Assembly (NCBI RefSeq): GCF_030684315.1
Contig: NC_081379.1
Span: 44,969,404 to 45,033,403 of the forward strand
Source of the DNA: Stegostoma tigrinum
Taxonomy: Eukaryota
DNA: 64,000 nt
Direction of reading: 5' to 3'
Shown: in pieces, positions 1-64,000 of the stretch
How the letters are laid out: each line of letters starts with the position of its first letter
How positions within the stretch are numbered: the first letter of the stretch is position 1
The notes under the pieces: model-generated
Databases searched by the model: none
Told to the model about the DNA's origin: nothing
What the model saw: the letters and a program-made list of their open reading frames with translations, nothing else
Made by a program: the position numbers and the translations under genes

Positions 1-430
1 ATGCCTCCAACTGTTTCTTGATATCACATGGAGTGATTTGAATTGGCTGAGTTCTGGCATCTGTGACACTGGGGACCACTGGAAGAGGCTGAGATGGAGT
101 ATCAACCTGGCATTTTTGGCTGAAGGCTGCTGTAAATACTTCAGCCTAACATTTGCACTGATGTGTTGGTCTCTTCCATCACGCAGCAAGAGAGCATTTG
201 GCGAGCCCTTTTCCTCTAGTGACCACTGCCATTCTCAAATGGATATGGCAGGACTGCAGAGTTTAGATCTGATCTGTTAGTTGTGGAATAGATTAGCTCT
301 GTCTAATACTTATGCTGTTTGGCCTGTAAGTAATTCTGTTTGGTAGCTTCTTCAGGTTCACATCTCAATTTTAGGTATGCCTAGTGCTGTTTCTGGCATA
401 CTCTCCTACACTCTCCATTGAATTAGGGTT
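1..430 (-). mobile_element. Decayed CR1/L2-clade LINE (family B), ORF2 fragment
   Basis: Sequence recurs at 33700-33900, 38900-39060, 40400-40750 and 53030-53430. Those copies adjoin minus-strand APE (WIGDFNIH) and RT (SNPENYWPITLL) remnants. Confidence 0.6.
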
Positions 431-928
431 AACAAGCCTCACCAAAATCTACAGATGCACAATTGAAAGCATATTGTCTGCATAATGGCCTGTATGGCAG
501 CTGCTCTGCTCAGGAGCTTAGGAAACTACAGAAGGTGGTGTGTACAGCCCAAACCATCATGGAAGCCAACCTTCCATCTATGGATTCGAATTACAAGCTT
601 GCTGCCGCAGAAAGGCTGCCTGCATCATCAAAAACCCATCACACGCTGTTAATGATCTCCTACAATCTCTTCTGTCAGGCAGAAGATACAGAAGCCTGAA
701 CACACACACCAGCAGATTCAGGAACTGCTTCTTCCTGGATGTTTTTAGACTGATGAATGGACTCTCTTGCCTCCAATCATGGTGATCTTGCTAACGTTGA
801 TCTCGCTTTGCGCACGCTCTATTTAAATTTTTTTGATCTGTACACCCTTGCTCATTATGATCTGCCTGTACGGCTGATAAACAAAGCATTTCAGTACTTT
901 GGTACATGTGACAATAAATCAATCAATT
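431..928 (+). mobile_element. Rex1/Babar-type LINE 3' end
   Basis: Frameshifted peptides YGSCSAQELRKLQKVVCTAQTI and RKAACIIKNPSH..LLSGRRYRSLNTHTSRFRNCFF..FRLMN, typical of the Rex1/Babar RT C-terminus. Ends in AATAAATCAATCAAT. Confidence 0.7.
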
Positions 929-939
929 CACTGGTAATG

Positions 940-1253
940 ATTAGATTCCCTACAGTGTGGAAACAGGCCCTTCAGCCCAACAAGTCCACTCTGCCCCCTT
1001 GAAGCATCCCACCCAGACCCTTCCCCCTATAATTCACACACACTCCTGAACGCTACGGGCAGTTTAGCATGGCCAATCCACCTAGCCTGCACATCTTTGG
1101 ACTGTGGTAGGAAACTGGAGCACCCGGAGGAAACCCACGCAGACACAGGGAGAATGTGCAAACTCCACACAGACAGTTACCCGAGGCTGGAATCGAACCC
1201 GGGCCCTGGCGCTGTCAGGCTGCTGTGCTAACCACTGAGCCACCGTGCTGCCC
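940..1253 (-). mobile_element. tRNA-derived V-SINE (HE1-like) with CR1-type tail
   Basis: Minus strand shows A box TGGCTCAGTGG, B box GGTTCGATTCC and V-domain GTGGAGTTTGCACATTCTCCCTGTGTCTGCGTGGGTTTCCTCCGGGTGCTCC. Confidence 0.85.
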
Positions 1254-2470
1254 ACAATGTTTGAGATGGGCACATGCTGGGCCAAGAGGTTGCAGACTGT
1301 ACTGGAGTATAATTCTGTTACAACTGATGGCCCACAGCACCACATGGATGCCATGTGTTGAGTTGCTAGATCTATTGCAGTCTGTCTGATTTAGCACAGT
1401 GATAGTGCCACACAACACGATGGGAGGTATCCTCAATGTTAAGGTAGGACTTCATCTCCACAGTAACTGTGCAGTGGTCACTCTTACCATTACTGTCATG
1501 GACAGATGCATCTTAGCAGGCAAATTGGTAGGGATGAGGTGAAGTATGATTTCCGTCTTGTCCGTTCCCTCACCACCTGTTACAGATCTGCTCCAGCAGT
1601 TATGTCCTTGAGGACTCAACCAGCTTGATGGGTAGTGTTGCTGCTGAGCCACTCTTGGTGATGGACATTGAATTCCACCTCACAAAGCATATTTTGTGCC
1701 TTTGCCGCCCTCAGTGCTTCCACCAAGTGTTATTCAACATGGAGGAAGTACTGATTCATCAATTAACGGATGACAGTACATAGTATTCAGCAGGAGGTTG
1801 ATTTGCTTATATTTAACCTGAAGCCATGAGATTTCATGGTGTCCAGAGTCAACGTTGCCAAAGGCAAATTCCTCCTGACTGTGCATCAAGGTGCCACCAT
1901 CTGTGTCGGTCTCTACTCCTGTTGGGACAGGATTCGATTCTTCCAGGGATGGCAATCATGTTGTCTGGGACATTGTCTGTTAGGTATGATTCCGTGAAGA
2001 TTATTATGTCAGGCTGTTGTTTAATTAATCTGTGAAACAGCTCTCCATATAGTCATGAGGACTTTGTCGGGTAAACAGGGCTATTTCTGCCATTGTTTTT
2101 TCTGGTGCCTGGGTCAATATCAGGTGGTCCGCCAGTTTTCATTTCTTTGTTGAGAGTTCGTAGTGAATTGGTACAATGGGTGGCTTGCTGGGTCATTTCA
2201 GAGGGCAGTTAAGTATCAACCACATTGCTGCGTATCTGGAGTCAGATACAGGCCAGATCAGGTGTGGATGGCATATTTTCCTTCTCTGAAGGACATTATG
2301 AACCTATAGAGTTTTTCCAACGATTGACAATGGTTTCTTCGTCATCAGGAGATTCTTAATTCCCCATTTTGTTTTTTGAATTGAAATTCTACCACCTGTC
2401 ATGGTGGGATTTAAATCTGGGTGCCCAGAGCATTGATTAATAGTCACTAGACTATTAATACCACTACAAC
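1254..2470 (-). mobile_element. Decayed CR1/L2-clade LINE (family B), endonuclease and 5' region
   Basis: Colinear with 39080-40190 and 53450-54460; continues the 1-430 fragment across the Rex and SINE insertions. Confidence 0.6.
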
Positions 2471-2479
2471 ACCAGTCTG

Positions 2480-3560
2480 TCATGTTTGCATTGGCGTTTC
2501 AAACGGATAATGTCTGTCAATTCATGGAATGTTGGATGTGTTGTAGGCAGTTAGCTTATCGTGTGTGGACAGCACAACATTGCGTCAGTTGACTGACTGC
2601 ATCACATGTAAGAAGTGTAAAAGGATGATATTTGCACTAGTTCAAGTGTCAATTTTGGTATATAGTATATCACTTGGATGGAGGTAAAGGCTTCACTTTT
2701 CACTTTTACTGATGGACTCCACGTGGACTCCCATGTACTGACTGGGGTGAGCAGGTTAAGGTTGTGGTTACTGTTTGACTTTGTTGACATGTTTGTGTAC
2801 ATGTATGGAATGTTTGAATCTTTGGCATTGTACCTTGATTGGTTAGTCCTTCTTCACATGCTGCTGTGGAGCACTGTGCTGTACTTGGGGTTTCTCTGTA
2901 GAGTTAGGCTTTCTGTATACCTTTGTACTCTTATGGAAGAAAGCTCACAAATACCACAAAATGCTGTACACTATTTTGATGCATGAGACAAGCCACAACT
3001 CATGCAAGATTTTGATGTTCTAGTGACCCTGTTCATGGCTACAATAGATGTTCTAGAGGCCAACACTTGCATTTGCTGCTGTCCTGCTACATTCTCTTCA
3101 AAAATGTCACCTTCTCCTATTGGTGTCAATTGTGTAATCTGGTTTTGTCCAGAACTCATTTTCTGGAGAATTTGATGGCACTAACCAGTTTCTTAAGTCT
3201 TTCAGCTAAGTTGTCTTTTGTGAAACTATATTCTGTAGCGTTGTGACAACACTTGCCTATAAATTGGTCAATCATTTCAGTTGGCTGTGGGCAATACATG
3301 AAGTCAAACCTGTGTATCCTGAAACAGACTTGAATTTCAAATTGGTCTTATAAAAATCTGAAAGTGCTTTTCAGAATCTCTATAGTTACTGTCAGAAATC
3401 TCAAGATTTTTATTCTTCTTAACTCTTCGGTACCCAAAGAGAGAAGAGATTTGAGAGTTTGACTTTATCAGTTATTTGCTGATCTAAAGATTTAGAAAAC
3501 CTTAGTTCTGACAGAATGAAAAAGGATTGCCAGTCCATGTTATGTGTTTTCTTTCTATGT
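2480..3560 (-). mobile_element. Gypsy-like LTR retrotransposon remnant (gag and protease)
   Basis: Minus-strand FRIHRFDFMYCPQPTEMIDQFIGKC (gag-like), decayed knuckle CMSCGLSHASK*CTAF and KIDT*TSANII (protease DTG-like) at about 2625-2670. Confidence 0.55.
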
Positions 3561-4394
3561 TTGGCTCTTTAAAATGCTAGTGTAAGAATCTGCAATGCAG
3601 TATAGGGCTTTTCTGTGTTCCTGTTAGCTTCTATAACTTTTTTAAAAAAATACTGCTGCTTTCAGGTCTTTTCAGCACCTTTTAAACTGCTATTTAACCA
3701 AAATTGGATCAGCAGCCTTTTGGATTTGTTGATTTTTAAAAGAGAGACAAGGAGTACTCACTATGTTTCAAAATACAGCAGTGATAAATGGAGACTGGTC
3801 AGGAATTAAAGTTACAAACAGGGCAGACTGAAGTCTCTGATGGTGACTTTAGAACTGAGCAGGTGAACAGCTGCAAGAACTCTATAGATAAACTATAAGT
3901 GTTGTCTAGATGTCTGAGAGACTATAAAAGGAGTGAAAGATTACATTTGGATTGAGAACACATGCCATGGGTTAATGGGAAGTTAGCAGTCAAACTCCAC
4001 CAGGGACAGTACCAATGCACTACAAAAACAGCCTCAGCACTGGACTTTGTGCTATGTTGTTCCAGCTAGTTTCCCAACACCTGCAATTTAAAAGTCCTAA
4101 CTTGCTGTTTTTTTTTTAAAATTGTCCCTCCCTCTGCCCAATTTGTGTCCTCCTTCAGTCCTACAAAAATCTTCCAATCCACTGGCCATGACCATTACTC
4201 ACCATTTAGGACTAACCCCTCCTAATACTTCTTTATTTCTGAAGACAGCCTTCCGACCTCGAGTTGCACTTGGGACTTTTCCTGTGTTAAATTAAGGCTG
4301 TTCAAAGTAGATTTTGTTGCGGATAGTGGAGACCCATTTACCTGTACGGTGCAATGTTGATTACAGGCGCTTTACGGAGGAGTAGGCCGCGGGT

Positions 4395-4408
4395 GTTGCT
4401 ATGGCAAC
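4395..4408. promoter_or_regulatory. RFX X-box
   Basis: GTTGCTATGGCAAC, a near-perfect match to the palindromic RFX site GTTGCCATGGCAAC, 113 nt upstream of the ATG of a motile-cilia gene. Confidence 0.8.
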
Positions 4409-4520
4409 TGAGCCAAGCCGCGAGCCGAGCTTTCAAACATTCACCAGCGAAACATCGGAGTGTGAGCTCGACTTCTGAGCCCTTGGAGCTTCGCAGTTGC
4501 TGTTTTAAAAAAGAGAGAAA

Positions 4521-4719
4521 ATGGCTCACACGAGAATTTCTGCCAAGTATCCTCCTCACATCGACCCGACCAAGGCGCCCATTGCCTTCGGGGACCGCGC
4601 TTTGCCCAAGCTGAAACGGGAGCTAGCGGATCCCGATCTCCTGGTCCGGCAACGGGCCCTCATGGCTCTGTGTGACTTGCTGCACGACCCCGAGTTAGCT
4701 TACACGGCGGTCGAGGTCG
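4521..4719 (+). CDS. RSPH14: Radial spoke head 14 homolog, coding exon 1
   Basis: MAHTRISAKYPPHIDPTKAPIAFGDRALPKLKRELADPDLLVRQRALMALCDLLHDPELAYTAVEV resembles the RSPH14/RTDR1 N-terminus. 199 nt, donor G|GTAAGT, phase 1. Confidence 0.92.
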
Positions 4720-6165
4720 GTAAGTGAAGGCCCTCTTCACTACTTGCACAACACACAATTAAGAAAAGGGAAGGTGCCAGTCAGTTTGGAGGAACTGCAG
4801 GGCGCCGAGGAAGTTGGGTGTATCAACATGGTCCCTTGTCTGCTTCATTCCTTAACTTAGCTGCTCAATAAACGTGACTTGTACAAATGCATTTGTACAC
4901 ATTATCTACTTATTATAACAATAGGTATCTATTACATACGAAAAATAAATCCGTTATCGTAGACGTAGATTAACCGAAGAAAGGTTTCGTCGTCAAGGTA
5001 TGTAGGCACTAATAAAAAGAAACTAATAATTGGAAATTAACTTCTGGTCCTACTCCATTGTGAAGTATAAGACTTGTCAAACCAATATGCCTTAGTTGCC
5101 AGTTTTACAGTTTTCTTTCTAAGGCGAAAATTAAGGCCAACTCTCAGATTACTGCTTCACTTCCCAGACTTACCATTAACACTAACCCCTAAATCTCTCT
5201 GGAGAGATTTTTCAGTGACAAAATACCATGATCGAGCGATGCCAGTCATTTTCATTTCGATTCCATACCTCCAAGCCAAATCCATCAGCATCCCTATTAT
5301 TGTCTCAGGTTGAAATCCCATTTACACATTTTTTGGGAATGTCTGCTGAATGTTTTATTCAACATCCAGTTTATCACGTGCAACATGTCCAGCTAATTGG
5401 GGTCTCAACTTTTAAGATTGAATTTTCCAAAACTGCTGGTTCAATCCTTCAAAAATAACAGTTGCTGTTGAATTTGGGAACTTGAGTATTGTCCTACATT
5501 GATTGATGGTCACTAAGCACTCCTGCCCTTCCATAATTTCCTGTGCCCAATGATCCAGTTTTCCAATCCTTGGTTTATCCTATTTTGAAGAATGTTCAGA
5601 ACTGAGGAGGACACCCAGCAAAGCAAACTAAGTGCAAACAGCAGCCTTTTGGAATCCTCTTGGATGCAGATCAGGAGTACAATCGCCAAAAAAAACTGAC
5701 ACTAGCTACTTTCCAAGTTGATGTTATTAAAATGCACTGTCAAAGAAAACATGCTGCATAAAAATAAAGAAAGATTACAGAGAATATTGCCAGTCACTGA
5801 TTATATATGCAATGAAATTTGGAAAGAAATGTATCTATATAACTTTGATCAATTAATTGCTGTTGCATCTCTTTACTTCTATAATTTTGAATGACAGGTT
5901 ATTAAGTATGCATCCTTTCAGTAGAAGAGAAATAAAAACTTAGTGGTAAGGTGGAAGCACAACATTTAATAAAAAGTATAACTTGTAATTGGAAACAATG
6001 CAAAGAACAGAATTATGCTTTTTAAAATTCACTCATGGGGTGAGAGAGTGTTGCTGGCTGGGCCAGCATTCGTTACCCAACCTGAGTTTCCCTTGAGAAG
6101 GTGGGAGTGAGCTCTTTCCTGTGGACAATTGTTCATTGATTACCTTCCTTTGAACCTGCAGTATT

Positions 6166-6690
6166 TAAGACCATAAGATGTATGAGGAACAGAAATTGAA
6201 CCTGCTCCACCATTCAATGAGACCACAGCTATAAACACTCAACTCTACTTTCCTGCCTTTTCCTCATATCCCTAGACTTTTGTTGATTAAAGATCTGTTT
6301 CAGCCATCAATATTCTTCATGACCAAGTCTCAACAGCCCTCTGTGGTTAAAAGAAATCTATGTATTCACTACTCAGACGTAATCCTGCTCATCTGTCTTG
6401 AATGAGTGACCTCATTCTGACTTAGTCAGAAATTGTATCCTCTTGTTCTAGACTCTCCTACATGGGATAGTCTGTACAACTATCCTAACAAGTCCTCAAA
6501 GGATTTCAGGTTTTAATAAGGTCATCTCTCATTCTCCTAAACATCAATCATAAAACAATCCCTTCATACCCTGGATTAGCTGAGTGAACTTTCTTTGGCT
6601 TGCCTCCAGTGCCAGTATATCTTTCCTTAGATAAAGTGACCAAAGTTGTTTGCACTACTGTAGTGTGGTCTGATTTGTGCTTGTATAGTT
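6166..6690 (-). mobile_element. CR1 LINE 3' fragment
   Basis: Reverse-complement similarity to the CR1 3' ends at 26900-27480 and 38400-38900. Confidence 0.6.
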
Positions 6691-6691
6691 T

Positions 6692-7545
6692 TAAAGTTTG
6701 AGAAATTTGTAGCTTGGCTTCTGGATGAGGTTGCAGACTTTGCTTGTGCAGCCAGTGTGTTTGATTGCATACCTTTGGCCACCCTGCTAGGTTACATGGT
6801 CAGTGTGCCTCTGTGAAGCATCTGTGTTCTATCCTGAGATGCTGCTTGGCCTGCTGTGTTCATCCAGCCTCACATTTTATTATCTTGGAATCTCCAGCAT
6901 CTGCAGTTCCCATTATCTGTGTTCTATCCTGCTTGTTATTTGTGTGCCTTGGTTTACTGGAGTGGTTGATGTTACTTCTAGTTCTGTTTTGCAGTAATTT
7001 GTATATCAGAACCAGTTCAATGTGTTTGATGGAGTTTTTTGTTGGAATGCCAAGTCTCCAGGAATTCCCTGACATGTCTAATACCCACAACCAATAAAAC
7101 TAATATAACAAAATACCATGCAAGGATTGAGAGAACCATTGCATAGGCCAAACTGGAAGAAAACTGGCAATAATGATACATGAACATTAACTAGACACCT
7201 AGAGATATGACCAATTCTCACTGGTTTCAATACACATGGACAAAGAAGGATGCAAATGTGATTGGGACAACACATCCATAATAGTACAAGCCAAACAGAG
7301 ACATGCCAGAAAATTCCTGGAGGCCTGGCATTCCAACCAGAACTGTCAACAAACACATTGAACTGGACCCAATATACAGACTACTGAAAAACAAAACCAG
7401 AAGTAATACCAACCACTCCAGCAAACTTAGGCATATAAATAAGGTAGAGTACCAAAGCTTCACCAGCAGTGCACTGACAATGTTATCTAGAAGGGTGGCA
7501 AAATGTCTGCAATCAAACATATTGGCTCCGTGAACAAGTCTGTAG
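6692..7545. mobile_element. Penelope-like element (Poseidon-type) with inverted arms
   Basis: 6692-7080 is the diverged reverse complement of about 7298-7545. GIY-YIG C-terminus RKFLEAWHS..NKHIELDPIY is present. Confidence 0.7.
6837..6914 (+). mobile_element. Short PLE (Neptune-type) 3' tail with 17-bp TSD
   Basis: Flanked by ATCTGTGTTCTATCCTG at 6820-6836 and 6915-6931; near-identical to the tails at 13208-13290 and 47998-48050. Confidence 0.8.
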
Positions 7546-7549
7546 AGTT

Positions 7550-8770
7550 TTATTTAGTAAGGCTTCCGAAATTTTATCCTGTAAAGCCTTTGAAATAAAG
7601 ATCAAGATTCCATTTGCCTTATGAGTTACCTGCTGAATTTATAAGCTAGCTTTTCATGATTCATGCACAAGGATCCACATAGCTCTGTGTTGCAGCTTCC
7701 TGCAGCCTTTCTCCCTTTAAGTATTATTCAGCTCCTCTGTCCTTCTTGCCAAAGTGCATAACCTCAAATTTTCTCACATAATATTTCATCTATTAAGTTT
7801 TTGACCATTGTTGTTAAGGCCGTGAGGCCCTTCAAGTCTGCTTCACCATTCAATCATGGCTGATAAGTTCTCAACCCCATTCTCCTGCTTTCTCCCCATA
7901 GGTTCTTGATCATCAAGAACCTATCTGTCTCAGTCTGATGACCTGGCCTCTGCAGTCTTCTGTGGTACTGAATTCCATAGATTCACCAGTCTCTGGCTGA
8001 AGTAGTTTCTCCTTATCTCCGTTATAAAAAGGTCTTCCCTTTACTCTAAGGCTGTGCTCTCAGTTCCTAGACTGTCCAGCAATGAAGCATCTTCCCAACA
8101 TCCACTTAGACCAGGCCATTCATATTTTGAAAGTTTCAATTCAATTCCCCCTCATCCTTCTAAACTGCAATGAGTATAGTACCAGAGTCCTCAAATATTC
8201 CTCATATGTTAAACTTTCCATTCCTGGGACCATTCTCGTGAACCTCCTCTGAACTTGTTCCAGGGCAGCATATCCTTCCTGAGATATAGGGCCCAAAACT
8301 GGCCATAATACTCCAAATGTGGCCTGACCAGCACCTTTTAAAGCCTCAGTAGTACATCCCTGTTTTTATGTTCAAAGTCCTCAAAAAAATGCCAACATTA
8401 CACTTGCCTTCCAGAATACTGACTCAACCTGCAAGTAACCTTGCAAGAATCCTGGAAGAGAACTCCCAAGTCTGTTTGCACTTCAGACTTCTGAATTTTC
8501 TCCCCATTTAGAAAATAGTCCATGCTTTTTTTTCTTACCAAAGTGCATGACCTCACACTTTCCCCACATTGTACTCCATCTGCCACTTCTTTGCCCACTC
8601 TCCTCACCTGTTGAAGTCCTTCTGCAGCCTCACCGCCTCCTCAATACTACCTGAACTATCACTACACCTTTGTAAATTCAATGCCATCTTCACCATTTGT
8701 CTTCCCAGCAATTTTTTGCTTTACCTTCAAACTTGGCAATAGAACATTCATCTCCTTGTCCAAGTCATTA
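7550..8770 (-). mobile_element. CR1 LINE fragments (RT C-terminus and 3' UTR), nested
   Basis: Minus-strand YFLNGEKIQKSEVQTDLGVL, a CR1 ORF2 motif. Confidence 0.7.
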
Positions 8771-8940
8771 ATATATATTGTAATGAATTGTCACCTTAAC
8801 TGTCACTTTACATTCTGATGCTAAGCTTCAAGTTTAGGCTGCCCAGATTTTACCTGCAGACACCAAGGCAGAGAAAACATTCTGCACTTGCTTCAGCATT
8901 TTTATTCTCTATTTCAAACTAAACAAAACTGATATAGTAT

Positions 8941-9134
8941 CAAAACTGCTAAAACAACACCACAGGTGTGGCAGCTTGTGTGGTGAGAAAGCAGAGTTAA
9001 GATTTCAGGTCCAGTGACCCGGAGTTCTGAAGGGCCACTGGACCTATAATGTTAACTCTGCTTTCTCTCCACTGATGCTTTTAACCTGCTGAGATTTTCC
9101 AGCAGTTTCTGTCCAAAGTTTTTTTTATTTAAAG
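8941..9134. mobile_element. Miniature fold-back PLE-tail element with 12-bp TSD
   Basis: Inverted arms at 8985-9020 and 9031-9066, extending imperfectly outward. CTGATATAGTAT is duplicated at 8929-8940 and 9135-9146. Confidence 0.65.
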
Positions 9135-9477
9135 CTGATATAGTATTTGTATGAAGTCCCCTCATTTTCAAAAACTCTTACTGATTTCCTCATCCAAATA
9201 TGACTGCTTTCCCAGTCTTTTGTCTTCTAGAGTTCCTGTTACTATTATTAATACTATTTCTCCTAATTCTCTGGTTTTCCTTGCTTAAACTAATTGAACT
9301 CCTGTGGCACTGCTCCTGTACCAAAAAGTTAAATATACAATGTTATATACATTTTACAGTGTAATTTTACATTTGTTATTCCACTGTTCATTTACTATTA
9401 TTAGGCATACCTTTAGAATGTTGCAGAACATTGAAGCCCCCCCCAGACATGGTAACATTCTATTTGCTGACCATAAG

Positions 9478-12400
9478 TGAAATAACTCCAGAGACCATCT
9501 TCCCATCACCAAATCACCCTGCATTTACACCTACATAGTAGTTGACACCTTTTTTATATCTGTCAGCGAGGACTTCCTGATTGGACCAAATTAACAACCT
9601 TCATCAGGTAACTGATATTCAATGACGTCCACCTGGCTAACCTCATTACAATCATTACATCCCTCCCACTCTAGGCCTGAGGACATAAGCCAATTCTTCT
9701 TACTATAGTTCCTCCGACACTGTCTTTGATACAGATGGCGTATTACACGCAGTAGCTCGCCTCTTGGGCCCAGAGCATCTTGGAAGAAACTCATTCTACT
9801 CTTCATGCGGCAAAGTGATTGAGATGATGAGATCTGCTGTGTCCATCTCAGATTTAGAGTTATCTTCAATGCTTGATGGAGATGGAGAGCCCACGGGTTC
9901 TGGAACAGTTGGAAAGGCAGTTGAGAAGCCGAGCATGCTTTGCTCCTGAACGTTAAACTTTGCAGCTTTCATATGGTCATCGTGTTTGTTCAGGACCATC
10001 GCACTAACCTGGAACTTTAATGACCCTGGACCTTTCATCGATCATGCCTCTTATCCGTATAGAGCCATTCCCGTGTATCCACACTAAACTTTATCCCCTG
10101 AAGTAAACTGTCTGTTTTCATTTGATGGAGTCTTGTATCCAACATTGGTGTTCCTGATGCTATTTCACTCCCCGGCCCCAGGTATGGGAAGATCAGATTT
10201 AGCCTGAGTGAAGTGTTCTCCCCATTAGCAACTCTGCTGGAGCTGTCCCTGTAGTTGTAGAAGGGGTGGTCTGATAATCAAATTGGAACCGGGGCAGTAG
10301 GTATCTCGTGAAGCTGTAGCCTGTTTCTTTAAGCCTGCTTTCAAAGTTTGGACCACTCTTGCTGCCAGACCATTGGATGATGGATAGCATGGAGCAATCA
10401 TTATGTGACAAATAGTATTCGACTTCAGGAAATACTGAAATTTTCTGCTGGTGTACCATGACCTATCATCAGTGGACAATGCTTACAGGAGTCTGTGTAT
10501 TGTAGTAATTGCACACAGTTTTCTATCATCATCCCTGTGTTTGAACTCTATGCAAGTCCAGCCCTTGATGACCCTGTTGAAGTTCAGCCAGTGTCTGGCA
10601 GCGACTTTTGCTCAGGACAATCACTCTTGCTCCTATAATAATATGCCATCCTCTGCTGTGATCTGGTCTCTTCGACCCAAAAAAGTTTCAATTCTTGTTG
10701 TCTTTAGTGTCCCCCATCTTCACCTGCTGTTTCAGTATGGCCAGGACCGGATATTTCAGTGTGCAAAGTCTGATATTGTCAGCTGTGACTGGAAGTGTAT
10801 CCAGAGAATCTAAAATAATTATGGACTTTTCCAGTGGCAGTACAATGGCAGTGTATCTACCAGTGGGAGATGGCTCAATGCATCTGTAATTGTAACTTGG
10901 CCTCATGAACAGTGTACCAGTTTGTAATTACGTATACTTAGAATTAGAACCCACCACTGAATTCAGCGTGAAACTTTAGGCAGCACTGCATTGACCTCTT
11001 TAAGTCGAACCAGCTGCGGTTTGTGGTCCGTTATTACAAATTTCTGCCCATAAAGGTGCTGGTGGAATGTCCTGACTCCAAATTTGATGGCCCAACCATC
11101 CTTCCTTATCTGGGTGTATTTACACTGTACATTAGTCAAAGTCCTGGATGCATCTAATATTTCCTGTTTCTCACCATTGGGCCACCTATGAGCTAATACT
11201 ATCCTGAAGCCATACGGGGAGGCATCGTGTGTCAATGTCAGCTCTGGCTCAGGATCATAGTGTGCCACGATCTTAGAGGATGTTTCTTTACTTCCCTTAA
11301 AGATATGGCTTGGCTATGTGACCATTTCCGAGGCTGTGCCTTTCTTAAAAAATTATACAAAGGTTCCAGGATGGAGGCCAGGTTATATGTGAACTTTCCA
11401 CACTTGTTCACCAACCCAAGGAAAGACCTAAGCTCCAGTACAGACATTGGAGCTGGGGCACCTTTGATCGCCTTCACTTTTTCTAACGTATGTAATCGGT
11501 TTTGTCAACTCCATAGCCCAAAAGTAGTTAACTTGGGCTGCCTGGAACACGTATGTTTTCCTTGTGAAGTGTTCACCTGTCTGGGAGAAATGTTTAAGGA
11601 GTATGTCCGAGTTCTCTGAATGCTCCTTATTGGTCTTGCCTGTTATTAGCAAGTTATGTAGATAAATGGTAACCTGGGGTAGACCTTGTAAAATACCCCC
11701 CATCCTCATATATTGGTACAAATCTTTACGGGTATTAATGACAGTTTAATTCTGAGAATCCTGATATAACTGCAATTGCAACTACTTATGGCTCCTATCA
11801 GTGCCCCACCAGCTTTGAATATGAGTCCTCTATGCGAGTGTTCGGGTATTTATCCAGCTGAAAAAGTGGCTTACCATTTGTTTAAAACCCCACAAAGGTG
11901 AACTGACTTGTCGGACTTCACAATTGGTGTGACCGGTGCTGCTCATTCTGCAAACTGAACTGGTTTGATGATTATTTGGCTTTTCAGGTTTTTTATTTCA
12001 GCCTCTACTTTTGCTCATAAGGCAAATGGTACTTGGCAGGCTTTGCAGGTTCAAGGAATTGCTTCCAGGTCAACCTATAAGGTGGCCTTGGTTCCTTTGA
12101 TAGCCCCTAGTCCTTCCTGAAAAACCTCCGGGTATTTCATTATGACTTTACTTCGACATTTTCTAATTGAAAAATGTGGAACCAATCTCGATTAATCTTT
12201 CTCAACCAATTTCACCCCATCAATCTTTGGCCTAAGCCCTTTATTACAATCAGCGGCAACTGAACCACCTTCTTCTCATAAGAGACCGGAACTGAAGTTA
12301 TACCCTTAATCTATAAAGGTTCCCAGATATCGGCTCTCAGTCTAGCTAAGATCTTGCACAAACATAACGTTTGGGGTCCTGAGTGAATTTTGTTAAAGAC

Positions 12401-13153
12401 TAGTGCAGTGATCACTAAAACAACTGAGCCATTATCAATCTCCATTATACTCAGGTGACTATTTAATCAGGCGTTTATAAGGTTTTAGAGTAGATTTATA
12501 GCTCGGGTTGCGGATGTTGGGCTTGGTTGGCTCGCCAAGCTGGTTCATTGTTTTTCAGCAGACGTTTCATTACACCTGCTGGGTAACATCATCAATGTAG
12601 CCTCCGATGAGGCCCTGTTGTGTTTTCCTGCCTGTTATTTAAACTCTGGAGTCCACTGAGCTGGATTACCTCACTTCTGGTTTTCCTTCGCAGTGGAGTG
12701 TATATAGAGTCGAGCTCTATGTGTTTTTTGATGGCTTTCTTCATGGAATACCAGGCCTCTAGGAATTCCTGGGTCTCATCCCATGACCAACCCTCCCTCT
12801 CATCCCCACCTCCTTGACCTGACACAACCTGTTCATCTTGTCTCTCACCTATCCGCTACTCCCACCTCACTGACCAATCCCCACCACTGCCTACCTGCAC
12901 TCACCTGTTACCATCCTACCTACCTTCCCCAGCCCCACCCCTCCTCTCTGTATTCATTTTTGAATTGCCTTCCCCCTCCCCCATTTCTGAAGAAAGGTCC
13001 CGACCCAAAACGTCAACTTCCCTGCCCCTCTGATGTTGCCTAGCCCGCTGTGCTCCTCCAGCTCCATACTGTGTATTCTCTGACTCCAGCATCAGCAATT
13101 CTTACTATCTCTTGTATGAGATCCACCTGGCTGACCTCATTACAATCATGGCA
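9478..13153 (-). mobile_element. Gypsy/Ty3 LTR retrotransposon, decayed, gag deleted
   Basis: 3' LTR 9478-9659 (TG..CA) with a polypurine tract at 9660-9669; start of the 5' LTR at 13113-13153; 5-bp TSD ATAAG (9473-9477, 13154-13158). RT (LELRSFLGLVN), RNase H (HDASPYG, TDHKP) and integrase (YPSSNGLAARVVQTLK) remnants. Confidence 0.88.
12483..13112. mobile_element. Back-to-back PLE tails from two families (Poseidon-type minus, Neptune-type plus)
   Basis: 12483-12775 matches 26163-26450 (EFLEAWYSMKKAIKKHIELD); 12776-13112 matches the pyrimidine-rich tails at 34250-34630 and 48390-48715. Confidence 0.75.
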
Positions 13154-13185
13154 ATAAGACACATCTTTTCCTAGAAAGCTGCCTG

Positions 13186-13292
13186 AAACGTCAGCTTTTG
13201 TGCTCCTGAGATGCTGCTTGGCCTGCTGTGTTCATCCAGCCTCACATTTTATTATCTTGGAATCTCCAGCATCTGCAGTTCCCATTATCTCT
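13186..13292 (+). mobile_element. PLE 3' tail fragment
   Basis: GAAACGTCAGCTTTTGTGCTCCTGAGATGC...CCCATTATCT, same family as 46559-46665. Confidence 0.8.
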
Positions 13293-15197
13293 CTTCTAAA
13301 ACTGCTGCCTGTTTTATCATCCAGCAGTCACCCCAGCGTACAGATCATTAACATGTGCTTCGGAATTACACAGTTTTTGTGGACTGCCGATAAAATCTCA
13401 TACATACCCAATGGGAGCAAAAAACCAAAAGTTTCCTTATATGTTAAGAGCAACACTGGATGAAAGACACTTTGGTTCTCCTGTGACAGAGAAATTTACT
13501 TGGGAATGGACTAAGCAAGAAGAACAAATGAAAATTGAAAAGAGCAAGCTTTTTTTTTAGTTGTGCTTCAAAATGTCTGTTTCTGGAAAACAAAATGAAA
13601 AATATAATGGAATACAAAACAAAAGTGGCTCTCTGTACCCTTCAACATGATTGTAAGGGAAGCAAGAAGAAAGAGAAACTGGTATTATTTGTTTTTGCAG
13701 GAGAATACCTTAGAGCAACATATTCGTTAAATTGGCACTGACAAAGCAAGTGTAGGTTAGGACAGACAATAAAGGCTGAATGTGATGCAGATATTTAAAC
13801 TTCACAGGATAATGATAAATATAAGGCAATAAAAAAACTTTGGAATGTGATACGGTTGAAATTTTCCTCATGTGATCTTTTACCAAACAGGATAGGGGAT
13901 ATCAATCATGTAAAAAATGTCTGGTCACAAGAAGATGCACTCCCCTTCTGGTTTGGTGTGTTCTGACAACAAAATTGATTTTAAAAACAAACAGCACCAA
14001 TTTTGAATTTCCACATGGAATTTTTTGGCCACTCTTATCTGGCTGGAGAAAGTGTGGTAGATGTATCCAAGTGGCTTCCTTAAAAGAAAACATCCCTTTT
14101 AATGTGTGACCACTGCTAGACACACATATTAAGCCCCATAAAGGAAGGTTGTGGATTTGAAGATGCTGCTAGCTTCTATTTCAGGCAGCCTCAGATGCCA
14201 CATTATCCTGAGGAGCCATGTAAAACATTCGTATTTGATGAGCTTTGTGACTGGGTCCAAATCATGATTCAATGTTGACGGGGTGAATGAAGCTGCTCAA
14301 TATTTTTCATGTGTACTTGATGGGTTGGAAAGATTCGTGGCAATTACTATATTATGACACAATTGTGCACTTATTCACAAATTTTGTTTTTGACTATAGT
14401 GAAAAAGATATACCATTTGAAGTAAGTGACATTTCATATAATAACAGTAACAATGAGTATTTCAGCAGCAGTGGAGACATTTTTGGATTCTGTGATAGGT
14501 AAGACTTATTGCTGTATTGTTGTTTTTGGTTCAGAATGGTAAATATGGATAAAAAATACCTGTATGTCAAGAATTTTCTTTCTGAATATTTTCACAATTG
14601 TGGTATGCCTTGTGGATCAATACGATCTGGCAAATATGGCATATTTTTGAAGGATTCTTTTTTTCTTTCATGTAGCCTGCATAGATATGACTTGTGGTGT
14701 ACATTTATCAATGTGATGATATTTTTTATGTTTACATTGATATCAAGGGTCAATGAGATCTGTTAGCAGAAACTGCCAATTCTCTGCCCCTGTCTGGCCT
14801 GCCATCAATGACTTTGATTCATAGCTGTGTCAATTAAATGTGACATGCTCCTGTGAGTTGCATGATTAGTTACAATTTATGACATTGCTAGAAAGTAACA
14901 CCACGAGACTGATTAGTTGATCATTGTTTAACAATGCATTTGTTTAAAATAACTGTTATTTGAATGGTGATGGTAATTTTTTGATCAATAAAAGTTATCA
15001 GAACATATTGATCATCTTATAACCCAATACAAGTTGTATGACTTTTAGTTTCATTGAATATATAAATTTTGAGAAACTCTCTATATTTAGGAGGCTTGAA
15101 AGGAGTAACCCTTTTAATTCATATTGCATATTATTTTGTACATTCAATGTGAAGGTGATTTCCAGTTGCTCTATACTCATTCCTGATATGACGGCCT

Positions 15198-15745
15198 TTT
15201 AGAGTTATAGAGTCATTTAGCATACGGACAGACCTATTGGTCCAACTCATCCATGCTGACCAAGTTTGCCAGACTGAAGTAATCCCACTTCCCTGCATTT
15301 GGCTCATAGCCCTTTAAACCTTTCCTATTCATGTACCCATCCAAATGTCTTTTAAACGTTGTAACTGTACATCATCTACCACTTACTCTGGCAATTCATT
15401 CCACATTAGAACGACCCTCAGTGTGAAAAGGTTGCCCCTTCAGGCCTCCTTTAAATATTTCTCCGCTTACCTTAACAATGTGCCCCTAGTTTTGAACACC
15501 CTCAACCTACGGAAAAGATCTTTGCTATTCACCTTATCTCTACCCCTTATGATTTTATAAATCTCCAAAAGGTTGCCCCGCAACCTCCTATGCTCCAGTG
15601 AAAAAAGTCCCAGCCTATCCAGCCTCTCCCTATAACTCAAATCCTTCAGTCCCACAACATCCTCGGAATGTTTTTCTGAATCCTCTCCTATCTAATAATA
15701 TCCTCCCTCGAGCAGGCCAACCAGAACTGTACACAGTACTCCAAA
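15198..15745 (-). mobile_element. CR1 LINE 3' end
   Basis: GLKDLSYRERLDRLGLFSLEHRRLRGNLLEIYKIIRGRDKV, the canonical CR1 ORF2 C-terminus. Confidence 0.85.
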
Positions 15746-15859
15746 GTTATCTTTTGAAGAAAGTTTTAAAATGTTTGGCCTTCATATTTTCAGGTTTAGA
15801 ATAATGAAAGGTGATCTTATTGAAACATCAAAGATCCTGAGGGCAGAGAAATCTGTAAG

Positions 15860-15904
15860 GTGTGTGTGTGTGTGTATGTGTGTGTGAGAGAGAGAGAGAG
15901 AGAG
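15860..15904 (+). repeat. (GT)n(GA)n compound microsatellite
   Basis: Read directly from the sequence. Confidence 0.95.
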
Positions 15905-15917
15905 GGGTGAGTCACAA

Positions 15918-16185
15918 GAAGATTCACTCCACTTCTTTCCTTCTGAAGTGTACACCTACCTGGGAGAAATGTCTGAGGACGATATCCAAATTCTCTGAAT
16001 GCTCCTTATTGGTCTTGCCTGTTATCAGCGCATCGTCTAGATAAATGGCATCCTGGGGTTGAACTTGTAAAATGTTCTCCAGTGTCATATATTAGTCCAA
16101 ACCCTTATGGGTATTAATTATGATTTAATTCTGAGAATTCTGATAGGACTGCAGTTGCAACTACTTATGGCACATATTCAGGTTC
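15918..16185 (-). mobile_element. Gypsy RT fragment
   Basis: Colinear with 11555-11790 of the Gypsy element. Confidence 0.75.
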
Positions 16186-17380
16186 ATGTAGTGTGTGGTG
16201 TGTTGGAGGGTTGCTGGAGTAAAGAGGGGACTTCATACTATGTTTAGAATTTAGTTCCCAGGTCTTCAAAATATTTCACCCTCTTTATTCTTGGAAGTGA
16301 CGTAAGATAGAGTGGTATTTGGAGGATGATTGAAATTATGCAGATGATGTATAATTAGGAAAAAGTGCTGTCATTTTCAGGATCAATTTCAGCTCATTAA
16401 ACCACCCGTATTGATTCTTGATGTACTTTTAAATTTATGCTGTATTCGGTTTATTTAACACAGGCATAATACTCCTTTCTGTACTTAATTTTCTGCGAAT
16501 GATTCAATTAGAATGAAGAAAACATAATGTACGTATTCATGCCACCAGAAAAATCACATAAAAAAATCATAAAACAACTTATCACACAATGAAGGTATTT
16601 TTGTAGTAAGTCTCTAAGGGTAAATTTCCATGATAGCTTTGCTGTGAAGCATAGCATGATGGTAGAGTCTTAGTCAAATTTGACTTACAGTCAGGTTGGA
16701 CATTAAGATCTGATTTTTACCAGATAGTCTTGAAATTCAGATCAGCTGAGCACCTACAAATAAATGGTGTAAAAATTTGGAAATGGAAGATTGACATTTC
16801 TCTGAAGTGACAGCCTCTGTTGATGGGGAAAAAAAAGAGGAATTAAGGATGAAAACATGAGAATTTATCCCAGGAGGAGGCTCTGACCTTTGTATTCTTA
16901 ATTAAAGAAATAGATTGACCCTACTTCTTCCATTTTATGAAGCAGCAACAGTGCCTAAGCTCTGTGAAGAGAGTTCTTTAAGTAATGTACTAAATTGACT
17001 TTCAATTTGCCTCCAGCATTTGGGCACATTTTCACTTTCTTCAACCTCTTTTCCATTGACTCTTGACAAGATGCAGTGGAGAATCTAATCAATTGTTTTC
17101 TGTCCTCACTACATTTTGTCAGATTTCCAAGTGCACAGTTTGGTGACCTATTACAGCTCATCACTTTCCCCCTCCCATCTGGAAGATGGAATTACAATTT
17201 TCTTAAGTGCCTGGCTTCCCAAAAGATGGCTCAAAGCTGGTAATTTTGACCATGTTTATGAGTGTCCTTCATAATGTAATTGGAAAGGTATGTCATTCAT
17301 TGGACATTCAATTTGAATGCAACGAACACAATTAAAATTTACCATTAACCATGGGCAGCATAGTGGCTGTGGGTGGTATG

Positions 17381-17655
17381 GTGGTTCAGTGGTCAGCACT
17401 GCTGCTGTACAGCACCAGGGACTTGGGTTTGATTCCACTGTCAGGTGACTGTCTGTGTGGAGCTTTCACATTTTCCACATGCCTTTGTAGGTTTCCTCCC
17501 ACAGTCCAAAGATGTGCAGGGTTGGTGGATTTACCATGGGAAATTGAGGGTAACAGGGATAGGATGGCAGGATGGATCTGGGTGGTCTTTTCGGAGGATT
17601 GGTGTGGACTTGATGGGCTGAGTAGCCTGATTTGACATTTGTAGGTATTTTATGG
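17381..17655 (+). mobile_element. HE1-like V-SINE, diverged
   Basis: GGTGGTTCAGTGGTCAGCAC..GGGTTTGATTCC..CTGTCTGTGTGGAG, homologous to 940-1253. Confidence 0.75.
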
Positions 17656-18228
17656 TGCAGTATTATTCAAGTTGGCTGAGCCTGACATACAGTGTGTGAT
17701 CAATATTGGTGGCCATTGATGCTTGCAAGGTCTGCAGTACTTCATTTGCAAAGCACATACTGTGATTTTTGGGTTTCATGTTTGTAAATGCTTTATTCTA
17801 CTCCTGAGAATTCTATAAAATTCATTTAAATCTGCTGTCATTAATTTATACAGTATTAGAGGCCTTGTAATTTTACTTTTTCCCAGCTTATCAGAGCCAC
17901 AATAATTATGACAATTTTATTTTTTCATTCATGGTTAGAAATCATTTGCATTTTGTTTAAGCAATGCGTGCAACCTATATTCCTAGCCACTGTATATTTT
18001 TTCAACTAAGGTATCACATCTGGACCATCTTATATGAAGGCGCAACCAGTCAACAAAAGAACTATGCAGGTGGGACTGATTTAGTTTGGGATTATATTTG
18101 GCATGGACTGGTTTGACCTAAAATTTAGTTTCCATGCTATATGACTGTATAAATATGCTATAATTTGTTTTATAGATTACAGTGTAGGAATTCAGCTGGG
18201 AAGTTAATGTTGATTTTTTTTCCTTCAG

Positions 18229-18331
18229 GCTGTTTGGAGAACTTAAAATTTCTTTTGAAGGATGAGGATGCTACTGTTCGTCGCAAGACCACAGAAATTT
18301 TCTATATTTTGGTTACACATAGTATTGGAAG
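18229..18331 (+). CDS. RSPH14: Radial spoke head 14 homolog, coding exon 2
   Basis: Acceptor ttttttttccttcag and donor AG|GTAAGA; 103 nt; in frame with exon 1, encoding (G)[33 protein letters not shown](R), an ARM/HEAT-like segment. Confidence 0.92.
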
Positions 18332-18879
18332 GTAAGAGAATCTCTTAAAAGGCCTTTAAAACCACAGCCTACTGTTCATTAAATAATGCTTTGAAGAGAC
18401 TTTGCGAAAAAGATTTGGCATGAGTGGGATATGAGTGTCAATAAACAAAAACTACAAATGCTATCACATCGAGAAAAGAACAATAGATGTTTTGTAGGGA
18501 GCAACTGTTATGGAATTTCAATATTCTGTGCAGAATACAGCAGTTTTTATTAACAGCAGTTAATTATTTGTGAATGAAGCAATAATTGAAGTGTATAGTG
18601 CAAATTACAAATAGATATGCTTCCTAATTGTGAATGTTTATTCATAATGTAGATAGTCACTATATAAGTACAATAAAGATTGGTTTGCTGACAAGAATGT
18701 TGCATTAATGCGCTGTGCCATGCAGATTTACCACAAGAGTTAACCACAATGCTAGTAAAGCTGGCAGATTACTGAGCACTTCAATTTACCCTTCAGCGTG
18801 GAGTTTGACAAAATGTATTTTGTATTCTGTACAAGGAGTGATTTATATATTATTTCAACAGTGACAATACGCGCAGAAT

Positions 18880-19965
18880 AAATCACGGTGATTCACAGGG
18901 GTATTACAAAACAACTATGAAACCAAACCATGCAATAGGGTATGGGAGATGAGAAATCACTCAAACAGAAAAGCTTTAAGAAGTATCTTAAAGGAGGACA
19001 GTGGAGAGGTTGATAAATTTTGTAGTGAACATTCCAGTATTTAAGGCCAAAGCAGTTGAAGGCACAGCTACCAATGAGGGGGCAATTAAAATTAAGGATA
19101 CAAAGAGATTGGAATTAAAGGAGTGCAAATATCTTGGATGGTATTAGAGAAGATCACGAAGATAAAGAGAAACGAGGCCACAGGAGGACTTTAAAACTAG
19201 AATGAAAATGTTAAACTTGAATATGGGAGCCTGGTATAAGTTAGCTAGCCCAAGGTGAAATGTGAATGTGATTTATTGAGGTTTAGGATGTGGATGGTCT
19301 AGTTTTTGGATGACCTCAAATTTACAGAGGTTAAAGTGTGGGAGACCACCCAGGAATACATGGAATAATAAAGTCTAGAAGTTGGACCTACATGACTGAG
19401 GATTTTAGTAACAGGTGAACTGAAATGGAGTAAAGTCCAGTAATTTTGTATAAGTGGAGATAGGTTGTTGTAGCGAGTGCACTGATCACTGGTTGAAATC
19501 TCATCCAAGAGTTAAATATAATATCAAATTTGTGAGCAGTTTAATTCATCAACATACAGTTGCCAGGGAGAAGGATATTTAGTCAGCTAGAGAGCAGAGC
19601 CTAGAATATGGATTGAAGGTAATGATTTCAGTTTTCTCAATATTTAACTGGAGGAACATTCTAATCAAGCAATGATGAATACCAGATAAGCAGTTTGACA
19701 ATTTACAGAAATTGAAGGAGTCAAAAGCAGTAATGGTGAGCTAAAGGTTTGTGTACATCTGGGTAGGATAGCAACAGATAGGGGCAAGGATAGATCTTTG
19801 GAGGGCACCAAAGATAACTGTGCAGAAGCAGAAAGATCACAAGTGATTCTCTGGTTAAGATTAGATAGATATGAATGGAACCAATTGAGACCAGTTGGAC
19901 AATGTTGAAAGAAGATGGTGTGATCACCTGCAGCTGCTGATAAGTTGCAAAGAGAGGACAGAATG
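18880..19965 (-). mobile_element. Old L2-like LINE remnant
   Basis: Purine-rich plus strand typical of antisense L2 ORF2; no intact motif could be read. Confidence 0.4.
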
Positions 19966-21294
19966 TCATGCTGAGAGTGGTGATGATGTTAATGTAGTCT
20001 TGGACTACTAATTACTGTTCAGGCAGAAGCATGAGAAATTCACCAGAGTCAATTGCCTACCAAGAGCTGGACAATATCATCAGGAAACCTGCCATCATTT
20101 ATGGCATTTTCCAAACCAGATCACCTATGAAAGAACAACTTCTCATCTGGAATATTTAGATAATTGCAACTTGGTCACAACATAGCTACTTCCAATTGAT
20201 AAATTGAAACTTGTTGATTTTTGTATGATGTAGTGGTAAAATCATTTTGTGCTGTTTTTGCTGTGGCTTAGTTTTTAAAAAAATCTCACTTTCATCAAAT
20301 AAACCGTGGGACTGATTTTTATGACCCACTGCCTTCATACCCAGACCCACTCTGTCTCCTATATTACGAGTGGATAAAGAGGTGAGAGGTAAGGACTTAG
20401 CCACCGTTGACCACTTGACAACCTGATTCCTCCTCCAATGTGGCAATGCATGCAACTGGGAAAGTAGAAAAATGCAGCCAGTCTGATAGATTTCATTGCA
20501 TGGACCAAGACGGAATGGAAAGGTACTGCCTACTTTTGCAGTGGATCCCTGTGCAGATTGGCAGAGTTGACACCAAAGATGGGTCACGCTGTAAGTGACT
20601 CTCTTATTGGCATCTAAAATGTGACTTTACCCAACATTGTTGAGGTCTTTAATTCCTCCGTAACCAAAATGCCAGGACTCCCCTTCAAGTCCAGTTACCC
20701 ATGTTCGTCTTTTCTGGGAACTGCACTTCATGTCGCAATCGTATTTCTCAGTTAGTTTAACCACAAAGCTTGAATTTATACAGCCCCCCCTGCATGACCT
20801 TAGTACCAAAAGCACTTTATGGTTAATTAAATACTTTTAAAATATTTACTGTATAATGTAGGAAATATATAAATAAATAAGGATTGGTTTTCCTTGTATT
20901 AGAAAACTATTTGTAAGTTTCAGAACTAGAAAGTAACTCATAAGGGTACATAAACATTTCATGCCTTACCATGTCCTATTTGATGCCTCAGGTTAAAAGT
21001 TGAGACAAACATTATACTTAGGACGCAGTTGGACGTAAAGATGGACACAGATTTTCCCAAATTTGAAGACTTAACAATGACGTTACGTCTTGTTAACTGC
21101 ACATCTGAAGAAGATTATCATTCACATTAGCTATAGTGTCTTGTGCTGGGATCAACATGTGTATAGGAGGAAGTTACATGGTGGAGATGTATACAGCAGG
21201 GACGTGAAAGTTGCAGGAGACAATACCCATTTCACAGTCTTTATAGCTGGAGACTTAGTTTCTCTTGGAAAACTAGTGATTACACAGACTGAGA

Positions 21295-21620
21295 CTCTCA
21301 AAATCCCGAGGGGCATAGATAAGGTGAATAGCTAAGGTCTTTTCTCCAGGGTCAGGGAGTCCAGAACTAGAGAGCATAGGTTTAAGGTGAGGAGGGAAAG
21401 ATTTAAATAGGATCTGAGGGGTGCATATATGGAATGAGTTGCTCGAGGAAGATAGATACAGTTACAACATTCCAAAGATGTTTGGACAAGTACATGGATA
21501 AGAAAGGTTTAGAGGGACATGGACCAAACGTAGGTCAATGGAAGTGGTTCAGTTTAGGAAACCTGGTTGACATGGACAACTTGGCCAAAGGCCTGTTCCA
21601 TAAGTCCATGATTCTATGTT
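21295..21620 (+). mobile_element. CR1 3' end
   Basis: KIPRGIDKVNS..SRTREHRFKVR followed by a CR1 3' UTR similar to 38540-38899. Confidence 0.75.
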
Positions 21621-21834
21621 AGGTGTTAGCATTCATCTTTAGCTGACCTGAAACTTGATAGATCTGGCAAATTACAAAACTGTGAAAAGCTTTGCCCTCA
21701 ATTAATTTTAACCTATGCTTCCTTTTTGGATACTGGGGTATCGAGTCTGTTTTCATAGTCTTGGAGCTAGGTTGACATTCTCATGCAATACAGAGGGAAT
21801 ACTCCTCTATTGGAGGTGCTGTTAGATGTGATAA

Positions 21835-23525
21835 TAAACAGAATTCTGGGAGACATGGCCACATGGTCAACACAACTGTACAGCAGGTCAGAGAGAACCT
21901 GATATCAGGGCATGGCTCAGAGGGGAAGGGTGCAGTCAGACAGAGCAGTACTCCACAAGACATCCTCTTTAAGACAGCAAAGAAGGGCAGTGAAACAGAG
22001 GGTGGCTGAGAGTCATCACAGCAGAATTCTGGGAGGCATTGCTACACAGTAATCACGACTGTGCAGGAGACCTCTGCAGTATGCACTCTGTGAGATTGTG
22101 AAGGAGGGCAGTGAACCAGAAAGCTGCTGAGAGTCATCCTGGTGGAATTCTGGAAGAAATCGCCACAGTCACAATGACTGTTCAGCAGGTCAGAGAGAAC
22201 CCGGTGTCAAAGTGTGGCTCAGAGGGAAAAGATGCAGTCAGACTGAGCAATACTGATAGGAGACTCGATTGTGAGGAGGATAGACAGGAGATTCTGTGGC
22301 TGAGGGCCACAGGGCTTTGTGACAAAGGGATGGCATCCTGCGAAATGAATATAGGCAGTTAGGTAAGAAGTTAAAAAGCAGGACTTCAAGAGATTACAAC
22401 AGTGCTTAGAGAGGATATTCTTCAGGGGCCTTTGAATGAGGCTGTTTGGCTAGAACTTAGCAACAAGAAGGGAATGGTCACTCTGTTGGGTCGGTAGTAT
22501 AGACCCCCAAATAGTCAGTGTGTACTAGATATGTAGAGAGATTGCAAATACCTGCAGGAATAATAGAGTAGTTTTGGTTGGAGATTTTAATTTCCCCTGT
22601 ATTGACTGGGCCACCCAGAGTGTAAAAGGCCCGGACAGGGTAGATGTGGTCAAATGTGTCCAAGAAAGTTTCCTAAACCAATATGTAGAGGGTCCTACTC
22701 TGATACATATTACCAGAGAGGAGGTGTTCGCAGTCTTAAAGTGCATTAAGGTAGATAAACTCCTGGGCCTAATCAAGTCCATCCTCGGATGCTGTGGGAG
22801 GCTAAGGAAGAAATTGCAGAGGCCCTCGCCGAGATTTTTGCTTCGTCTTTAGCCACTGGTGAAGTTCCAGAAGACTGGAAGGTGGCTCATGTTGTTCCAT
22901 TGTTTCAAAAAGGTGGCAAAGACAAGCCAAAGAACTACAGGTCAGTGAGCATGTCAGTAGTGGTAGGCAAGTTATTGGAGAGGATCCTGAGGGACAGGAT
23001 CAACCAACGTTTGGTCTGATTAGTGGATTTGTGCGTGGGAAGTAATCTTTGACAAATCTTTGAGTTTTTCAAAGAGGTAATCAAGAGGATAGATGAGGGT
23101 AGGGCAGTGGATGTTGTCTATATGGACTTTAGTTAGGCCTGTGACAAGGTCCTGCATGGCAGGCTAGTTAGGAAAGTTAGGTCACATGGAATCCAGGGAG
23201 AGCTAGCTAATTGGATTCAAAATTGGCTCGATGGTAGGAAGCATAGGCTGATGTTTGAAGATTATTTCTCGGACTGGAAGCCTCTCACTAGTGGTGTGCC
23301 TCAGGGGTCAGTGCTGGGATCTTTGTTGTTTGTTATTTACCTAACTGATCCGGATGTCAACGTACAAGGCATGATTAATAAGCTTGAGGATGATACAAAA
23401 TTAGGAGGTATCATTGATAGCGAAGAAGGTTGTCAAAAATTACAGAGGGATCTTGATCAGATGGGAAGTAGGCTGAGGACTGGCAAGTGCAGTTCAGTAC
23501 AGATAAATGTGAGGTGTTGCACTTA
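21835..23525 (+). mobile_element. CR1 LINE, internally deleted (ORF1 repeats, APE, RT)
   Basis: VGDFNFPCIDW, GEVPEDWKVAHVVPLFQKG, SGVPQGSVLG..EDDTKLGG. Confidence 0.88.
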
Positions 23526-23799
23526 TACATTAGAATGATTTAAGACTGTCAACCCGTTGTTTCACTTGTAGCTTATCTCGCTTGCCTAAAGCACATTAGC
23601 CCTCATCCAAACAATGTTTTCTCCCACTGTTCACCACTCCATGTTATGATCACTGGCTTATCAAGGATTGATTAACTGTGTGGCTGAGTTTATTTGATAC
23701 AGTGAAAAACATAAGTTATAGGGTAGAAATTACAGCAAACCAACTGATTTCTGTGTACACAGCGTGCAAATCCATTGCAGAATAACTGGCAGGCAGAGT

Positions 23800-25130
23800 T
23801 TAACAGCGTGGAGTTCGAGGAACACAGCAGGTCATAGCAGCATCAGAGGAGTAGGAGAGTAGATGTTTTGGCTTAGACCCTTCATCGGTACTGGGGAGGG
23901 GGAAGGGAGCTGGGAAGTAAACAGAGGGAAGGGGGTGGGCTGGGGGAAGGTAGGTGGGATGATGATAGATGGATGCAGGTAGGGGTATTAGGGATAGGTC
24001 AGTGGGAAAGGTGGAGCGGATAAGTGGAGAGGAATATGAACACTTAGTGTCAGGTCCAAGAGGCAGGGATGAGAGGGAGGGTTGAACTTGGAATGAGATC
24101 ATGAGTGAGGAGATTTTGAAACTGGTAAATTCTATGTTTAGGGCATCAGGTTGTAGGCTCCCAAGGTAGAATATGAGGTGTCGTTCTTTCACTTTGCGTG
24201 TGCTGTCATTGTGGCACTGGAGGAGGCCCGGGATGGACATGTCATCAAGGGCCTGGGGGGGGGAGTTAAAACGGTTAGCAACTGGAAGGTATTGCTGATT
24301 ATAGCATACGGAGCATAGGTGCTCCACAAATCTGTCACCGAGCCTACTTTTGGTCTCACTAATGTAGAGGAGGCCACATCAGGAGCAACAGTTATAGTAG
24401 ACCAGGTTGGAGGATGTGCAGATGAATCCATCAGATATGCAATGTTTTTCTTGGGCCTGGGATGGAGAGGGGAGGTGTAGGTACATGTGTAGCATCTCCT
24501 GTAGTTACAGGGAAAGGTGCCAGGGTGGTAGGGTTGGTGGGGAGTGTGGAGTGGACCAGGGAGTCACGGAATTAGTGATTCTGACAAAAGGCATATAGGG
24601 GTGGGGAGGGAAATATCTCTTTGGTGGTGGGGCCGGATTGTAGGTGGTGGGAGTGGCGGAGGATTATTTGCTGGATGTGGAGGTTGGTGAGGTAGTATGT
24701 GAAGACCAGGAGTCTCTGTCTTTATTTTTGTTCGGGCGGTGGGGGTGGTTTGAGAGCAGAAATGTGAGAGATGCTGGAGAAGTGGTTGAGGGCGTTTTTG
24801 ATCAACAGAGGGGGGAAGTTGCGGTCCTTGAAGCAAGAGGACATCTGGGATGTCCTGGAATGGAATGCACCATCTTGGGAGCCGATGCGGCAGAGGCAGA
24901 GGAATTGGGAGTAAAGGATCACATTCTTGCAAGAAGGTGGGTGAGAGGAGGTGCAGTGAAGGTGTGAGTCGGTGGGTTTGAAACAGATGTCAGTGCTGAG
25001 ACGGTTACCGGGTATGGAGACAGACAGGTCCAGGAAGGGGAGGGAGGTATTGGAGATGGTCGAGGTGATTTTGAGATTGGGGTGAAAGGTGTTCGTAAAA
25101 TTGAACTGTTCAAGCTCCTCATGACAGGCA
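23800..25130 (-). mobile_element. Penelope-like element (Neptune-type): RT C-terminus, GIY-YIG endonuclease and tail
   Basis: FHPNLKIT..LPFLDLSV..FKPTDSH..SSHPPSCK (PLE RT) and EHL..LPVANRFNS..ERHLIFYLGSLQPDALN (GIY-YIG C-terminus); frameshifted. Confidence 0.88.
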
Positions 25131-26162
25131 GAGTTGCAACATTGTGTACACACAGCACATGAAGTCCTTAAAGGTGAACTGTCTTAAACACAAAGTACAC
25201 GTACAGCAGGAAGAGCTAGGGGAGTTAACAGAGTTCTGCACTTGTTACTAGTTTTATGTGAAAATATTTTAGTAGCAGTAATAATAAAAAGAAAAAGTTT
25301 ATAGAAGTCAAATTGAAATAACCAAGGATAATGAGTGAGATCAAGATGGTTAAAAGAAAAGCCAGTCAACCACAGTATTGTCTTTCATGTGAAGATGGGG
25401 TCTGCTGGATATCCAGTGGAACATAGAACGTCACAGTTGAGAGACACATGACTCAATCTTCCAGAAGCTAAATCCTGTATAATGTGTATAGTTGAAAGTA
25501 GATTTAGCCATATTTCTCAGGGCGTAAGTTGTTTAAACTTTTAAAATTATCTAATGCTGTTAATGCCAATTATCTAGGGATCTAACCCAAATTGAATTTC
25601 ATCAGTTTTCAGTCGTCTCACACACCGATCTCAGCATTAATTGGAAATCAGTGACATTGTTATTGCTGAATTATTATTTCCATTACAACATCTGCAGCAT
25701 ATTTTCATTAAGTAACTATTCATCACTTGTTTGTCATTCAAGCTTGAAACTTGACTGTGATTGTATCTATTTATGCCCATTAATTTCTTAATTGACTGTA
25801 AATTTTGATTTTATCAATAAATAATGTTAATGCATGACTTATTGTTTGACTTGTTCTTGAATTAATCAAGGATGGAGAACTTAATTCATGTAAGAAATTA
25901 CAGATATCATAAGGTTTGCTAAAGTGAGTGCAATATTTACTGTGAACTTCATGCAGTTGGTGAATTATTTAGATATAATGCACTTCCAGATGTAAAATTG
26001 TGTCGCAAAACCCCGACAGTTTCTTACCAGAAATTGAACGAAAGAATTAAACATTTATCTGATTCCTTGAATTATATTTGCCTGGTTATCTAAACATCAT
26101 ATTTGCTACATGAAGGTTAAAGTCCTCATCCTAATGTTTACATCAAATTATCACCCTTCTCT

Positions 26163-26700
26163 AAGGTTTTGGAGCAGATTTGTAGCTCGGATTATGGGTG
26201 TTGAGGTTGGTTGGTTCGTCAAGCTGGTTTCTTCCATCGTAGACGTTTCATTGCCATGCTGGGTAACATCCTCACTGCAGCCTCCAGTGAAGCGTGGGCG
26301 TGTTTTCCTGCCTGGTTTTTATACTCTGGAGTCCGTTGAGCTGGATTGCCTCACTTTCAGTTTTCCTTCGTAGTGGAATGTATATGGGGTCGAGTTCAAT
26401 GCGTTTATTAATAGCCTGCTTCATTGAATGCCAGGCTTCTAGGAATTCTCGTGCCTGTCTCTGCCTAGCTTGTCTCAGGATTTTGGTGTTGTCCCAGTCA
26501 AAATGGTGGTTCTCCTTATCCATGTGGAATGAGATGAGTATTGGTTGTGTCTTTTTGTAGCCAGTTGGTGTCCATGTACCTTTGTTGTTTGTTTCCTTCC
26601 TGTTTGTCCGATGTAGTGTTTCTTACAGTCTCTGCAGGGGATCTTGTAGATGATATTGGTCCTGTCCATGGCAGGGAGTGGGTCTTTAAAGCAGTTGCTA
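26163..26700 (-). mobile_element. Penelope-like element (Poseidon-type), GIY-YIG and tail
   Basis: NIIYKIPCRDCKKHYIGQTGRK..DKENHHFDWDNTKIL..REFLEAWHS. Confidence 0.88.
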
Positions 26701-26819
26701 ATGCTGCTAGCTCTAAGTTTATCTGCACATATAACATACCATTCCCACTTGAATGTATGTAAGTATTGTTCCTTCATTGTTGCCAAGAGGATCTGGGTGT
26801 CCTCGTGCATAAATTGCAG

Positions 26820-27490
26820 AAAACTAATATGTAGTACAAAATGTTATAAGGGAGGCAAATAGAATTTTGGTGTATGTTGCTAAAGAAATAGATAATAGAA
26901 GTAGCAAAGCATTGCTGTAACTGCATAAGACATCAATGAGACTGTACCTGGAATATTACATCTAATTTTGGTCCCCTTACTTGAGGACAGATATAGTTGT
27001 GTTGGAGGCAGTTCAGAGGAAGTTCACTAGTTCAAAGATAAGGGATTTGTCTTATGAAAAGAGATTGAGCAGTTCAGGCCTATACTTACGAGTTTAGAAG
27101 AATGAGAGGCGATCTAATTGAGGTATATAGGATGCTAATATGGATTGACAAAGACACCATATAAAAGATGTTTTCTCAAGTGAGACAATCTTGAATGAGT
27201 GGTCATAGTTTTAGGATAAAGGGTAGAAGATTTAAACAGAGAGAAGGAGCAATTACTTCTTTCAAAGGGTCGTGAGTGTGGAATTCATGATCCCAAAGAG
27301 CAGTGGATGCTGGGACTTTGAGTGAATTTGAGCAGGAAACATTTAATTAACAATGGGTTGAAGGGAAAGTGGGCAGGAAAGTGGAGTTGAGGCTGAGATT
27401 GAGATCAGCCATAATTGTATCAAATGTTTGGGCTGGCTCAAGGGGCAGAATTGCCTACTCCTGCCCCTAGTTGTTAACGTTTCACGTCCA
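26820..27490 (+). mobile_element. CR1 3' fragment
   Basis: Decayed RLYLEYY..FWSPYLR..LEAVQRKFT followed by a CR1 3' UTR. Confidence 0.7.
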
Positions 27491-28394
27491 GTATGAGCTG
27501 GGTTCCAAAGAAGAGTCATATTAGACTTGAAACATTAACTCTGTTTCTCTGTCCGCAGATGCTGCCAGGCCTGCTGTGTGTCTGAAACACTTTCTGTTCT
27601 TTTCAGATTTCCAACATCTGTATTTTTCTTTTATTTATTTTTTAAATGACCTGTTACGACACATCTCAAGAGCAGGTGGGACTTGAACCCGGTCTTCTAG
27701 CCTATGAGTAGAGGCACTGAGAGTGCACTACAAATCCCCCTGCCTCACCTCCCTTTATATTGCTTTTATATAGCTCCAGAGAAAATTGAGAATGGTGATA
27801 CTTATTGGGCTTTGTACATCAGAGCTGGGTTTCCTGTTGGGCAGTGTTTGTAAGTTTTAATTTGTTATTTGTGTTATTAGGTACATTGGTGGTGGCTGTT
27901 TAAAATAAAACAGAAAGAGATGGCATTAGGCCTCTTGTGCACTTGTTGTGTCCCTATCTCTGAGTCAGAATGCCCAGTGCAAATTTTACCTGCTCAAGAG
28001 GTATGTTTGAACAAGTTGATTAGAAAATATCCAAAAATAGAATGAACTGGGTTCTTTTCCGGACTGTAGCCTTTCTTTCATGGTTGCGTCTATGCCTGAA
28101 TTTCTCTGGAGTGGGAGCATACAGTGTCCATAGATGCCCTCAAAACCTTGGGGAATAGGTGGGCTACAGTTGCTCAGATGTATTATATTCATCACCAATA
28201 GCATTTTAATTTTATCTTGTCCCTTGTTTGTTCTCTTCGTTTTGTTTTGTATTTTGTTACATTGCTTTTGGTAATTAGTGATTGTCTTTGGATGATGTGT
28301 TAACTTGTTAATTGGATGACTGGGAGTATTTTACATGGTAAGAATAAGAGCTGTGTGCTTCCGCAGTCAAGGGTTAGCATCTGGACAGGGAAGG

Positions 28395-29000
28395 TGTTAT
28401 GGATCAGACCAAATCCCCTTCAAAGCATTCAGAGAATAGTCTAGATCCTAACCTTTTCTTATTTTAAAGGTAAATGTAAGGTGTTGTGTTCCAGATGCAA
28501 CTCAATTGGTCAAACTACTGGATTTAAAGCAACACATGCTTTGTTCATCTACGATAGTTGAAATGCAACAAAAGAAAGAAGGAATTGGAATAACTTAACT
28601 CTGTTGGAAAACTTACCAGAATAATAGATATAGTACTATCTGTACAAATAGGTAAACGCACTCTTGGCAAAAGGCAAATTCAGAACACAGATTGTCTCAC
28701 TGACAGAAAACCCCCAGCTTTTTGCTGCAATCAAGAGAGGTAAAAATACCCTTCACTTCTTCAAGACCCCAACAACTGCTAAAGGCTAAACTAAAAATCC
28801 TGATTCTGTGGGTTGGAGATTGACCACACCCATTCAGGTGATAGATTCTGTCACCCAATAGAAGTTCCAACGTAAAAATAACACACCTCAGGCTTCACAA
28901 GTTACTTATTCTCTCATAGGTTGCTTGGTACCTGTCCCCCAGTCTTTCTCTAAAAGAAACCAGGACAAAATACGCCTCTTAAAGCCACAGTATTGCCGCA
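28395..29000. mobile_element. Solo LTR (606 bp)
   Basis: Begins TGTTAT, ends GCCGCA and is flanked by a 4-bp AAGG duplication (28391-28394, 29001-29004); weak similarity to 54560-54900. Confidence 0.55.
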
Positions 29001-29229
29001 AAGGGGAAGATGGGATTTGGTGTTTGTGCCAAATTATAAATCTACAATAAAACCCTTATCGATCTCAGGAAATATTTTTCTGCTGGATTCAAAATATTGA
29101 TACAATCTGCTGAACATGGAAGATTTTTGAAGATCAGAAATAGGCAGCTGTACACTTGGAAAAGAATAAGGAATACAGAAGACCTTGAGGCTGCAGTCAC
29201 ATTTCACAAAGCTTGCAGCCACTTTTCAT

Positions 29230-29710
29230 GTTGCCTTATATTGCAAGGGGCTGGACTATCAAAGCTGGGAACTTTTTGTAACAATTGTACAGGACATTAG
29301 TGAGGGTACTTGGAATGTTAGGGTGATTCCTGGGATGAAGGTGCTGTGTTATGAGGTGAGAATGAGTATGTGGGGATATATTCATTGGATTTTGGAAGAA
29401 TGAGAGGTAATCTTATTGAAACATATAATCCAGAACGAGGGAAACATTTTACAAATAAGGATTTTTTGATTTGGGATGGCAACGAGGACAGATTTCTCTT
29501 TGTCGTTTATGTCTTTAGAATTCTTTTCCACAAAGAAGTGTGGAGTCGGCACACTGAATATATTCAAGGCTGAGTTAGACAGATTTTTGATTGGAAAAGT
29601 AGTTAAGCTTTGTGGCAGTCATCAGGAAAGTGGCGTTAAGGCAACAAATAGATCACTCATGATCTTATTGAATGTAGGAAGAGGCTTGATGGAATAAATG
29701 GCCTACTCAT
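29230..29710 (+). mobile_element. CR1 3' fragment
   Basis: GIYSLDFGRMRGNLIETY and TLNIFKAELDRFLI. Confidence 0.7.
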
Positions 29711-30465
29711 TAAAGTCTTGTGTTTTGAGATATGGTGCTGGCTGGTGCAGAAATCAGGGAACCTGATGGGGTTCTCATTTATTGCCATCTTCCAGCATGT
29801 GGGGAAGGAGTGAGAAGTTACAGCCCTAGTGGGAATGTTGGGATTGAAGTTTAGGATGGGATGGTGAGAGGGTGATTGACAAATCTGGCAGAATTCGTCC
29901 AACTCTCTGTTCTCCTGCTACATTTCGGAGACTATTGAGGGAGGACAATTCCATCTTTAGCTGTGTTCTCTTGTAATATTTTTCATTTTGAAACATTTCT
30001 ATTTGATTATATCAAGAAAAAGGAGTAGTGACAATGACTTTTAAGATATACTGCCATATCTCCTTTCAGATAAAAAAAGCAAAGGATAGGAATCACTAAA
30101 CAGCTGCACAAAATAAAATTGCACTGTAGCCATACTGGATGTGTGAAAGCCATTCTGAAAGTTGATAAATTTTAGTCGTGAAAAGAATTGAATGCAGTGC
30201 TGGTATTTAAAAAATAATAATTCCAGTAAATATAGGTATATTTTCTTTCTGGTAAACTCATGATGCACACAAATCAACTGATTTATATAATGTTTTATGA
30301 AGCACTACAAATATAAATGTTACTTGAATCGCTGGAATTTTGTATTCTCAAAATTAAGATTATATTTTTAGTGATAAGCAGGTAACAGCTTGTCTTATGT
30401 TTATATCAAGTTTGTTGTACAGTGTTTTCCTTTTTATTTACTCCTTGTTTTCTTTTCTCCTGCAG

Positions 30466-30584
30466 ATTTGCATTTTTGGAAAATGATGTCATTATGCCAT
30501 TGTCTGAGCTGCTTGAAGATCCTGAGGACATCTGTCGCAAAAACATGCATATGGTTCTGGAGATGTTCTCGCAAATCCCAGCAG
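30466..30584 (+). CDS. RSPH14: Radial spoke head 14 homolog, coding exon 3
   Basis: Long polypyrimidine tract ending tgcag; donor CAG|GTAGGA; 119 nt; in frame, encoding (R)FAFLENDVIMPLSELLEDPEDICRKNMHMVLEMFSQIPA(G). Confidence 0.92.
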
Positions 30585-33500
30585 GTAGGAACCTAAATTT
30601 AACAGAATGAACAGAAAAGGTATGTTGAGCAAAGGAGTAAATATTGTTAGTAGCATTTGTGCTCTTTAAATTTGACATACAAGTTTTATTGTTTGGGAAA
30701 CTGATATTTCTAGTGTTGAACTAATATTTGAACTTCCCTAAAACTAGGTAGTGTTATTACTGGTATGCATCATTCCAGTATTATCTGCGAACAGCATTTA
30801 ATTCTTAGACAGAAAACTCAAATTTATGTGTAGTATTTCTTGCTTTGCCTGCTGGCCCCCACATTACCTACTGTATTATTGAGAATGTTTAGTGATTAGT
30901 TGCGACCAATTATTTTCTCATGATTGAGGAAGATGACACAGATTGGTAGATACTACTATAGCATCTGAAGGGAGATTAAATCACATGGCCATAGCTTTGT
31001 TATATTTTTCCATGCATAGTTCAGGCATGTGTTGGATGATACTATGACAAGTATGTGTAATTTGAAATTAATTGCTTTATTAAATGGTTCACTTATATTC
31101 GTGACAATTCTTGGCTTTTGAGTAGTAAAGCCCTACTTTTCGAAAATTTGCACACATTTGTCTTAGCTTTTGCATCATAAAAGCAAAAGATTCTTCATCT
31201 ACTATGCATTTGAATATGGAAAACAAAAGAGCAATGAGAAGCCATAGATATTTTGAAAACACTGAAGCTGCAAAGACAGTTTGCTTATTTAAAGGTTGGA
31301 TTGAAACTGTGATAAAACTATATTCTTTACTTGTATTTGTATGGGACTGGAATTGAAGAAAGATTATGCAACATCTGTTTCCTGCTATTTAGAGAGGTAT
31401 TTTTGGAGTGAGCAAGAAAGGAATTGTAAGGGCCTTGCTAAGGGCTTTTAAAGCTATGAGGATTTTGATAGAATGGATAGAGAAGAAAAATTACCTTTGA
31501 TTGGGTAATTATTGATGAGGAAAGTTGGGTTGATGCTGGAGTGGAGAAAAAACATCCGCATAGACTGGTTGGGCCAAATTGCCTGTTTCTGTGCCATAAG
31601 TCCTGTGTAATCCAATAAAAGTAAATGAAAGCTAGAAAAACTGCAAAGAGGGACTTTGCAGATGTGAAAGGCACTGAGAGAAAGCAGTCCACATTTGTGG
31701 TTGAAACAGATATTACTTAATTTTATTTCAAATTTCTAACATCCTGTAGTGTTTTGCTTTCGTTGTCATGCAATCCTTTGCACCCTGTAAGGGATAAAAA
31801 GCCATGAATATTTGAAGCAGAAGAATTTCTAAGTTGATGAAAAGAGGGTGGGTTCAGCATGATCGGTTTTAGATTTCGCTTATAAAGGCTGATGAAATAA
31901 TTTCTGTAATCGACTTTTATAATGCTGTGAATATCTGTGTGGCTCAGGAGCTTTGGTCAGTTACATCAGAGTTCAGTGAAATCAGTATAACACACGTACC
32001 TGTCTGTTATAGTTAGGAAGAACTGAGCTCAACAGATGTAAATAGATTTGGCATTTGAGTCAAGCATTTGAGATGGTGATTATAAGCAAGGCTCCAGCAG
32101 TTACGTGCTTGAAACAGGAGATAAAGTATGTCTAAACTAGATTTCATTTTTATTAAATATGGTTTAGTTTGTATAAAAAACTTAAATAAATATTTTGCCT
32201 AAAATAAATTCAGAAGTGCCTTCTGAAATCATGTTTAAGCCTATAATTTATTCCCGAAGTGAAAACTGCAAGCAGTATAAGAAATTATTCTTATGCGTGG
32301 ATACGTTAACAATGCAAGATTGTAAATTTGATAACATTGTATTTACTATTCAGCTTTTTAAAATAATTCTATATGTAAGTAGTATCATTGAATATCTCTG
32401 TACAGAATGAGGAATTAACTGTCCAACTATTTTGATTTTGCAGTTCCTAAACACATCCTGTTTAATTTGTTGGTGTCTGAAAGCTGAATCGCCCCATAGC
32501 CACTGTAAAATAGTATTGTTAATTGAAATTTATTGTATGTTGAGAGGTTTACCTATGTTTTTGCTAATTCTTTTATGGGATGTGGTATTGTTTGCGAGAC
32601 GAATATATTTGTCCATCCCAATTGCTTTTGAGGAGATAGTGAGCTGCCTTCTTGAAGCAATGCCGATAATGTAATATTTGTACACTCAGAGAATGCCACG
32701 AGGAAGGGAGTTCAGGGATTTGAATCCAGTGACAGTGAAGGAAAGTTGAAATTGGCACAAGTCACAGTGGCTTGGAGGGAAACATGCAGATCGTGTTCCC
32801 ATATGTCTGCTGCCCTTGTCCTTGTGATGGTAGGGATTGTATGTTTGGAAGTGCGGTTTGTATGTGCATGGTGAGCTGTTTACGGTGCATCGTCATTCTG
32901 CTATGACTGTAGCAGTGGTGTGGTGTGAATACTTAAGTTGTGGATGGGGCAGTTATTGAGCAATCTGCTTTTTCCTGAATGGCGTTGAATGTCTTGAGTG
33001 TTGTTGGAACTATACCTATATGGTAATTATTCCATCACACTCTTGATTTGTTTCTTGTAGATTTTAGGTAGACATTGGCAAATCAGGAGGCGTATTACTT
33101 TACACAGAATTTGTGGCCTTTGACTTGTTGTAGCGGCAATATTAATACAGCTGATCCAGTTTAGCTTCTGGTCAATGGTAGCTTCCAAGATGTTGGCAGT
33201 GGGAGATTCAGTGATGGAAATATGATAAAGTGCCAAGGGGAGATTGTTAGATTCTTCTAATTTGTAGATGCCCATTGTCTGGCACTTCTGTGGTACAAAT
33301 ATTATTTGCCACTTATCAACTCATGCTAAAATGCTATCCAAGTTACTTTGTTACTCTTGGTGAGAAGTGATGAATCAGCTCCCTTCTTTTAAATGCACTC
33401 GGTTGGCTGCAAACAACAATCTTTAATTTTCTTCAGTTCACAGCTATCACGCTTCAATTCAAATGTAAGTTTGCTCAGTTAAAAAATAGAATTAACCAAT

Positions 33501-33910
33501 GTGATTTTCTTGAGTGATAGAAAAGAAATGTTTTTATCCACTAAACCCAAGAAAATAATAAATTATAACATCAAACACAGATATAAAGTTTTGAAATAAA
33601 GAAGGTACAGTACAATCAGAAGATAAAGAATGTGCAGTTGCTTATTCCTTAAATTGCTAAAATTGTATCCGAGACCATGGACTTTTAATTGACGTCTGGT
33701 GTTCTGAGCAGTACTGAAATCTGTAAAATCCTGACCTTCTTGGATATTTCCCTGATTTGTTTTATCAATGAAGGATGCCAAGATGGACCATCCACTTGAC
33801 AATTCTGTCTGAAGATCTTTTGTGAATGCTTCAGCCTTATCTTTTGAACTTTTGAGTGTTGGATTTTTCCATTGTTGAGGATTTGTGAAACTTCCTCCTC
33901 CACTGAGTTA

Positions 33911-34636
33911 AAGATAATGGGAACTGCAAATGCTGGAGAACCCAAGATAACAAAGTGTGGAGCTGGATGAACACAGCTCGCGGGAAACCAAGTGGAGGCT
34001 TGAGGACTGCTTTGCAGAACACCTACGCTCGGCTCGCAATAAACAACTGCATCTCCCAGTCGCGAACCATTTCAACTCCCCCTCCCATTCCTTAGACGAT
34101 ATCTCCATTCTGGGCCAACTGCAGATGCCACCCGAAGGTTGCAGGAACAGCACCTCATGATCCACTTGGGAACCCTGCAGCCCAGTGGTATCAATGTGGA
34201 TTTCACAAGCTTCAAAATCTCCCCTCCCCCTACTGCATCCCAAAACCAGCCCAGTTTGTCCCCGCCTCCCTAACCTGTTCTTCCTCTCACCTATCCCCTC
34301 CTCCCACCTCAAACCACACCCCCATCGCCTACTTACTAAGCTCATCCCGCCTCCTTGACCTGTCCGTCCTCCCCGGACTGACCTATCCCCTCCCTACCTC
34401 CCCACCTACACTCACCTCTACAGGCTCCATCCCCACCTCTTTAACTTGTCTGTCTCCTCTCCACCTATCTTCTCCTCTATCCATCTTTGATCCGCCTCCC
34501 CCTCACTCCCTATTTATTTCAGAACCGTCTCCCCCTCCCCCTTTTCTGATGAAGGGTCTAGGCCCGAAATGTCAGCTTTTGTGCTGCTAAGATGCTGCTT
34601 GGCCTGCTGTGTTCATCCAGCTCCACACTTTGTTAT
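33911..34636 (+). mobile_element. 5'-truncated PLE with inverted short pLTR and 16-bp TSD
   Basis: Inverted tail at 33911-33977, then GIY-YIG ETKWRLEDCFAEHLRSARNKQLHLPVANHFNS and the tail. CTCCTCCACTGAGTTA is duplicated at 33895-33910 and 34637-34652. Confidence 0.9.
34546..34573 (+). ncRNA. Minimal hammerhead ribozyme motif (mutated)
   Basis: CTGATGA-AGGGTCTAGGCCC-GAAAT-GTC; one change from the copy at 47954. Confidence 0.55.
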
Positions 34637-34711
34637 CTCCTCCACTGAGTTATTCAGTTGTCTACCGGTATTAATAAATGGATGTGGCAGGACTGCAGCG
34701 CTTTGATCTGA

Positions 34712-37700
34712 ACAGAGGGTGCTGCTGAGAAGTAACTGAGGAGCATTTTGATAGCAGACGGCTCAGTCACCAGTGATCACCCAGGAGCGAATTAAAGGGA
34801 GGCAAACTATAGCAAAGCCACCATTTTTGAAGCGGTCGTTTTGGGAAAGGCTGCTTTATGGTTAAAGTGCTGCTGGAGGTTTAAGTGTGGGCCTTGTTAG
34901 GTACTGGACTTCAGTGAGTAGGGCGATCCGCATCAAGGAAAGGGCAAGGTAAGATTCTATTCCTTGTTTTAGAGTAATGGAGCAGAGATGGCAGTTAGGG
35001 CAGTGGCGTGCCCCTCATTCAAGATGTGGGAGCAATCTAGTGTCCCTGCCACAATGTCTGCAGGAAGTGTGGCCAGGTGCAGCTTGTCATAGACTGAATG
35101 GTTTGGTTAGAGATCCAGTTGGACACATTGAAGAGCACTATTGTGGGCAGAGAGTGTGATAGATAATAGTTACAGGTTCAGTTGGGTAGATGGGTGACTG
35201 CCAGGAAAAGCAGGCAGGTAGTGCAGAAGTCTCCTGTGGCAATTCCACTCTCTAACAGGTATACCGTTTTGGAGACTAGTCGGGGCGACAGCATCTCTGG
35301 GAATTACAGCAGCAACAGTCAGGTCTGTGGAACCACGACTGGATTTGCTGTAGGCCAGTGTAAGGCAAAGTCCAAGCAAGAGTTAGTTGTAAGGTACTTG
35401 CTAGTCAGGAGCACAATCAGGTGTCTCTGTGGTCGCAATGAAGACTCTTGGATGGTGTGTTGCTTCCCTGATGCCAGTTCAAAGGTTGTGTGAAATTCTT
35501 GAGGGTGAGAGTGAGTGGTTGTTGTACTCATTGATACCAACAACATAGACAGGGAAAGGGATGTGGTCCTGAAGAGTGATTATGGGGAGATAGGCAGAAG
35601 GTTAAAATACAGGACTTCAAGGCTAGTAACTTGTGGACTACTTCCGGTGTCATGCATTAGCGAGAGTAGGAATAGGAGGATTTCGTAGATGAATGTATGG
35701 CTTGAGAGCTGGTGCAGACGGCAGGGATTCAGATTTGTGGATCATAGGGATCTTCTCTGGGATGACCTGTATTAGAGGGATGGGCTACACTTGAACTGGA
35801 CGGGGACCAATATCCTGGTGGAGAGATTTGCTCGAGCTCCTCGTGATGGTTTAAACTAGTATGGCAGTGGGTGGTATCCAAAGCAGTAGGGAGACAAAAA
35901 AGAAGGTTGACAACAGTGCAGAAGTTAATGAGAACAAGTTGAATAGTAAAGGCTATTTTGTTAATCCTAGTACTAGATGGAGCAGGAAAGAGCCTGGCAG
36001 GAAACAATGGAAGTCTGGGTTAAACTGCATTTATTTCAATGCAAGAAGCCTGACAGGTAAGAGAAAGTGAACTTGGGGCGTAAATGGGTTCATGGGACTG
36101 CGACATTATAGCTATTATAGAAATGTTGCTGAGGGAAGTATTAGACTGGCAGCTCAATGTTCTAGAGTACAGATGCTATATGAAGTATAGAAGGGGAGGC
36201 AAGAGAGAAGGAGTTTTGCGTTTTAATTACGTAGAACATCTTGGCAGTACTGAGAGAAGACATTCTTGATGGCTCATCCGCTGGGTGTATAGGAGTAGAA
36301 CTGAGAAATGAAAAGAGGGCTATCACTTTGATAGCATATATTATAGATTCCTGCATAGTCACTGGGAGATTGAGGAGCAATTTGTAAGGAGATTGCAGAT
36401 AGCTGCAACAACAATAGTGTTGTAATAGTGGGGTATTTTAACTTTCTTAATGTTGGCTGGGACGGAGATAAATTTGTTAAGTGTGCTCAGGAAGAATTTC
36501 TCATGTTATGTAGATGGCCTACTGGAGAAGAAGCAAAATTTCATGTCCCCTTGGGAAATAAGGCAGGGCAAGTGATGGAAGTCTTAGTGGGGGAACACTT
36601 TTGGGATCGGTGATCATAATTTCATTAGTTTTAAAATAGCTATGGAAAAGGCTAGATCTGGTCAACAACAATACGGCAAAGCCAATTTTGACTGTATGAG
36701 ACAGGAGTTTCCAAAAGTAGATTGGGAGAGGCTGTTTGCAGGCAAAGGGATGTTTGGTAAAAGGGAGGCATTCAAAATTAAGGTAACAAGGATTTGGGAC
36801 CAGTGATTTGCTGTTAGAATGAAGGATAAGGCTGGCAGGAGTAAGTTACTATGGATGACTTGAGTTATTGAGACCCTGGTCAAGTAAAAGAAGGAGGCAG
36901 CTGGGATCAAGTGAACTTTTTGGAATGTAGAGGTTGTTGGAGTACACTTGAGAGAAATCAGGAGGGCTGAAAGCTTTCATGAGATGGCTTTGGCAGATAA
37001 GGCAAAAGAGAATCCAAAAAGATTCTACAAGTACATGAAGTACAAAAGATTAACTGGGACAGAACAGGGCCTCTTAAAGATCAACAATATCATTTATGTG
37101 AGGAGCCGCAAGAGATGGATGAGATCCTAAATGAATATGTTTCGTCTATATTTACCTTTTGAGAAGGGCCTGGATGCTAGGGCACTTGGGGAAATAAACC
37201 ATTATGTCTTGAAGAGAGTCCACTTTGCAGAGGAGGAGGTGCTGGAAGTCTTAAAATACTTTAAGGTAGATAAATCCCTGAGACCTGCTGAAGTGTGTTC
37301 CAGGACTTTGTGTGGGAGGCCAGGGAGGAAATTGTAGAGCCCCTAGTATCATCAACAGTCACGATTGAAGAGCCCTATGATTGGAGGGTGGCTAATGTTG
37401 TATTATTATTTAAGAAAGGCTGTAGGGAAACACCTGAAAACTATAGAACAGTGAGCCTAACATCTGTGGTGGGTAAGTTGTTAGCGGGGATATTGAGAGA
37501 CAGGTTCCCCAGGCATTTGGAGAGACAAGGACTCATTTGGGACAGTTAGTATGATTTTGTGAGTGGGAAATTGTGTTTCATGAATTTGATTGAGTTTTTT
37601 TAAGAGATGACCAAGAAAGTAGCTGAGGGCAATGTGGTAGATGTTGTCTATATGTACCTTAGCAAGGCCTTTGACAAGGTACCTCATGGTAGGTTGTTGA

Positions 37701-38899
37701 GTAAGGTTAAGTCACTTGGCATCCAGTCACAGCTTGCCAGTTGGACTCAAAATTGGCTTCACAGTCGAAGACAGAGTAAGGTGGTAGAGGTTGTTTTTCA
37801 GACCAGAGGCCTGTGACCAGCGGCATGCCATAGGGCTCAATGCTGAGTCCCCTGTTATTTGTTATTTATATAAATGAATTGGATGTGGATTTAGGAGGTA
37901 GGATTGCAGATGACACCAAGATTGGCAATATGGTGGACAGTGAAGAAATTTATCTGGGAATGCAGTGAGATTGTGATCAACTGGGCCTGTGAACTGTGCA
38001 GTGGCAGATGCAGTTTAATTTAGATAAATGCAAGGTGTTACATTTTGGTGGGACAGACGAGGGGAGGACTTACACAGTTGTAGGCAAACAGGAGACTGGA
38101 AGAACACAGCAACGCCAGGCAACATCTGGAGGAAAGGCACAGTCAACGTTTCAGGTATTACCCTTCTTCAGGAAGGTAGGGCTTCAGGTAGGGCCCTGGA
38201 GAGTGTTATAGAACAGAGAGATGTAGGGTACAGGTTCATATTTTCTTCAAAGTGGAATCACAAGTAGACAGGTTGGTGAAGAAGACTTTCAGCTTACTTG
38301 CTTTCATTGGCCAGAGCATTGAGTGTACGAATTAGGATGCCTTGTTGCAGCTAAACAAGACTTTGATGAGGCCACATTTGGAGTACTACATGCTGTTCTG
38401 GTCAGCCTACTATAGAAAGGATATTATTAAACTAGAAAGAATGCAGAAAAGATTTACTAGAATGCTACCTGGACTGGAAGATTTGAGTTATAAGGAGGGG
38501 CTGGAAAGACTGAACACTGAATGGTTGCCTTATTGAGATCTGTAAAATCATAAGAGGCATAGACAAGGTAGGTAGCTAACAGCTTTTCCCCATGGTAGGG
38601 AAGACTAAAACTAGAAATCCTAGGTTTTTGGCGAGTGTAGAATGATAAAAAGGGTACAGAAGGAAATTTTTTTTCACATGGAGAGTGGTGAGCATCTGGA
38701 ATGGGCTGCCAAAGATTGTGGTGGAAGCAAGTGCATTTTGTCATTTAAGAAACATGAAGACAGGTACATGGATGGTATAGGCACAGAGGGGTATGAACCA
38801 AACACAGGCAAATGGAACTAGTTTAGTTATGAAAATTGGGCAGCATGGGTCAGTTGGGCTGAAGGGCATGTTTCAATGCTGCAGACCTCTATAACTCTA
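34712..38899 (+). mobile_element. Near full-length decayed CR1 (ORF1 esterase-like, APE, RT)
   Basis: ORF1 IPLSNRYTVL..MVCCFPDA; APE LNCIYFNARSL; RT DWRVANVVLLFKKG, YLSKAFDKVPHGRL, RPHLEY; 3' end CTCTATAACTCTA. Confidence 0.9.
38080..38180 (-). mobile_element. Short PLE-tail insertion with hammerhead motif inside CR1
   Basis: Interrupts CR1 between TACACAGTT and GGTAGGGCCCTGG. Minus strand reads CTGAAGA-AGGGTAATACCT-GAAACGTT at 38145-38171. Confidence 0.55.
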
Positions 38900-40194
38900 G
38901 CTAATTCATTTGTTGTGGGATTACTTAGCTTTGTCTATCTCTTGCTGCTTATGCTGTTCGGGACACAAGTAGTCCTATTTGGTAGCTTCACCAGGTTGAC
39001 AGCTCATTTTTAGGGATGTCTGGTGCTGTTCCTGGAATGCCCTCCTGCACTCTCCATTGATCCCCTGGCTTGAGGGTAATAGTTCAGTCGGGTTGATGCT
39101 GGATCAAGAGTTTGCTGATTGTGGTGGAGTATAAATCTGCTACAATTGATGTCCTTTGTGCCTCATGGATCCCAGTCTTTCATTGCTAGATCTGTTAGCA
39201 CAGTAACAGTGCTACATAACATGGTTATTCTCATTATGAAGTTGGGACTTCGTCTCAACAGGACTGTGCACTGGTCACTCTTACTGATGCTGTCATAGAC
39301 AGATGCATCTGCAGCCGGCAGATTTTTAAGGATGAGGTCAAGGACGTGTTTTCTTCTTGTTGGCTCCTTTGCTACCTGCTAAGACACAGTCTAGCAGTTG
39401 TGTCCTTTAGGACCCAAACAGCTTGATCAGTAATGCTGCTGCTGAGTCACTCTTAGTGGTGAACATTGAAATCCCCCACCTTGAGTACATTTTGTGCATT
39501 CTTACTGCTGTCAATACTTCCTCCAAGTGTTGTTCAACAAGGAGGAGGACTGGTTCTTCAGCCTAGAGAAGACAGTGCATGGTAATCAGCAGGAGGTTTA
39601 CTTGTTCATGCTTAATCTGAAGCACTAAAGGTTCATGGAATCCACAGTCAATGTTGAGGACTCCCAGGGCAACTCCCTCCCGAAAATGTACCTCTGTTGG
39701 GTCTGCTGCTGGTGGGGTAGGACATATCTGAGGAGGTGATGGTGGTGTCTGGGACATTGAATCATATCTTGCTGACAATGAGTATGATTATGTCAAACTG
39801 TTGCTTGATTAGTCTGTGAGACAGCTATCCCAATTTTGGTGCCAACCCCCAGATATTAATAAGGGGGACTTTTCAATATTGACAGAGCTGTTTCTGCTGT
39901 TGTCTTTCCAGTTACATTCCTTTGTAGAGTCTTTGTAGCGATTGATACAATTGAATGGCTTGCTAGGACATTTGAGAGGGCAATTGAGAGTCAACCACAG
40001 CGTTGTGGGTCTGGAGTCAAATGTAGACCATACCAGGTGGGGGTGACAGATTTCTTTCCCTGAAGGAATTTAGCGAGCTAAATAGTTTTATCCAACACTC
40101 AAGAATATTTCATGGTTGTCAGTAGATTAATTACAGATTTTCTTTTATGAATTCAAATTCCACCAGCTGTAGTGACAGGATTCAAACCTGGATG

Positions 40195-40757
40195 ATTGGC
40201 AGAAGACTGATGGGGCGCTAAATGGCTGGGTTGCATTTGTCCTACTTTTTGAGAATTGGACATACCTAGGAAATTTGCCATATTTTGGTTAGGTGCCAGT
40301 GTTGTTGTATTGGAGCAGCTCAGTTTAGGGATGTAGCTAAATCTGGAGCATCAGTCCAACTGTTGGAGTGCTCTCAGGACTTATAACCTTTGTTGCATTC
40401 ATTGCTTTCAGCCATCGTGTAGAGTAAATCAAATTGGCTGAAGATTGGCATCTGTGATGCTGAGGACCTTACAAGGAGGCTGAGATAGATTATCCACTGA
40501 GCACTTTTGACTGAAAATGGTTGCAGAAGCCTCAGCCTTAGCAGTTGCACAGTTTCTGAGCTTCTCCATCATTGAGGATTATGAAACTGGCGGAACTTCT
40601 TTCTCCTGTTAACTGTTTAATTGCGCACTAGCATTCATAACTGGATAGGGCTTGCAAGTAGTCCTGTGTTATAGTTTCACTAGGCTAACTGCTCAGTTTT
40701 TAGGTATGCCTGTTGCTGCTTTTGGTATACCATCATGCACTTGTAGTTGAACCAGGT
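40195..40757 (-). mobile_element. Second family-B LINE fragment
   Basis: Colinear with 52790-53430 and 20-430. Confidence 0.55.
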
Positions 40758-42385
40758 AATTTAATTAAATGCTTCTGAATTCAGTTTGAAGGAGTCCTTA
40801 AGAGCAGGGATTTTTTTCCGGAAAAAGGAGTTTGTTCAGAACAGTTAAGTGAATTTGTTATCTCACTGAAAGAATCTCAGTTGTGTGAATCAAAGAAAAA
40901 AGCATTGTACCTCACAGGATCAAACCAGAAATATTTAAATCAATCTACAGATTTGATTGATAAGGAAAATTGCTCTGAAATTTGATTCACTGTAAAGTGA
41001 TAGTGTAAGGGAGTAGCTGGGAGTTTGATTTGCTGGGTGTTTGAAATCTTTTAACTGTTATACGTGGTAACTTGGTATGTTTTATTTTAGTTTACTTAAT
41101 CAGAAGCAATACACGTCCGTTTAATTGTTAGAACGAAATCTGCAGCCTTGTGTGACTACAATTATGTTTCAGTGAAATATCACAACATAAATGGAAAAGA
41201 AAAGTATGATCCGCCGAGCTAGATTTCATTCTGGGATCTGACTTGTCAAGCTGGGATTACAAAACTACTGACAAGGGTTTCATCATCATCATTAGACTTG
41301 ATCTTGGTTCTGGATTTATTAATTAAATTACATTTCACCATCTGCATGTCCTCAGAGAATTAGGCTAGATCTCTAGATCTCTAAGCTGGTGACAGTACCA
41401 CTGCATGCGTCCTACTCCTGCTCCTCATTCAGCCTTAAGGTGGGTGATGTCTGAGGTCCTTCCCAATCTGTTGTATTATGTGAGACAGATTGGGAGGGCG
41501 ATCAATGTTTTATTTTGTCTGCCCTACCGCCTCCATATATGATGATGGTGGGTCAGACAATTCACTGCTGTCTTTCTTGTGGGCACAATATCCCTTTCAA
41601 CTGTCAGTTTTAATGAGGTCATCAATATTTCTTGTTCAAAGAACTTTAAAATCTTAATAGAAATGAAGAACAGTTAGAATTTCTTTATTTTTATTTTATG
41701 TTTATTTTCTTAAAGTACAGGTGAGGAAAATTTAAAATATTAAACTTATCCTATTCCAGATGAAATGCCCGATACTTTTTGATGTTAATTTGGATAGTTG
41801 GCATTTTGATTTTAACATTTTTAAGGTTCTGCTGGTTCCTACTCTGTATGTTTTATTGGGATCAGAAATTTACTCTAACTGACTGTCATTTCAGTAGTTA
41901 CAATAGCTGTCTGAAGTGTCATGTTAATTGGAGCCATACTGTTAGTGATTTTTCTGATAACTGATCTTAGATGGTCCGGTACTCAACCTGATTTAAAACC
42001 AAGTTTATGCCTCTGAAATTCATTTTTGATGCATGATTTGCCAGTAGGTGGTGCAAGGCACTTAGATTTTGAAGCTGTATTCAATATTAAAACTGTGAAT
42101 GTTTTTTGTGATCATTCATTTGTTCAGTCTCCATTGTTAAATCCTTTTTATTTTTGAGAATGCTCTGGTTAAAAAATGAATTTTTAAAATTTCTTCCAGT
42201 TACTATCAATTGACTAGATATACCACATTAATTATGGGAAATCTGGAATTGTAATGTAACAGATTGTGGTTTGCCCAACAGTGTAATACAGTAGATTTAG
42301 TAAAGCATATTATGAGCTGATTAATATAGCAATGTTAACTTAATGATAAGGAAGAAGACAGGCTTCACAGGTATAAGCACTGCAA

Positions 42386-42585
42386 TGGGGAGTTGGTTGG
42401 CTCAGTTGCCAAATGGCTGGTTTGGGGTGCAGTGTGACACTAACAGCATGGGTTCAATTCTCCACACCAACTGAGGTTACCATGAAAGACTCTCCTTCTC
42501 AGCATCTCCTCACCTAAGGTAGATTAAACCACCACAGGTTGTCTCTCTGTCTAATGAGAGAGTAAGACTATAGCAACTTCATTTT
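42386..42585 (+). mobile_element. tRNA-derived SINE (second family)
   Basis: TGGCTCAGTTG A box and GGGTTCAATTC B box; related copies in tandem at 58405-58855. Confidence 0.6.
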
Positions 42586-45500
42586 TTTTACTGCAATAAT
42601 ATTTGATTAACAATATACAAACTTACTGCATCTCCAGTAATCTTCACAATGCCCCAGCTTTCGCAGTCAGTGGCAAAAAGATGTTGCTTGCTGCCATCCT
42701 CTAAGAATGTTTTCCAAACAGACTTCACTAATCAACTATTGATCTTTGTGAATAATTTACAGATTGATCTGCATATCTGTTTTCTCCAATTTTTATCTTT
42801 TTAGATTCGCATCTTATTTTTAACCTGTATGTTGTATTTCTGATTATTTTCACGTTTACTAATTAATAAACTCATTGTTTGTTAAATCAGCAAAGTTGGG
42901 TTTAAATTGGCTCATTGTAAACTTTCAGTTCACTTGGGTCTATTCTACTTTGTATGGTATTTTTAGTGTTTCTTAATTTCATCCAAAAAATGGTTTGTAA
43001 CTTGGCCGTCTGATTGTCATGCATGCTTTGACCATTGTAGTTCTCATGATACATCTTTGTTAACCACGGAGAATTTGTTGGCAGGAGTTTGTAATCTCCA
43101 GGATCCAAGGGATTAGAGTAAATGAAATATACTCCAAATTAAAGCTGAAATGAAATCAGAATATACTGGGAATGTATATCAACTCTGTCAGCATTTGTAA
43201 AGGGAATATCAAACATCTAACTGGCATATTTCTGATTGTTGTGATATAAATAGTCTATTAAATTTGCAGGATGAGCCCTTTTCTCATTTCATACATATTT
43301 AGTTGATAGTTCTCAGTTTTGTTCTATCTTTGCCTCCAAAGCGTGTAATTTTTAGTCCATACAAATTGAGCCGTGCCAGATTCATTGACCTCAATGCAAT
43401 GTTTGACCATGAGCTTATCTTGGCAACTTAAGCTAGTGGAGATAGAGGGAGTGCCAGAAGGATGAAACATAAAAAACAATCAAATTTATCTGGGTTTTTT
43501 CTGAAAATCATTTTTGGGCTTTGGATTATTTTTGAGTTATGGTTTCCTATGATTATGCTTGACCCAGATTTATCTGTCCCAGTCAGACATCATCATCATT
43601 GGTAGAAGAGATGAATAATTTTGTTTACAACAACTGTGTGATGGGATTACATTGCACTGGAAGTACTTTATCTTCCTTTTCCATGGTAACATTCTCCTTT
43701 GACATTTTGAAACACAACCTCTGTGCCTTTTCTGAGGCAATAATACTACGGCTGCAAAACAAGAAGTCAAAATGACATCTGCTTCAGGTTATTAAAGCTG
43801 TAACAATAGAGGATAGATGCTGTAGCCATTGAAATACTTTGGTGTCTGTAAACCAGTTAGGATTTTCTGTTCTGATATCAGCATGATAATTCATTCATGT
43901 GACGTGCTGCTGAGGTAAGTGTCGAAGATTTTTTTTGGCTGGTGCGGTTGCTCTGTTGCAGTGAATAAAGATGTTTTTCTCTACGTCCTGCCGCATTATT
44001 AAAATTTGCTTGGTGCTTGCAAGTTTTTTTAATGTTGATGATAAGCATCAACCTGATTGTCCTGATGTTTTATTTGCTAGTTGGCTAGCAAAACAACATG
44101 GGCAGCAAACCGTGGAGGAATTAACTATTGCAAAGCAGCGTACTGTGGAGCACAGACAGACCGTTCCATGACTGTCAGCAAGGCATCAGGATAGTATGTT
44201 GTCCGCCTGATGCTAGGGTCAAGGATATCTCAGACAGGGTGCAGAATATTCAGAAAGGGGAGGGTGACCAGCAGGAGGTCGTTGTTTATGATGGTACCAT
44301 TGACATAGGTAGGAAACAGGGAAAGGGATTTCTGTGAAAATATAAAAAATCTCAAATCCCACCCAATTCACTTCAAACATGCCGACTTCCAGTTTTAGGG
44401 CAGTACAGGGACTGGGCATCCAGAAAGGGGGTCATTTAAATGAAGAGTAAGGTTTGTGTCTCAGACCCTATCTCCATTTTAGGTTTAACTGTGGTACCAG
44501 AAAATTGGGGGAATGTAACAGTTAAACAGAGGCAAGTACTGTTGTATCATGGCAATAAGGCGTCTCTCCCTCACTGCTTAGGGGCTGACAAGAGTAGGAA
44601 TTCTTCTTCTGAGAAGCCCAATCTAGCTTCCCCTTCCACGCTCCTCCAACTCTCCTGGGAACTCAGAATTGTTTGAGTTCTGAAAAAGAATCATATTTGT
44701 CTCGAAATGTTAACTGTTTTTCTTAACACAGATTCTGCTAGACCTGCTGAATCTCTCCATCATTCTCTTTGTGTTTCCAGCTTCCACAGTATTTTTCCTT
44801 TATAGGACAAAGGTATTTCATCAACCCATAAATGCTGCTTTTCTCCATCATTGACTATTTGTCACAATAACTTATACAGGATTTTGTGTTATTTTGTTCT
44901 TTCTATTTGAAAGGTCTGAATTTTAGCAAAATATTTCTAAAGTAAACTAGGTGTCAATTTCAGGGAGTTTCATGGAGGGTTTCTATCTGTAAGCCTGGTC
45001 AAGAGCCGCCAGCCAGGAACTGCCCTTTACAGCGCTCACAGTGGAAGAAAAATGAAAAGTAAATCTTCTGAGGGCACATAGGTGGCATGGGTTACAAATA
45101 GAAGTTCATGTTAGTAAATGGACTGTAATAAGAGGGAAATGCTGCACATGCTGGAGGTCTGAAATAAAAACAAAAAATGCGGGAGAAACTCAACAGATCT
45201 GGCAACTTCTACAGAGGGAAATAGAGGTACCATTTCAAGCCATATGAACTCAGCAATGTGGTCTGGGGGTTGTGCAATGCATTCATCAGCCATGTTTATG
45301 GATCTTTGGAACTTGACAGTTGAACAAAAAGCTTAGTGCAACTGTCACCTTGACAGCCACTCGGACAGGATGGCCATCCACTACTGCATATCACAAGTTC
45401 CACTCCAACAGTGACATGTTACACTATTCTAAGACATCTTATATCTGTGTGGCAATGGGAATTCCCTCACCTGGAAGACATAGCATTGAAGTTGATAGAC

Positions 45501-46657
45501 CTTTGACATTCTGGATCATCTGTGCATCCTTAGGGGATCTTCAGCTGCAGCTTTTTCACGGAAACTATTCAGCAAATGCTGGAGGGTACTTTAGATATTG
45601 GGCTGACTAAAGTATTTACGGCTTTTAATTTCTCTGTGCTGTCAGAGCACATGGCTCCAATGATAACCCCTTCTGTAGCAGGATCTCAATTGGATGTGGT
45701 TTCAATGAATGTGTGTGGGGAATATCAGAAACAGAACAGTTTCTTAGTAAAGTGAGCATTCAGCATTTGCATCACACACAAATGACAATTTAGCACAGTC
45801 TTCTATGTGATGGGGCATGGGAGACCCAGACAAGAAAAACTATGGACAATGTTCCTCCTAACTTTCTTACTGGCTTTGCCGGCCTCAAGTCTGTGTGTGA
45901 CAGTAACTTCTGGAATTGGAAGTCAGTGCCACATACTGATTACCACACATGGAACCTAGGTGTGCACAGCCACATAGTTTAGAGGGAACATTGCCCATGG
46001 AATGACATTATTTGGACCTTTGTAGGGGACTTCATTCCAATATATGACTTCATATCCAAGCTATGCTGTGCACATACAGTTGGAGATTGTAAATGCAGTA
46101 GGATTACCGAAAAATTACCCTATAGCCCCACTATTCACGCCACCTACATCACTAAAGAAAAGCAGCATTTTGCTGAATACTTACAGTTCAAGGTGAGAGG
46201 TAATATGTGACCTTTTGATCCATGACCTGTGGGACTTTGGATCATCTTAATGAATTGTGGCTCATAAGTAACACTTTTAAGGTCACCTGTAATTACTTCT
46301 GCTTCATGCACTGATCCATATCCACATGGTTGGACAGTACATTCATTTCACATGCAGAGTGCTGTGATTACTGATGTCCTCAACTGTGTAGATGCCTGAT
46401 CAATGCATTTGAAACTTGAAGGACTTCACATTACTCACAATTACAATCTGCATGTACAGAGGAAAAGAAAAGACTTCCTATGCCTATTCTGGGTGTGGTT
46501 ATGACCATTTTCCATTTCCACTGCACATTTGCCATTTAGACAAGAATGGAAGCTAAAAGAGATAATGGGAACTGCAGATGCTGGAGAATCCAAGATAATA
46601 AGTTGTGAAGCTGGATGAACACAGCAGGCCAAGCAGCATCTCAGGAGCACAAAAGCT

Positions 46658-46685
46658 GACGTTTCGGGCCTAGACCCTTCATCAG
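46658..46685 (-). ncRNA. Minimal type-I hammerhead ribozyme motif in PLE tail
   Basis: Minus strand CTGATGA-AGGGTCTAGGCCC-GAAAC-GTC: core boxes, stem II GGGT/GCCC and a GUC cleavage triplet. Confidence 0.7.
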
Positions 46686-47003
46686 AGAGGGGGATGGGGT
46701 GAGGGTTCTGGAATAATTAGGGAGAGAGGGGGAGGCGGACCGAAGATGGAGAGAAAAGAAGATAGGTGGAGAGTAGAGCATAGGTAGGGAGGTAAGGAGG
46801 GGATAGGTCTGTCCAGGGAAGACGGACAGGTCAAGGAGGTGGGATGAGGTTAGTAGGTAGGAAATGGAGGTGCGGCTTGGGGTGGGAGGAAGGGATGGGT
46901 GAGAGGAAGAACAGGTTAGGGAGGCAGAGACAGTCGGGGCTGTTTTTGGGATGCAGTGGGTGGAAGGGAAGAGCTGGGCTGGTTGTGTAGTGCAGTGGGG
47001 GAA

Positions 47004-47209
47004 GAGAGATCTCCTCTCCCTCACAGTGGGGTAAAGGTGAGTGAGTAGTCTGAGAGATCTCCTCTCCCCTACAGGGGGGAGAGGAGATCTCTCAGACTAC
47101 TCACTCACTTTTACCCACCTGTAGGGGAGTGGGTTCTCTTAGACTACTCACTGACTTTTACCCCCCTGTTGGGGGACAGGGGGGGAAATCTCTCAGACTA
47201 CTCGCTCAC
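47004..47209. repeat. ~48-54-bp minisatellite with internal inversion (perfect 33-bp hairpin)
   Basis: AGACTACTC recurs at 47094, 47141 and 47195; inverted units start at 47004 and 47052. 47037-47069 is the exact reverse complement of 47076-47108. Confidence 0.9.
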
Positions 47210-47623
47210 CTTGCTGATAGTGCTGTGGTACGGGTGCTCGGCGTCCATGGGGGGCGGCGGGATGTCGAACGACCTCCTCCAGACGCGGACCTGCTCCTCC
47301 CCGTGGCGGGCGGCGGTCTCCGCCTTGTTGAGGCTGGTCAGGGCGCCGTAGTGCCGCTCGTTGAGGCGCCAGGAGCGGGTGATGGGCAGCCACATCTGGT
47401 CGGTGGTGTCCAGGATGATCCAGAGGGTGCGGATGGCCCTCCGCAGCACCGAGGTGTAGCAGCAGTCGAACAGGTAGCCGGCATCCCGCAGGGCCTCGGC
47501 CTCCCGCTGCGCCTCGCCGACCCCCTTCTCGCTCAGCTCCGCGTCGAACCAGCCGCAGAAGCGGTTCTCCTGGTTCCAGGTGCTCTCGCCGTGCCGCACC
47601 AGCACCAGGCGGTGACACGCCAT
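47210..47623 (-). pseudogene. PGAM2: Phosphoglycerate mutase (PGAM2-type) first exon, isolated unprocessed copy with open frame
   Basis: [67 protein letters not shown]; 138 codons with the RHG motif, then a phase-0 AAG|GTGAGC donor. An uninterrupted 414-nt first exon fits PGAM2 rather than PGAM1 (from recalled human gene structures). No downstream exons were recognised. Confidence 0.8.
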
Positions 47624-47953
47624 CGCCGCAACGGAGACCGGGTCCGACTCAGGCGCCGCTCCGCAGGCCGCGCCTCCCCCCACTGCATCCCAAAACCAGC
47701 CCAGCCTGTCTCTGCCTCCCTAACCTGTTCTTCCTCTCACCCATCCCTTCCTCCCACCCCAAGCCGCACCTCCATTTCCTACCTACTAACCTCATCCCCC
47801 CTCCTTGACCTGTCCGTCTTCCCTGGACTGACCTATCCCCTCCCTACCTCCCCACCTATACTCTCCTCTCCACCTATCTTCTTTTCTCTCCATCTTCGGT
47901 CCGCCTTCCCCCCTCTCCCTATTTATTCCAGAACACTCACCCCATCCCCCTCT

Positions 47954-47981
47954 CTGATGAAGGGTCTAGGCCCGAAACGTC
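47954..47981 (+). ncRNA. Minimal type-I hammerhead ribozyme motif in PLE tail
   Basis: CTGATGA-AGGGTCTAGGCCC-GAAAC-GTC, identical to the left-arm motif. Confidence 0.7.
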
Positions 47982-48387
47982 AGCTTTTGTGCTCCTGAGA
48001 TGCTGCTTGGCCTGCTGTGTTCATCCAGCTTCACACTTTATTATCTTGGAAGCTAACAGAGGTTGTCCTTTGCGGAGTGAATTGTGGGCTCAGCCGGGTA
48101 ATCAAAGGGCTCCCCGATATCTGTATGTTCTTTTTTCTGCTGACCCCATCAGAATGTGCTTTCATATGTTATCACTAAACTCTTTCATTGAAGTCTTCAC
48201 TGTACAATTTACCTTCCAAGCTCTGGCATTTCAGCTTAGTTGTGCTGCACTGCCTTGCCATCAAAGTCAGGGTAATTGTGAATGTCAACAATTCTCCCCA
48301 CCTCCTGCAGTAAACCATATCTCATAATATATTGTTCTCTCCCACCCTGATATTTTGAGTTCCCTCTGCACAATTACTGTCTCCTCT

Positions 48388-49030
48388 GAGATGACAAGAA
48401 CTGCTGATGCTGGAGTCTGAGACAACGCAGTGTGGGGCTGAATGAACACAGTAGGCCAGGCAGCATAGAGGAGCAGAAAAGTTGATATTTCGATTCGAGA
48501 CCGTTCTTCAGAAATGTGGAGGGGAAGGGACCTCAGAAGTAAATAGGAGGAGTGGGGCTGGGGAAGGTAGGTGGGGTGGTGATAAGTGAGTGCAGGTAGG
48601 CCGTGGTAGGGATTGGTCAGTGAGTTGGGAGGGGCGGATAGGTGCGAGAAAAGGTGGACAGGTTGTGTCAGGTCAAGGAGGCAGCATGAGATGGAGGGTT
48701 GATCATGGGTTGACGCTGGGGGTGGGGAGATTTTGAAACTGGTGAAATCCAGTTAAACGCCATTGGGCTGTAGTCTCCCAAGCCAGAATATGAGGTGCTG
48801 CTCCTTCGGTTTGTAGCTGGCATCATTGTGACACTGGAGGAGGTGCAGGATGGACATGTCACCTTAGGAGTGGGAGGGGGAGTTAACATGGTTTGCAAAC
48901 AGAAAGTGCTGCCATTTGTCTTGCACTGAGTGTAGATGCTCTACAAAATGGTCTCCGAATCTCCACTTAGTCTCACCAATGTAGAGGAGGCCACATCAGG
49001 TGCAGTGGATGCAGTAGACCAAGTTGACTG
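48388..49030 (-). mobile_element. PLE (Neptune-type) GIY-YIG and tail, older copy
   Basis: Homologous to 23800-24410 and 61420-61930 (CGLLYIGETKWRFGDHFVEHL). Confidence 0.8.
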
Positions 49031-52000
49031 TCCCTTCTGTATTTGCAGCATGATGCCTCGGTTTCCACAGTTGACTTCCCCAGCTTCTCTACCACAGCAG
49101 TAATGAGCCTGCTTGACTTTCACTGAGCAGACGCCTAGTACTGATTGTGGCCCAGCCTGTCTGACTTCAACAGACGTCCCAAATGTTGAGTGATTTCAGT
49201 CCTGACTGATCTCTGTGCAGATTTTTGACTGACTTAATATGTGACTGACTTAATGTGAATCCCTGAGCTTCTGTGGGTTTATGGAACTCTGATTTTGACC
49301 ACCCCAAGCTGTGACCCGACCAAATCTGAGCCCCTTGATTGAGATCAGATGCTGCCTTTTACTGACTAACGACTGCATCTTCTAACAAAGTACTGCTGCC
49401 CAAAGATTACGACTGAAGCACTTTCAGTGTCTTTCCCACAAAGGCTATTGGCACATAGTGTAGGTGTGACATTGATATAGCATTGTATTCTATGGCAACA
49501 TTTTCATTCCTTTGATTGACCACCAATGACAACTGGAAGAAATAGCCTATCTTCGTGCTAATCAGCAAGACAAGACAGAAGTACTGTGAGCTTGTGATTT
49601 CTGAATGAGGTAGCAAAGCACAAAGGCAAGGCATGACATGGGACATATGCTGTGCCCGTAAAATGGGAGTAACGTAGTGAGCACTGAGAAAGCAAATGAG
49701 GAGCTCTGAGATGTATCCTTCTCCAATCTATGACATGGGTGCTTGTTCCTGCATGCAAAGTCTCCTGGCAGCAGCATTACAATGAAAGATCCTTTCATTG
49801 TTCTCTAAAGTGCAGCACTGAAATGGAGAACTATATTCTAAGTGAATTGGGAATGTGTACTGAGGATGTGGTGAGGCTGGTGCATCTCCAATGGCAACAT
49901 ATGTGGATGGAGGCTACATAGGCACATATTGCCCATGGACTGTAACCTGAGATGGTGGACTGCTGTCCAAAATGGAGGCCTCAAGTAGCAAACAGTGAGC
50001 TGGAGTTGCCAGATGCCAGCTTTGACTTTCCTGTCAAGAATTGTCATTGTCCAGTTTCTCTATTTCATGTGGGAGAATAGGAAACTGCCCGTAAATGAGG
50101 TGACATTAGATACTAATAAAATGATAATGCATGCAAATAAGTTCCTCGCTGCTCACTATTTAAATATTGGTTACAAAATTAGATTGTGTCCTTCTCAACG
50201 TCAAGAACCTCATTTTTCTTATTTTACTATACTTCTCCAACTGTCCATTGCCCATTGTTGTTCATGCCTGAGAAAATTCAACCCAAAGATTCGATTATTT
50301 TTAAAGTGGTTGCCTTATTAAATTGAAACTATATATTGCTAATTCTCTCCTTGACGTTTGCTTGTTCTTACACCTGATGCTAATGTTCAATTTGTAATTT
50401 GTAAAATGTATAGAATTCCTTGACTGAATCATTGTTCGCTTTTAAATCGGGAGCATTTATTATACAAGCTGGCTGCCATTCATCTTAATCATATACCTGT
50501 TATTAAATGTATCATCAACATAATTGAATGTTTGATGCTTAATGATGGTTATTTCCCTGTATCTACTTGCAAAGCTTAAGCGCCATTTCACAATGTCTTT
50601 CACAGCACAATGGAATAACGTGGCAAATAGTAATTACAGTGAAGCCTGACACAGTATCATAGCAACGAGATATTTCACAAGCTTCTACATTTTGGGCAGA
50701 TTCTTAGAAGAAGAAAATCTAAATTAAAACAGGTAAAGCTTTGACGTGTGGATAGAGATACAAGGTTATATCCTGCTGGTAGGGACCCCCCACAGGAACA
50801 GTGAAATAGCTTTGTGGATAAACCACAATGAGTGTGACATACAGAAACCTGTAAGGAACAAGCTTCAGAAATATCACTCAAAATTATTCTTTAACAATTT
50901 GTGAATGTTTTGTGCTCTTTTTCAAGCTTATTTTCAGACAAGTAATTGAATGTAAGCATTATTGAACACTTATAGACAGAAATCACTTATTTCAGAGATT
51001 GATTTAATGACTATTTAAAACATCTTACAGTGTTGTTTTAAGTGTTAAAAAGGCAAAATGAATTTGATTTATGTTCTGTTCTGAATGATCAAACACTTCA
51101 CCCCAGCTTCTGATAGGTGTTGATGTATAATTCTTGGGTGGAATCACAGAATGGACAGTATTGCATGGCTCACTTGTATAATGTCTGATTGCATAGAGAT
51201 GTTTATAGGGACTCTTATTGGTGCCCCAGCTATTTGCACTGTCCAAATGTTGAGGCTGTCACTGAGGAAGATTAGGGTGCTACCATTTGAAGAGACCCCA
51301 CTAACTGAGGGACCAACTGTGCAGTAGGGTTCAGTGATAGAGGCTATCCTTTCAACGATATGTGTGCAGCAGCCTCTGGAGTTGCCGCTATTGGTCATGG
51401 CACAATGAAGACAACGATCATGCACATTGCATATCCAAACTGAGGCAAATGAGCAGTCTGCCTCTACTTCCTCCAAGGCAATAAGATGAAAACTTCGTAG
51501 AGGTGACTGAGAGTGGACGTCACAATTTGAAGTAGAGCACTGATTAGCTCACTGGGTGTCTTATCAAATGTGGCTGAGCATTTTTGATCTTTTTGACCAC
51601 CGTGTAAATACTGATATATGAAGCCCGCTGTGTGAACTTCTTTTGATTACTGCCAATGGAAGGAAAAACAATGAAGTGATGAAGGGGAAAACGGGCCCAT
51701 GAATAGTGACGGGGAAGCTGCAGGCCAGTGGTTTCCAACTTTTTCAGAAACACACCATATTTGAATGAAACAAACAATTCCATGGTATGCCCACTCTTAT
51801 CAGCTCAATTGATTGTTCATAAACATCACATTTTCTTGTATTGTACTTGCATTACTGTGGTATGGTCTTACCAGAGATGTTTGTAGTATAGTGAAAACAA
51901 CAAACTAGAGAAGCACATGTGTATCAAATCAACTCGAAAAAAATACACTGTTTTCGTTGTCAGCATAGATGAATTTTCAAAATCTGCTGAACTACTTTTA

Positions 52001-52699
52001 ACTATTCGTGGTCCTAAATCTGTTCCACAAATACTGAATGCCTTGTTAGCATTAGCTTGTTTTGTCTCATTTTACTATCAGCAAAATAACACACAAATGC
52101 CATTGCTTAGCTTCTATGGTCAGGAGTAAAAACTATCAGGTATGTAAAACTATATGTAGAAATGTTGACGTTTTAGAATTGAAAGACTGATACCTCACTT
52201 TTAATTTGATAAATGCTCACTGGTTTTATGAGTTATAATTTTGGTTGGATAGAATATTATTTAGAATGAAACAATGTTTGCATTACATTGATTTTTGTTA
52301 TCTTCATCCAAAATTTCATGACACGCTAGGATAGTTTCTAGCAGCGCACCAGTTGAACATCACTGCTCTTGGTGGATGCACATCCTTCATAGGTGGCAGG
52401 AATGGAACTCCTTCTGTCTGCATGTTTCAGAGTGCAGTTCAAACCATGCAGTTCCTCCTGAAGCAGAGGTGCGTAGTTGAAATTAGTTAGTTGATCCCTA
52501 TATCAATGTCACTCTGATGAGATCTTCAAACTTTTATCAGGCTCGGTCACCTTCCCATGTAGCTGGGGTAGCTCTGTGTTCTGGATATCATTCTCTTACT
52601 CCTCTTCTACATCCTACTCTTCCTGTTCTTCCAATGAACTGTGCTCATCCAATGTTTCACCATTTTTGAAGGCCCATATGTTATTGAAAGCACGAGAAC

Positions 52700-54460
52700 A
52701 AGACCCTTCGATCACTGAGCAAGTTATTGCTGAGCAGGTGCTGCTTGATAGTACTGCTGACTACACCTACTGTCACTTTACTGATGATCAAGAGCAGAGT
52801 GATGGGCCAGTAATTTTCTGGGTTAGATTTACTCTGCTTTTTGTGTGTGGACATATCTGGGCAACTATCCACATTGTTTGGTAGCTACCAGTGTTGTAAC
52901 TGTATTGGAACAGCTTGGCTAGGAGAATGACAAGTTATGGAGCACAATTCTTCAGTTCTGTTGTCAGACTGTTATCACATTCCATAGATTTTGTAGTAGT
53001 GACTGCCTTCCATTTCTTGATATCATGTGGAGTAAATTGAATTGGCTAAACACTGACATCTGTGATGCTGGGAACAACTGCACGAGACTAAAGTGGATCA
53101 TCCAGTTGGCACTTTGGCCTGAAGATTGTTCACGTATTGGGCTTTTCTATCATTGAGGATGTGGATATTTGTGGTGGGTGGTAGGTGGCGGGGTCCTCCT
53201 TCAGTGAGTGGTTTAACTGTCCACCACCATTCATGAGTGGATGTGGTAGAACTGCAGAACTTAGATCTGATCCGTTGGTTGCAAGATCTCTTAGTTTTGC
53301 CTGTCACCTGATGCTTATGCTGTTTGGCACAAGTAGTCCTGTTTGGTAGTTTCACCATATCAACATCTCATTCTTAGGTATGCTTAGTGCGGTTTTTGGT
53401 GTGCATTCTTCCTGCGCTCTCCATTGAACTAGGATTGATCCCCGAGTAATAGTTGAGTGGGGCTATGCCAGGCCATAAGTTTTCAGATTCAGTTGGAGTA
53501 CGGTTCTGCTGCTATTGATGGACCACAACACCTCATGAATGTCCAGTCTTTAGTTGGAAGATCTATTCAATGTGAAAGCAGAACATCTTCTCCACAAGGA
53601 CTGTGGGATTGGCACTGTTACTGATATATCATGGACAGATACATCTTCAGTGGCCAGGTTGTAAAGGATGACGTCACGTATGGTTTTCTCTTTGTTGGTA
53701 CCCTTATTACCTGCTGCAAACCCAGTCTAGCAGCTTTTCCTTGAAGCACCTGACCAGCTCGATCAGTAGTGCTACTGCCAAGCCACTGTTCCTGGTGGAT
53801 ATTGAAATCCCCAATCCATTGTACATTTTGCATGCTTGCCACCCTCAGTACTTCCTCAACATGTAGGAGCACTGATTCATCAGCCAAGGGACTATGGTAT
53901 GTGATAATTAGCAGGAGGTGTCCTTACCTTTGCTAGGCCCTCATCTCTGCTGGGTCTAACGTCCTGCTGGTGGGACAGCACATATTCTGGAATGGTGGTG
54001 TCTATAAAATATGAATCTGTGAGCATGACAACATCAGGTTGTTGTTATTTTGACACTAGTCCTTAGATGTTACCGAGGAGGACTTTGCAGGGTCAACAAG
54101 GTTGTTTCAGCTGTTGTCTTTTCTGGATCCTGGGTCGATTCTAAGGGTCCATCTAATATCATTTCTTTGTTGAGACTTTGTAATGATTGATACAACTTAA
54201 TGGCTTCCTAGGCCATTTCAGGGGGCAGTTAAGAGTGATGTGGGTCTGGAGTCATATGTAGGCCAAACAAGCTGAGGATGACAAATTTCTTTCCCTGAAG
54301 GACGTTAGTGAGCTAGATAGGTTTTTATCACTATCAGGAAAGGTTTTGTAATCATCAGTAGATTCTTATTTCCAGATCTTTTAAAATTGAATTGAAATTC
54401 CACCAAGTGCCACGGCAGGATTTGAACCAGGCTGCCAGAACATTATCTGTGTTTCTGGAT
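52700..54460 (-). mobile_element. Family-B LINE (APE and start of RT)
   Basis: WIGDFNIHQEQWLGSSTTDRAGQVL and KQSKSNPENYWPITLLLIISKV..IKQHLLSNNLLSD. Confidence 0.75.
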
Positions 54461-57266
54461 TATGAGACTTAACTCCATTCCTTGGCATCAGAGTCCTTTT
54501 TGTGTCCTTCACCTTCTCTTTGTGCACAGGATGTTGTGCACCCTCGTTAGCTCTGGACACAAAGTATTTTAGTTTGTTTCCTTCTATAGAAATACTTAAC
54601 AAGATAATGTATTATTTAACCACTAGTCATCAACTGTTCCAATATAAGCAGCATCCTGAAAGCACACCCTTGGCAAAGGCAATTGAGCAACTCATTATTA
54701 TTCTCATGTGCTGTCTCTCTCTTCCTAGTCCGAAAGAAAGAAATACCAAACTAAACAATCTGCCCCTTTTTGATTTTTAGGAGGAATCCTCTAAGACTTC
54801 GCTCTAGCAGCATAGGACACAAGCTTTCGGCTCCAGCAGCCAGCAAAACCAAAGATCCTTTTGGGTCTGTGTGAGTCTGACCCTGCCCACTCATGATTCT
54901 TCACACCTGCTTGTGGTGAATCTTTTAAGACAATAGGCAAAATTTTACTAAGTAGGTATCTGACTATTCATTAAGTGAAACAACAGTTCTGTAAAGAAAA
55001 GTTGTAATTCCTTTGTGCAATTGTTTTAATCTATAATTGCTTCTAAGAATGTTTGAAAAGGATAACTTGATAATTATCTTTGGGAAGGCAGGATTAGCAC
55101 AGTCACTTGTTAAATGAAATTCTCTGCAAAATGTTTATTGAATAAAAAGTTATTGATCTAAGGTATTAATGGAAATTATTTATCTGTCCCGGAATTAAGG
55201 TTAACTTAAAATGTGGCTTTATTACTGGTTCTGTTATTGTGGGTGACATTCTTACTTTATCATTGGCAGTGTAGATTTCCTGTCATGAAACGACTTGGCT
55301 GCTGATAAGGTATTGTTATCTCCAGTCATTTTGGGAAAATCCATTGACCTTGTTGAAAGTGAAATTGTGCAGAAATAGCTAGTCAGCATGATAAACCCAA
55401 CCTTTTTTTTAAACCTTGCTACCAAAATTAATGATTTGATAAAATATGTGTCCTTGGAGTCACACACTTGGCCTGCTAATTTAAAAATGACATTCCAGTA
55501 ACACACCTAAAAAGTTAATGACATTAGAGATGATATAAAACCACCTGAATTAAAATGTGCATGAACAATATCAACACAATTAGGAGAATAAATTAGCAAC
55601 AGTAATCAAAGCCAAAATGAGAGAAAACATGCTTCAAAAGAGAGTGCAAAGGCTGAGACTAATACTGACTCTATAGTTGCAAGGAAATGTACATAAATAA
55701 AGCTTCAAAATGAAGTGGTCAATGTTTTCGATACAACAGAATTAAACAAAGCTTGAATGCAGTGAGTGGAAAAAAAGCAAATCAAAACAAGAAAGCTACT
55801 GAACATTAACAAAGTTAATGTATTAAAATCAATATTAAACATTCTTAGCTGAATATTGACATAATCTTAACAAAGTCCTTAAAAGAGGTTTTATTTAACA
55901 GAGAAATGAACTGCTTGCAAGAGAAAATTAAAAGAATAAATCAGGGATAAGAATGCAAAGTCAAGAAAGATCCAGAATTTACACTTGATAATATGAATGC
56001 ACTTATGTTGAAGGGCATCTTTGCTTTTTTTCTAAAGACTTGGGCAATAAATAAACATGAAAATGCAAAGGAAAAGGGAGATCACTGGCTGGATTGATTG
56101 TATTGGGGGTGGGAGAGATCTAGTGGGGTGGACTGCGTGCCCCCTTGGAAGAAAGGTCAGTTTTAAACTACTTGAGTAGTGAAAAGTCTGCCTCATAATA
56201 ATAAAACCTTGTTGGTAGCTAAAGCAAGCTATTTCATACCTCTGCCTCACCAGAAAGGATGCCCAAAACTTCAGAGCTACTGGCCAGTCTGATTAGGTCA
56301 ATTAATCTGCCTCCACGTCAATGTAGCACCAGAATTCCTTAAATGGTGCTGCTGGGACAACAAGGAGGCCCCCTGAGAGTTGTCAACTTGGGCCTTTTGG
56401 ACAATAAGGGATCAGACTCCCTAGGTATGTAGTGGGAGGTGGATTTTGAAGGACAGGTGTGAAGGAACAACAGGCGTGTAGTGTCTGAGCTGGGTGGTAT
56501 CCATGTGTGCACAAGGCAACCCAGAATCATATGTCTCAATTTGTTCTCATCTTTTCACCAACATTGTGAAAAAAGTGGACATTGAGCACCTGCCCACCTG
56601 TTTCTGCCCAGATATTAGTTATTTTAAGCAACCTATTGAGACATTTTATAACTCACACTTGAGGTAAGTGGAACTTGTCCCAGGATTCTAGTTCAAGCTC
56701 TACCACTGCACCAACATGATCGGCCACTTAATGCTTTCAGTAGGCTTAAGTTGGTCAGGCTTGAGGATGTCATAAAATAGGGAGCAGATTGCAGCTGGGC
56801 AAGAAGTGGGTGGATTGGCAACACCTTGTATTTTATGTATCTTCCTTTTGCTGCAAATCATCTTTGTGGGGACCTGTAAATTCAGACACAGGAATTACAC
56901 AAATGAACAAAGTGGTTCAGACAGAGGAAGTCCTTATGTTAATTTTATGTCAAGCTTTAAAGGAAAACAAAGAAAATTGACAAATACAAATGCGAAGAAA
57001 AAATATGATAGGAAATTTTAGCTTGGATTCCAATACACAGCCACCAGTCCATCAGTACCCAAAAAAAGATGGTTTACCAGCTAGCAGCAGTGTCGTTCTT
57101 CACAAAGTTGTGCACCAACAAATTGTAAAACCTTTGCACATGTCAAAAATGCCAGCCTAGGGTCTTAATGGTACAATGCAGTGTGAAAATAGTAACATAC
57201 AGACAGCAAATCCAAGGTACTAGAGTTTAAACCCTTTTATTCCAAGAAAAGTTCAAAACACATTGG

Positions 57267-57490
57267 TGTAGTGATTGGAATGAAGTCAGCTAGGTGAACC
57301 TTATAGAATATGAATTCCCTGATTAGGGCTGTTAACTTGGTCCAATCAGGGAGCCATGACTGACAGATATAAACAGGAGTGTCAGAGATTCTGTTCATTC
57401 TGGAAGCCAGTTTTGAGCAGTGTCATACACTATACATGCATAAATAAAGGGTGACCTGGTGATGGGAGACTGGGCTTCATGAACAGATTT
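57267..57490 (+). mobile_element. Solo LTR related to the Gypsy element at 9478
   Basis: TGTAGTGATTGGAATGAAGTCAGCTAGGTG..GGTCCAATCAGG..TGACAGATATAAA aligns with the reverse complement of 9478-9659. Confidence 0.75.
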
Positions 57491-57914
57491 TGATGCTCCA
57501 TCCATATATAGTAAAAATTGTGTGTATTATGAGTCAAAGCAATGTGATTGTAGATGCTCTTTCAATAATTCAAAGAGGAAAGGAGCAGTAAAACTGTCTT
57601 AAAACAAGGTTTTTGGCACAACCAACCAATTTTCACCTTCTTCTCATCCTCATTAGCACCTGTTTTTCTCCCTGGTTTATCATTATCCATTTTTTTTGGT
57701 CTGCCTAAATATCTTTCTTTTCCTTTGAACTCTGTTTCCACCAGTTGCATAATCCAATACGCCCCACCCCTTGTCTTCTGCATATATGCCTTCACTTTCT
57801 AGCTGTAATCAGTTCAGAAGTAGGGTCACTGGACTTGAAATTTTCACTCTGCTTTCTGTCTTCAACTGTTGCCAGACTTAGTTTTCTCCAGGAAATTCTT
57901 TTTTTGTTTATTTT

Positions 57915-58375
57915 ATTTAAGTAAGGATGTTATGCTTCATTTATGTGAGACTTTAATGAGACCACATCTCTCACACTGTGGAGTTTAGTCTACTAACTTA
58001 TGGAATGATGTAAATGTGTTGTAGGTGGTTCAGAAGAGGTTCAACACTAGGTTAATGGCTGGACTGAGCAGATTGCCACATGAGGAAAGGTTGAACTTGC
58101 TTTCACTGTAACTTAGAAGAGTGAAGAGTGACTTTATTGAAGAAATAAAATCCTGAAAATTCTCGACAAAGTGGATGTGGAAAGGATGTTGCCTCTTGTG
58201 GGTGACTCCAGATCTGTTTTAAAATCAGGATTTGCCGCGTGAGGAGACATGTTTTCTCTCATTAAGATGTATGACTTTGCAATTCTCTGCCTCAGCAGGT
58301 GGTGAAGGTTGGCCTCATTTAATATTTTTAAGACAGAAGTGGATAGATTCTTGTTTGGCAATGGTATCAAAGGTT
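57915..58375 (+). mobile_element. CR1 3' fragment, resuming at about 58856-58960 after SINE insertions
   Basis: Decayed LMRPHL, VVQKRF and NIFKTEVDRFL. Confidence 0.65.
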
Positions 58376-58404
58376 AGTTCAGCAAAAGCCATCCAGCTGC
58401 TATA

Positions 58405-58855
58405 GTGAATCGAACAGCTTCTCGGTTGGTTCTGGATGCTTGGTTTGTGATGCGGAGTAACGCCAACAATGCAAATTCAGTTCCCATAATGGCTGATGTC
58501 ACCATGAAACCACTTCATCTCGCACGTCATCTGAGAAATGGTGACCCTCAGGTTAAACTCAATATCCGTTATCTCTCTATATTGAGTGAGCAGACCTGTG
58601 ACCCTTTGGGACTATGATGACTTGAAGGGGGTTTTGGTTAGCTGACTTTGCTAGATTTTTTCTGATACAAAGTGATGCCAACAACTTGAGTTCAGTTTTA
58701 GTACCAGTTGAGGTCAACATTGAGGTCATACCTTCTTAACCTTGACCCTTATGTGAGGCATGGTGATACTCAGACTTAACTACCTACTGCTGTCTCTCTC
58801 TCTCTCTCTCTCATGAGAGAGCAACCCTCTGGGACAATGGTAACTTTATCTTTAC
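58405..58855 (+). mobile_element. Two tandem tRNA-derived SINE copies
   Basis: About 58410-58625 and 58630-58855 both align with 42386-42585; the second has a (CT)n expansion. Confidence 0.6.
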
Positions 58856-59639
58856 CAAAGATATTGGGAGTGGATGGGAAACAGACAGATCAGCCATAAT
58901 CTTATTAAATGGTGACCTGGGGTGATGTGCAAATGGTGTACCACTGCCTTTTATTTGTACGTGCTGTATTAGTTATTCATTGCTTTCTGTTGGGCTTAAA
59001 TAATGGTTAATAGGTTTGAATGAGATGTGTGATCTGAGACTTGAATTGACTGGAATACACAAATAATTATTTGTTTTATGCTCAATATTTAAATTTATAA
59101 ACTCACCATAGGTTACCGATGTATGGATCATTAATGCTGAAACAGATGTTTTAGAATGTTAAACAGATGATTCAAATATTAAACCATTCTTCTAAAATGT
59201 GTCTTATCATTGTTATATATAGTAGCAACGTTTAAAATAGATACCAAACAATGCTTTTCAGGATTCATTCCTTAACAAAGATAAACAGACTGAAATAGTA
59301 ACTTAATGATCTGTTTATCTGAATAAAGTCCGCTCCTCAATTAAAAAATTCTACTTTGTATTAACTTACACGTAAAAATACATGGTTCTTAAATGTGTTT
59401 GTTTTGAAGTTAAAATAGTCCAAGCTGTTGTGAATGTCCTTGGCAAGTGACTATTCTAAAATTTCCTGCATTTGGTGGATATAAAGGATGTTATTGTAGA
59501 TCAAACCGCTGAAGCCTCCAAAAATTCTTTCAAAAACAGGGGTCCGCCTACATGATGAATATGAAATGTGAACCACAAGTGTGAATGGTCACCATTTTGA
59601 GATGTGAAAGAAAATACAGTAATTTGGCTGTGATGCATT

Positions 59640-60760
59640 TTATTGAATTAATTCATTCTATGAAAATACTTTATCATAATCAAGGCCTTTTATACCATCA
59701 AATTATATTTTGGAATCTGATGTAAGGAGTTCATCAAATTGAATTTGAGTCTGCCTTGCTACGGTATCATCATAAGGATCTCACCCTGGAATGGACATTT
59801 CAACATCATCACCAAATCGTCTCCACTTCATTGGCTATTCAGCATTGTTTGTATGATCAGATGACATGAGTAGCATCCCATGATCTAATGAAGAAAAAGT
59901 ATAGACCTGAAGAGAGGTAATACTCGTGTTTCCAATTGGGTGAATGTTCTTTTCTTCACCAACTCCATTCAGGTCAAATATGATCCTTGCAAGGTTTATT
60001 GAAGCGCACCTCTAAAGGCTGTTTTATGGACATTAGAACCCCTGGATGTAAGCTCAGTTTGGATGTTATTTCTTGAAATGGCCCTTTTAACCTCATCAAT
60101 TATTTAGGATTAAATATGTCCTGCACGAATGAACTACATTCTTTGCATAGGCTACCAGGACCCTATTCTACACATTATCAGTCAACAACATTTCTGCATA
60201 TCATCCATCATTTGTTTTCATAGATGTATGCAGAAACTTTTTCATGGAACTCAATTCCTAGCAATTCTTTACTTTTGAAGATTAGCATAGGTTTTATTTT
60301 CGTTCTATTGGCCCTGAAAATTATATCACTGTGAATTGTGTCTTCTTTGTGCTCTGTGATTTTCTATAGAATTGATTTTGAGCCTTTCCACGCCACAGTT
60401 TGGCTGATAGTGAGATCTGTTAAGGCCTTTTAATAGTCTTTGAGAGATCTTTGACTTCTGCCACAATGCTATACCTGTATGTGATTTTGAAATCTTTGCT
60501 GAACTCAGGACTTCTTTGATCCGCTTAAGTGTGTTCTGGTATTGATGGAACCATTTTGACAATTTTCAAGGACTCATACCAACATATGCATCTTAAGTCA
60601 GGACATTAGCTAGTCCTGCCTCTAATAACACATTTGCTGTCAGGCATCTTCAGAAAAAATTCCTTCGGCTTCAATTCCAATACCAGCTTTTTTTCACAAA
60701 CTCAAAATTCTATCAATTCCACAGATACTTCATGAGTTAGCATGTTACAACTTTTAACTT
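59640..60760 (-). mobile_element. Decayed pogo/Tigger-type DDE transposase
   Basis: Minus-strand HPGVLMSIKQPLEVRFNKPCKDH (compare pogo IPGGLTSxLQPLDVxxNKPFK), preceded by PGSLCKECSSFVQD and a WM-like motif; many stops and frameshifts. Confidence 0.55.
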
Positions 60761-61419
60761 GAAACTAGTTTCCTGCTTAATTTATTTATTGGAACACTCA
60801 TTTCTTTGCCTTTCATCATGTGTGGCCTGTTCTGTGTGGATGTCTCTTTAATTGTGGCATGTCTTTGCAACATGGCCTATATTGCCTGCTCACTGTAAAA
60901 GTTTACAGCTTTGAGTTTGGTTTCATTTTAATGGTGCGAATGGTAACGTATATGGAGACTGGTGCAAACATCAGTGGCAAAGTAGGTTTTGTAAGTATAT
61001 AACTTGCTACACCAAGTAGCTTTACATCCAGTTATGAAGTGGCAGAATATAAAATGCACATTTGGTGAGTGAAAAATCAAACCAGACTAGTAGTAAACAG
61101 CATTCCATGGCTGAAGTAGCTGTATTATACATATTTTCCAGTAAACCTGTTCTGAGGTGTTATGACACACCTCTGGAACAGGTGGGACTTGAACCTGGGA
61201 TCTCCTGGTCCGCAGGTAGGGACACCACCACTGCAGACCAAGAATCTAATAGGTGGGGTTGCCTTGTATGCTGAGTGTGTGGAAAAACATCAGTTTTAGG
61301 GCCAAAAGAATGTAGTTGTTTTGTACACCAGCCTGATTTACATGCATTGATCTATGTAACAAAGATGACTTCCAGATTTAGAACATTAAGTTGTGAAGAT
61401 AAACTTGAAGAAGTAAATT

Positions 61420-62058
61420 TCTGATGCTGGAGTCTGAGATAACAAGGTGTGGAGTTGGAGGAACACAGAAGACCAGGCAGCATCGGAGGAGCAGGAAAGC
61501 TGATGATTCAGGTCTGGACATTTTCTTCAGAAGTGGAGGAGGGGAAGGGGGCTCTGAAATAAATAGAGCAGGGGATACAAGGTGGATAGTGGAATGGGAG
61601 AGAAGACAGACAGGTCAAGGAGGCGAGGAGGAGAGGGGGGCTGCTCTTGGGATGAAGTCCGGGGTAGGGAGATTTTGGAAGCCAGTTCGTCCAGTTTCTG
61701 GGTGGCGTTGTTGTGACACTGGAGGAGGCCCAGGATGGATGTGCCATTCCAGAGAGTGAGAGGGGGAGTTGAAGTGCTTCGTGACTGAGAGGTGTTGTCA
61801 TTTGTTGCAAACCAAGTGTAGGTGCTCCACAAAGTGGTCTCTGAGCCTCTGCTTGGTCTCCCTGATGTAGAGGAGACCACATCAGGAACAGCGGATACAA
61901 TAGACCACATTAACAGATGTGCAGGTGAACATCCTTTTAATGTGGAAGTTTTTTTTGGGGTCTGGGATGGAGGTGAGGTGGGAGGTTTAGCGGCAGGTCT
62001 TGCACCTCCTGCAGTTGCAGGGAAAGGTGCAGGGGTGGTGGGGCTAGTGGGGAACCAG
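61420..62058 (-). mobile_element. PLE (Neptune-type) Cys-linker, GIY-YIG and tail
   Basis: PGTFPCNCRRCKTC-like linker, SILGLLQCHNNATQKL; homologous to 23800-24540. Confidence 0.8.
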
Positions 62059-63384
62059 CTTATAGGAACCATGGCTCCAGAAACAGAAGATGTGGTTATT
62101 CCTGTGGCCGCTTGTTCAAGGCATGATCACATGAATGGGTGAGGAATACATGTATCAGGAAGACCGGGACCAACATCAACCTCCAAAGGATGTTGAAACT
62201 TCCAACATTAGGCATCGTTGTAATGTGGCCAAGATGCAGTGAGTATGCAAGATAGCCACAGTTGTATGTCTTCCATGGGATGTGATGCAGTTGAGGAAAG
62301 ATCAGTAACACTATACTTTTATCCAGATGTAGCTGTCAGAATGCCATATAATGCTGTCCAGAGAATCAGTTATATAACATGTTCTTTCAACAAAGCTACC
62401 AAGGACATTGAATGGCCCCTCCACATTAGGTTTTCTTGCATCTCTGGGGCTTCACAAGCGCTATCTAGCAAAAAGATCCTTGGAATCTCTGCTTCAGACA
62501 ACAGAGTGACGCACCAAAGCTACCGGATAGACATTGGGGTCTGTGAGAGTTGCACCATTGCTGCAACAGTGCTGTGGCAAGTAGAATCATAAGGGTGATC
62601 TTCAGACAGAACAGAATCTTCAGCATCTTAAAGTGTAGCAGCTTGAGACAAAACAACATAGGCAAGACTTCTTTTTGATTGGAACTCCTTGTTCAATGGA
62701 ACTGAATTGCTAGAATTAATCTTTCACTGGCTATAAATGTTCTGGTGCTGTTGAGGCCAGCATCCCATATATAATCCCAGCTGTAAATGCAGTTTAACAG
62801 TTATATCTTTTTATGCTGATTAATAAAAGTTAATATTACATAACATCAGATGTTTCCATATTCAGTTACAACAAGGTTTCAAGCTAGCATTGTCAGCCAG
62901 TATTAGACTATTGTGCAATGCAAAGGATGACCAGCCTCTCTACTTTCAAGCTTGTAAAGTGACATATTATCAACTGTGTGAGTTTATAAAATGAACATGC
63001 ATTTACAATGAAGTATCACCCGTTACACCTGTGTGTCCTGATTAAGTGTTCTTTTCCTTTCCATCCTGCTGTGTCTAGGTGCAGCACCAGTGCGCACTAG
63101 AAGGGAGCATACTCTGTAGTGGAGCACGTTGGTTTTGGAGGTTTGGTTGAATAACCTTGATGGCTTGGCAGGTGGGGGTGAGTAGTGCTGTTGATAGTGA
63201 TAATGGTGGTTGCTATGCATAGGAAAGAGCAGGGTTATGACTAGAGGGCCCCAGACATCCAGAGTGTGCTTGCCTAGCTGCAGGTTCACTTGCCTTAGCT
63301 TAAGTTCAATAGTGTTGATTGGGGTAGACAATGTGGAAGTGGAGGACCTAGATGTCTTTGGAGTGTCCTGAGAGGAGACTTCGG

Positions 63385-64000
63385 GGAGATCTGCGTGCGG
63401 TCTCTTCTGGCTGGGTGCCTACTTGTTCATTTCTGAGGAACGGATTGAATAAAGGCGACTACAGAAGTATGAGGGAGGAGCTGGGCAGAATTGACTGGAA
63501 GAGGAGCCGAGCAGGAAAGACAGTGGAACAGCAATGGCAGGAGTTTCTGGTAGTAATTTAGGAGACATGGCAAAAAATTTTCCCTCGGAAAAAGAAGCCT
63601 GGGACAGGGAGGATGATGCAACCATGCTGACTAAGGAAGTCAGGGATAGCATAAAAGCAAAAGAGAAAGCATATAATGTGGCGAAGGGCAGTGGGAAACC
63701 AGAAGATTGGGAAGCTTACAAAGACCAAGGGAGGACAACAAAAAAAAAGGAGAGAGATTAAATATGAGGGCAAGCTAGCCAGTAATACAAATGAAACTGT
63801 AAGAGTTTCTTTAAATATATAAAGGGCAAAAGAGAGGCAAAAGTAGACATTGGACCACTGGAAAATGATGCTGGAAAGAATGTAGTGGGGAACAAGGAAA
63901 TGGCTGAGGAACTGAATAATTACTTTGTGTCAGTCTTTGTGGTGGATAACACGAGTAATATCCCAAAAGTTCAAGAGAGTCAGGGGGCACAGCTGAGTGT
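63385..64000 (+). mobile_element. CR1 ORF2 fragment running off the window
   Basis: LNKGDYRSMREELGRIDW, LTKEVRDSIKAKEKAYNVAK, MAEELNNYFVSVF. Confidence 0.85.

Follow-up and report, generated by a model that had tools for sequence, protein, structure and literature searches.

A PGAM2 gene fragment at the seam of a fold-back Penelope-like element insertion in Stegostoma tigrinum

INTRODUCTION

In the rotifer Adineta vaga, a Penelope-like element (PLE) mobilized an intron-containing host gene that lies between pLTRs, is bounded by a target site duplication (TSD), and has an empty allele (PMC3846280), and host gene capture is cited as a trait of PLEs in PMC8557442. According to the rotifer study, a tail-to-tail arrangement results from self-priming on a sense template; that study leaves open whether an antisense template or unspliced sense RNA accounts for the retention of introns by PLEs. 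The protein of an anole PLE cleaves both strands, extends them, and initiates at two sites between which the tail lies; the steps after priming are left unvalidated in that report (PMC11167929). L1 insertions combine sequence from two different RNAs and also incorporate additional cDNAs (PMC11702581, section 7), and L1 mRNA chimeras are described as mostly sense, spliced, and often ending at splice donors (PMC11702581, bioRxiv 10.1101/2024.08.27.596794, and PMC13174262). Templated insertions from distant loci are known in humans, and experimental ones are largely RNA-derived (PMC5110952).

The insertion described in this study looks like a vertebrate case of the gene-fragment capture that was previously known in rotifers. 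As in Adineta vaga (PMC3846280), host sequence including an intron lies between PLE ends inside one TSD, an empty site exists, and the PLE acted in trans; in the rotifer, however, a whole gene is held between two direct pLTRs and an inverted one, whereas here a 670-nt fragment occupies the seam of inverted arms and, unlike the rotifer gene, is itself folded tail-to-tail. The unit shares its outer geometry, a tail on one arm, and 5' truncation with the inverted-pLTR insertions of EN+ PLEs, for which no host cargo at the seam is described (PMC8557442; PMC11167929). As in L1, both target ends were extended, an inversion carries a short internal duplication, the joints have microhomology, and foreign sequence lies inside one TSD (PMC11702581, bioRxiv 10.1101/2024.08.27.596794, and PMC13174262); unlike L1 products, the unit has no polyA, and an unspliced cargo is enclosed by its two element arms. 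Class 1 and 2 templated sequence insertions resemble the unit in being copies of a distant locus whose donor is intact, in admitting intronic sequence, and in having a proposed RNA origin, but the unit is bracketed by PLE arms and has a TSD without the polyA of class 1 (PMC5110952). A literature search at the level of titles and summaries, in which subscription literature was thinly covered, found no PLE exon capture in a vertebrate. The first-pass annotation of this DNA had also been aware of no vertebrate case; the rotifer precedent (PMC3846280) makes the novelty weaker than was stated there.

RESULTS AND DISCUSSION

Structure of the insertion

The window, i.e., the whole stretch of DNA that was analyzed, comprises 64,000 nt (GCF_030684315.1, NC_081379.1:44969404-45033403), and coordinates given without a prefix refer to it. 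The parts of the unit other than its cargo are as follows.

46547..46561, plus strand: left TSD copy, 15 bp, 1 mismatch against the right copy; its last letters overlap the end of the PLE tail
46559..47004, minus strand: left arm, a PLE 3' end with a tail of ~33 nt, interrupted within the second C-rich repeat, close to the end of the ORF
47673..48046, plus strand: right arm, a PLE 3' end without the tail, broken off in the last C-rich repeat
48047..48061, plus strand: right TSD copy, 15 bp; the target is single in organism B

The two arms are 96% complementary over 376 nt (46589-46964 against 47675-48050), point outward, and enclose a non-PLE gap of 664 nt, and both lie inside one 15-bp TSD with 1 mismatch, which reads TGGAAGCTAA[A/C]AGAG at 46547-46561 and 48047-48061. 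This agrees with the first-pass annotation, which had recognized two outward-facing PLE 3' tails of ~96% identity around ~660 nt of non-PLE DNA in a single TSD-flanked unit. The four letters after the right arm (48046) are compatible with both the PLE and the TSD.

Six of the 23 listed sequencing runs were used in the comparisons (X1, X3, X4, X5, X6, and X9), and contigs of four runs were compared with the window. One 645-nt contig of organism B (run X9) joins 46279-46546 to 48047-48370 with zero letters between them; it contains the target once and neither the arms nor the PGAM sequence. An empty orthologous site had been named beforehand as the decisive observation, and the uninterrupted target of organism B provides it. 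The same contig rules out that this relative carries the PGAM exon here without the arms, and a separate TSD for each arm is ruled out by the one TSD around everything. The data support a single TSD-bounded event in which the unit and its cargo came together, and it is highly probable that this was one PLE event whose cargo was copied from PGAM2. Compared with organism B, the flanks show 40 differences in 599 sites, and the cargo shows 4 in 464 compared with its donor, so that the insertion is much younger than the species split. The right flank of the unit has one match in the assembly (contig depth is not a copy number).

Three of the junctions, namely, flank/left arm, cargo/right arm, and right arm/flank, are covered with no mismatch by short-read contigs of organism A; these contigs enter the repeat by only 20-28 letters, which is below the 31-letter bridging rule, and the runs possibly represent the assembled sample. 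No contig across the whole unit or across the left arm/cargo junction was found among the listed contigs of the compared runs. The arm pair differs at 17 of 374 sites and has no derived variant in common. The 96% identity of the arms was considered as a sign of a single event or of one RNA and was set aside as uninformative, being equal to the median difference of 4.6% between unrelated arm pairs (n = 770). An assembly artefact, or two independent PLE insertions followed by recombination, would be compatible with arms that are no closer than unrelated copies and with the lack of a listed contig spanning the whole unit; it is nevertheless extremely unlikely, considering the single TSD, the uninterrupted target in organism B, the three junctions crossed without mismatch, and the substitutions of the copy's own, and the 17 arm differences are normal beside the 9-23 differing sites in nine other same-insertion arm pairs. 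Misassembly, which had been raised as an objection to the unit, is thus improbable, short of its exclusion by a spanning read.

Structure of the cargo and its donor gene

The cargo occupies the following positions between the arms.

47004..47079, plus strand: piece B, repeat units of PGAM2 intron 1 (donor L002 2085-2162) in sense orientation, ending in a run of six G
47077..47209, minus strand: intron part of piece A, the start of PGAM2 intron 1 (donor 1964-2101), forming a hairpin with piece B
47210..47623, minus strand: coding part of piece A, the PGAM2 first exon, 138 codons in an open frame
47624..47674, minus strand: 5' UTR of piece A (donor 1499-1549), with 2 letters common to the right arm

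The contents, a PGAM2-type 5' UTR, a 414-nt first coding exon, and an intron start, agree with the PGAM 5' UTR, exon 1, and intron start of the first-pass annotation, but they do not form a single colinear piece, which that annotation had missed. Instead, two pieces are joined tail-to-tail, 76 nt of sense intron (47004-47079) being followed by ~600 nt of antisense sequence (47077-47674). Piece A (47674 to 47077) corresponds to donor positions 1499-2101 and is antisense on the plus strand. Seventeen donor nt are common to the two pieces, which are joined at their 3' ends via GGG/CCC; owing to the tandem repeats of the intron, they form a strong hairpin. A TATA-like box, itself not copied, lies 23-25 nt ahead of the copied 5' end. 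At the right joint, 2 exact letters are shared and 9 of 12 match in all, which places this site among the 9 best of ~3,400 donor positions; at the left joint, 1 letter is shared. Unlike a processed pseudogene or a class 1 templated sequence insertion (class 1 TSIP), the cargo retains the intron start, and no polyA, cap trace, or splice junction marking it as RNA-derived was found within it. Strand-biased deamination of the cargo was considered and rejected: the intron changes relative to the donor assembly go both ways, and some of them recur in several repeat units and may belong to an old donor allele.

The cargo exon has three matches in the genome, i.e., the unit itself, contig C232 at 99%, and contig C24 at 76%. 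The gene on C232 is a complete, intact three-exon gene with 4 differences from the copy in 464 nt, which supports the origin of the cargo from a distant PGAM locus and identifies the donor that the first-pass annotation had left to be found. The product of its first exon has its closest match in PDB 6h26 and is less similar to PGAM1; on the basis of this match and of the three-exon layout, we take the gene to be PGAM2. The coding changes of the copy are G41E, V81I, and G97S plus one silent change. Organism B and run X5 have the donor letters at the three amino acid-changing sites, and the contigs of X3 and X4 (organism A) mix donor and copy alleles.

In runs X5 and X6, exon 1 is spliced to exon 2, so that these contigs are RNA-derived; they cover the donor from positions 1478 and 1491. 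PGAM2 transcripts include the whole copied 5' end. The contigs of both runs reach into, or close behind, the TATA-like box; they come from a single study, stop at different places, and cannot show where transcription starts. They carry the donor letters, which speaks neither for nor against expression of the copy, no run being recorded as RNA. DBNL, the neighbor gene in humans, would be a candidate source of an antisense transcript through PGAM2; no motif of such a neighbor was found in 40 kb of C232, and a literature search gave no useful result.

Two further features of PGAM genes were observed. The start of PGAM2 intron 1 (L002:1964-2200) is a tandem repeat of 47-54 nt in which each unit opens like a splice donor and in which copy and donor have diverged more than in the exon. 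The second three-exon PGAM gene (G000:C24:13,066,861-13,072,201) has the same long first exon, 76% alike in DNA.

The element family and its usual geometry

Sequence evidence supports the reading of the arms as the ends of a high-copy PLE family with RT and a GIY-YIG endonuclease (EN+). A 729-aa frame of a related copy matches RVT_1 at an E value of 2.5e-5, which is below the Pfam cutoff, and a GIY-YIG-type motif was read by eye in the family translations, with no Pfam hit for the motif. Each arm of the unit contains a putative hammerhead motif, and a second fold-back unit lies elsewhere in the window.

46656..46685, minus strand: minimal hammerhead-like motif of the left arm
47954..47983, plus strand: minimal hammerhead-like motif of the right arm
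33912..34638, strand not assigned: older fold-back PLE unit used for comparison, a separate event with a 16-bp TSD and no filler

The putative motif folds with two stems at a z-score of -0.27. A search of Rfam gave no hammerhead match, only generic hairpin matches below gathering scores. The comparison element had been annotated at 33911-34636 as having the same outer geometry without cargo, and this is what was seen at 33912-34638.

TSD-bounded fold-back units were called with a library of four long copies and three short 5' pieces. Sixty-three were found in loci amounting to 675 kb (mostly chosen for their likeness to the arms, and including the PGAM2 unit), 9 in the next 200 kb of the window's contig, and 34 in a sample of 800 kb taken from four further contigs. 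The tail is present on one side only in 103 of the 106 fold-back units, which are 5'-truncated inverted copies; the inverted-arm outer geometry is the default of the family. Scaling up from the unselected 1.0 Mb, in which 43 units were called, gives a rough figure of ~140,000 per genome. Fillers of at least 20 nt occur in 10 of the 106 units. Seven of these fillers are PLE-derived or of low complexity, judged by eye or by a match to another element, and three are host DNA, i.e., those of the PGAM2 unit, of a unit on contig C9, and of a unit named L140. The C9 filler is a 481-nt inverted copy, at 99%, of DNA lying 0.3-0.8 kb downstream (G000:C9 ~60,166,900-60,167,590, in L223). Among the other 105 units, 1 thus has distal cargo (95% interval, 0.02-5.2%) and 1 has local host DNA.

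Further forms of the family were noted. Twenty single arms lack a TSD (L015, L019, L022, L028, L036, L039, L043, L045, L046, L051, L068, L081, L093, L097, L098, L100, L105, L107, L108, and L115); no convincing TSD that would reveal a long hidden cargo was found within ~10 kb of them. Some of these arms are 98-99% alike to the library and possibly represent target deletions or halves of rearrangements. An 89-nt piece of a different hammerhead-bearing repeat, by eye another PLE family, lies between fold-back arms at L117:4197-4285. Young TSD-bounded units of short tandem copies are present at L058:845-1945, L059:385-1885, L061:1272-2210, and L069:372-1179, in which the 3' end of the element is joined to its 5' start, in both orientations. 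An open frame of 890 residues lies beside a PLE unit at L121:803-3472 (reverse complement numbering).

Origin of the cargo

In the scenario that we favor, and to which as a whole we give an even chance, a cut-short unspliced PGAM2 RNA primed itself, was reverse-transcribed, and bridged two PLE cDNA ends. The process began with a staggered cut by the PLE endonuclease, which is evident from the 15-bp TSD and from the empty site. Both DNA ends would then prime reverse transcription of PLE RNA, the two start sites used being those that delimit the tail, and both copies would halt in C-rich repeats; priming at two sites is suggested because of the one-sided tail and the in vitro work on the anole element. 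A PGAM2 transcript ending ~200 nt into the ~3-kb first intron may have folded its G-run onto a C-run and may have been copied to near its 5' end. Most of the RNA would subsequently be lost, leaving a remnant that reads B-sense and then A-antisense, whose ends would be joined to the two G-rich cDNA ends via 1-2 exact letters; the junctions can be read directly, and their order is presumed.

The arrangement of the top strand, with sense B followed by antisense A and the pieces meeting 3' end to 3' end, was counted in favor of RNA self-priming. An RNA that ends inside the ~3,070-nt intron 1 cannot be spliced, which would explain why the intron was retained in the cargo. When the RNA of the present donor sequence is cut at the same G-run, it folds into a terminal hairpin, as it also does at 28 of 200 sampled intron end points. 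Also in favor of the RNA scenario are the other end of the cargo, close behind the TATA-like box, the transcripts that contain the copied 5' end, the priming by the anole protein at two sites, the two-RNA insertions of L1, and the mainly RNA-derived templated insertions of experiments. A literature search on snap-back priming of pre-mRNA found nothing relevant. Against self-priming, the folded donor RNA pairs the G-run with the adjacent C-run and not with the C-run one repeat unit upstream, so that the model needs pairing one unit upstream, or else one 54-nt unit must have been lost. The 17 nt shared by A and B also resemble twin priming on one antisense strand (bioRxiv 10.1101/2024.08.27.596794).

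A further point against RNA self-priming is that both PLE cDNAs, read from the target ends, run on into sense PGAM2, which is also expected if the two ends copied the template DNA strand of the donor. DNA copying is a close rival, to which we assign a substantial though lesser probability: one or both of the G-rich PLE cDNA ends would have invaded the promoter region of PGAM2, which is open and transcribed, and would have used genomic DNA as the template, with both ends copying the template strand and meeting via GGG/CCC or with one end making a U-turn onto the displaced strand. Since the right joint uses one of the 9 best of ~3,400 donor sites, homology alone could have picked a site near the transcript start, and at this same position the donor sense strand changes from strongly C-rich to balanced. 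DNA copying explains the retained intron without an extra step, the local 481-nt filler at 99% indicates that the family copies nearby sequence, and templated insertions of L1 copy genomic DNA (PMC11702581 and bioRxiv 10.1101/2024.08.27.596794). However, the published DNA-templated pieces of L1 are mostly <250 bp and local (bioRxiv 10.1101/2024.08.27.596794), whereas here 670 nt came from another contig. In addition, both the end near the transcript start (1 of 9 equal sites) and the snap-back-competent G-run (28 of 200 ends) would have to be coincidences. No feature of the unit separates RNA from a displaced sense DNA strand as the template.

The L140 unit illustrates another route that exists in the same genome.

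L140:709-4372 (G000:C2 ~121,427,300-121,430,970): TSD-bounded fold-back PLE, the L140 unit
L166:4771-7116 (G000:C4 ~35,605,800-35,608,100): match to the L140 cargo beside a truncated PLE

L140 carries 706 nt of the DNA that flanks the truncated PLE on C4 (89-93%), and its two arms end at the same PLE position, have a common 10-nt deletion, and enter the same flank. The unit has the appearance of a 5' transduction in which one read-through RNA was inserted through twin priming; since the C4 element has no TSD of its own, C4 is only the presumed source. The PGAM2 cargo would have arisen in the same way if a truncated PLE, now lost, once lay at the PGAM2 start in the opposite orientation and if twin priming served to retrotranspose an antisense read-through RNA that comprised intron, exon, and PLE. 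Although antisense templates are argued for in PMC3846280, we consider this origin improbable. The shared PLE-host junction and the source PLE at the donor that make L140/C4 a positive control are absent from the PGAM2 unit. Its two arms break off at different points of the PLE and continue at different points of the donor, and the left arm has ~43 nt of PLE that the chimeric RNA would lack. The assembled donor start has no PLE, the nearest PLE pieces to exon 1 being old and lying ~3.1 kb upstream and 5.9 kb downstream, and the contigs of X3 (organism A) and X9 (organism B) continue upstream of the donor exon with no PLE among those listed.

Because the arms join different PLE and different donor positions, no pre-existing chimeric element appears to have been copied. 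This bears on the "Pack-PLE" of the first-pass annotation, in which PLE machinery moved a host exon in one event. The PLE ends, the distant cargo, and the one TSD-bounded event stand, but a self-contained element that can move again is not supported, the cargo-bearing unit being present in one copy, with the donor and the 76% paralogue as the other matches. It is very improbable that the unit is a non-autonomous element which moves as a whole by means of its inverted ends and thereby spreads the cargo. The unit does have both hammerhead-like motifs, the tail, and the TSD, and for the rotifer it was proposed that pLTRs suffice in cis (PMC3846280). However, insertion produces inverted arms by default (103 of 106 units), and they are not inherited termini. 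For the unit, capture at the seam between twin-primed arms is a better description than a new mobile element. Pack-MULEs and Helitrons likewise hold a gene fragment with intron sequence between inverted ends and a TSD; they are DNA transposons whose termini permit further moves. In contrast, the arms in this study are products of one insertion that has no second copy.

Since the donor is identified, the empty site is available, and all junctions are readable, this insertion offers a concrete test of PLE models. It suggests that a PLE-rich vertebrate duplicates intron-containing gene fragments between chromosomes without the marks sought by retrocopy screens. A broader idea, that the shark PLE RT routinely self-primes promoter-proximal unspliced host RNAs and seals them between twin-primed ends, is speculative and in our view rather unlikely. 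If it were true, host DNA from distant loci would be present in ~1% of the ~140,000 fold-back insertions, some of it in the form of intact first exons together with the beginning of the intron; vertebrates would have an L1-independent route of gene-fragment shuffling; and there would be a natural record of why PLEs keep introns, which would point to unspliced sense RNA rather than antisense RNA.

Presumed intronic position in RSPH14

The exons of the host gene that were recognized in the window are the following.

4521..4721, plus strand: first coding exon of RSPH14, from a PDB search match
18229..18331, plus strand: further RSPH14 exon, read by eye
30466..30584, plus strand: further RSPH14 exon, read by eye

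With the motifs used, no RSPH14 exon downstream of the unit was located in the next 200 kb, and the unit is therefore only presumed to be intronic. The cargo exon is antisense to RSPH14, and the gene fragment looks inert there, its sequence giving no sign of function. A G-protein alpha exon is present on the minus strand at G000:C34 ~45,204,640-45,205,660 (in L163). This exon is a candidate for GNAZ, which in humans lies in the long RSPH14 intron.

Follow-up and report, generated by a model that had tools for sequence, protein, structure and literature searches.

About 16 kb into intron 3 of RSPH14 in Stegostoma tigrinum, an intron of about 564 kb, lies a single insertion that carries a copy of the first coding exon of PGAM2 on the strand opposite to RSPH14 (Table 1). 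The stretch of DNA analyzed, 64,000 nucleotides long and here called the window, also includes the first three coding exons of RSPH14. Within the insertion the exon is accompanied by its 5' leader and by two pieces of intron 1, one of them inverted, and this filling is bounded on either side by the end of a Penelope-like element.

Table 1. Features of the insertion and of the RSPH14 gene that contains it (positions in the window).
Feature	Positions	Strand	Remarks
RSPH14 coding exon 1	4521..4721	+	
RSPH14 coding exon 2	18229..18331	+	
RSPH14 coding exon 3	30466..30584	+	
Target-site duplication, left copy	46547..46561	+	15 bp, 1 mismatch to right copy
Insertion, one unit	46562-48046		1.5 kb; intron 3 of RSPH14
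Left arm	46562..47003	-	5'-truncated 3' end of Penelope-like element; terminal tail about 46562-46588
Minimal hammerhead-like core, left arm	46658..46685	-	motif scan
Inverted piece of PGAM2 intron 1	47004..47079	+	mid unit 3 to G-run of unit 4; source L002:2093-2170
Collinear start of PGAM2 intron 1	47076..47209	-	134 nt; repeat units 1 to 3
Copy of PGAM2 coding exon 1	47210..47623	-	138 codons; G41E, V81I, G97S; 410/414 bases identical to C232 exon 1
PGAM2 5' leader	47624..47674	-	identical to source; last 2 nt common to right arm
Right arm	47675..48046	+	5'-truncated 3' end, same family; without tail, 27-31 nt short
Minimal hammerhead-like core, right arm	47954..47981	+	motif scan
Target-site duplication, right copy	48047..48061	+	

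The initial annotation of this stretch recognized a stop-free PGAM frame of 138 codons, and the translation of 47210-47623 (-) bears this out, matching Pfam His_Phos_1 (E = 1.8e-26) and retaining active-site His11. The strong start context, GCGATGG, is confirmed; the donor site, AAG/GTGAGC, is the same as that of the source gene; the leader, put at about 50 nt, comprises 49 nt plus the 2 bases common to the right arm; and 134 nt of the intron, put at about 140 nt, are collinear with the source. GC and CpG content do lie far above the flanks, at 0.70 with a CpG observed/expected ratio of 0.92, compared with 0.41 and 0.12 in the left 1-kb flank and 0.41 and 0.25 in the window, where the copy is the tile with the highest CpG richness. 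Read unspliced, it meets a stop three codons into the intron, giving 141 amino acids. Processed pseudogenes have had their introns removed and carry a poly(A) tail; the copy keeps its donor site and 134 + 76 nt of intron and lacks poly(A), which excludes that class, as had been argued, and its retention of the donor site and the start of intron 1 points to an unspliced template.

The GC-rich locus of origin that the annotation had postulated is a gene on C232, a 230-kb contig that does not adjoin the insertion. In a DNA search of the animal's own genome, this was the one near-identical locus found, at 97% over 601 nt; a single paralogue reached 76%. The gene on C232 comprises three exons with normal splice sites, is preceded by a TATA box and ends intact. 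Exon 1 of this gene shares 98% identity with a PGAM2-like protein of the whale shark, and the following named matches among cartilaginous fish are PGAM2, so that, by its closest homologues, the donor appears to be the PGAM2 orthologue. Among the best candidates scored in protein searches, exon 1 was found at four places (this copy, C232, C24 and C33) and exon 2 at three (C24, C232 and C33), of which we take C24 to be PGAM1 and C33 to be BPGM; no exon 2 was found among those candidates on C34, the chromosome that bears the insertion. The second active-site histidine (His186 of AHGNS, in the numbering of the closest homologue) belongs to an exon matched, among those candidates, only on C232, C24 and C33 and not beside the copy, which therefore lacks the full set of coding exons and the histidine pair of a functional PGAM and, as predicted, would not encode an active mutase alone. 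The annotation had named downstream PGAM exons, or this being the only PGAM2 exon 1 in the genome, as observations that would tell against it; no downstream exon 2 appeared among the best candidates scored, and an intact three-exon PGAM2 exists elsewhere.

Donor intron 1 opens with five units of a 47-59-nt repeat (L002:1972-2220), each starting with a donor-like GTGAG and ending in a C-run/G-run hairpin; the contig of organism B omits 113 nt of this repeat. The first coding exon of the PGAM1-like gene on C24 (L009:877-1290) is undivided, with 138 codons, as in PGAM2; mammalian PGAM1 has an extra intron within that region. In contigs of an RNA-like sequencing run (X5), donor exon 1 is joined to exon 2 at high depth, and an RNA-like contig starts at L002:1486 on the donor locus, which neither supports nor rules out the putative transcription start. 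Letters specific to the copy were absent from X5 at a 3% threshold, which does not imply silence, as contigs drop rare variants. PGAM2 is reported in mammalian spermatogenesis in the accessible part of PMC3348931.

The boundaries of the insertion are well defined. A contig of a related species (organism B, run X12) joins 46546 to 48047 with a single copy of the target, giving the empty site. Both outer junctions lie within contigs of X1 and of X2 (two samples of one study, one of which may be the source of the assembly), and the junction of right arm and leader is spanned by X1 contigs, in which copy-specific letters also occur. These observations show that a single Penelope-like insertion with a target-site duplication (TSD) holds the PGAM2 exon as its filling, the donor of the exon lying elsewhere in the genome. 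The initial annotation overlooked this vehicle, together with the fold-back that constrains the template; the arms, the TSD, the 76 nt of inverted intron, a second CpG decay (V81I) and a third change (G41E) go beyond it. Elsewhere in the window there are six or more further Penelope-like fragments, which belong to this family and to older ones (33914-34638, 23803-25183, 48290-49000, 61530-62126, 13181-13288 and 6832-6916); several carry hammerhead-like cores or GIY-YIG-type frames, and that at 33914-34638 resembles another head-to-head pair.

The arms, which are alignable over 376 nt at 96% and stand head-to-head, belong to a family with thousands of candidate copies (5229 and 2165 in searches with the two arms), the left arm being 95-96% identical to the best of the 5229. 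Longer copies have an open reading frame with a reverse transcriptase (RT), then a Cys linker and then a GIY-YIG-type motif. One of them, L049, has a 678-aa frame with YIDD and YCIHC...YIGET motifs; it matches RVT_1 at E = 0.0028, short of the curated cutoff, and gave no match to the Pfam GIY-YIG domain itself, while many of its homologues carry PF00078 and some PF01541. The linker, CNRRKCYTC, fits the Neptune-type Zn-finger-like description CX2-5CxxC, a type of linker that Nematis has too. The hammerhead-like cores include the core motif, the bulged base, the G-C pair and the palindromic helix III among the features described in PMC4209133, with a helix I of only 2 bp; folding gave z-scores of 0.1 to 1.2, no signal of stability, and Rfam gave no match at gathering thresholds anywhere in the window. 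A miRNA-like reading at 47015-47130 was discarded, as the sub-threshold Rfam matches there merely mirror the fold-back.

Among 58 other copies of the family, taken as the best matches to the two arms rather than at random, 25 had a second, inverted arm no more than 1.5 kb away; 23 were single, and 10 extended past the end of the fetched DNA. Tracing 14 single arms without a nearby TSD over 10 kb gave an inverted partner and a TSD for one (L026, where the roughly 340 nt between the arms look like more of the element ORF), bringing the head-to-head form to 26/58; the other 13 (in L083-L096) had no TSD within 10 kb and may be insertions with a target deletion or rearrangement. The head-to-head arrangement is thus normal for the family. 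Among 14 pairs that could be seen in full, 12 have an arm shortened by 14-35 nt, like the right arm here, and 12 are accompanied by candidate TSDs of 12-18 nt. The gap between the arms is at most 38 nt in 24 of the 25 pairs and 93 nt in one, compared with 668 nt at this insertion, and no identified host filling was present in the other sampled pairs. The 93-nt gap (L054:2657-2749) is unmatched by the element library and may represent either more of the element ORF or another capture. Many short head-to-head pairs of the family, of about 180-230 nt with one arm tailed and the other not, were also seen (L085:2070-2286, L087:7513-7691, L090:1705-1931, 3218-3442 and 6529-6742, L084:7216-7421); most of their inner ends fall 87-131 nt from the 3' end, close to the hammerhead-like core, and the pairs resemble a MITE-like by-product.

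Minority alleles bear on the origin of the arms. Across 14 other inverted pairs (L011-L082), the two arms share 38 of 105 such alleles, or 36%, relative to a background of about 10%, which indicates that both arms of an insertion generally, with exceptions, descend from one source element or from closely related ones. The arms of the present insertion share none of 12 (two other pairs likewise share none) and so likely derive from two different element RNAs. A fold-back of a single element cDNA was rejected here as the source of both arms on the same 0/12 count.

The copy differs from its donor at 4 of 414 coding bases and at none of 49 leader bases. One difference is silent and, as the base of the copy is also that of organisms B and D, arose on the donor side. 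The other three are G>A changes in the copy, two of them at CpG, and produce G41E, V81I and G97S; the last arises by CG>CA, in line with the CpG decay that the initial annotation saw in LTSLNK from LTGLNK. Each of the three positions is invariant in 71 of 71 homologues, so the copy reads as a decaying fragment, although three of three changes being non-synonymous has P = 0.45 under neutrality, a pattern that fits decay and does not prove it. One contig of sample X2 combines letters of the copy with letters of the donor; it is probably a mosaic produced by collapse, and were it a real donor allele, V81I would no longer be specific to the copy. The frame is still open, as the annotation observed, which after only three substitutions is uninformative on function. 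From its sequence, the copy is probably dead and decaying, and it is very probably a functionless fragment. Its arrival was called recent, which holds in a relative sense: about 116 of 1830 bases differ in organism B, summed over the flank alignments, and a copy-specific change of 0.3-0.65% corresponds to an age of about 10-20% of the time that has passed since that species, which has the empty site, diverged. Dating by the epaulette-shark pedigree rate, as given in the accessible part of its source, was dropped because the flank divergence would become implausibly old.

The architecture of the filling constrains its template. On the plus strand the left arm is followed by 76 nt of sense intron, from mid unit 3 to the G-run of unit 4, then by antisense sequence from unit 3 back to the leader, and then by the right arm. 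The two host pieces have 17 nt of donor sequence in common and are joined at 3-4 shared G/C bases, and the outer junctions between host and arm have 1-2 bases in common. The turn of the fold-back coincides with the tip of a predicted 3'-terminal hairpin, in which the unit 4 G-run takes part in three of three predicted folds; the register seen in the copy has a probability of only about 0.10 in the predicted ensemble, and the unit 4 of the copy differs from the present donor unit 4. At its promoter side, the filling begins 23-25 nt downstream of the first T in the donor TATA box. A TATA box usually sets the start of transcription about 3-10 nt downstream of this junction. One-pass or twin-primed copying of a sense RNA was rejected as a route, as it would yield the reverse order of the two host pieces.

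We regard capture of the PGAM2 fragment during Penelope integration, by whatever route, as highly likely. As to the template, we tentatively favor, with somewhat less than even confidence, a self-primed cDNA of an unspliced PGAM2 transcript, captured during integration and leaving a fragment that is now probably dead. Going by the structure of the family and published biochemistry, the enzyme of the element would, in a germ-line cell, cut the two strands at nicks 15 bp apart, and at each nick a cDNA would start on a separate element RNA, one tailed and one tailless. A nascent PGAM2 RNA ending in unit 4 would fold its G-run onto a C-run and be copied back to its 5' end. The right-hand cDNA would then jump onto the end thus reached, copy the leader, exon 1 and the intron, follow the fold for 76 nt, halt and be joined to the left-hand cDNA. 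After insertion, the copy gained the three changes at invariant residues that it now displays. The plus-strand order, sense intron and then antisense to the start, is that of the snap-back strand, and among three routes giving the observed order the self-primed one best accounts for a start so near the promoter. In the available text on purified vertebrate Penelope, both strands are cleaved and extended, with two start sites separated by the tail (PMC11167929), and a propensity for self-priming has been inferred for Penelope (PMC3846280), with which this route agrees. Against an RNA template, an imperfect G-rich match to the end of the arm reaches TATA+15 (within the top 10 of 900 positions, by post hoc scoring), which, with a junction above the usual start, fits a template that included promoter sequence; against the proposed mechanism as a whole, the event is a single one among the sampled pairs.

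That match would also suit a DNA template in the same integration, whereby a cDNA end would invade the PGAM2 promoter, copy into intron 1, switch strands at the C/G runs, copy 76 nt back and rejoin. Such a route, plausible though we judge it unlikely, would keep the intron, would place the junction slightly above the expected start, and has a counterpart in the templated insertions of L1 integrations (bioRxiv 10.1101/2024.08.27.596794, PMC13174262, as far as their available text goes). However, the insertions described there are shorter than 250 bp and taken from no more than 15 bp from the site, whereas the PGAM2 donor is on another contig and not at the insertion site, and a start so near the promoter would be partly coincidence. 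Alternatively, a single antisense transcript across exon 1 could have received both element cDNAs, the right one landing near the promoter and the left in unit 3, with their ends annealing at GGG/CCC. Each host piece is PGAM2-sense from its own arm, the 17-nt overlap with 3-4 shared bases resembles the internal duplication described as a signature of L1 twin priming in the accessible accounts, and antisense templates have been proposed for intron retention (in the available part of PMC3846280); this antisense twin priming nevertheless requires two jumps onto a putative and probably rare molecule, and we consider it quite improbable.

Other explanations seek the source of the filling before or after the integration. 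An element in the PGAM2 promoter, on a lost allele, could have given an antisense read-through chimera of exon 1 and element 3' end that was then retrotransposed here. Such a 5' transduction would explain both the kept intron and a right arm from another element copy than the left, but neither the assembly nor the contigs of X2 and X12 that span the donor promoter have an element there, and searches of the own genome found no second chimeric copy, making it very doubtful. Palindromes are fragile, and the family has many inverted pairs whose arms directly adjoin, so that an ordinary head-to-head insertion might have broken at its center and been repaired with PGAM2 sequence; yet arms and filling have similarly low private divergence, the arms come from different templates, unlike those of most pairs, and two-ended repair from duplex DNA would normally leave the fill uninverted, so that a later patch is just as hard to credit. 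We give practically no credence to a real nested PGAM gene or to an assembly chimera. The open frame, good start context and intact donor site would suit a gene, but exon 2 matched only C24, C232 and C33 among the best candidates scored, the promoter was not copied and three invariant residues are changed; the chimera is opposed by the junction-spanning contigs in X1 and X2 and the copy-specific letters in X1.

Compared with known systems, the insertion resembles a case described in the rotifer Adineta vaga, where an intron-containing host sequence is framed by Penelope pseudo-LTRs and a TSD (PMC3846280, in the part available). As there, the host sequence keeps its intron, lies between element ends within one TSD, is missing from an empty allele and has its donor elsewhere. 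The Adineta vaga insertion has a whole NRPS gene enclosed by two direct repeats, together with a further repeat that is inverted; in the present case, from a vertebrate, a promoter-proximal fragment with an internal fold-back lies between arms that are inverted and do not form two direct pseudo-LTRs. What is new relative to the rotifer capture is therefore the start near the promoter, the fold-back, the inverted frame and the arms of two element copies. In the openly accessible literature we found no report of this locus, of a shark case or of a comparable vertebrate case, and the accessible parts of PMC9977147 and PMC6431247 contain no vertebrate case of such capture.

In the accessible descriptions of canonical EN+ Penelope-like insertions (PMC8557442; PMC11167929), one copy is inverted and 5'-truncated, and a tail of 30-40 bp is found on one side. 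The present insertion resembles them in its head-to-head arms, one-sided tail, candidate hammerhead-like core and TSD, and longer copies of its family in the RT and C-terminal GIY-YIG motif with a Neptune-type Cys linker; it departs from them in its 668 nt of non-element filling and in having arms of two element copies. With L1, for which bioRxiv 10.1101/2024.08.27.596794 and PMC13174262 in their available text describe twin priming, templated insertions and L1/host-RNA chimeras, it has in common the inversion, a short internal duplication, microhomology and the joining of host RNA or DNA to element cDNA at integration. Unlike L1 insertions, it involves another enzyme, lacks a poly(A) end, has element 3' ends at both outer ends and holds a host piece that is unspliced and central. 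Processed PGAM copies, such as PGAM4 (PMC3348931, likewise in part), are also dispersed coding copies that start near the transcript 5' end; unlike them, the present copy is unspliced, without poly(A), limited to exon 1 and framed by Penelope ends.

As a sequence feature, the copy is an annotation trap, having a first exon like a CpG island and an intact donor site within the intron of another gene. The value of the fragment is that of a well-bounded record of Penelope integration, with the donor, the empty site and all junctions known, so that RNA versus DNA and sense versus antisense templates are directly testable. According to the available text of PMC11167929, the later steps of Penelope integration still await validation, and PMC3846280 leaves open the polarity of the captured template. 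It is possible, if on balance rather unlikely, that in vertebrate germ lines the enzyme of Penelope starts cDNA at each of the two nicked strands, using a separate RNA for each, and connects them through any available single strand, including the self-primed cDNA of unfinished transcripts from other chromosomes. If this were true, the centers of thousands of shark head-to-head insertions would be a fossil library of captured templates, which could settle how Penelope elements complete integration and why introns are kept, and would reveal a route to intron-containing, promoter-proximal retrocopies overlooked by standard retrocopy screens.
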